Assembly (NCBI RefSeq): GCF_000008305.1
Contig: NC_006055.1
Coordinates: 60,001 to 92,000, forward strand
Direction of reading: 5' to 3'
Length of the DNA: 32,000 nucleotides
Source of the DNA: Mesoplasma florum L1
GTDB lineage: Bacteria; Bacillota_I; Bacilli_A; Mycoplasmatales; Mycoplasmataceae
The stretch's first letter is position 1, and each line of letters begins with the position of its first letter. The notes beneath the pieces are model-generated. The model saw only the letters and a program-made list of their open reading frames with translations. It was not told where the DNA came from and did not search any database. The position numbers and the translations under genes are program-made. Of this stretch, positions 1 through 32,000 are shown piece after piece.

Positions 1-1052
1 AAGGTAAAAAATATGAATATAATGTTGAATTACCAAATCATGAAGTAGCAATTAAGTTTATTTTAGATAAATTAATTGAATTAAATATTATCAGCAATGT
101 AGATGATATAAATGCTGTAGGATTCAGGGTTGTTCATGGTGGAACAATAAGTAAATCTTCAATTATAGATCAAAAAGTCTTTGACACAATTAAAGATGCA
201 GTTAAATTAGCACCATTGCATAATCCAGGGGCTATAACAGCCATTGAGGCCATTGAAAAAGTTATGCCTAAAGCTAAATTGGTAGCATGCTTTGATACAG
301 CATATCATCAAACTTTAGCTGAAGAACAATATTTATACGCAGTTCCTTATTCTTGATATAAAGAACATGGTGTAAGAAAATACGGTTTTCATGGTATTAG
401 TTACCAATACATAGCAGAAAAAATGTCAGAAGTATTAGCCAAACCTAAAGACCAATTAAATCTTATCGTTTGCCACTTAGGTAACGGTGCAAGTATAACA
501 TGTATTAAAAATGGTAAATCATTTGATACAACAATGGGATTAACTCCTCTCGCTGGTGTAATGATGGGAACAAGAAGTGGTGATATTGATCCATCAATTA
601 TCGAATACATGTGTAAAGAATTACAATTGGACGTTTCAAAAATAACAAATATTTTAAATAAAGAATCAGGTCTGTTAGGATTAAGCGGAAAATCAAGTGA
701 TATGCGCGATGTAACTGGTGGATATTTTAAAGGTGATGAAGATTACAAAAGAGCACTTAACAAATATACACAAGTTTCTGCGGACTATATCATTAGATTT
801 GCAAACTTATTAGGACACAATATTGATGGTATTGTTTTCACAGCTGGTGTTGGTGAAAATTCAATTCATACAAGACAATTTATTTTAGAAAAATTACCTT
901 TATTAGATATTGAAATTGATAATGCTAAAAATGAAGAAAGTTATGGAGACTATAAATATATATCTTCACCAAATTCAAAAATAAAAGTATTAGCGGTTAG
1001 AACTAATGAAGAATTAATGATTTGTAAAGATACAATCAATTTAACTAAATAG
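1..1052 (+). CDS. ackA: acetate kinase (5' end cut by window edge)
   Basis: Frame 3 is open from the window edge. The translation (...VVHGG..LAPLHNPGAITAIEA..CFDTAYHQT..GFHGISYQY..CHLGNGASIT..GTRSGDIDP..FTAGVGENS..TNEELMI) is collinear with acetate kinase. The in-frame TGA at 355-357 (PYS-W-YKEHG) joins it to track ORF 423..1052. TAG stop. Confidence 0.95.
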
Positions 1053-1056
1053 AATT

Positions 1057-1084
1057 AAAAATAACCATTAAGGTTATTTTTTTA
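1057..1084 (+). terminator. rho-independent terminator after ackA
   Basis: Stem ataacc (1061-1066) pairs with ggttat (1072-1077), extended by flanking A/T pairs, and is followed by a T-run at 1077-1083. Confidence 0.7.
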
Positions 1085-1125
1085 TCTTTTAAATTATAAT
1101 TAATAATAAATAAATGAGGTGAAAC

Positions 1126-1926
1126 ATGAAAAGAGTATTATTTATAGGTTTAGGTCATATGGGTTCTTCACTTGTTAAGGGAGTTTTAAAAAATTCAAAT
1201 AATAAAATAGAAGTTTTTGGATACGATGTAATAAAAGAAGTTCAAGATAAAGCAATAAAAAATATTCAAGGGCTAAGACCTTTAAAAGATATTTCAGAAA
1301 TAGAACTTAAAAAAATAGATTATATTGTCATAGGGACAAGACCTATTGATGTTGAACCTTTATGTAAAAATATGGATCAATTAAACATTGATGGAAAAAC
1401 TATTATTTGTATGGCGAATGCAGTTACAATAGAAGATGTTCAGAATAATTTTGTAAAAAATAAGAAAGTTTCAGTAATTAGAATGATGCCAAACATGAAT
1501 GCTTCTATACAAAAATCTGTGACAGCTTTAGCAACTAAAAATGCATCAAATGAAACAATGAAATTTGTTTCTGAAATGTTTGAACTTTGTGGAATAGTGG
1601 AAAATATTGATGAAGATAAATTTGGAACACTAACAGCTATTTCTGGTTGCTCACCATCTTATATAATTTCATTTTTTAAAGCTATGACTGATTATGCAAT
1701 TGATAAAGGTTTCGAAAAAGAACAAGCCTTTAGAATAATAGAAGAGGCAATCATAGGAAGTGTTATGAATGCATCAAAATCAGAAGTAGAGTTAAGAACA
1801 ATGGTCGATCAAATTTGTGTTCCAAATGGATCAACTATTGAAGGGCAAAAAATTTTAGATAATAAAAACTTTGAAAAAATAATTCAAGAAGCACTGACAG
1901 CAGCAACTAAAAAAGCAACAAAATAA
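1126..1926 (+). CDS. proC: pyrroline-5-carboxylate reductase
   Basis: Intact 266-aa ORF with SD gaggtga upstream. It has an N-terminal GLGHMG dinucleotide fold and ProC-like motifs IRMMPNMNA, TAISGCSPSY and VPNGSTIEG. Confidence 0.85.
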   Translation: MKRVLFIGLGHMGSSLVKGVLKNSNNKIEVFGYDVIKEVQDKAIKNIQGLRPLKDISEIELKKIDYIVIGTRPIDVEPLCKNMDQLNIDGKTIICMANAVTIEDVQNNFVKNKKVSVIRMMPNMNASIQKSVTALATKNASNETMKFVSEMFELCGIVENIDEDKFGTLTAISGCSPSYIISFFKAMTDYAIDKGFEKEQAFRIIEEAIIGSVMNASKSEVELRTMVDQICVPNGSTIEGQKILDNKNFEKIIQEALTAATKKATK

Positions 1927-1950
1927 AAAAATCGGGGAAACCCGATTTTA
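1927..1950. terminator. bidirectional terminator between proC and the convergent azoR-like gene
   Basis: aaaatcggg (1928-1936), loop gaaa, cccgatttt (1941-1949). A-run and T-run flanks let it work on both strands. Confidence 0.75.
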
Positions 1951-1952
1951 AT

Positions 1953-2552
1953 TTAAAATTTCTTAGCAGCAGCAATCAAATCAGAAGTTATTGATGAAAC
2001 AATTTCTTTTGGAGATTGAGTACTTAGTGGTTCAACCTTAACACCAGCTAATAAAATAGGTTCAGCAACTTTTGCCCCCATAAATTCTCATGTACCTTTT
2101 AAATATGCTACATGATCTCCTCATGGGTATCAACCTTTTGGAGCTCCTTGAGTAGCAAGTATTTGAACTTTAAGTTTATCTAATAAACCAATGCTTGCAC
2201 CCTTTGTTGCGTATTTATAAGAAAAAGTTTGGTTAGCTAAAGCAACATGGTCAATATAGTTTTTTAACATTCCAGAAACATGGAAGTTATACATTGGAGC
2301 GATAACTAATAATTTATCAACATCTTTTAATTGATTAATATATTTCATTCCTTCTTCTTCACCTCAATAAGTTGAAAAAGTTTCAGTTGTTAAAACATTT
2401 GTTCCGACAACAAGTTTATTTAAATCTAATTCAATAATCTCGTCATTTGGATTAACTTTTTTGTATTCCTCTAAAAATATTCTTGCCATTTCGTGTGAAT
2501 TTGATTTATCACTTGGAATAACAGAACCATTTATAACTAATAATTTACTCAT
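1953..2552 (-). CDS. azoR: FMN-dependent NADH-azoreductase / quinone reductase family protein (199 aa)
   Basis: Track ORFs 2364..2552 and 2130..2348 are in one frame. Reading five in-frame TGA codons (2362-2364, 2130-2132, 2121-2123, 2088-2090 and one more between the two fragments) as Trp extends the ORF to TAA at 1953-1955. SD aaggaga lies upstream of the ATG at 2552. Flavodoxin-like AzoR/AcpD pattern MSKLLVINGS..., APMYNF, LKNYIDH. Confidence 0.85.
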
Positions 2553-2638
2553 AAAAATATTCTCCTTTTTATTATTTTAATTATATCACTAAAAGTTTAT
2601 AATCAATATTAACAAAACAACTGAAAAGGAATATAAAA

Positions 2639-3439
2639 ATGTTAAAAGAAAATAAGATTTTTGATGCACACATACATTTTAATGATGATTATAAATATAC
2701 AAATGAAATGATAGAACCTATGATTAATGAAGCTATTAAAAATGATGTTGAAGGTTTTTTATGCGCAAGCTTTGATATTAATTCAAGTAAAAAAGCTGTT
2801 GAACTTTCTAAAAAATATAAAGGAATTGTTTTTGCAGGTATTGCTATTCATCCAAACGATGTTTCAAAAAATAATTTTTCAGTTATGGAAGAATTAGATG
2901 AATTAGCAAAAGAAGCAGAGGTTATAGCAATTGGTGAAACAGGTCTTGATTATTTTTATACTAAGGAAGACGCAGAGTTGCAAAAAACATTTTTTAAAAA
3001 ACATATTGAGTTAGCAAAAAAACATAATAAAGCATTGCAAATACATATAAGAGATCACGTTAATGTTTTTGAAGCATATGATGATGTTGTTGAAATTTTA
3101 AAAGAATATAATTTAGAAAAAGTTATAGTACATTGCTTTTCGGCTAATTCTATATACGCACAAAAATTTTTGGATTTAGGTTGTTACATAAATATAGGGG
3201 GTGCAGTAACTTTTAAAAATGCAAAAGTGCTTCAAGAAGCCGTTGAAATTATACCTTTAGAAAAAATGCTAGTTGAAACAGACGCACCTTATTTAACACC
3301 ACATCCACATAGAGGACAATTAAACGAAGCAAAATTTATTAATTTAACTGTTGAGAAAATTGCAGAAATAAAAAATGTAACTAAAGAAGAAGTAATAAAA
3401 TTAACAACAAGCAACGCTAAATTAATTTTTAATATTTAA
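2639..3439 (+). CDS. tatD: TatD-family metal-dependent hydrolase/DNase (copy 1)
   Basis: Intact 266-aa ORF with TatD signatures DAHIHF, GETGLDY, VHCFS and ETDAPYLTP. Confidence 0.9.
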   Translation: MLKENKIFDAHIHFNDDYKYTNEMIEPMINEAIKNDVEGFLCASFDINSSKKAVELSKKYKGIVFAGIAIHPNDVSKNNFSVMEELDELAKEAEVIAIGETGLDYFYTKEDAELQKTFFKKHIELAKKHNKALQIHIRDHVNVFEAYDDVVEILKEYNLEKVIVHCFSANSIYAQKFLDLGCYINIGGAVTFKNAKVLQEAVEIIPLEKMLVETDAPYLTPHPHRGQLNEAKFINLTVEKIAEIKNVTKEEVIKLTTSNAKLIFNI

Positions 3440-3481
3440 AAGTTTTATAATTAAAGAGTAAGAGAAAAAGAGGATTACATA

Positions 3482-4273
3482 ATGGCAGGAGTATATGATA
3501 CACATTGTCACTTAAATGACAATATTTATATTGAAAATGAAATCTCAAGCAGCGAAATGGCGGCTGAGGCTAAAAAAAGCGGAGTAGACATAATTAATAA
3601 TGTTGGGTATGATATAAAATCATCAAAAGTTGCTTTAGTTCAAGCACAAAAAAATAAACATGTTTGAGCATTAGTTGGAATACATCCAACACACGCACAA
3701 TTTTTTACAGATGAAGCATATAATACTTTAGAGATTTTAGCTAACGCAGATAAAGTGGTTGGAATTGGTGAGACCGGTTTAGATTATTCAAGAGGCATTG
3801 AATATAAAAACCAACAAATTAGTGGATTTACAAAACAAGTTAAACTTGCTAAGAAAATGGATTTACCATTAATGTTACACGTAAGGGATATTGAAGGATC
3901 AATTGATGCTTATCACGATGTTTTAGCTATATTAAAAAAAGAGAAATATCATAAAGCAGTTTTACATGCTTTTAATGAAAGTTTAGAGATTGCAGAAATG
4001 TTTATTGAAAAAGGTATTCTAATATCAATAAATGGTCAAGTTACAAGAGATAAAAATTTAAAAAAAGTTGTTAAAGAATTACCAATGAATAGTATAGTTG
4101 TTGAATCAGATGCACCTTACGATACACCTAAACCATACAATAAAAAAACTAATGCTCCAAAATATTTACCTTTAGTTGTTGAAGCAATAGCTAATATTAA
4201 AAAAATGAGCAGATCTGATGTAGCAGAAATAACAAGGGATAATGCAGTTAGATTATTTTTCCCAAAAAGATAA
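3482..4273 (+). CDS. TatD-family metal-dependent hydrolase/DNase (copy 2)
   Basis: Track ORFs 3482..3667 and 3755..4273 share a frame. TGA at 3665-3667 is read as Trp (KHV-W-ALVGIHP). Motifs DTHCHL, GETGLDY, LHAFN and ESDAPY. It has its own SD agagga and a tataat box in the 42-bp spacer after copy 1. Confidence 0.9.
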
Positions 4274-4300
4274 AAAACTTAGCAAACGCTAAGTTTTTTA
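4272..4300. terminator. bidirectional terminator between tatD copy 2 and the convergent Cys-rich micro-ORF
   Basis: Stem cttagc (4278-4283), loop aaac, gctaag (4288-4293). It is flanked by A6 on the left and T6 on the right. Confidence 0.75.
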
Positions 4301-4411
4301 TTAGTCACAAGCACACTCACTCATTGTGCAATTGCAATCTTTACAAGTACAGCTTTCTTTAGTGCAATCAGCACAGCTGCATGTTTTACAAGTACATTTA
4401 TTATCTGCCAT
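4301..4411 (-). CDS. 36-aa cysteine-rich, metallothionein-like peptide (MADNKCTCKTCSCADCTKESCTCKDCNCTMSECACD); absent from the ORF track because it is under 60 aa
   Basis: ATG at 4411-4409, with GGAGGT SD at 4423-4418 (6-nt spacer) and TAA at 4303-4301. 11 of 36 residues are Cys, with no aromatic residues and no His. The CTCKxCxC module occurs twice, backed by an exact in-frame 12-nt repeat at 4340-4351 and 4385-4396. A terminator lies immediately downstream. Confidence 0.6.
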   Translation of the reverse strand: MADNKCTCKTCSCADCTKESCTCKDCNCTMSECACD

Positions 4412-4423
4412 ATACAAACCTCC

Positions 4424-4438
4424 AAGGAATTATTCCTT
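4424..4438. promoter_or_regulatory. perfect 7-1-7 palindrome AAGGAAT-T-ATTCCTT abutting the SD of the Cys-rich micro-ORF (candidate operator or 5'-UTR hairpin)
   Basis: Read directly: aaggaat (4424-4430), t (4431), attcctt (4432-4438). It ends one base from the SD at 4418-4423. Confidence 0.4.
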
Positions 4439-4464
4439 AATTTAATAGTATCACTTTAATATAA

Positions 4465-4492
4465 ATATGTATATAAAATATGTATATAAAAT
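4465..4492. repeat. tandem direct repeat, 2 x 13 bp (ATATGTATATAAA), in the divergent promoter region
   Basis: atatgtatataaa at 4465-4477 and again at 4478-4490. It lies just upstream of the -10-like tgatatataat (4498-4508) of the 4526 gene. Confidence 0.45.
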
Positions 4493-4525
4493 TATTTTGA
4501 TATATAATAATTAAAAGAGGTTAAA

Positions 4526-4846
4526 ATGAAAAACGAAGAATTTGAAGTTATTAATAAACTAGGTGGAAAACAAGTTAACATTTATTTAAATGATGAGACT
4601 TTAATATTAGAAAAACTTTTTGAACAAAAATATAATCAAAAACCAAATAGATCAAAAATATATAAAGATTTTTTAAAAAAACAATTAGGTGATGATTTGT
4701 TAAGTGAAATAAATGATTTTGATAAAAACATTTGCAGTTGTTGTGAAGGTGATTTTTCATTTACAAAAAAACAAATGTATTTATGTAATAATAAAGAAAA
4801 TAAAACAGCGTGCATAATTTGCGAAGACTGTATAATAAAAAAATAA
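4526..4846 (+). CDS. hypothetical 106-aa protein: putative ribbon-helix-helix DNA-binding N-terminus plus a 7-Cys C-terminal domain
   Basis: Intact ORF with SD aagagg at 4514-4519. Residues 15-54 (KQVNIYLNDETLILEKLFEQKY..NRSKIYKDFLKKQL) have a strand-helix-helix pattern. The C-terminus is CSCC..x13..C..x8..CIICEDC. It is divergent from the Cys-rich micro-ORF. The function is an inference. Confidence 0.7.
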   Translation: MKNEEFEVINKLGGKQVNIYLNDETLILEKLFEQKYNQKPNRSKIYKDFLKKQLGDDLLSEINDFDKNICSCCEGDFSFTKKQMYLCNNKENKTACIICEDCIIKK

Positions 4847-4864
4847 AAGCTTTAAGGAGCTTTT
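4845..4864. terminator. weak bidirectional hairpin between the 4526 gene and convergent msrA
   Basis: aaaagct (4845-4851), loop ttaagg, agctttt (4858-4864), followed by a T-run. The stem is AT-rich and overlaps both stop codons. Confidence 0.45.
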
Positions 4865-5354
4865 ATTTTTTATAATCTGATAAATCAATGTGACAATAAC
4901 CATTAGGATTTTTGTCCAAATATTTTTGGTGATATTCCTCAGCATCAAAGAAATTTTTTAATATTTCATTTTCAACAACAACTTTTTGAGTTGTTTGTTT
5001 TTGAAAGTTTTCCAAATATTTTTTTACAAAAGTAAAATCAAATTCATTTATTGAATATATACCAGTTCTATATTGTGTACCCCTATCATTCCCCTGTTGG
5101 TTTAGTAAAAATGGATTTATTATTGAAAAATATAAATCTAATATTTCTTTAAGAGATATTTCTTTTTCATTAAATTCAATTTTTAAAGTTTCTGTATGAT
5201 TTGTTTTTCCAGTACAAACTTCTTCATAAGTAGGGTTATCTATATCGCCTTGTGCATAACCAACAGTTGTTTTAATTATTCCTTTTTGATAATCAAAAAA
5301 AGCTTGAACTCCTCAGAAACAACCCCCAGCTAAATATATAGTTTTATTTTCCAT
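4863..5354 (-). CDS. msrA: peptide-methionine (S)-S-oxide reductase
   Basis: Not in the ORF track because it is split by TGA. The translation is [20 protein letters not shown]...GNDRGTQYRTGIY...EEYHQKYL...; the catalytic GCFWG Trp is a TGA codon (5313-5315). 163 aa, TAA stop at 4863-4865. Confidence 0.95.
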
Positions 5355-5649
5355 AATTTTTGACTCCTCAATCACTCATTTGATCTAGTATTGGTTTTAA
5401 GCTTTTACCTAAATCTGTTAAACTGTATTCAACCTTTGGTGGAACAACAGGGTAAACTGTTCTTTCTACAAGTTTATTTTCTTCTAAAAACCTCAAGTTT
5501 GATGTTAATACCTTTTGACTAATGCCTGCTATTCTTTTTTCCAATTCATTAAAGCGACAAGTTCCAAATGAAAGTTCTCGTATGATTAATATAACTCACT
5601 TTGATTTAATAAAATTTAATGTGTATTCTAATGGGCAAAATTTTTCCAT
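5344..5649 (-). CDS. HxlR/DUF24-family winged-helix transcriptional regulator (101 aa) with N-terminal Cys5
   Basis: Not in the ORF track (in-frame TGAs). The translation [81 protein letters not shown] matches the HxlR pattern CP..tl..i..KW...I...L....RF.EL...I..IS...L...L..LE...LV.R......P..VEY.LT..G. SD aaggaaa. Its stop overlaps the msrA start by 11 nt. Confidence 0.85.
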
Positions 5650-5670
5650 AATTTTCCTTACTTTCCTTTT

Positions 5671-5703
5671 TGTAAGTATATAACATTTTTGTTGGTACTT
5701 ACA
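5671..5703. promoter_or_regulatory. 8-bp inverted repeat TGTAAGTA-N17-TACTTACA in the hxlR / azoR divergent promoter region (candidate operator)
   Basis: tgtaagta (5671-5678) is the exact reverse complement of tacttaca (5696-5703). The repeat lies between the hxlR start (5649) and the azoR copy 2 -10 box. Confidence 0.4.
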
Positions 5704-5716
5704 TTATTTATTGTTT

Positions 5717-5722
5717 TATAAT
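5717..5722 (+). promoter_or_regulatory. consensus -10 box TATAAT for azoR copy 2
   Basis: tataat at 5717-5722, about 45 nt upstream of the ATG at 5768. SD agagga at 5753-5758. Confidence 0.4.
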
Positions 5723-5767
5723 ATTATATACTTGTATAGATAAAATACAAAGTAGAGGATAAACAAA

Positions 5768-6367
5768 ATGAAAAAAGTATTAGTAATTAATTCAAGTGTT
5801 TCTCAATTAAACAATTCAGATTCATTAGCAATGTCAAACATGTTTATTGAAGAATATAAAAAAATGAATCCAAATGATGAAATCATTAATCTAGATTTAA
5901 ATGAGACTAAAATGTCACAAAAAACATTAACAAGAAATAATATCGCTGAATATTTCAATCAAGAAGATTCATTTGATTTTATAGAACAATTAAAATCAGT
6001 TGACAAAATAGTTTTAAATTTTTCAATGGTTAACTGAGGTATACCAGCTATATTAAAAAACTATATAGATCATATAACAATTGCAAACCTTACTTTTACA
6101 TATAAGGGCTCAACAGATGGTAATGCAATAGGGTTACTTTCAAATATACAGGATGTTCAAATTTTAGCAACAAAAGGTGGAACTGGAACTCCAAACTCAG
6201 CATTTACAGAATATGTAAAAAACATTTGAGAATTTTTAGGTGCTAAGGTAAAAAGCGAAATCATCATTAACGAAATGATGGATATACCACCTTATGCAGA
6301 ACAATCTCCAATTGAGAATTTAGAAAAAGTAAAAGAACAAATTTTAAAAGCTGCTAAAAACTTTTAA
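5768..6367 (+). CDS. azoR: FMN-dependent NADH-azoreductase / quinone reductase family protein, second paralog (199 aa)
   Basis: Track ORF 5768..6037 continues through TGA at 6035-6037 and 6227-6229 to TAA at 6365-6367. It has the same length and the same conserved blocks as the 1953..2552 copy (EEYKK.NPNDEII.LDL, LKNYIDH, VQILATxG, WEFxGAKV). Confidence 0.85.
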
Positions 6368-6375
6368 TTTAATAT

Positions 6376-6406
6376 AAAAAAAGGAAACCCAAAGTTTCCT
6401 TTTTTT
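6376..6406. terminator. bidirectional terminator between azoR copy 2 and the convergent ABC-F gene
   Basis: aggaaac (6382-6388), loop ccaaa, gtttcct (6394-6400). It is flanked by an A-run and a T-run. Confidence 0.8.
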
Positions 6407-7943
6407 AATCTAAGATATCTTCAAAATCTAAAACTTTATCAGCTCATTGAGTTTCAAAGTTAATATCGTGGGTTGTAATTAAAACTGTACCTTCAAATGC
6501 TTTTATAGCATCTAAAAGAGATTCTTTTGCAAGAACATCAATGTGGTTAGTTGGCTCATCAAGAATAAGTAAACTACTTGGTTCTAAACTAAGAGCGGCT
6601 AACCTAACTTTTGTTTGTTCTCCCCCAGAAAGTTCTTTCATTTTATTCATCATTAATTCACTTTTAATACCAAACATACCAATCTTTGCTCTAACTTCAC
6701 CAGGTGTCATTTGAGGATATCTTGTTAGTAAATAACTAACAGGTGTTTCGTGTTCTTCGAAGTCATCAATCTGGTGGAAAAAGTTTGTAAAAACACCTTG
6801 TCCAATTTCAACTTCACCATCAATTTTCTCAATTTCTCCAGCAATAGTTTTTAAGAAGGTTGTTTTACCAATACCGTTATATCCTTTAACGATACATTTT
6901 TCACCTTCTCTAAGTTCAAAAGTTAATGGTTTTGTTAAAGCAAAATCATAACCAATTTCAAGTTTATCTGCTTTAACTATAACAGTTGAACTTGGTCTTC
7001 TATATTTAAAATGCATGTTAGGTTTTGCATTTTCTTTTCTAGCGTCCATTACGTCAATTTTTTCTAATTGTTTTTGTCTTGATTGAGCACTGCGAGCAGT
7101 TGAAGCTCTAGCACCATTTTTAGCAATGTATTCTTTAAGTTTTGATATCTGACCTTGTTGAGCTTCACGAGCTCTATCATATTGTTCAGCACGTAACGCT
7201 GAAAGTTCAACGTATTTGTCATAGTTACCAACATATCTAACAATTTCAAGATTTTCAATTGCATATATTATATTAACGATTCTATTTATAAAATCTCTAT
7301 CATGAGAAACAACTAAAAAAGCATTTTCATAATTTTGTAAGAAATTAACTAATCACTCAACTTGTTCAACGTCTAAAAAGTTTGTAGGTTCATCAAGTAA
7401 AATAAAGTCATCGTTTTTTAAAAGTAGTTTAGCTAATAATATTTTTCCTCTTTGACCACCAGAAAGTGATCCTAAGGGTCTTTTAATATTATCTGGTTCA
7501 ATACCAAGACCAGCAACCAAGTTTCCTATTTGCTTCTCAATACTGTCAAACCCTTTAATATTTAATTCATCTTGTAAAGCAAGAGCTTTAACAAGTTCTT
7601 CTTCTTTGTATTCGGTAGCCATGTCTTCATAAATTTTATGAATTTGCGCTTCCATGTCAAAAAGATATTTAAATGCATCTTTTAAATATTCTTCTCCAGT
7701 AATATTCATGTCAACTTCTTGGTGTTGATCAAGATATCCAATTTTTGCTTTTGGATGTCATTCTACCAAACCGTGATCTGGAACAATTTTTTGAGAAATA
7801 ATATTTAGTAAAGTTGTTTTACCAGCCCCGTTTGGACCTAAAAGAGCAACGTGCTCACCTTTGTTGATTCGCATGCTTGATTCTTCATATAATTTTTTTC
7901 CACCATTTTGATGTGATATGTTTTCTAATAATATTAAACTCAT
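6405..7943 (-). CDS. ABC-F family ATPase (two ABC domains, no TM domain; translation-factor type), 512 aa
   Basis: Track ORFs 7758..7979, 7353..7709 and 6444..7049 are one frame, joined across TGA codons. I translated the 7050-7352 gap and found it open. The start is moved to the ATG at 7943 (MSLILLENIS), which has SD aggaga. Walker A motifs GPNGAGKTT and GYNGIGKTT, signatures LSGGQRGK and LSGGEQTK, and a Q/R/K-rich interdomain linker. TGA at 6444-6446 is Trp; the true TAA is at 6405-6407. Confidence 0.9.
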
Positions 7944-8054
7944 ATGTTCTCCTAAAATAAATCTTTTTAATTTTATCAAAATAAAAATAATAATAAAGTC
8001 ATCAATCTTTATCTAAAATTTTTATTATTTTTAGTGTTATACCTTTTTATAATT

Positions 8055-8960
8055 TTATCTATTAAAAATCCATTTACAATTAATAAAATTAAAGATATAG
8101 AAATTGTAAATGATGTGTCAGTTATTCAATGTGTTCTTTGAAATAATTTGTGTATATTGCATTAAATTAATGTGAATAAATCATATTACTAAAAATGCTT
8201 ATTTTCAAATATTTATGTTTCTATTCTTTCTTTGTAAAAACAGATTCTACTGTTCCTTCATTTAAAATCCCCTCAACTCTTAATTGTATGACCAGTTTGC
8301 ATTCAATAGTCTCTTCATTCAGGCTGAAGTCTATCAGAGTAAAACAAGTTAAAAAAATCTACGCTATAAAAGTAAGGTCTACCGAAAACAGGCTTCATTA
8401 TTCATACAACTAAACTTGATAATATATAAATAGTTAAAGTTTTAATTGAGTCAACTCTGTAACCATTTTTTAAAAGGCCTGCTCTATTAGAAAATTTAAA
8501 TCTAAGATAATAAAAAGTTGCAACGAAACCTAATGTTTCTATAATAAAAATTGCAATTAAAATATATTGTCTTATTTTTTGACTATCAAGAAATCAGCCA
8601 TTTACACCTGGACCAAATTCATCGTTTCTATTAGGCGCAGAAACAATCTCAATAATATTAAATGAAAGTCAAAAAACTAATCAACCAACATAGTATAAAA
8701 TAAGTATAATTTTTCACTTCATGCTTTTATTTAATGAAATGAAAGTAACTTCTAAAATAACGACGATAAATAGAAATATAAAAATAAATGATTGAGTCAT
8801 TCCAGCTTTTTTTATAAACCCAAACTATTATTTTGATAACCCTGTTGTTCATTCCTTTAGCAAATCAAGAATTTATTTGCATGTCAAAAAAACTTCCTAC
8901 AAAGAAAAGTGTTACTGAAAGAACTAAAAAACTTATAACCAAAACCTTTAAAATAGTATA
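8055..8960 (-). pseudogene. decayed multi-TM membrane protein gene (possibly PAP2-phosphatase-like), with at least 2 frameshifts and 1 nonsense codon
   Basis: Three minus-strand segments are involved. (1) Frame A at 8960..8727: ...LKVLVISFLVLSVTLFFVGSFFDMQINSWFAKGMNNRVIKIIVWVYKK. (2) Frame B, open from 8824 with an ATG at 8800, running to TAA at 8213: MTQSFIFIFLFIVVIL...WIMKPVFGRPYFYSV...WMQTGHT.... (3) Frame A again at 8198..8055: AFLVIWFIH...SKNTLNNWHIIYN.... The A-to-B switch coincides with a T7 (A7 on the coding strand) run at 8807-8813. Confidence 0.5.
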
Positions 8961-8964
8961 TTAA

Positions 8965-9918
8965 TTATTTTTCTTTTGAAATGTGTTCATTTTTTATTTT
9001 ATTAACCTTAGAATTTTTATTTCTTGATTCACTTGCCATTTTTTCAACATCAGCAACATAAGCTCACATTTTTTGTTTCTTTAGAAATTTACTCAAACCA
9101 TATCAATTGACTCTTATTGGTTTTAAATTAACTCTACCAATAGGCAATCTATCCTGAATTGTTGTAATTTTCTTATTGGTTAAAATTAATTCTTTGCTTT
9201 CGTTTAATCTTTTTGAAATATTTTTATTAATTTCATCAATGTGTTCAAAAATATTATCAATATTTCCGTATTTATTTAAAAGGTCTATTGCTTGAGCATA
9301 ATGTAAATATCTAACACCTTTGATATTGTCACTAGGATCACCCATCAGCGCTTTTATATCAGCAACTTGACTAGGATGACATCCAAATTTTTCAACAACT
9401 TTTTCGTGATCAATTAAAATATGCTCGTCATCTTTACTACTATTAGTAATTACTGTAGTTCTTTCACCAACAAGCTGGAAAATATCTTTATCATTTGACA
9501 ATATATGTACGTCATAGTCTAATTTGAGAGCTATTCTGTTAATTGTTCCGATAATATCATCAGCTTCGTATCTAGGCATTTCATATCATGGAATATTAGC
9601 CGCAGTTAAAAATTCTCTAATGATTTGTTTTTGTGGAACTAAATCTTCAGGAGTTTCTTTTCTTTTTGCTTTATATTCTGGATACAATTCTCGACGTCAA
9701 CAACCTTCATCCATGTCTAAAGTAACAATGATGCTGTAGTAGTTATTTTTCTTTACTAATTGATTAATTTTTGCAACAAAAGTGTAAATCGCATTGATCG
9801 GAACACCTTCTCTGTTAGTTGCTAATTTCTTTCTCTTAAGAGTTCCGTAGTAACCCTTATGTAGCAAATGATACCCGTCGATAATTAATATCGTGCGTTT
9901 TTCATTTAATGTATTCAT
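8965..9918 (-). CDS. stand-alone 5'-3' exonuclease (Pol I N-terminal / FEN-like domain), 317 aa
   Basis: Track ORFs 9697..9918 and 9103..9579 share a frame. The TGAs at 9697-9699, 9586-9588, 9103-9105 and 9064-9066 are read as Trp, and I checked that the gaps are open. Motifs LIIDGYHLLHKGYYG, YKAKRKETPEDL, EADDIIGT, GDPSDNIKGV. TAA at 8965-8967. Confidence 0.9.
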
Positions 9919-9976
9919 TTTTCTAAATCCTTACAAAGAGATTATAACATACTATCTAATTTAAATATAATTATAC

Positions 9977-10516
9977 TTAATTAAGCAAATGTTTGATTTC
10001 AAGAAGAGTTTCTTCAAAAGTATTTAATTCAAAAATACATAATGATTCATTAAATGTTTTGTTCATAATTTCAATATTATTTTTAGATAAAAATAATTCG
10101 ATATCCTTTATATTATTAATTTTAAATGTGATACTTAAACTATTTATTTCTTTAATTTCTTCAAGCTCAACAATTTTTATAATATTAGCTGCGCTTGAAG
10201 TATATGCTCTGGTCAAAGGACCAGCACCAAGTTTTATTCCACCGAAGTATCTTGTAACCAATACACAAATGTTAGTTAAATTATTTTTTTCTATTACGTT
10301 AAAAATGGGTTTTCCTGCAGTGCCTTTTGGTTCTCCATCATCACTGTAACCACCAAAAACATTTTTAGTGCCAATTTTGTAAGCATAACAATTATGTCTG
10401 GCATCTTTTAAAGAAAAGTCTTTTAAAAACTGCTCTAATTCTTCTTTGGAATTAACCTGAAAAGCGGTACAAATAAATTTTGATTTCTTAATTTCTGTAG
10501 TTTCAGAGTAAACCAT
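9977..10516 (-). CDS. yigZ: IMPACT/YigZ (UPF0029) family protein
   Basis: This is the C-terminal 179 aa of track ORF 9977..10717. The start is taken at the ATG at 10516 (MVYSETTEIKKSKFICTAF...). An alternative TTG at 10537 sits 9 nt after SD aaggag. Motifs ARHNCYAYKIG, DDGEPKGTAGKP, TRYFGGIKLGAGPLTRAY. Confidence 0.85.
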   Translation of the reverse strand: MVYSETTEIKKSKFICTAFQVNSKEELEQFLKDFSLKDARHNCYAYKIGTKNVFGGYSDDGEPKGTAGKPIFNVIEKNNLTNICVLVTRYFGGIKLGAGPLTRAYTSSAANIIKIVELEEIKEINSLSITFKINNIKDIELFLSKNNIEIMNKTFNESLCIFELNTFEETLLEIKHLLN

Positions 10517-10614
10517 TTTAGTCTTTATTGTTTTCAAAGTACTTTTCTCCTTTACTAAATAGATTATAATCATTATAATAATTAAAGTTAAAAATTTATT
10601 AAGTAGGAGGCAAA

Positions 10615-13446
10615 ATGGCATCAGATAAAAGTTTACTTCGCATGTATGGAAAATATGCAAACGAAATTCTTTCATTAGAACCTGAAATGAAAAAACTTGC
10701 AAATGAAGATTTTGCAATCAAAACTCAGGAATTAAGAGATAGGATAGCAAATGGAGAGCATGTAGATGATTTAGTTGTTGAAGCTTATGCTTTAGCTAGA
10801 GAAGCTGCAAACCGTGTCTTAGGATTAAATGCATATAAAGTTCAATTAGTAGGGGCAATAATTTTACACTTTGGTGATATTGCTGAAATGAGAACCGGAG
10901 AAGGTAAGACACTTACAGGGTTATTCCCAGCGTATTTAAATAGCTTAACTGGTAAAGGTGTTCACATCGTTACTGTTAATGAATACTTATCAAGACGTGA
11001 CTCTGAAATAAATGGTCAAGTTTTTGACTTGCTTGGTGTATCAGTTGGATTAAACGGAACAAGAATGCCAAAAAACCTTAAAAGAGAAGCTTATCATGCT
11101 GATATAACATATACAACAAACGCTGAATTAGGATTTGACTATTTAAGAGATAATATGGTTGTTGATAAAGAACATAAAGTTCAAAGAGAATTAAACTTTG
11201 CAATTATTGATGAGGCTGACTCAGTTTTAATTGATGAAGCTAGAACACCTTTAATAATTTCTGGAGGTAGTTCTTCAAGAATTAATTTATATAAGGCTGC
11301 TGATGAGTTTGCTCAAAAAGTAAATGAGAAAGAAGATATTGATATTGATTTAGAAACAAAACAAGTCTATCTTACAGAAACTGGAATGAAAAAAGCAAAG
11401 GATTTCTTTTCTTTAGAAAATTTATTTGCTCTAGAAAATACTGAAATATTTCACTTGATCTTAAATGCATTAAAAGCACACTTTACTTTTAAAGAAGGTG
11501 TTGAATATACTGTTGCCAGTGGTGAAGTTGAGTTAATTGATCAATTTACAGGACGTATTTTAAAAGGACGTGCCTATTCAGATGGATTACAACAAGCTAT
11601 TCAGGCAAAAGAAAAAGTTGAGATTGAAGAAGAAACAACAACATTAGCAACAATTACATACCAAAACTTTTATCGTTTATATGCAAAACTTTCAGGGATG
11701 ACTGGTACTGCAAAAACTGAAGAAGAAGAATTTATTAAAATTTATAATACAAGAGTTGTTGTCTGTCCAACAAATAGACCTGTTATAAGAAAAGATGAAC
11801 CAGATTATACATTTGGTACTAAACATGCTGCTTTAAAAAAATTAATCCAAGACATTAAAACTGTAAACGAAATAGGTAATCCAATCCTTATTGGTACAAC
11901 AAGTGTTGAATCATCTGAGCAAATTGCTCGTTATTTAGAAAAAGCGGGATTAAATTTTGAAATGATTAATGCTAAAAACCACGATAGGGAAGCTGATATA
12001 GTTTCTCAAGCTGGTCAAAAATACGCTATCACTCTAGCTACAAACATGGCTGGTCGTGGTACTGATATTAAATTAAGTCAAGAAGTTAAAGACTTAGGTG
12101 GTTTAGTTGTTTTTGGAGTTGAAAGAAATGAAGCAAGACGTATTGATAATCAATTAAGAGGTAGAAGTGGACGTCAGGGAGATCCTGGTATGTCAAGATT
12201 CTATATTTCTATGGAAGATGATTTAATGATTAGATTTGCTTCACCTAGAGCAAGAAAAAGCTTTTTAAGTTTAGGTGATGAGCATATAAAATCTAAGTTC
12301 TTCACAAGAGCAGTTACAAATGCTCAGAAAAAACTTGAAGGATTAAACTTTGACCAACGTAAAAACGTTTTAGACTATGATAATATCTTGGCACAACAAC
12401 GTGAAGCGATGTATGCACAACGTGATTCAATTTTATGAGCTGATAATTTAAAAGTTGTTATTAAAAAATTCCAAATAACAGTAGCATATGAAATGATTGA
12501 AGAAAATTCTGAAATAGTTCATGGTGAAAAAACTTTAAACGCTGAAAAACTACTTAAATCAATCGATGGTAAACTTGTTGCGCATAAAAGATTTGTTGCA
12601 AAAGATTTCTATAATAAAGAAAAGATGAATTTAGCAGTGCAACTAGCAGAAGCGATGCTTGAATTCTATAAAGCAAGAGTCATTGACATACCTGATGATG
12701 TTGTTCTTCAAATGGAAAGAAAAAATGTTTTAACTTCATTTGACAAATACTGAACAAGACACATAGATATAGCTTCAAAATTAAAAGCAGGTATTTATTT
12801 ACAACAATATGCCCAAAATAACCCTCTTGCTGTATATGTTGAACAAGCAACAGAATTGTTTAATAAAACAAAAATATATATAGCTTCAGAAGTAGTAGAT
12901 GTACTATCAAAAATTATCATTAGAGATCCTGAACAAAACGTTGAATCTCAAAAAATAGAAATTACTGACGAAATAATAGATGACATTTTAAAATCTACAG
13001 GTTTAACAAAAGCAAATATTAATAATAAAGATATTAATGCAAAATTTGATGAATTAATTGCTAAAGCAGATAATCAAAACGATATTAAAAAACTATCAAT
13101 ACAAAGAGATATCATGTTAGGTTTAGTTATTGAAATTCAAAAACGAAGAGAAAATTCAGGAAATAAAACTGTCAATCTTGGAAAAGAAGAAATCGATCAA
13201 ATGTTAGCAATACTTGGCATTGATAACATTGGTTCAACTTCAAAAGAAGAAATTATTTCTAAGTATGAAGAAAAACTAAAATTAGCAGAAGATGATAAAA
13301 CTAAAAATCTTATAAATATAGCAAAAGATGTTATTATTGCGCTATATGAACAAATTGAATTAATTAAAAAAGATGCAAGTTCTTTGAAATCAGTTATCGA
13401 CGATGACAATGATGGTGGGGAAGTTGCCAAAACAAGAATTGGTTAG
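10615..13446 (+). CDS. secA: preprotein translocase ATPase SecA (943 aa)
   Basis: Track ORFs 10615..12438, 12493..12753 and 12856..13446 share one frame, joined via TGA at 12436-12438 and 12751-12753 (DKY-W-TRHID). Motifs MRTGEGKT, DEADSVLIDEARTPLIIS, TNMAGRGTDI. SD taggagg. Confidence 0.97.
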
Positions 13447-13450
13447 AACT

Positions 13451-13477
13451 AAACACTAGAGCAAACTCTAGTGTTTT
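13451..13477 (+). terminator. hairpin after secA
   Basis: Perfect 11-bp stem aaacactagag (13451-13461) pairing with ctctagtgttt (13466-13476), loop caaa. The trailing T-run is short, so it may only attenuate. Confidence 0.6.
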
Positions 13478-13506
13478 AGTCATTATTTAATAGAAAAGGT
13501 GCAAAA

Positions 13507-15510
13507 ATGAAATATATTAGTGATAAAAAATTTGAATTAAATAGTTTTTTTAAACCTGGGGGAGATCAACCCAAAGCAATTGAAAAATTATTAAAAGGTT
13601 TAAAAGAAAATAAAAAACACCAAGTTCTTTTAGGTGCTACTGGAACTGGTAAAACATTCACAATGGCAAATATAATTAAAGAAATTAATAAACCAACTTT
13701 AGTTCTTGCACATAACAAAACTTTAGCTATGCAATTGTATTATGAGTTGATGGAATTCTTTCCTAATAATAGAGTTGAGTATTTTGTTTCAAATTTCGAC
13801 TTCTTTCAACCTGAAGCATATAAGCCTGCGACTGATTTATATATTAATAAAGATGCCAGAATTAATATGGAACTTGATATGTTGAGAATGAGCGCTATGA
13901 ATGCATTATCAATTTCTAATGACACAATAGTAGTTGCATCTGTTGCCGCAATATATCCATCACAAGATCCTGTTCAATATGCATCAAGTTTTTTTGAATT
14001 GAAAACTGGGCAAAAATTTTCTAAAAGAGAATTATTAACATATTTAGTTAAAACAGGATATACAAGAAACGACATTGAAAATTCACCAGGTACTTTTAGT
14101 GTAAAAGGTGATGTTATAAAAGTAGTTCCAGGATGATCTTTATCAGCTATGTATCGTTTTTCATTATTTGATGATCATATAGAAATGATAGACATGTTAA
14201 ATGTTGTAACGGGGGCTTTAATTGAAAGAATCTCAACTGTTACAATATATCCTGCTCAAGCTTATGTGACACCTGAAGATAAGTTAAAACAAGCTTGCTT
14301 GAACATAAGAGAAGAACTTGCGGTTAGAGTTAAAGAATTAAAAGAAGAAGGAAAACTATTAGAAGCAGAAAGATTAGATCAAAGAACAAGATATGATTTA
14401 GAAAGTTTAGAAGAGTTTGGATTTTGTAGTGGTATTGAAAATTATTCTGCACACTTAGATTTTAGAGCGCCAGGAGAGACCCCATATACTTTATTAGATT
14501 ATTTTAAAGGAGATTTTTTAACTATAATTGATGAATCACACATAATGGTTTCTCAAGTTAGAGGTATGTATAATACTGATAGAAGTAGAAAACAAACTCT
14601 TGTAGAGTATGGTTTTAGATTGCCTTCAGCATTAGATAATAGACCTTTAAATTTTGAAGAATTTACAGGAAAATTAAAACAAGTAATTTATACATCAGCT
14701 ACACCAGGTGATTATGAATTAGAACTTGTTAATCATGAAGTTGTTGAACAAATTATTAGACCAACGGGTTTATTAGATCCAGTAATCGAAGTTAAAAAAA
14801 CAGAAGGTCAAATAGAAGATATAATTGAACAAATTCATGAAAGAAAAAAAGTAAATGAAAAGGTATTTATTACAACTTTAACAATTAGAATGAGTGAAGA
14901 TTTAACAAGTTACTTACAAGAAAGAAATATTAAAGTAGCATATTTACATTCAGAATTAAAAACACTTGAAAGAAGCGATATTTTAAATGATCTTAGAAGA
15001 GGCGTTTATGATGCTGTTGTTGGAGTTAACTTATTACGTGAAGGGTTGGATTTACCTGAAGTGAGTTTAGTTTGTGTTCTAGATGCAGATAAACAAGGTT
15101 TTTTAAGAAATACAAAATCACTAATTCAAACAGCTGGTAGAGCTGCTAGAAATGCTAATGGTAAAGTTATTTTTTATGCAGATACAATTTCAACATCAAT
15201 GCAAGAAGCTATGGATGAAACAAATCGTAGACGAGAAATTCAACAAGCTTACAATAAAGAACATAATATAACTCCAGTAACTATAACAAAGAAAATCAAT
15301 CAATCAACTTTAAGTGAAGCAACTAAAAAAGAACTTGAAAAAATTAAAAAACAAAAAACTGCAAAAGGCAAAAAAGAAGCTTATCAAAAAACAATTGATG
15401 ATATTAGAGCTGAAATGATTCAAGCAGCAAAGGATTTAGATTTTGAAAAAGCAGCAGTTTTAAGAGATACAATAATTGAACTAGAAGCTAAGAAAAGTGA
15501 GGTAAAATAA
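13507..15510 (+). CDS. uvrB: excinuclease ABC subunit B (667 aa)
   Basis: Track ORFs 13507..14136 and 14149..15510 share a frame, joined via TGA at 14134-14136. Motifs GATGTGKT, IIDESH, and the C-terminal UVR motif DFEKAAVLRDTIIELE. The stop overlaps the uvrA start (TAATG). Confidence 0.97.
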
Positions 15511-18359
15511 TGGAAAATAAAATAGTAATAAAAGGTGCAAGAGAAAACAATTTAAAAAACGTTGACTTAGAAATACCAAAAAATAAGCTAGTTGTTTTTA
15601 CTGGATTAAGTGGTAGTGGTAAATCATCATTAGCTTTTGCAACAATTTATGCTGAAGGTAGAAGAAGATATATTGAATCTCTTTCAGCATATGCAAGACA
15701 ATTCTTAGGTGGAAATGAAAAACCTGATGTTGATTCAATCGAAGGTTTAAGCCCCGCAATTTCAATTGACCAAAAGACTACATCTCATAACCCGAGATCA
15801 ACTGTTGGAACTGTGACTGAAATTTATGATTACTTAAGATTGCTTTATGCAAGAGTTGGGACACCATATTGTATTAACGGTCATGGGCAAATACATGCTG
15901 CAACAATTAAAGAAATTATTAATAATATTAAAAGTACAACTGAAGATAATGAACAGGTTTATGTTTTATCTCCAGTTGTTAGAGATAAAAAAGGAACACA
16001 TAAGGACTTACTAGCTAAATTGTTAGGTGAAGGTTTTATTAGAGTATCTATAAATGGTGAAATCAAAATGTTAGAAGAAGAAATCATTTTAGATAAAAAT
16101 CAAAGACATAATATTGATATTGTTGTTGATCGTCTAATCTATCATAATGATGATGAAGTTCATTCAAGACTTTTCTCTGCAATTGAAATCGCTTTACAAT
16201 ATTCAAATAGTTTAGTGAAAATAAAATATCCTGAAACTGAAAATAAAGAAGATAATTTATTTTCAAACTCATACTCATGTAATGTTTGTGGATTTAACAT
16301 ACCAGAATTAGAACCAAGATTATTTTCATTTAATGCACCGTTAGGAGCATGTGGAGATTGTGATGGTTTAGGTGTAAGATTGGTTTCTGACCCAGAGCTA
16401 ATAATTCCAGATAAATCTTTATCAATTAATCAAGGAGGAGTTGTTTACTTTAAAAACTTTTTAAATACAGATAATTTAGAGTGACAAAAATTTAAAATTT
16501 TATGTGATTACTATTACATTGATATGAATTTGCCAATTGATCAACTTACTAATAAACAAATTAAGGCAATTCTTAGAGGTAGTGAAGAACAAATTGAAAT
16601 AAAACTATTAAGCAGTAGTGGAAGAAGATATGATTCATATGATTTTGTTGAAGGAGTTGCTGATTTAATTCAAAGAAGATATTTTGAAACAAAGTCTGAA
16701 GAAATTAGAAAATGATATACAAAATTTATGTCCTCAAGTGTTTGTCAGTCATGTGATGGAGCTAGATTAAACCCAACAGCATTATCAATAAAAATTGCTG
16801 ATAAAAATATTTTTGATTTTACAAAAATGAGCATACAAGATGAATTAGAATTTATCTTAAATGTTGAATTAACTCAAACTCAAGCACAAATAGCAAACTT
16901 AGTTTTAACAGAAATTACAAATAGAATAAGTTTTTTAAATGAAGTTGGATTAGGTTATTTAGATTTAGCGAGAACTGCAACGACTTTATCTGGTGGAGAA
17001 GCACAAAGAATTAGGTTAGCAAAACAAATTGGTAGTCAACTGACAGGTATTTTATATGTACTTGATGAACCATCAATTGGATTACATCAAAGAGATAATG
17101 ATAAACTGATAAAAACATTGAAACATTTAAGAGATCTTGGAAATACTTTAATAGTTGTTGAACATGACGAAGATACAATGAAAACAGCTGATTGAATTGT
17201 TGATGTTGGACCTCAAGCTGGTGAGCACGGAGGACAAATTACATTTAGTGGTACTTATGATGAAATATTAAAGTCAGACACAATTACGGGTAGATATTTA
17301 TCTGGTAAAGAATCTATTCCTGTTCCTAAAAAACGTAGAAGTGGTAACGGACAAAAAATTGATATTGTAGGTGCAAGAGAAAATAACCTAAAAAATGTTA
17401 ATGTCTCTATTCCATTAAATAAATTTATTGCAATCACAGGAGTAAGTGGTAGTGGTAAGTCAACTTTATTAGAAGATATTATTTATAAAGGTATAAGAAA
17501 AAATCTAGCAAGAGAAACAATAGTAACTGGAAAATTTAGTAAAATGAATGGTCTAGAAAATATTGATAAAGTTATTTTTATTTCACAAGAACCAATTGGT
17601 AAAACACCAAGATCAAACCCCGCAACTTACACAGGTGTATTTGATGACATAAGAGATTTATTTACAAATCTACCTGAAGCTAAAATTAGAGGATACAAAA
17701 AAGGGAGATTTTCATTTAACGTACCTGGTGGTAGATGTGAACATTGTTTTGGTGATGGTGTAATAACAATTTCAATGCAATTTATGCCAAGTGTTGAAGT
17801 GGTTTGTGAAATTTGTGAAGGAAAAAGATATAACGATGAAACTTTACAAGTTAAATTTAAAGAAAAAACAATAGCTGATGTTTTAAATATGACTGTTGAA
17901 ACAGCTGCAGCCTTTTTTGAAAACATTCCAAGTATCAAAGATAAATTAGATACAATTCTTGAAGTTGGTTTAGGATATATAAGATTAGGTCAATCAGCTA
18001 CAACCTTATCTGGTGGAGAAGCTCAAAGAATTAAGTTATCTACTTATTTACTAAAAAAACAAACAGGTAAAACAATGTTCTTATTAGATGAACCAACAAC
18101 TGGTTTACATATTGATGATGTTAAAAGATTAGTTCATGTTTTAAATAAATTAGTAGACTTAGGAAACACTGTAGTAGCAATCGAACATAATTTAGACTTT
18201 ATTAAAGTCGCTGACCATGTTATCGATTTAGGACCAGAAGGTGGAATTGGCGGTGGATTAATTGTTGCTGCTGGAACACCAGAACAAGTTGCTGATACAA
18301 AAGGTTCATATACGGGAACTTATTTAAAGGAATATTTATATAATGATTTCAGTAGATAA
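15510..18359 (+). CDS. uvrA: excinuclease ABC subunit A (949 aa)
   Basis: Track ORFs 15510, 16524, 16728 and 17544 are all in one frame, and I translated the untracked segment 17196-17543 and found it open. TGAs at 16482, 16713 and 17193 are read as Trp. Motifs GLSGSGKSS and GVSGSGKST, two LSGGEAQRI signatures, and Zn modules [14 protein letters not shown] and [17 protein letters not shown]. Confidence 0.97.
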
Positions 18360-19449
18360 GTTTTTAATACCTATTCAACAAAGATTTCAAAATGAATACA
18401 ATTTAGATAAAGTTTTAAAACAATTAAATAATATTGAAAAGAAGATACCAACTATTAATGTGGTTGGGACAAATGGAAAAGGAAGCACTTCTTTTTTCTT
18501 GTCTCATGGGCTAAAAACAAAATATAAAAAAGTTGGATTATTTATTTCTCCAGCTTTCTTATATCACAATGAGAGAATTCAAATTAATAACGAACCAATA
18601 AGTGATGAAGATCTAAAAAAATATATTTCAAAAGTTGAAAAATTTATTAAAGATTACAATCTAACATTTTTTGAAATATGAACTTTAATAGCAATCATGT
18701 ATTTTTATGATAACAAAGTTGATATTGCTGTAATTGAAGCAGGTATAGGTGGTTTAAAGGACTCAACAAATTTATTTTCAAATCAGATAGCAGCAATTTT
18801 AACATCTGTTTCATTTGATCACACAGAAATATTAGGTAATAAAATTGAAGAAATAATTGATCAAAAAGTTGGGATAGTAAAAGAAAATTCAACTTTATAT
18901 GTTAGTGCAGATAATAAAGAGCATTTTGAAACTATTAAAAATGCAATTAAGGTTAATGCAAGCATTATATATTCTGATAAATATGAAAAAGAAAAAATTG
19001 AATACCAAAAAGGCAACAAAGGTGTTGTTAAAAATATACTTCAAGATTTAGGGATAAAAGATTTATCATGTTTAAATTTAAATTCGTTAACTGGTAGATT
19101 TACAGAAATAGAATTTAAAGAGAAAAAAATAATAATAGATGGTGCTCACAATGTAGACGGAGTTAGAGCACTTATTTCAAGTGTCAGCAATAAAAAAGAT
19201 TGAACAGTTTTATATGGTGCAATTGATGGTAAAGAACATCAAAAAATATTAACAATGTTAGATGAGAATTTTGAAAATGTAAACATAACAACATTTGATT
19301 TTCATAAGGCCTGAGATATTGATTTAGTTAACCATATAAATAAAGTTAAAAATTGAAAAGAATTCATAGATTCTTCTGAAAAGAATATTATAATTTGTGG
19401 TAGTTTGTATTTTATACCGTTGGTTTATAAATATTTGTTAGAAAAATAG
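18343..19449 (+). CDS. folC: folylpolyglutamate synthase / Mur-ligase family protein (368 aa)
   Basis: Track ORFs 18343..18681 and 18697..19203 share a frame. The ORF continues through TGAs at 19201, 19312 and 19354 to TAG at 19447-19449. P-loop VGTNGKGST. It overlaps the uvrA 3' end by 17 nt. Confidence 0.85.
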
Positions 19450-19464
19450 AAAGAAGGATTAATC

Positions 19465-20139
19465 ATGTTATTTTGAATTACTAATATAATTGCTATGTTA
19501 CTTATTATTGCTATGTTTTTTATTGGTATTTTTATTGATAAAATACATGCAAAAAAATTCACTGTCAAAAATATAACATTATTAGGTTTAATAGTTGCAT
19601 TGAGTATTATATTAACTAACGTTATAGGGTATTCGATGGTTTTTGGATTTAGAATTATGATTGGTAATTTCATGATTTTCTTTGCTGGAATGGTCTTCGG
19701 TCCATTAGGTGGAATTATGGCTGGTTTTTGCTCTGACTTAGTTGGATCAATGATTAATATAACTGGTACATTTCATTTTGGATTTATGCTTTCAAAAATA
19801 TTTATTGGTTTTTGTGGATCGTTGGTGTTTATTTTTAAGAAGAATAATTTCTGATTTATTAAAATGATATTCTTTTTAATCTTTAGTTTAGCGATAACAA
19901 GTTTTTTAATAACACCAATTTGTTTGGTAGCTAGTGGTTTAGGAAGTCTAGCAACAATTAATTATGTTAAAAAAATAATTATTCTTCCTATTGAGTTATT
20001 AATTTTTATTCCAAGCTTATTTGCTTGTTTAAAAATTTCTAGTTTGCTGTTAAAAAACGAAATACAACAGCCATCAAAACCTTGGTTTTTAAGGCATGGG
20101 GAATTGAAATTTCATATAGATAAAAAAGCAAATAAGTAG
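19465..20139 (+). CDS. ECF-transporter substrate-binding (S) component-like membrane protein, 224 aa (folate-family candidate by context)
   Basis: ATG at 19465 with SD aaggat. TGAs at 19474 and 19852 join it to track ORFs 19495..19854 and 19864..20139 in the same frame. About 6 hydrophobic helices. It starts 16 nt after folC. The substrate assignment is contextual only. Confidence 0.65.
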
Positions 20140-20150
20140 TTTGCTTTTTT
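20122..20150 (+). terminator. rho-independent terminator ending the secA/uvrBA-folC-S-component transcription unit
   Basis: aaaaagcaaa pairs with tttgcttttt around the loop ataagtag (20132-20139), followed by T6. Confidence 0.7.
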
Positions 20151-20224
20151 ATATTTGCTCACTATTATTTTTTTAATAAACAATTATAGTAAAATTATAA
20201 TAATAAAAACAAGGAGTTTTAAAG

Positions 20225-21157
20225 ATGAGTAAATTAACAATAAAAGAATTAGTAAATAAGTTTGATTTTGAGATCATTTCAGGAGCTGAACATATTGATA
20301 GTGAAATAACAGTTTATGGACTTAACCGTGCTGGATTAGAGTTAACAGGTTATTTCAATGAAAAAGAAGATAAGAAACATAAACGTGCAATTTTAATGTC
20401 TTCAAAAGAAAATAATTATATGTCTCAATTTTCTGATGAAGAAGCATATGAAAAATATAAAAACCTAATTAAAATGGGTTCTCCAGTAATAATAGTTACT
20501 CAAAAATTTACAGATGAAAGATTGAGTAAAATAGCAAAGGAATTTAACTTTCCGTTATTAAAAATTAATTACCCATCAACAAGTGAATTAACACAAAAAA
20601 TATTAGATATTTATGATTTATATTTTGCTCCTACAATAGAAGTGCATTCTACATTAATGAATATTTATGGAAAAGGAGTTCTTATCTTTGGACAATCAGG
20701 AATTGGTAAATCAGAAGTATCTCTAGAATTAATGAAAAAAAACCACTTGTTTGTTGGTGATGATAGAATAGTTATTTCAAATAGAAATAGTGAATTATTT
20801 GGTAAATCACATGCTCTTTTACAAAATTTAATTGAGGTTAGAGGAATTGGAATAATAGATATTTCAAAAGTTCAAGGACAACAATTAATAATGCCTGAGA
20901 CAAAGATACATATGGGTATTGAATTATTTAAATTTCAAGAAGGTGGAATTGACAATACTGATAGATTAGGCAATGAATGAACTCAAAAAGATTTCTTAGG
21001 ATTAAAAATACCTTACTTAAGAGTTCCTGTTAGTGCAGGACGAAACTTAGCAAATATTATAGAAGCCGCAGTTGGGCAATTAAAAGTTAACGAAAGTTCT
21101 GATGCTCAAGATATTATTGAATTATTAGCTAAAAGAAATAGTGAATTAGCAGAATAG
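20225..21157 (+). CDS. hprK: HPr kinase/phosphorylase (310 aa)
   Basis: Track ORF 20225..20980 extends through TGA at 20978-20980 to TAG at 21155-21157. Motifs GQSGIGKSE, VGDD and IEVRGIGII. There is a tataat box at 20196-20201 and SD aaggag. Confidence 0.93.
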
Positions 21158-21164
21158 AGGAAAA

Positions 21165-22763
21165 ATGTGACAACAATACCAAGATTTTTATAGATGAATA
21201 AATATATCTAATAAAACACCTGAAGACATGCGTCTTCTTTTTGGTCTTGTCCCAGCATATCCGGTATTCATGTTTTTAGGAATTTGTTTAGTCATATTAG
21301 TAACTGTAATACAAATGAATAAAAGAAAAATACCCTTAAGAGAATTAGAAATTGGTATCGTCATAGTTGTACCAATCGGTATAATTGGTGGAACTTTTTT
21401 CGGGAAAATATTTTTAAATAATTATCAGAGTTGATCAAATTTTTATAAGGTATTTTTCTTTTGACAACCAGGTATGTCATTTTTTGGCGCATTAGCGCTT
21501 GGATCTGCAGCAGGTTTTGGTTGATTTTATAAAAGAAGTAAAACAACTCAAATTTCAATGTGAGTTTATTTGGATTTGATATTAGTAAATATTCTTTTAG
21601 GTCACGCATTGGGTAGATGAGGAAACTTATATAACCAAGAAATCTTAGGTAATCCAGTAAGTTATGAAAGTATTTCTTGGATGCCTAGTTTTATTAAAAA
21701 TAGATTATTTTATTTTCCGCCATTAATAAACTTTACAAATGTTGCTGATGGAAGAAGCTTATACTCAGACCCAACTTGATGAGTTAGAATATTCGATTCT
21801 ACAGGACAACTAAACACAGCATATACTGATAACTTTACATACAATGGTCAGACATTAACTCAAGTTATGCTTGGTGAAATACAATATAGATCTCCATTAT
21901 TTTTAATTGAAGGTTTAGGTAATATAGTTTTATGAATGTTAATAACATTTGGTGTTAGAAACATCAATAGATTCTCAAACAAAGGAAATAATCCATGAAA
22001 ACTTTGTCCTGAAGCTTATCCATGCTTATGAAATCCAAAATTTAAAACGATATCAGAAGAAAAGTTAAAGGACTGATATACTTTAGCTCCAGTTAAATAT
22101 AGAAAAGTTAAAGTAAAAACTGAGAATGGTGAAACATTAGAATTAACAATGAGTTTAAGAAGTGTTTGGAATAAAGCATATTATTGAGTTGAACCAGATT
22201 ATGATGCTAACAAGAAATTGTATGCTGAAATTGAAGAATGAAAAAATGATTTATATAAAACTACTCTTAAATATCAAAATGATAAAAAACAATTAAAAGT
22301 TAAATTAGAAAAAATGAAATTAGAGTTTAATAAAAAGTATAAATTTACAAAACAAAGTTTACAAAATCAGTTAAAAGAAGACTATAAAAAGAACATAATT
22401 ATAGAAAAAGAAAAACTAGCAGAAAAAAAAGCAGAGATAACTAAAAATTTTACATTTGGTGAAAGATATTTAGGATTTAATCCATATGGAAAAGAATTAG
22501 AAAAAGCCAATAACCCTAATAATTTTATTGTTGCAAGAAGTGGAATAGCTTCTGGTAGTTACATATTGGGTTATGGTATACTAAGAACAATATTAGAAAC
22601 TCAAAGACAAGCTACAGAATATATGATTCCAAATCATGTGGTTGCCAATTTTTTAGTCTTAAGTTTAATAATATTAACAGGAATATTTATTATTTTTATG
22701 GCGCAATTTGTAATTCCATATAAATGAAGAGAAATAGGGTGATTATATGAAAAAACATATTAA
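21165..22763 (+). CDS. lgt: prolipoprotein diacylglyceryl transferase, long form (532 aa) with a large internal insertion
   Basis: I translated the single frame codon by codon from the ATG at 21165. It is open through more than 15 TGA codons to TAA at 22761-22763. It incorporates track ORFs 21228..21434 and 22314..22727. Lgt signature [14 protein letters not shown] (the Trp is TGA at 21618-21620), and C-terminal [19 protein letters not shown]. An alternative start is the ATG at 21228. It overlaps trxB by 17 nt. Confidence 0.8.
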
Positions 22764-23682
22764 TGAAAATTTAAAAGATATTTTAATCATTGGTGGTGGA
22801 CCTGCAGGTTTGACTGCTGGGGTTTACGCAGCAAGAGCTGGAATGAAAACAATCATTTTAGAAAAAGAAGCACCAGGTGGGAAAATGGTTAAAACTGACA
22901 CAATTGAAAACTACCCAGGCTTTGATAGTATAAAAGGACCAGACCTTGCATTAAAAATGTACATGCAAGTAATGAATCTTGGAGCTGAATTTGTATATGA
23001 TGAAGTTATTAAAATTGAAAAAATGGACAATTATTTTATTGTAACTACTTTAAACGGGCAAATAATTGAAGCTTTAAGTGTTATTGTTGCAACAGGTACG
23101 TTAGAAAATAAATTAGGTATACCAGGTGAAGATAATCTTTATGGAAAAGGTGTTAGTTATTGTGCTGTTTGTGATGGAGCATTCCATAAAGGAAATCCCG
23201 TTGCCATAGTTGGTGGAGGATACTCAGCTGTAGAAGAGGGCATATACTTAAGTAAATTTGTAAGTAAGTTATATGTTGTTGTAAGAAAAGATCATTTTAG
23301 AGTAGACCCTGTAACTTTATCTAAATTAGAACAACTTGAAAATGTTGAATTTCTAATGAATTCTGTTGTTAAAAAAGTTAATGGTATTGATAAAGTAGAA
23401 TCTGTTGAAATTGAAAATGTTATTACAAAAGAAATTAAAACTGTACCTGTTACTGGTTTATTTCCATATATAGGAGCAACTCCGGTAACTGAATTTTTAG
23501 AAAATCTTAATTTAGATAAAAATGAAGGTTACTTAACCGGAGACGCTAAATTAAAATCTAATATTAAAGGTTTATTCATAGCAGGAGATGTTAGGGATGT
23601 TCCTTTAAGACAAATAGCTATTGCTGCAGGAGATGGAGCATTAGCAGGCCAAATGGCAGTTAATTACGTACAAGAACTATAA
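22747..23682 (+). CDS. trxB: thioredoxin-disulfide reductase
   Basis: Intact 311-aa ORF. Motifs GGGPAG, redox-active [16 protein letters not shown] and GLFIAGDV. Confidence 0.95.
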
Positions 23683-23710
23683 AGATATTTAAATGTAGAA
23701 AGGTGATCAT

Positions 23711-25105
23711 ATGAATATAAAAGATTTTAAGATAAATAAAATTTCGTTTGATTTTAAACGTGACAAATTAAAGTGAATTTCAATAGGATTATGAGCATCA
23801 CTTTTTATTGTTGTAATAGTTCTTTTTTCAGTTTTTTGAGCAACAAAAAACGTTAATTGAACGCAAGGTGACAGTTTTTCTGAACCTGTGCATTGAGGAG
23901 GAGTAGAAGCAACATATGGTGGTATAGGAATATACCCAATGGCTATGACTCTTGGTATGATTGTTGCTATATTATTCACATTGTATAAATTTTGAAAAAA
24001 AGGTTTAAATGTGACTGAGCTTTCAATTGGTATTGCAATTTGTATACCCATTTCACTTATGGGTGCTAGTTTTTTTGGTAAATTAAATGCTGATTCACCC
24101 GGAGTTAATGCTAATGGAGTTGGCTTTTGAGGTTTATTTGCTTTCTGAAATGCTGGTATGGCAATTCATGGTGGAGTTTATGGAGGATTACTTGCAGGAT
24201 TAATACTTTTCTATTTTGTTGGAAGAAAATCAAAAACTTCTATGTTAGTTTATGCAGATGCAATAGTACCAAATATTCTTTTAGGTCAAGCAATTGGAAG
24301 ATGAGGTAACTTTTTTAACCATGAAGTTATGGGCGCTCCTGTAGGAGTTGTAGCTAAATCAGGAACATGGGGAACTTTGTCTAATGTTAAGTGGGAAGAA
24401 GTCGGAAGTCATTATAAATTTTTACCAGATTGAATATCAAGAAATTTAATGGTTCAAGCTAAAACCGATGGAACCCTTTCAAATGGAGTTTCATTTAATC
24501 AAGGTGATTTAGTTCAATTATCTCCAATATTCCTTTATGAATCTTTAAGTTTATTAGCAGCTTGAGTAATAATTACTTTTATTATTCCTAATATAACTAA
24601 ATGAATAAGTAAAAAACCTTGAAAAGTTGAAACAGGTAAATATAATTACAGCTTGTCATTTTCAATTAAACAATGATTTATGCCTTGACAAAAATCAAGT
24701 GATCAAATTCAATCAGCTAGAGATATTTGAAACTTAGCTTATTTTAGAAATATTGATGAAGAAGCTAAACAAGAATATTTAAAAAGTTTAGAGTTGAATA
24801 GAACTAAATATTTAAAGCCTAAAGAAATAAATAAGGCAAATAAATTGAATGAATATGTTTCAACAAAAGCCGGAGTAGAATGTTTTGCATATTTCTTTGC
24901 ATGAAATTTTGTAAGATTTTTCCTAGAATTAAGTAGACCCGATGATCATTTATTTGTGATGTATGACAAACCATTATCATTATCACTGATATTAATATCT
25001 GCAATGATAGGTTTAATCGGAATGATTGCATCTCAATATTGAATACCAATATTATTCAGAAAAAATGGATACTTATACGAAAAAGAATATTTTTCAATAA
25101 ATTAA
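23711..25105 (+). CDS. lgt: prolipoprotein diacylglyceryl transferase, second paralog (464 aa)
   Basis: Invisible in the ORF track because about 20 in-frame TGAs break it up. I verified codon by codon that it is open from the ATG at 23711 (SD aaaggtga) to TAA at 25103-25105. Motifs AIHGGVYGG, IGRWGNFFNHEVMG (TGA at 24302-24304), SPIFLYES, and FAWNFVRFFLELSRPDD. Confidence 0.85.
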
Positions 25106-25126
25106 AATTAAGAGGGGAGTGAAATT

Positions 25127-26080
25127 ATGTCTTTTGCATTAACAGTTAAAGAAGAAGTTATTTCACACACCTTTGATGATAATTTAGGACAGGCTTTTTT
25201 AGCAGGCTTTATTAAATATAATGGAGACTTCATTTGGGGGTCAGGAACTGAAAAATTAAAACTAACATCAATTAGCAATAAAATAGCAAGAAGTATTTTT
25301 GGTCTTTGCAAAAAAATGTTTGATGGTCATATTGAAATTTCTGTTTCTCAAACTCAAACACTTAAACAAAATAAAACTTATCAAATAACTTTGATAGGTA
25401 AGATATCAGAGTTTTTAAGAGAATTAAATATTTGAAATGAAAATAATACTAAGATAGTTGAATTTAAACCATTAAAGCAAGAAAAAAATAAAGATGAATT
25501 AATTAAATTAAAACGTGCTTATATGGCAGGAGTCTTTGTTTCTGTTGGTTCAGTTAATTCTCCAGAAACTACTAATTATCATCTTGAACTACAATTTAAA
25601 GATGAAGAATCAGCTTTATATATAATAAAATTAATGAATAAGTATGGTTTTGATTTTAAAATTCTAAAAAGAAATGACAAGTTATTTATTTGTTATATCA
25701 AAAAAGCTATTATGGTTTCAGATTTTTTGAAGTTTATTGATGCATATCAAGCAGTAATGAATTTTGAAAATGAAAGAATTATGCGTGATGTTTCAAATAA
25801 CGTAAATAGAGTTAATAATATTGATATATCAAATGAAAAGAAAACATTATCTGCTGGTCTAAAACAAATAGATCAAATAAGTAAAATTCAAGCCAATTTA
25901 GCAACAAAAAGGCTTTCTGAAAAAGCTGCTTATCTTTGTGATTTGAGAATTCAAAATCCAAATGCGTCTTATGCTGATCTAACAGAACTAATGAATGAAT
26001 TTGGCTATGAAATAACTAAATCAGGTGTAAGCAATTTGTTTAAAATAATCGAAAAACTTAGCTTAGAATTTAATAACTAA
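25127..26080 (+). CDS. whiA: DNA-binding protein WhiA (317 aa)
   Basis: Track ORFs 25127..25435 and 25523..26080 share a frame, joined via TGA at 25433-25435. The N-terminus MSFALTVKEEV...FLAGFIKYNG and the MAGVFVSVGSVNSPE..YHLEL pattern are LAGLIDADG-like, and there is a C-terminal HTH (YADLTELMNEFGYEITKSGVSNLF). SD agagggga. Confidence 0.9.
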
Positions 26081-26139
26081 CATTGGACAAACGGACTTTT
26101 TTAATGTTTAATTAAAATAGGAAAAAAGGCGGAAGGAAA

Positions 26140-26376
26140 ATGAAAAAATATGAAAATGAAAATGAGTTGCTTTTATTAGTAGCTTCAAATTTAAAAAGAA
26201 TTAGACAAAATAAAAAATTAAGCCAAGAAGAACTTGGTTTCAGATGTGGTATTTCAAAAAATTATGTTTCAGACTTTGAAAGAGGAAAAAGGAATATAAC
26301 AATAAAAGTCTTTCAAAAAATTGTTGAAGGTCTTGGAGTACAACCAGAAGAACTGTTAAAAACCCACTCTAAATAG
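26140..26376 (+). CDS. small XRE-family helix-turn-helix transcriptional regulator (78 aa)
   Basis: Intact ORF. LKRIRQNKKLSQEELGFRCGISKNYVSDFERGKRNITIKVFQKIVEGLGV is a canonical HTH_3 (Cro/C1-type) pattern. SD ggaagg. Confidence 0.8.
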   Translation: MKKYENENELLLLVASNLKRIRQNKKLSQEELGFRCGISKNYVSDFERGKRNITIKVFQKIVEGLGVQPEELLKTHSK

Positions 26377-26390
26377 TGGGTTTTATAGTA
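26359..26390 (+). terminator. rho-independent terminator after the XRE gene
   Basis: 10-bp stem aaaacccact (26359-26368) pairing with agtgggtttt (26375-26384), loop ctaaat. The stop codon lies inside the hairpin. Confidence 0.75.
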
Positions 26391-26447
26391 TTCAAATTTA
26401 AAATATAGTATTATTAAATATAATAAAACTGAAATGGAGATAAATTT

Positions 26448-26714
26448 ATGAGTTCAGCAACAGCACAAATTGTAATTTTAGTTATTGAAATAATTGCAAT
26501 GATAGCGTCTATTATTATGATTTTAATTGGTATATTTCAAAACAAAAACTCACAAAGTGGTTTAAGTGCATTAAATGGTGGGAATGATGAATTATTTTCA
26601 AATTCAAAAGAACGTGGTTTAGATAAAACATTATCTACATGAATGATGTCATTAGGTATTATATTCTTTATAGTTGCATTAGCAGCTTGCATATTAACAA
26701 ATATTTATCTTTAA
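26448..26714 (+). CDS. secG: preprotein translocase subunit SecG (88 aa)
   Basis: Track ORF 26448..26642 continues through TGA at 26640-26642 to TAA at 26712-26714. Two TM helices flank the loop QNKNSQSGLSALNGGNDELFSNSKERGLDKTL, which is the typical SecG layout. There is a tataat box at 26419-26424. Confidence 0.85.
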
Positions 26715-26738
26715 TATTTTTTCTTAGAAGGAGTCAAA

Positions 26739-29700
26739 ATGAAGCTTCGATTAATTCTTAAACAATCATGAAAAGATTATAAGAACAAAAGTATTCTTTA
26801 CTTTGTTTTCATAATCTTTTTAACAATTATTTTAGGAGTTATAATTGGTATCTTGTCATTTACAACTTTTGCTGAATTGAATATGAAAGAAGCCCACCTA
26901 TCTAGATATGGTGGTCAAATATATGTAAAAAATAATCTTATTAGCAAAAACTATCTTGAAAATAATAATCATTTAACAAATAGAAGTATAGTTGACGCAG
27001 AAGGAAAACTGAATGAGTATATTTATAAAAATCTTGAAGTAACCACTAAAAAAACTCTTGGAGAAGAATATGAAGAAATCATAAACAGTTATATTGATAT
27101 TCTTGGACAATATTTTCAAGGTAATATTAAAACTTTCAAATATTCAGCATCGGGTGCTAAAGAAGATGGTTTAAAAAAACTTGGTATATCTAAATACGAC
27201 TTAAATATAATTGATCAAATAAATGAAGATTTGTATAAAAACTTGCCTTTAATTTCAGGTGAGTTATTTATGCTTTATATTTATGACAATTTAAAAGATA
27301 AATATTCTTTTTGATCTCATCCTATTGAATGACATCTTAAAGATCAATTAAATAATGATTTGACATTATCACTTAATCCAAATTACAGAGACAATTTTGT
27401 AAATGAAGAAGAATTTAATAAGTATTCTGATTTTACTGAGAATGAAGCTAGTAATTTTAAAATTTATAATGAAAAACCTACATCAGAATTTTCGTTAGAA
27501 GATAGAGAAAAAATTTATAATGGTCAATTTGTTTATGTAACGCCAAGATATCTTGAATTAAATAATTTTAAAATAGGGGACACAATAAGTATTTTCTATG
27601 AAGAAAAAATGTATCCTTTTTTAATAAAAGGTACAATAATTACACCTTATTTAACAGCAATGAATTATGACCAAGGTAAAATGACAACAGGTGTTCAAGG
27701 TTATTACTACTTGAAAGGCAAAAATAAAAAATTAAGTAACGGTGAAAAAGATCTTAGGCTTGATAGCCAAAGACTTAGTTATTCAATTTTAAACAAAGAT
27801 ATTTATGATGTAAATGCATACATAAACAATTTCATGAATGATGGTTTTAATTATTCAGATGAGCTTGATCAAAATGGAAATCTAAAAGCAAACTATTTAA
27901 GTACTCTTTGAGATGAACCATATAAGACAGATATTTACAGTGTTACTTACAAAGTTCTTTCTATGATATTATTAGTTGTTATAATAGGCCTACTTTCAGT
28001 TGTTTTTATTGTTTTCTATTTTATGTGTGAAAATTTTTCAAAATTAAATAAAGAAACTTTTTACAATTTAAAGGCTTCTGGTTGTGGAAATTTAACGTTA
28101 ACATTGATTTCTACAATATCTGCGGTTATACCAATTCTCTTGTCTTTTGTGCTTTCACTATTTATAGCTGTTCCGATTAGTCAAATGTTTTCTTTCTCTG
28201 TAGCAACATCGTATTCTTTTGTCTGACCTAGGATAATGATTACATGAAACCTTATTATTTATACTCTGTTAGTTGTTGTTGGTATATTTGGTATATTCTT
28301 GATAAATAATTATATTGTTATAAGCGGGAAAAAATCTAAGATAAATAGATTTAAAGAAACAAAGAAACCTTCAAAATTTATTATAAGCGTAAAAAAACTG
28401 ATAGCACCCTTACCAAGCAAAACAAGAATAGGGTTAACATTTGCGCTTTCTAATATAGCAAAAAATATTTATTGTTTCATAATATTATCATTGGTCTTTT
28501 CAGTAATTTTATTTACATTCCAGTTTAATACTTCTGTCAATAACTCTGCCAATTCAATGGTTAGTTTTGCTTATCCTGATGTATCCATTAAATATCAAAG
28601 TAATTCTTGAGATTTTAAAACTAATTATAGTAAAGAAAATGGTGAAATAAAAGTAACTTATGATTTTTCAACAGGGCAAATAACAGACTATAAAGATTTA
28701 GATAAACTAATTAAAGTATTTGATTATGACAGCTTAGTTGGTATGATAATAAATACATCTTTTTACCCTGAATTAGGATTGACACAAAATGATGTATCAA
28801 ATTATATGATAACTGGTGATTTTATTTGAAACTTTGCTTCATCAATTCATTCACAAAATGAACTTCAAGAAAATATACTTAATCCTTTAAAATTGGCTAT
28901 ATATTGAAACCCTTCAATAGATGCATCAATAAAAGATAAATCAATTGAATGATTATCAGACTCAAATAATGAAAATATTATTTGAGAGTATTATAAAATT
29001 TTTCAAGATAGAGTTATTAGTTTAAAAACTGATCTTGATAGTCTTAATATTGAAGAAGAAGATACATTTCCAATTAATTTACTTTTTGGAAAAACAGTGA
29101 TAATACCAGGAACAAAAAACTATTGAAGCTCAGGTGTTAAATTTTCAAATATATCAGATGGAAACACTTGAGGTTATGCAACATCTGTTGCAGCAAGTAA
29201 AAAACAAATTCAAAATAATATACAAATAGGTATGTATGATTCTACAAACTCATTAGGTGATACTATAACAACTGTAACAATGGCAAATGGTACACAGGCT
29301 GCTGCTTTAAAAGTTGATGTAGCAAAACCCTTGGCAGATAAATATGGTATGAAACCAGGTCACACTATGTTGATGAGTGTTGAATCATTAAAGACTGACG
29401 AAATATCTGAAGTTAGAATACCAATATATATATCAGGAATAAGAAAAGATGATCTTATAACAAACAATGTTTATTTTGAAAAAACAGATTACTTTAAAGT
29501 ATTAAATGAAACAATTAAAAATAGAGCTGAAGTTTTTGATAATCCTACAAACTTTCAAACTAAAAATTCTGAATGAGAAAGCTATGAAAACTTAATAGAA
29601 GAAATTATAGAAAAATCAGAATCAAATAATCCTATTGAAAATCAAATTTTGAATAATTCACAATTTTCAAAAGAAGACATACCAGTAAATTTAAGATACT

Positions 29701-30299
29701 TAACTTTACCAAAAATTTCAAATAAAGTATTAGTAAAATCAAATTCTGAGTCAAGTAGAACTGATTTACTAAGTTATTGAGATGACATAGATTCATCAAG
29801 TCAATTTTGAAATTCTAAAAATGGTAAATATCTAAATTCATTATCACAAGATGTTTGAAATTATAGATTAATAAAAGAAGCTATATTAGCAAAAGCTGCA
29901 CCATTCCAAAACATTATGAGAACACTCGATCAAGCATTAGTTGGGATGGTATTATCAATATCATTAGTTTTAATATCATTAATACTTTTTGAAAATAAAA
30001 ATACTATTATTTTATTTAAGTCATTGGGATATAAAACAAGAGAAATAAATAAATATTTAGTTACAGGTTATTTAATTGCAGCTATTGGTGCGCTTATAGT
30101 CGCATTAGTAATAAATAACTTTACAATTGGATATTTATCACCAATTATATATGAAACGGCTGGTATCTCACTAATATATGTTCTAAGTTTTTCATATGTA
30201 CTATATGGTATTATTTTGTCATCAACGTTCATATTATTAATACTAACCTCTATCAAAATATATACAAAACGACAAAATCCAAAAGAAATAATTAAATAA
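26739..30299 (+). CDS. large duplicated FtsX/MacB-type ABC-transporter permease-like membrane protein (1186 aa)
   Basis: ATG at 26739 with SD aaggag. Six track ORFs (26853, 27360, 27963, 28299, 29232, 29916) are all in the same frame, and I checked codon by codon that every gap is open (about 17 in-frame TGAs). The topology pattern is TM1, an extracytoplasmic domain of about 370 aa, and 3 TM helices, and this pattern occurs twice. Confidence 0.85.
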
Positions 30300-30314
30300 A
30301 AAAGGAGATTGAAT

Positions 30315-31661
30315 ATGATTCAAATAAATGAAACTAAAAATACAATTAAAATAGTTGGAGTTAAAGATAACTCAAAAAATACTTTTATAAAAAATAAAGT
30401 TGGAGTACCAACTTTAATATCTGAAGATAAAACAATTTATATTGTTTTCAAAAAAGACGAAGAAACTTTTACAGAACAAATTAAAAAAGGAATAGAAGCA
30501 ACAATATCAAATTTTGATTTTGATGTAGATATTGACATTGATTCTTTTGAAAATGTTTGTGATGGAATTAGTAAAGAAGAAATTATTAAAACAGTTTATG
30601 AAACAATATCTTTTTCAACACATAAAGGTTTATCAATTGAAAAAGTAGAAAAAGAAACAAAATATAATTTAATTTTTACTGGTAAACATCAGGAATTAAT
30701 AAATCAATTAACTATTGTTTGTGAATATATCAATTATGCTAGAGATTTACAAGACACACCTCCAAATATTGGAACAAGTGAATACTATGCTGACAAACTT
30801 GTAAGTGATGCAAAAGATATAAAAGGTTTAAAGGTTACTATTTTGGGTAGAAAAGAAGCAACTAAATTAAACATGGGCTTATTTTTAGGAGTTAATGCTG
30901 GATCAGCTCATGAACCAAGAATTGTTGTGATGGAATATTGTGGAGATTCTTCAAAACCAAAAACAGGTTTAGTTGGAAAAGGAATTTGTTTTGACTCTGG
31001 GGGATATAATTTAAAACCATCAAATTATATGGAAGGTATGAAATTTGATATGTCTGGAGCAGCGGTTGTATTATCTGCAACTATGGCTTTAGCCAAAGCA
31101 AAAGCAAAAGCAAATATTGTTGCAGTAGGTATGTTCACTGATAATAAAATTGGACAGAATGCTACATTACCTGATTCTGTAATTGAATCAATGAGTGGTA
31201 AAAAAGTATTGATATTTGATACTGATGCAGAAGGTCGACTTGTTTTAGCCGATGGAATTAGTTATGTTGTTAAAGAAAAGCAAGTAGATCAAATAATTGA
31301 TGCTTCAACTTTAACAGGAACAGTTTTATTTGCTTTAGGTCATAATGCAACTGGAGCATTTTCTCATTCTGATAAAATGATAAATGAATTGAATGAAGCT
31401 TCACAAAAATCTGGTGAAAGATTTTGAAGATTACCAATTTTCAAAGAACATTTAAAACAAGTAAAAAAAGATGCTGCACCTTTAGCAGATTTAACTAATG
31501 CATGTAGAGTTAGATATGAAGATTGTTCATATGCAGCAGCCTTCTTGAATGAGTTTGCAGAAAATAAACCTTTCTTGCACTTAGATATAGCTGGTACAGC
31601 TGATAAAGAAAATAAAGGTCAAGGTGTTTTGGTTAAAACGTTATTTGAAATGTTGAAATAA
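30315..31661 (+). CDS. pepA: leucyl (M17) aminopeptidase (448 aa)
   Basis: The ATG at 30315 sits 7 nt after SD aaggag; the track's TTG at 30309 is less likely. TGA at 31425-31427 is read as Trp, extending the ORF to TAA at 31659-31661. M17 motifs VGKGICFDSGGYNLKP, DMSGAA, DTDAEGRLVLAD and LDIAGTA. Confidence 0.93.
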
Positions 31662-31685
31662 AGTGGAATTCCACTTTTTTCTTTT
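31660..31685 (+). terminator. rho-independent terminator after pepA copy 1
   Basis: aaagtgg (31660-31666), loop aatt, ccacttt (31671-31677), followed by a T-run. Confidence 0.8.
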
Positions 31686-31724
31686 ATTAAGTACTTATTG
31701 TTTTAGGTATTAAGTGCTATAATT

Positions 31725-31733
31725 TTTTTAAAT
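31725..31733 (+). promoter_or_regulatory. extended -10 promoter element TGcTATAAT for pepA copy 2
   Basis: tgctataat at 31725-31733, 20 nt upstream of the ATG at 31753. Confidence 0.45.
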
Positions 31734-31752
31734 AGAAAGATGGTATATATTT

Positions 31753-32000
31753 ATGATTACATTAAACAAAAAAAATCATGATATTAAATTAGTTGCTGTT
31801 GCTGACAACAAAGCTAATGAATTTATCAAAGACAGTGCGGGAGCAGTTACATTTATTTCAGAAGATAAAACAATTTATTTAGTTATTAAACAAAAAGGAT
31901 GTAGAGTTAAACAAATTAAAGCGGGATTAAAATCAGCTTTATCAACTTACACAAAAAATTTAAATATTGACTTAGACTCAATTATTAATCAATTAGGAGA
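31753..32000 (+). CDS. pepA: leucyl (M17) aminopeptidase paralog (3' end cut by window edge)
   Basis: The frame is open from the ATG at 31753 to the window end. MITLNKKNHDIKLVAVADNKANEFIKDSAGAVTFISEDKTIYLVIKQK aligns by eye with the copy 1 N-terminus (MIQINETKNTIKIVGVKDNSKNTFIKNKVGVPTLISEDKTIYIVFKK). Confidence 0.85.
   Translation, partial: MITLNKKNHDIKLVAVADNKANEFIKDSAGAVTFISEDKTIYLVIKQKGCRVKQIKAGLKSALSTYTKNLNIDLDSIINQLG

Follow-up and report, generated by a model that had tools for sequence, protein, structure and literature searches.

The alpha-domain of vertebrate metallothionein (MT) contains 11 Cys residues and an M(II)4 cluster, the Neurospora-type Cu-MT is 26 residues long, and apo-MTs are disordered. 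Among the bacterial proteins, SmtA functions in the detoxification of Zn and MymT in that of Cu, and smtA and smtB form a divergent pair with the operator-promoter in the intergenic region (PMC7387436). The mycobacterial Cu(I) MT, MymT, was found as the product of a small non-annotated ORF; it is a Cys-rich protein of ~5 kDa with a predicted capacity of at most six Cu(I), and its up-regulation is needed for Cu resistance (PMC7558416). A Mollicute-encoded MT was not found in the searchable literature, in agreement with the first-pass annotation of the DNA studied here, which was aware of none.

We analysed a stretch of 32,000 nucleotides of Mesoplasma florum L1 (the window; positions 60,001–92,000, the window position being the NC_006055 coordinate minus 60,000). 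The host genome is that of a Mollicute, with a GC content of 27.6%, and its long ORFs are uninterrupted under genetic code 4 only. The window holds a micro-ORF for a Cys-rich peptide, which is a genuine gene and whose product is best read, from its sequence, as a new family of MT-type thiolate-cluster peptide. The locus resembles smtA/smtB in layout, in that an MT-like gene is divergent from a gene for a small protein rich in metal ligands, with a conserved intergenic operator-promoter (a candidate in our case). As with MymT, a Cys-rich peptide is specified by a non-annotated small ORF in a bacterium of Gram-positive lineage, and is confined to a narrow clade. M. florum is a near-minimal chassis under development, and genome designs and whole-cell models rest on its annotated gene list; one of the three strongest mapped promoters of this organism drives a conserved coding gene that is absent from annotations, protein databases and reviews.

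The micro-ORF, its composition and its transcript

The features of the micro-ORF and its transcript are as follows (window positions).

4301..4411, minus strand: coding sequence of the Cys-rich MT-like peptide, 36 aa, stop included (basis: translation, orthologs, dN/dS)
4340..4351, plus-strand sequence TTTACAAGTACA: 12-nt repeat, copy 1, encoding the second CTCK
4385..4396: 12-nt repeat, copy 2, 45 nt from copy 1, encoding the first CTCK
4418..4423, minus strand: Shine-Dalgarno sequence GGAGGT, followed by the 6-nt spacer TTGTAT before the ATG
4424..4438, minus strand: transcription start site (TSS) A4438 and 5'-terminal hairpin AAGGAAUAAUUCCUU from mRNA +1 (published TSS, RNA fold)
4445..4453, minus strand: extended -10 element TGaTACTAT, hexamer TACTAT at 4450-4445 (published -10 box 64444-64450)
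4270..4301, both strands: bidirectional intrinsic terminator, common to the micro-ORF and the convergent tatD (mfl048) (scan and fold)

The reading frame and ribosome-binding site given in the first-pass annotation were confirmed in full: an ATG at 4411-4409, GGAGGT at 4423-4418 with the 6-nt spacer, 36 codons and a TAA at 4303-4301 on the minus strand, with the translation MADNKCTCKTCSCADCTKESCTCKDCNCTMSECACD. Translation of the frame is probable, as judged from the selection signature (see below) and the Shine-Dalgarno sequence. A count of residues bore out the claimed composition of 11 Cys, five CxC pairs and neither aromatic residues nor His (F, W, Y and H are all absent from the M. florum peptide). 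The Cys residues are at positions 6, 8, 11, 13, 16, 21, 23, 26, 28, 33 and 35; all but C16 belong to the five CxC pairs, the spacings are CxC and CxxC only, and Cys makes up 30.6% of the peptide. The mass is 3,854 Da (3.85 kDa) for the 36-aa form, about 3,723 Da if Met1 is removed, and 2,861 and 4,030 Da for the variants described below. The N-terminus is hydrophilic (MADNK) and carries no leader or signal sequence.

The Cys content was compared with chance expectation. At the six-frame Cys frequency of 1.5%, a 36-residue peptide would contain 11 or more Cys with a binomial probability of 3e-12, and the maximum in a short ORF was 8 Cys in 200 shuffles of the window. The window has 140 ORFs that start with ATG and reach 25 aa or more under genetic code 4; the runner-up among them has 6 Cys in 33 residues. 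The GC content is 36.9% in the micro-ORF versus 27.6% across the window, so the local enrichment that had been claimed is real. Residues 6-13 and 21-28 both match the motif CTCKxCxC, and the exact 12-nt repeat is present twice within the micro-ORF. The proposed in-frame internal duplication holds at the DNA level; the natural length variant, however, differs by 10 codons and does not follow the 15-codon period.

Detection of a transcript had been named as a check on the micro-ORF, and published 5'-RACE data provide it: a TSS at 64437-64438 on the minus strand has 105,743 RSPM (Matteau et al. 2020, Datasets EV1/EV4, PMC7745072), a value not readable as abundance because the authors of the TSS study found no clear correlation of TSS signal with RNA-seq expression (PMC7745072). 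This TSS ranks third among the motif-associated intergenic TSSs, after those of pgk and mfl172 and ~6-fold above the fourth, and was classed as "orphan" in the published map (PMC7745072). The micro-ORF explains this orphan of the reference transcriptome. The mapped A4438 lies 27 nt upstream of the ATG, giving a 27-nt 5'UTR, and the promoter is placed exactly for the micro-ORF: a -35-like TATACA at 4473-4468, located inside the 13-bp repeat block described below, lies 17 nt from the extended -10. With these elements (TATACA, 17 nt, TGnTACTAT), the promoter is near-optimal. The published TSS data were collected under one growth condition, and metal challenge is not mentioned (PMC7745072). Classic MTs, which are induced by metal, do not typically show such very high and apparently constitutive transcription. 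The published proteomics of M. florum searched annotated proteins only (Matteau et al. 2020, PMC7745072).

The transcript is ~170 nt long and structured (z=-2.5). It ends at a terminator of its own, as claimed, which consists of a 14-bp hairpin (4301-4270) and a T-run behind it (0.0 expected in regional shuffles); on the plus strand, a terminator at 64277-64293 was assigned to peg.48 (Matteau Dataset EV2, PMC7745072). A role of the micro-ORF as leader peptide or attenuator was rejected: there is no downstream gene, and the terminator and the convergent tatD follow directly. The palindrome AAGGAA...TTCCTT at the 5' end was considered as a dimer operator and is read instead as an RNA 5' hairpin, because the spacing between its invariant arms varies by 1-2 nt from species to species and because it begins exactly at the mapped +1. 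Promoter, presumed 5' stabiliser hairpin, Shine-Dalgarno sequence and terminator together form a compact strong expression cassette of about 190 bp.

Conservation and selection in Mesoplasma

In each of the eight Mesoplasma lineages studied, the locus between tatD and mfl049 carries an intact ortholog of the micro-ORF, always in the same orientation (M. florum, M. grammopterae, M. tabanidae, M. entomophilum, M. coleopterae, M. melaleucae, M. chauliocola and one uncultured lineage). The start codon, the Shine-Dalgarno sequence and the stop are invariant (GGAGG core in 8/8 lineages, 5-7 nt from the ATG), frameshifts and internal stops are absent, and indels are in-frame only. The conservation check set beforehand (same locus; no frameshift, stop or Cys loss) thus came out positive in the eight lineages. 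So did the check for purifying selection, with dN/dS values of 0.02-0.19, well below 1, at synonymous sites near saturation. The numbers of variable columns at the three codon positions are 8, 4 and 23 (p=2e-4). Eight of the 11 Cys codons toggle between TGT and TGC, with zero Cys replacements, and the six lineages whose peptide has 36 residues keep every Cys. Amino acid identity among the 36-aa forms is 81-94%, versus 67-81% for Mfl049 in other species, so the peptide is better conserved than its neighbour.

Two variants differ in length. The M. chauliocola form has 37 residues, with the central Cys positions rearranged and the count still exactly 11; it has one His, and this is the only lineage with His. 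A 26-aa variant with 8 Cys (31%), assembled independently in three sequencing runs, has an in-frame deletion of 10 codons that keeps the CxCxxCxC register. We count the constant number of 11 Cys in M. chauliocola and the register-keeping deletion as pointing to selection for thiolate number. The series formed by these peptides (36 aa/11 Cys; 37 aa/rearranged 11 Cys; 26 aa/8 Cys) is ready for work on cluster stoichiometry.

The regulatory signals follow the same pattern: the Shine-Dalgarno sequence, the extended -10 (TGnTAnnAT in the eight lineages), the arms of the 5' hairpin (AAGGA/TCCTT, invariant, with a loop that differs in sequence and length among species) and the terminator hairpin are conserved in all lineages, while the adjacent spacers diverge. 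Outside the M. florum clade, the distribution was examined in four outgroups, around their tatD ortholog; the micro-ORF and mfl049 are both missing beside tatD in 4/4. A TatD-based search of genome contigs returned M. grammopterae only, and two metagenome scans (with the peptide alignment and the Mfl049 alignment) yielded no confirmed locus. Viable transposon insertions have been reported at L1 positions 64365 and 64377 (within the micro-ORF) and 64420 (in the Shine-Dalgarno sequence) (PMC5893858), in clones TT01-2627, TT01-977 and TT01-2236/2237; the micro-ORF is thus dispensable in rich medium. A gene that matters only under certain conditions would be in keeping with a protective function.

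Mfl049 and the shared intergenic region

The divergent neighbour and the region between the two genes comprise the following features.

4463..4488, minus-strand sequence TATATACATATTT: two tandem 13-bp direct repeats, candidate shared operator
4503..4513, plus strand: -10 TATAAT of mfl049 at 4503-4508 (TATAAT conserved) and TSS A4513
4526..4846, plus strand: mfl049, 106 aa, candidate regulator or partner, divergent from the micro-ORF; M. florum clade only

The genes mfl049 and the micro-ORF co-occur in 8/8 lineages and are always divergent. The TSS of mfl049 was mapped at 64512-64513 on the plus strand with 43 RSPM (Matteau Dataset EV1, PMC7745072), and Mfl049 was seen by mass spectrometry at about 74 copies per cell (Matteau Dataset EV6, PMC7745072). 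Seven Cys of the protein are invariant (CxCC...C...CxxCxxC), and its N-terminal half is helical. Homologs outside Mesoplasma were absent from the homolog search, and Pfam, NCBIfam, PDB, PHROGs and PADLOC gave no significant match.

The 13-bp repeat is found in tandem, with 13-bp spacing, in 8/8 lineages (three copies in M. tabanidae, all with the same unit variant), and has no other exact copies in the window. The centre of the block, at 4475.5, is the exact midpoint of the micro-ORF and mfl049 TSSs; relative to each TSS, the block therefore covers -25 to -50. The "cop box" of the enterococcal regulator CopY (TACAnnTGTA) was considered for these sites and set aside, as the M. florum repeats are direct and not inverted. 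For Mfl049, a DNA-binding domain was found neither by Foldseek nor by PDB HMM search nor in Pfam; it does not belong to the ArsR/SmtB family (no winged-helix ArsR domain match in Pfam or NCBIfam). The AF2 model of the monomer has a pLDDT of 69 and is of low confidence precisely where the putative strand lies (residues 15-21), and a Foldseek search with this model against the PDB returned nothing at E<0.78. When Mfl049 was aligned by hhalign with ribbon-helix-helix (RHH) domains, the NikR/CopG register was correct at E=0.068 and a probability below 1%. An RHH fold of Mfl049 is a hypothesis only. From analogy with smtB/smtA we only infer a regulatory function for Mfl049; in what is the most likely regulatory model, it would bind the 13-bp repeats and couple metal or thiol status to transcription. 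If so, this ORFan and its symmetric candidate operator might represent a kind of metal or thiol sensor not seen before.

Role of the peptide and comparison with known systems

The first-pass annotation had called the peptide metallothionein-like. Composition and motif agree with this: the mass of 3,854 Da is below the limit of about 10 kDa for MTs, the Cys content is high (30.6%) with aromatic residues and His few or absent, and the five CxC pairs are linked by CxxC spacings and conserved. Homology does not add to this: there is no significant similarity to any MT family. Metallothio_Euk (PF12749) is the only recurring Pfam similarity and stays below threshold (E=0.44, 11 bits versus a 22-bit cutoff, in 3/8 members), and Metallothio (PF00131) and Metallothio_Pro (PF02069; SmtA/BmtA) do not match even at E<=10. 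More generally, an exhaustive phmmer search of 1.84 billion representative proteins gave 0 matches, none of nine peptide variants was present in an exact-sequence look-up among 15 billion proteins, and the peptide extended with its real upstream codons had no match in a word-indexed homolog search. Pfam, NCBIfam, PHROGs and PADLOC gave no significant match, and the search of PDB sequences gave noise only (zinc knuckles of the HIV nucleocapsid, E about 0.24; Pseudomonas PflQ2 MT, 6gv6, at E=3.9). With homology neither to an MT family nor to any other protein, the assignment is drawn from composition and motif only.

The micro-ORF is a genuine, monocistronic and very strongly transcribed gene, and we consider it probable that it encodes a cytosolic ligand of the MT type. 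The 11 thiolates, in CxC and CxxC arrangement, would wrap several soft metal ions into a metal-thiolate cluster. If the alpha-domain of vertebrate MT, with its 11 Cys and M(II)4 cluster, is taken as a guide, about 4 Zn/Cd would be expected per peptide, or else about 6-8 Cu(I). The peptide would buffer or detoxify metal, with a secondary function as sacrificial thiol pool, as in other MTs, and the +1 hairpin likely shields the transcript from RNase J-type, 5'-end-dependent decay. If the peptide is an MT, it is the first encoded by a Mollicute and among the smallest in bacteria, in a family without detectable homologs, and it would form a sink for cysteine and metals that is missing from current models. 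A bolder version is rather doubtful: the peptide could be among the most abundant products of M. florum and its main cytosolic metal/thiol buffer, replacing glutathione-type systems, and could constitute with Mfl049 (Cys7, possibly RHH) a new sensor/effector module on the 13-bp tandem repeats. Such a module would have been born in the clade of M. florum; as neither protein has homologs elsewhere, its origin may have been de novo.

Metal handling need not be the main role, and an abundant sacrificial or regenerable polythiol that scavenges oxidants, quinones or aldehydes is an unlikely alternative. The neighbouring genes point to thiol and electrophile stress rather than metals: the cluster includes msrA (PF01625), an HxlR/YodB-like regulator (HxlR family) that has an N-terminal Cys and whose gene forms a divergent pair with that of an FMN azoreductase, and, upstream of tatD, another azoreductase. 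Strong transcription without a reported metal challenge would suit a housekeeping role, and a dedicated pathway for low-molecular-weight thiols was not seen in the annotation tables examined. These associations are not stable, however, as msrA is missing from the locus in 5/8 lineages, and M. melaleucae lacks hxlR and has a fragmented azoR, yet retains the micro-ORF and mfl049 intact. The strictly kept number of Cys and their CxC/CxxC spacing are more typical of cluster geometry than of a generic thiol pool. MTs generally also scavenge ROS and RNS (PMC7387436). A thiol-buffer function overlaps with that of an MT instead of excluding it.

The strict pairing with the Cys-rich Mfl049, and retroviral CCHC zinc knuckles as the only weak similarities in the PDB, would suit a micro-protein in which Zn merely serves folding and which acts as partner or modulator of Mfl049 or another target. 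We regard this as improbable: a 36-residue peptide with 11 Cys and without hydrophobic core residues goes far beyond the needs of one or two structural Zn sites, the reshuffled central Cys of M. chauliocola are hard to square with a fixed fold or interface, and TSS signals of 105,743 versus 43 RSPM (about 2,500-fold) argue against a stoichiometric complex with Mfl049. That the RNA itself is the product and the ORF incidental is very improbable. The authors of the TSS study proposed sRNAs (possible sRNA or asRNA) at orphan TSSs (PMC7745072), and the transcript is indeed short, structured and highly transcribed, but constraint at the RNA level cannot explain codon-periodic substitutions, a dN/dS well below 1, Cys codons that change synonymously only, in-frame indels only, and an invariant start, Shine-Dalgarno sequence and stop. 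Rfam has no match in the window at the gathering score. A dual-function RNA is conceivable. Equally remote is a precursor of a modified or secreted peptide (a RiPP such as SCIFF/ranthipeptide or lanthipeptide, a disulfide-rich toxin or a bacteriocin), which the small, Cys-rich product with frequent Thr/Ser beside Cys might suggest, given that 13 loci, each viewed over 4-10 kb, show no gene for a maturase, radical-SAM enzyme, dehydratase, protease or transporter, the hydrophilic MADNK start offers neither leader nor signal, PADLOC and PHROGs were negative, and the genome measures a mere 0.8 Mb or so.

Taken as an MT-type ligand, the peptide is similar in architecture to the vertebrate and fungal MTs. 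With 26-37 residues and about 30% Cys it corresponds to a single MT domain, it has CxC and CxxC spacings only and lacks aromatic residues and His, it shares the number of 11 Cys with the vertebrate alpha-domain, and its length varies in a modular way. A local S-C-x-C-K-[DE]-C motif is common to the peptide and human MT2A, although BLASTP of the two gives E=0.81. Unlike those MTs, the peptide is bacterial, and its gene appears to be transcribed constitutively, at a very high level, instead of being induced by metal. The micro-ORF, dispensable in rich medium, may like SmtA be conditionally important; SmtA differs in having 56 residues, a zinc-finger-like fold and His ligands, whereas the peptide has neither His nor predicted fold elements. 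Mfl049 differs in family from SmtB, the divergently encoded repressor, and has no Pfam match. To MymT there is no sequence similarity in the exhaustive phmmer search, and the basal transcription of the peptide gene is extremely high; both are small, compositionally extreme genes of a kind that is systematically overlooked by gene callers. Finally, RHH proteins typically bind tandem direct repeats, and the candidate target of Mfl049 is of this type, as for NikR-type sensors. Mfl049 has V-x-I-x-L-[DN]-D-[DE]...N-R-S...[RK]-D-x-L in register with the strand and helices of NikR/CopG (at the hhalign E-value and probability given above) and, like the NikR-type sensors, a C-terminal part rich in metal ligands, which is a short Cys7 hairpin region and not an ACT-like domain.

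The cysteine-rich micro-ORF and its transcription unit

Published M. florum L1 coordinates are offset by exactly 60,000 from those of the window, which has a GC content of 27.6% and requires genetic code 4 for continuous long ORFs. The gene order is ackA, proC, azoR(-), tatD, tatD, [micro-ORF(-)], mfl049(+), msrA(-), hxlR(-), azoR(+), ABC-F(-), and neither tRNA genes nor Rfam families were found in the window. The flanking tatD and its Mesoplasma grammopterae counterpart share 98% identity.

Features of the locus (window positions unless marked L1; RSPM, read starts per million)
1953-2552, minus: second azoreductase, upstream of the tatD pair
L1 63482-64273 (published): mfl048/tatD
4301-4270: terminator hairpin of 14 bp, then a T-run, directly 3' of the micro-ORF stop codon
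4411-4301, minus: micro-ORF, 36 codons, ATG 4411-4409, TAA 4303-4301; product MADNKCTCKTCSCADCTKESCTCKDCNCTMSECACD
4423-4418, minus: Shine-Dalgarno (SD) sequence GGAGGT, 6 nt before the ATG
4438, minus: transcription start site (TSS) A4438; hairpin AAGGAA-UAA-UUCCUU from +1, then free GGAGG, ORF and terminator
4453-4445, minus: extended -10, TGaTACTAT
4473-4468, minus: -35-like TATACA, 17-nt spacer to the -10
4503-4508, plus: TATAAT of the mfl049 promoter, TSS A4513, 43 RSPM
4526-4846 (published L1 64526-64846), plus: mfl049
4863-5354, minus: msrA
5344-5649, minus: HxlR-family regulator
5768-6367, plus: FMN-dependent azoreductase

Further along the window (~8039-8978, minus), the gene for a PAP2-family membrane phosphatase, a protein of 371-384 aa in sister species, is broken up: its tblastn pieces lie in different frames and lack residues ~240-302. 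Since only a 195-aa ORF (8213-8800) is left, it is probably a pseudogene in M. florum L1.

The first-pass annotation had described the micro-ORF accurately, from SD and ATG to the stop, and the octapeptide CTCKxCxC does occur twice in the peptide, with an exact 12-nt repeat at 4340-4351 and 4385-4396. The 11 Cys residues form five CxC pairs plus C16, and aromatic residues and His are absent. The window contains 140 ORFs that start with ATG and reach 25 aa or more; the runner-up in Cys richness among them has 6 Cys in 33 residues. By the binomial distribution, 11 or more Cys in 36 residues have a probability of 3e-12, and a count of 8 was the highest that 200 window shuffles produced; the Cys composition is far outside chance. 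Shuffled versions of the region yielded no terminator-type hairpins.

Genome-wide TSS mapping by 5'-RACE (Matteau et al. 2020, PMC7745072, Dataset EV4) recorded an "orphan TSS" at 64437-64438 (-), base A, with a -10 TACTAT at 64444-64450, described only as facing mfl048. This start is window A4438, 27 nt upstream of the micro-ORF ATG, with the -10 at 4450-4445. Its signal is 105,743 RSPM, which is not a measure of abundance because, as the authors caution, TSS signal does not correlate clearly with RNA-seq expression. In their complete motif-associated intergenic list only pgk (188,822) and mfl172 (127,943) rank above it, and pfkA follows in fourth place with 18,150. The mfl172 promoter (L1 200968, plus, outside the window), second only to pgk, is surprisingly strong for a short-chain dehydrogenase gene. 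Metals, cysteine, sRNAs and orphan TSSs are all unmentioned in a 2024 review of M. florum.

The elements TGnTAnnAT, the arms AAGGA/TCCTT, GGAGG and the ATG are kept in all eight lineages compared, and the loop of the +1 hairpin varies in sequence and length. With arms kept and loop variable, the element is more readily explained as an RNA hairpin than as a dimeric operator. In Bacillus, 5'-terminal stem-loops protect mRNAs from 5'-end-dependent decay. As M. florum encodes RNase J1 and J2 (both named in the published TSS list), it is reasonable to infer that the hairpin stabilises the micro-ORF mRNA.

ESSENTIALITY

Viable transposon insertions lie inside the micro-ORF at 64365 and 64377, and at least two clones carry insertions in the SD at 64420 (Baby et al. 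2018, PMC5893858). Because insertions in both are viable, the peptide is dispensable in rich medium, which would fit a conditional, protective role. Locally, at least four insertions fall within 56 bp (window 4365-4420, L1 64365-64420), against a genome average of ~1 per 285 bp; the excess possibly reflects a hotspot where transcription is very high, or a target whose disruption is neutral or beneficial for fitness.

Conservation and distribution

The comparison covered every lineage carrying mfl049 together with the M. grammopterae locus, in all 13 Mesoplasma-clade loci from eight lineages (M. florum, grammopterae, tabanidae, entomophilum, coleopterae, melaleucae, chauliocola and one uncultured lineage). 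A Cys-rich ORF lies between tatD and mfl049, on the opposite strand, in 13 of 13 loci, and gene callers called it in none. For the six lineages with the 36-aa form, Nei-Gojobori dN/dS was 0.02-0.19 where dS could be estimated (the most distant pairs have reached saturation at synonymous sites), TGT/TGC changes occur at 8 of the 11 Cys codons with an amino-acid change at none, and variable alignment columns fall on codon positions 1/2/3 as 8/4/23 (p=2e-4). The M. chauliocola form has 37 aa with its central Cys positions rearranged and the total still 11. That of the uncultured Mesoplasma-like lineage has 26 aa and 8 Cys (31%) after an in-frame 10-codon deletion that preserves the CxCxxCxC register; it is identical in three independent runs (Logan assemblies; L006 SRR21833204, L007 SRR12632484, L008 SRR21833201) and would be a useful natural variant for stoichiometry studies. 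The dN/dS values, the synonymous Cys changes and the variant forms show that selection acts on the protein; what it maintains appears to be how many thiolates there are and how they are spaced, not one fixed fold. The authors of the TSS map suggested that orphan TSSs may be sRNAs or asRNAs and also proposed six-frame MS searches for small ORFs (PMC7745072); beside the codon-level pattern, a purely non-coding RNA is unlikely here. The proposal of an unannotated micro-gene was borne out: intact in eight lineages, with protein-level selection and a mapped TSS, the micro-ORF is a real gene, conserved and highly transcribed, which no annotation had included.

In M. tabanidae (L002 2570-3706) an IS element with HTH_21 and rve_3 matches sits between tatD and the terminator, and the micro-ORF and its signals are untouched. 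In M. melaleucae (L009 4330-5300) hxlR is missing, the azoreductase is broken into small ORFs and IS elements lie nearby; the micro-ORF and mfl049 are intact despite these losses, and the pair is therefore maintained independently of the thiol-stress genes.

In four outgroups (Entomoplasma ellychniae, Williamsoniiplasma somnilux, Mesoplasma seiffertii and Mycoplasma capricolum), a search up to 10 kb from the tatD ortholog found neither micro-ORF, mfl049 nor repeat, so that the pair seems to have arisen within the M. florum clade; in E. ellychniae the ABC-F gene directly adjoins tatD. The peptide and its variants were not present in a collection of 15 billion proteins, and no relatives were found among 1.84 billion representatives or 5.8 billion clusters.

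The divergent gene mfl049 and a candidate operator

Two exact tandem copies of TATATACATATTT lie between the two TSSs (4488-4463), with no other exact copies in the window. The block is centred on 4475.5, precisely halfway between the TSSs, and so covers positions -25 to -50 of both promoters. All eight lineages retain the tandem 13-bp arrangement, even though the spacers beside it diverge, and M. tabanidae has three copies, all of the same unit variant.

Mfl049 (106 aa) was seen by MS at ~74 copies per cell (Matteau et al. 2020, PMC7745072). No homologs were found outside Mesoplasma, where this ORFan is confined to the M. florum clade, and identity among them is 67-98%. In the clade alignment the N-terminal half is invariant, as are seven Cys (CxCC...C...CxxCxxC). 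In an AF2 model (pLDDT 69) two long helices are accompanied by a beta-hairpin region at the C-terminus. On visual inspection the N-terminus looks like the ribbon-helix-helix of NikR/CopG, and hhalign gave the same register at a non-significant E=0.068; Pfam, PDB and Foldseek searches returned no match. Given these results, Mfl049 is proposed only as a hypothetical metal- or thiol-sensing regulator of the pair, and is a candidate novel regulator of the micro-ORF. The gene had zero insertions and was classed as core and "essential" (Baby et al. 2018, PMC5893858), a weak call for 321 bp at about one insertion per 285 bp.

Function of the peptide

In size, ~30% Cys, CxC/CxxC motifs, lack of aromatics and His, and Cys conservation, the peptide agrees with every sequence-level element of the operational definition of metallothioneins (MTs). 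The MT-like character proposed at first pass thus stands on composition, motifs and Cys conservation; by homology the peptide belongs to no known MT family. Searches of Pfam, NCBIfam, PHROGs, PADLOC and PDB gave no significant match; the sole recurring hint was a sub-threshold Pfam Metallothio_Euk match (E=0.44, 3 of 8 members), and the BLASTP alignment with human MT2A is limited to S-C-x-C-K-[DE] (E=0.81). The literature searched held no Mollicute-encoded MT, its matches dealing with host MTs. Judged by sequence, the peptide is a putative new family of MT-like peptide, the first proposed for a Mollicute, and a metal-thiolate cluster peptide is its most likely, and a fairly probable, reading.

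The main rival, in which the peptide would act above all as a thiol or electrophile buffer, is considerably less probable. Strong transcription without a reported metal challenge speaks for it, as do the msrA/hxlR/azoR neighbours; the two roles are not mutually exclusive. The HxlR-family regulator carries a Cys near its N-terminus (MEKFCP...), and its gene and that of the FMN-dependent azoreductase are transcribed divergently, an arrangement resembling the YodB/AzoR1 thiol-stress pair of B. subtilis. The msrA gene, which overlaps hxlR at the latter's 3' end, occurs at this locus in florum, grammopterae and tabanidae alone. Neither a RiPP precursor nor a structural zinc micro-protein is likely.

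The vertebrate MT alpha-domain, which binds four divalent ions, has the same complement of 11 Cys as the peptide. The locus as a whole is arranged like smtA/smtB (PMC7387436), in which the genes for an MT and for a small protein with many metal ligands diverge from an operator-promoter between them; here the peptide is MT-like and the operator a candidate.

Follow-up and report, generated by a model that had tools for sequence, protein, structure and literature searches.

Mfl049 of Mesoplasma florum, a Cys-rich candidate DNA-binding protein encoded in a conserved divergent cassette with an unannotated Cys-rich peptide

In the SmtB/SmtA system of Synechococcus and the AzuR/NmtA system of Anabaena, a repressor of the ArsR family is encoded divergently from a bacterial metallothionein gene. 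The locus described here, from Mesoplasma florum L1, has a similar layout: the genes for a small putative regulator, Mfl049, and for a small Cys-rich, putatively metal-binding peptide diverge, operator-like repeats lie between them, and the promoter of the regulator gene is weak and presumably autoregulated. The components, however, are different. SmtB is a winged-helix ArsR protein, while Mfl049 has no match to a winged helix-turn-helix family, and SmtA is a Cys/His zinc-finger-like metallothionein, while the M. florum peptide has no His and no homology to SmtA. The SmtB/SmtA operators are inverted repeats as opposed to the direct repeats of the M. florum cassette, and smtA stays repressed as long as no metal is supplied, in contrast to the M. 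florum peptide gene, which is among the most transcribed in unstressed cells.

The layout of Mfl049 can be likened to that of CopY from Enterococcus hirae and streptococci, a small repressor which contains an N-terminal DNA-binding domain and a C-terminal Cys cluster. This cluster holds Zn(II) when CopY is bound to DNA and swaps it for Cu(I), the best precedent in low-GC Gram-positives for a metal switch made of a DNA-binding domain and a Cys tail. However, CopY has a winged helix of the BlaI/MecI type and a CxCx4CxC cluster, while Mfl049 carries CxCC...CxxC, lacks CxCx4CxC and gives no winged helix-turn-helix signal; moreover, CopY controls ATPase operons and not a metallothionein-like peptide.

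NikR, cited as a precedent in an earlier note on this DNA, is the only well-studied ribbon-helix-helix (RHH) protein fused to a C-terminal metal-sensing domain. That domain is an ACT-like tetramerisation domain of ~80 residues with a His/Cys nickel site, as opposed to a 40-residue Cys knuckle in Mfl049. The half-sites of the NikR operator are inverted and 16 bp apart, and the N-domain of Mfl049 is not matched by an RHH profile that includes NikR. The RHH proteins Arc, Mnt, CopG, omega, ParG and MetJ are similar in size to Mfl049 and have an alternating hydrophobic/polar strand followed by two helices; omega, ParG and MetJ bind tandem direct repeats cooperatively, and classical RHH repressors autoregulate. 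The repeat period in the omega/ParG/MetJ-type systems is 7–11 bp, compared to 13 bp in the M. florum cassette, and the loop between the helices has 3–4 residues in classical RHH proteins, while it is longer, ~9 residues, in the AlphaFold models of Mfl049.

In Ace1(Cup2)/CUP1 from yeast and with MTF-1 from Drosophila, a Cys-rich metal-cluster factor drives very high expression of metallothionein. Activator logic of the Ace1 type is the best fit to a strong peptide promoter next to a weak regulator promoter, and activation by Mfl049 would be one of two readings compatible with the data, although Ace1 and MTF-1 are eukaryotic and unrelated to Mfl049 in sequence and in DNA-binding fold.

The window, that is the whole stretch analysed, comprises 32 kb of M. 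florum L1 (genome positions 60001–92000). Within it, 114 bp of intergenic DNA separate the two genes, and the following features are found (window coordinates):

4526..4846, plus strand: mfl049 coding sequence, 106 residues and a stop codon; confirmed reading frame, sequence identical to AAT75405.1, "unknown protein" of M. florum L1
4526..4723, plus strand: N-terminal domain of Mfl049, residues 1–66, from conservation and AlphaFold secondary structure
4724..4843, plus strand: C-terminal Cys module of Mfl049, residues 67–106, from alignment with the Spiroplasma homolog and AlphaFold
4301..4411, minus strand: unannotated gene of the Cys-rich peptide, 36 residues, MADNKCTCKTCSCADCTKESCTCKDCNCTMSECACD, coding according to its codon-position pattern
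4465..4490, no strand: tandem 13-bp repeat, two copies of ATATGTATATAAA, exact sequence, with the cores ATGTATATA at 4467–4475 and 4480–4488
4503..4513, plus strand: mfl049 promoter, -10 TATAAT at 4503–4508, transcription start site (TSS) 4513 (Matteau et al. 2020, Datasets EV1 and EV3, coordinates checked against the window)
4445..4453, minus strand: peptide-gene promoter, extended -10 TGA-TACTAT (-10 box 64444–64450 in Dataset EV1)
4424..4438, minus strand: palindrome AAGGAAT-T-ATTCCTT, +1 to +15 of the peptide mRNA (TSS 4438)
4270..4301, minus strand: intrinsic terminator of the peptide transcript, from a terminator scan and listed for peg.48 in Dataset EV2
4848..4861, no strand: bidirectional terminator of the mfl049 transcription unit and msrA (stem-loop 64847–64861 in Datasets EV2 and EV3)

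The 106-residue reading frame, its seven Cys residues (70, 72, 73, 87, 96, 99 and 102), the micro-ORF, the 114-bp interval, the palindrome, the tandem repeat and TGATATATAAT at 4498–4508 all lie where the earlier note had placed them, and the -10 element that it called for the 106-residue gene is the TATAAT upstream of the published TSS. Its interpretation fared less evenly: the conserved divergent pair, the footprint over the repeat and the existence of the protein stand, while the RHH assignment, the palindrome as operator and the smtB/smtA logic find no support.

Mfl049 and the divergent Cys-rich peptide gene are a self-contained two-gene cassette. The co-occurrence check proposed with the original hypothesis came out in its favour, as the two genes are found together, in divergent orientation, in 9 of 9 lineages (eight of Mesoplasma and a Spiroplasma endosymbiont). 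In Spiroplasma the cassette sits between TrkA and GatB, the surrounding genes are unrelated, and it has a Cys peptide of 16 residues and the same tandem cores. The pair survives an adjacent IS insertion in M. tabanidae and is kept in M. melaleucae although the neighbouring HxlR and azoreductase genes are lost. The HxlR protein (mfl051) was considered as the regulator of the peptide and rejected, since the cassette persists without it in M. melaleucae, which has lost it, and in Spiroplasma, where it is absent. Conservation of the intergenic DNA, at 76–87%, equals that of the coding sequences on either side, at 76–86%.

The peptide of 36 residues contains 11 Cys (31%), five CxC motifs and no Phe, Trp, Tyr or His, and thus has the composition by which metallothioneins are recognized (small, >15–30% Cys in CxC/CxxC, no aromatics). 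Variable sites in its gene are distributed over the three codon positions as 8/4/23, and the Cys codons switch between TGT and TGC while all 11 Cys are kept. This codon-position pattern indicates that the abundant transcript is coding and that the gene evolves as a coding sequence, with its Cys conserved under purifying selection. The possibility of a known sRNA was dismissed, as Rfam gives no family above the gathering score. The exact peptide sequence is not present in a collection of 15 billion proteins, and a homolog search with its natural 47-residue extended frame returned nothing and no homolog clusters. The best Pfam match, Metallothio_Euk, has E=0.44 and reaches 11 bits where the cut-off is 22, and it is seen in only 2 of 7 orthologs, and metallothioneins from the PDB match with E of 3.9 or worse. 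The peptide is metallothionein-like in composition and is presumed to be a target or partner of Mfl049. The published gene list, transcription units and proteome database of M. florum omit its gene.

Mfl049 has been detected by mass spectrometry with 4 validated unique peptides, at ~74 molecules per cell, compared to 82 for DnaA, in the published proteomics. Such a low copy number matches what is usual for transcription factors. Its gene is transcribed as a monocistronic unit of 364 nt (TU_036) with a 5'UTR of 13 nt and a Shine-Dalgarno sequence (SD) AAGAGG at 4515–4520. Expression is weak despite a good -10 element, with 43 reads per million at the TSS in the published 5'-RACE. Homologs form seven clusters in Mesoplasma and one in the Spiroplasma endosymbiont, with members in those only, and Mfl049 thereby founds a tiny, unannotated family of two-domain proteins. 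Published resources label it "hypothetical, putatively essential"; the "essential" label was not used as evidence here, since the authors' own probability of missing mfl049 by chance is 0.32. Neither Pfam nor NCBIfam matches the full protein at E<=10, and the N-domains of eight family members have no recurring Pfam match. Searches of the PDB with the single sequence and the family profile returned only spurious matches to designed TIM barrels, which are summed repeat matches of ~5 bits each, and to annexins. PHROGs and PADLOC gave only non-recurring matches with E of at least 0.01, taken as noise, as was a 17-bit match of the Spiroplasma homolog to RT_UG20.

The earlier note had assigned the N-domain of Mfl049 to the RHH fold from its sequence pattern. 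In both AlphaFold models, which are of low confidence (pLDDT 69 and 60), residues 1–22 are undefined and are followed by helices 23–36 and 46–63/66; in the putative strand, residues 15–21, the pLDDT is below 50 and no strand is predicted. Fold searches with these low-confidence models returned no match, RHH domains included. For comparison with a PDB-validated RHH profile, hhalign was run locally, permissively and globally, each mode being set against 100 shuffled controls. The match has a probability of 0.9% and covers 10 columns; its local score is 11.6, while the shuffles score 8.2±1.6 and 4 of 100 reach it (z ~2), and the global mode gives nothing. The lone match, short and non-significant, pairs V17–L26 with F10–L19 of Arc, such that V17, I19 and L21 align with F10, L12 and W14, the register expected of the DNA-reading strand. 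With no Pfam or NCBIfam match either, the assignment is left without statistical support, and the RHH fold of this domain is not established. No significant similarity was found to any of the DNA-binding families searched; Pfam and NCBIfam give no match to the DNA-binding domains of ArsR/SmtB, CopY (BlaI/MecI), CsoR or MerR, and Pfam gives none to the ACT-like NikR_C domain, the C-domain of Mfl049 having only 40 residues and Cys knuckles. The motifs VNIYxNxE and NQKPNRS are invariant across the family, and N18 and Y20 of the putative strand and the NQKPNRS loop are kept even in the 44%-identical Spiroplasma homolog. The N-domain is a candidate DNA-binding module, RHH-like in pattern only.

The TSS of the peptide gene (64437–64438) accounts for 736,138 raw reads in the published 5'-RACE, or 105,743 reads per million and 10.6% of all read starts, and is among the two strongest in unstressed cells; it is not the strongest of the genome, as the TSS of mfl172 is higher, with 127,943. 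This fits poorly with the smtB/smtA logic of repression until induction that had been proposed for the locus. The data come from one unstressed growth condition. As 5'-RACE counts mix synthesis with mRNA stability, the 2,500-fold gap between the two start sites is no measure of occupancy. The -10 element of the peptide gene reads TGnTAyTAT or TGTATAAT in the other lineages.

Numbered from the peptide TSS the tandem repeat occupies -27 to -52, and numbered from the mfl049 TSS it occupies -23 to -48, so that it covers the -35 zones of both experimentally mapped promoters. Its cores are nearly invariant, their 13-bp spacing is conserved in all nine lineages, and M. tabanidae carries three copies of the unit. 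The array occurs once in the window, in which a 22-nt tandem core would be expected 0.03 times by chance. Core 1 lies exactly 16 nt from the -10 element of the peptide gene in every lineage, and its minus strand contains a -35-like hexamer, TATACA or TGTACA depending on the lineage (TATACA in M. florum), 17 nt from that element. The promoter spacer is 17 nt, as opposed to the 19–20 nt typical of MerR targets. This phylogenetic footprint in nine of nine lineages, lying over both -35 zones, agrees with the earlier description of the repeat as operator-like, and the repeat is the best operator candidate. A metagenome-wide scan for ATGTRYATA-N4-ATGTRYATA returned 120 loci resembling TG/TA microsatellites, with no Mfl049 homolog and no genuine Cys-peptide cassette among them.

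We infer, with a probability of about one half, that Mfl049 is a small dimeric, sequence-specific DNA-binding protein of a new family, in which metal or thiol chemistry at the Cys module tunes occupancy of the array over both promoters. The N-terminal part would consist of a strand and two helices, resembling an RHH domain without being proven to be one, and the C-terminal part a zinc-knuckle module of five to seven Cys. Mfl049 would bind the tandem 13-bp ATGTRYATA cores cooperatively. RHH proteins are obligate dimers that place paired strands in the major groove and occupy repeated half-sites cooperatively, and the tandem repeat would offer a suitable target of this kind. The promoter-proximal core coincides with the putative -35 position of the very strong peptide promoter and the distal core would overlap the -35/spacer region of the weak mfl049 promoter; as the cores overlap both promoters, a single bound array could set both outputs at once. 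It is hypothesized that the bound array represses mfl049 itself and activates or gates the peptide promoter, and that a change in the metal or thiol state of the Cys module shifts its occupancy. The invariance of N18, Y20 and the NQKPNRS loop parallels that of the DNA core and was counted in favour of DNA binding. On the other hand, the repeat contains a -35-like hexamer and could be a purely cis-acting promoter element, and, with expression data from a single growth condition, a metal or redox response of either gene is conjectural.

In the leading alternative, which is unlikely, Mfl049 would not bind DNA at all but serve the peptide as a small zinc-ribbon accessory protein, for example as a metallochaperone, as a stabilising factor or as its partner in metal loading or redox chemistry. 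The repeat would then be a cis-acting promoter element, a -35 hexamer with a duplicate upstream of it, to which the peptide promoter owes its great strength. Co-inheritance fits any functional partnership, no DNA-binding family is detected in Mfl049, the peptide promoter shows extreme activity in cells under no stress, and the TATACA or TGTACA of core 1 at the canonical 17-nt spacing would act as the -35 hexamer. However, M. florum promoters are generally without a conserved -35 element, the published motif consisting of the -10 and its extension only, and a plain -35 would hardly come as a perfectly duplicated 13-mer that is triplicated in M. tabanidae. About 74 copies per cell are also very few for a stoichiometric partner of a peptide whose gene yields a tenth of the 5' ends. 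Divergent genes with overlapping promoters, moreover, are the typical layout of autoregulated regulators, which is in line with DNA binding by Mfl049.

The C-terminal Cys module is far above background: Cys makes up 0.68% of 22 neighbouring proteins, and the probability of at least 7 Cys in 37 residues is ~6e-9. C70, C72, C73, C99 and C102 (CxCC...CxxC) are invariant across the family, Spiroplasma included, while C87 and C96 are conserved in Mesoplasma only, and the Spiroplasma homolog, which lacks them, has one compensating extra Cys elsewhere. C70-x2-C73 and C99-x2-C102 are present in all members and form the CxxC...CxxC arrangement of a zinc knuckle, with a β-hairpin (84–89/95–99) and a helix (100–104) predicted by AlphaFold at low confidence. 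No zinc-ribbon family of Pfam matches Mfl049. The module probably folds as a zinc knuckle or ribbon and may also act as a sensor. The cluster of the "7-Cys sensor-like tail" of the earlier note is thus real, but only five of the seven Cys are family-invariant, and a structural zinc site is as plausible for these as a sensor.

Mfl049 could also be a DNA-binding autoregulator that senses nothing, with a purely structural Zn(Cys)4 site that serves folding or oligomerisation and a constitutive cassette, a reading to which we give rather little weight. The invariant Cys pairs C70/C73 and C99/C102 make a classical CxxC...CxxC site with a predicted β-hairpin and helix, C87 and C96 are lost in the Spiroplasma homolog, and the peptide gene is highly transcribed without added stress. 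C72, however, is invariant yet not needed for a four-Cys site, Mesoplasma strictly keeps three extra Cys over identities of 67–98%, and the extra Cys of the Spiroplasma protein compensates at another position. A regulator without input would also be unusual in a strongly reduced genome. The preferred reading, a DNA-binding protein tuned through its Cys module, can further be narrowed to a family of new metal- or thiol-sensing transcription factors with a new or extremely divergent RHH domain and a Cys-cluster sensor, activating the peptide gene at its -35 and repressing their own gene; in this full form it is doubtful.

The palindrome was regarded in the earlier note as an operator-like repeat, and Mfl049 could then repress the peptide gene from this site, in the manner of smtB/smtA. 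It directly abuts the SD of the micro-ORF (GGAGG, 4419–4423), as had been described, and a perfect inverted repeat over the TSS, with arms conserved in eight Mesoplasma lineages, is in a common position for a repressor site. It is, however, transcribed from its first base, and the arms, themselves invariant, are separated by 3, 4 or 5 nt, unlike in a rigid dimeric operator. The palindrome is also missing from the Spiroplasma cassette, which retains the regulator, the peptide and the tandem cores, and the gene is very highly expressed in unstressed cells. By itself it is no rarer than chance, with 12 of 100 shuffles giving at least one match. Use as a protein operator is therefore improbable. 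In the RNA it folds as a 5'-terminal hairpin with a 6-bp stem and a 3-nt loop; as the stem is invariant while the loop length varies, and as it is transcribed from +1, the palindrome most likely acts at the RNA level, as a hairpin at the 5' end of the peptide mRNA; it would stand outside the proposed switch and probably stabilise that mRNA.

Binding of Mfl049 to RNA polymerase instead of DNA, in a manner loosely similar to DksA/TraR, has very little in its favour: two helices are joined by a strictly invariant 7-residue loop, NQKPNRS, which would form the tip of a helical hairpin, and are followed by CxxC...CxxC as in a C4 zinc finger, but neither zf-dskA_traR nor any other Pfam family matches, the acidic tip residues by which DksA and Gre factors are defined are missing from the loop, and the conserved tandem DNA repeat and the strict pairing with the peptide gene would be left unexplained.

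If Mfl049 does activate the peptide gene as such a sensor while repressing its own gene, the pair would be the prokaryotic equivalent of Ace1/CUP1 from yeast, in the form of a mobile cassette of two genes. A near-minimal genome would then make one of its most abundant mRNAs from a never-annotated gene. More broadly, the cassette would bring to light a bacterial metallothionein confined to one lineage, whose regulator has no relation to known regulator families. M. florum serves as a model in minimal-genome design and in whole-cell modelling, and a redesign or model that ignores the cassette misses a major transcript, and with it probably a system that buffers metal or thiols. Transcription factors are scarce in Mollicutes, and a new family whose clearly defined target is one gene, with a candidate operator of 26 bp, would be unusually tractable. 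Synthetic biology in Mollicutes could also draw on the cassette for a promoter and 5'UTR part that is very strong and possibly tunable.

The transcripts of the cassette share their terminators with neighbouring genes. The peptide transcript of ~175 nt ends at the terminator at 4270–4301, which is bidirectional and also ends mfl048, and the terminator at 4848–4861 ends both the mfl049 unit and the convergent msrA gene.

The mfl049 gene encodes a 106-residue protein (Mfl049), identical to AAT75405.1, an "unknown protein" of Mesoplasma florum L1, and is divergent from an unannotated gene for a Cys-rich peptide. The window has 27.6% G+C and TGA-interrupted reading frames (genetic code 4, Mollicute). 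The window covers genome positions 60001–92000; its coordinates, used here unless marked, are genome coordinates minus 60000, the published genome coordinates of mfl049 being 64525–64846. The sequence statements of the earlier note were all found correct on re-check.

1953–6367: azoreductase mfl046, two TatD paralogs, the cassette (mfl049, the peptide gene and their shared intergenic region), msrA (mfl050), HxlR-family mfl051, azoreductase mfl052
4262–4438, minus strand: unannotated monocistronic peptide mRNA of ~175 nt, encoding a 36-aa, 11-Cys metallothionein-like peptide
4301–4411, minus strand: Cys-rich micro-ORF of 36 aa with 11 Cys, divergent from mfl049
114 bp: spacer between mfl049 and the micro-ORF
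4424–4438: 7-1-7 palindrome
4465–4490: tandem repeat, ATATGTATATAAA twice
4498–4508: −10-like TGATATATAAT
4526–4846, plus strand: mfl049 ORF of 106 aa, Cys at 70, 72, 73, 87, 96, 99 and 102

Seven Cys in 37 residues have a probability of ~6e-9 against a local proteome Cys content of 0.68%, and the 22-nt tandem core occurs once in the window, with a chance expectation of 0.03; the palindrome by itself is not rarer than chance, arising in 12 of 100 shuffles.

The Mfl049 family has no meaningful match in Pfam, NCBIfam, PHROGs or PADLOC. Only seven relatives came out of 5.8 billion protein clusters searched, all of them from Mesoplasma (M. florum, M. tabanidae, M. entomophilum, M. coleopterae, M. 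melaleucae, M. chauliocola and one sequencing-run assembly), to which a genome scan added the M. grammopterae homolog, and HMMER, run exhaustively with a profile over 1.84 billion representative proteins, one further distant member, a 96-aa protein (P0008) from a Spiroplasma endosymbiont of Anurida maritima.

Comparative genomics of these loci provides the strongest evidence of the analysis. The co-occurrence of the two genes, which the earlier note had proposed to check, is borne out: at every Mesoplasma locus an uncalled Cys-rich ORF of 26–37 aa precedes the mfl049 homolog on the opposite strand, and the Spiroplasma homolog, which sits in an unrelated context between trkA and gatB, is likewise divergent from a Cys peptide gene (MSKCNCNCACTSCSCK), with tandem ATGTACATA/ATGTATATA cores between the regulator and peptide genes. 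In M. tabanidae an IS element, with ORFs containing HTH_21 and rve_3 domains at locus positions 2570–3706 and 3869–4001, is inserted beside the cassette, between it and TatD, and leaves the pair undisturbed. M. melaleucae (locus 4327–5300) lacks HxlR and has the downstream azoreductase in three fragments, yet the cassette is intact, which shows that it is independent of the HxlR/azoR module. Since the pair is kept beside the IS insertion, despite HxlR/azoR decay and in the unrelated Spiroplasma context, mfl049 and the peptide gene are a self-contained two-gene cassette, which we rate as a regulator-effector divergon made of two unannotated protein families.

The substitution pattern of the peptide gene indicates that it evolves as a coding sequence. 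Its variable sites number 8/4/23 by codon position, its length changes in frame, and its Cys codons swap freely between TGT and TGC with all 11 Cys retained. In two Mesoplasma-like sequencing-run assemblies (locus positions 3801–3881 and 2649–2729, respectively) an in-frame 10-codon deletion leaves a peptide of 26 aa with 8 Cys, and that of the Spiroplasma endosymbiont (locus 4827–4877) has 16 aa and 6 Cys; the CxC unit count is therefore evolutionarily flexible. A collection of 15 billion proteins does not contain the exact peptide sequence, no homolog cluster was found, and the likeness of the peptide to metallothioneins is one of composition only. Being absent from all protein databases searched, the peptide is invisible to published proteomics.

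Transcription start sites (TSSs) of M. florum L1 were mapped by 5′-RACE in one growth condition by Matteau et al. 2020 (PMC7745072), who place the peptide TSS on the minus strand at genome 64437–64438 (window 4438), behind a −10 hexamer TACTAT, extended to TGA-TACTAT, and list it only as an "orphan" TSS facing mfl048. Its 736,138 raw reads, or 105,743 per million (Matteau et al. 2020, PMC7745072), represent 10.6% of all 5′-RACE read starts in this strain. Among the intergenic TSSs covered, those at genome positions 0–498 kb, only that of mfl172 is stronger (127,943), and the next-ranked one below the peptide TSS reaches ~18,000; the mfl172 and peptide TSSs together comprise ~23% of all read starts. 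The mfl172 TSS, with 127,943 per million, is that of a short-chain dehydrogenase gene and lies outside the window at genome 200968.

The −10-like element noted earlier upstream of mfl049 corresponds to a mapped −10, TATAAT at 4503–4508, with a TSS at 4513 of 43 reads per million, and the transcription unit is monocistronic with an FPKM of ~96 (Matteau et al. 2020, PMC7745072). Mfl049 is seen at the protein level in published proteomics, with four validated unique peptides and ~74 molecules per cell (DnaA, 82). The gene is core to 13 strains and has no transposon hits, the authors' own probability of its being missed by chance being 0.32 (Baby et al. 2018, PMC5893858).

The tandem repeat that had been noticed upstream of the mfl049 −10 is exact, unique in the window and kept in nine of nine lineages, in all of which the ATGTRYATA cores lie exactly 13 bp apart; M. 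tabanidae has three copies of the unit, the extra one on the regulator side. Core one keeps a constant distance of 16 nt to the peptide −10 hexamer in every lineage and thus supplies a −35-like hexamer, TATACA or TGTACA, at the canonical 17-nt spacing. The distance from the array to the regulator −10 is floating, 13–17 nt in Mesoplasma and 26 nt in Spiroplasma. Measured from the mapped TSSs, the array reaches from −27 to −52 in the peptide promoter and from −23 to −48 in the mfl049 promoter. Because the usual published M. florum promoter motif consists of a −10 and its extension only, the tandem element is locus-specific. Conservation of the whole intergenic region equals that of the coding sequences on either side. 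Elsewhere in the window the 13-mer has only one near-match, ATATGAATATAAA at 23709–23721 (+), which is a single copy with one mismatch, overlaps the start codon of an ORF at 23711, and is most likely a chance match.

The palindrome, taken as operator-like in the earlier note, occupies +1 to +15 of the peptide mRNA and folds as a 6-bp hairpin at its extreme 5′ end, directly followed by the SD GGAGG. Eight Mesoplasma lineages share an invariant stem and differ in loop sequence and length (3–5 nt), and the hairpin always starts 6–7 nt downstream of the −10 hexamer; the Spiroplasma cassette has no palindrome. Variable arm spacing is tolerable for an RNA stem-loop but not for a rigid dimeric operator, which makes the operator role an unlikely rival reading. 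5′-terminal stem-loops shield mRNAs against 5′-end-dependent decay, known cases being the E. coli ompA leader and, from B. subtilis, in which RNase J1 plays a part, those of aprE and ermC. Given the varying arm spacing and this known protection, the palindrome is read as a probable mRNA stabiliser, which would add to the very high transcript level.

Membership of the N-terminal domain in the ribbon-helix-helix (RHH) proteins, proposed previously from the residue pattern, is not established. The reference was an alignment of 14 classical RHH domains whose profile was validated against the PDB: it recovers Arc, Mnt, CopG, omega, ParG, AmrZ, RelB, PutA, NikR, FitA, ParD, DinJ and CcdA, and additionally retrieves RHH structures outside its seed. 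Profile-profile alignment with the Mfl049 N-domain gives a probability of 0.9% over ten aligned columns; the local score is 11.6 against 8.2 ± 1.6 for column-shuffled controls, reached by 4 of 100, and global mode gives no match with the reference. The short match falls in the register proposed originally, with V17, I19 and L21 on Arc core positions and Q16, N18 and Y20 opposite the base-contacting Q9, N11 and R13 of Arc, a register that is suggestive only. AlphaFold2, with a shallow family alignment, yields pLDDT values of 69 (full-length protein) and 60 (N-domain); helices 23–36 and 46–63/66 are reproducible across models, residues 1–22 are undefined, and Foldseek with these models finds no RHH and no other significant match. 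The strand of RHH proteins forms in the dimer only.

All seven Cys are invariant among the Mesoplasma members, as are the motifs G13-G14-K15, V17-N-I-Y-L-N-D-E24 and Q38-K-P-N-R-S-K-I-Y-K47. With the Spiroplasma protein added to the comparison, C70, C72, C73, C99 and C102 are left as invariant, a set that makes up a CxxC...CxxC knuckle pair with one extra Cys; C87 and C96 are Mesoplasma-specific, and the Spiroplasma homolog has a different extra Cys.

In the best-supported model, Mfl049 would bind, probably in the form of cooperating dimers, to the tandem cores and through this one array control both divergent promoters. The Cys module would hold at least a structural zinc, and the further invariant Cys (C72 family-wide, plus C87/C96 in Mesoplasma) may make up a metal or thiol site with a regulatory role. 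In the single condition with data, the peptide promoter is very active and the regulator promoter is weak despite a good −10. This fits a bound Mfl049 that represses itself and activates the peptide promoter at −35, with Ace1/CUP1-like logic; it also fits a repressor that is mostly off DNA, the TSS difference then coming from mRNA stability. The plain smtB/smtA picture, cited in the earlier note as a precedent for the layout, in which the metallothionein gene stays silent until induced, is the poorest fit to so active a peptide promoter. The layout of the cassette is like that of smtB/smtA, the domain logic of Mfl049 like that of CopY or NikR, and its possible activator logic like that of Ace1/CUP1; by their membership criteria Mfl049 belongs to none of the SmtB, CopY, NikR or Ace1 families.

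A rival to DNA binding by Mfl049 makes it an accessory protein that does not bind DNA and the repeat, with its −35-like hexamer, a purely cis promoter element; binding to the cores is the better supported. Another retains Mfl049 as a regulator and takes its Cys cluster as purely structural, a third makes the palindrome the operator, and a fourth has Mfl049 binding RNA polymerase in a DksA/TraR-like manner.

The surroundings of the cassette (1953–6367) have a redox or electrophile-stress theme, with HxlR-family mfl051 divergent from the second azoreductase, mfl052. M. florum and M. tabanidae carry msrA in the interval that separates the cassette from HxlR; M. chauliocola, M. entomophilum and M. 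coleopterae have no msrA at that place, and across M. florum strains the gene counts as "non-core". No TSS for msrA appears among the TSS-table rows covered. Its CDS (4863–5354, −) and that of HxlR (5344–5649, −) overlap by 11 nt (5344–5354), which suggests translational coupling or co-transcription.
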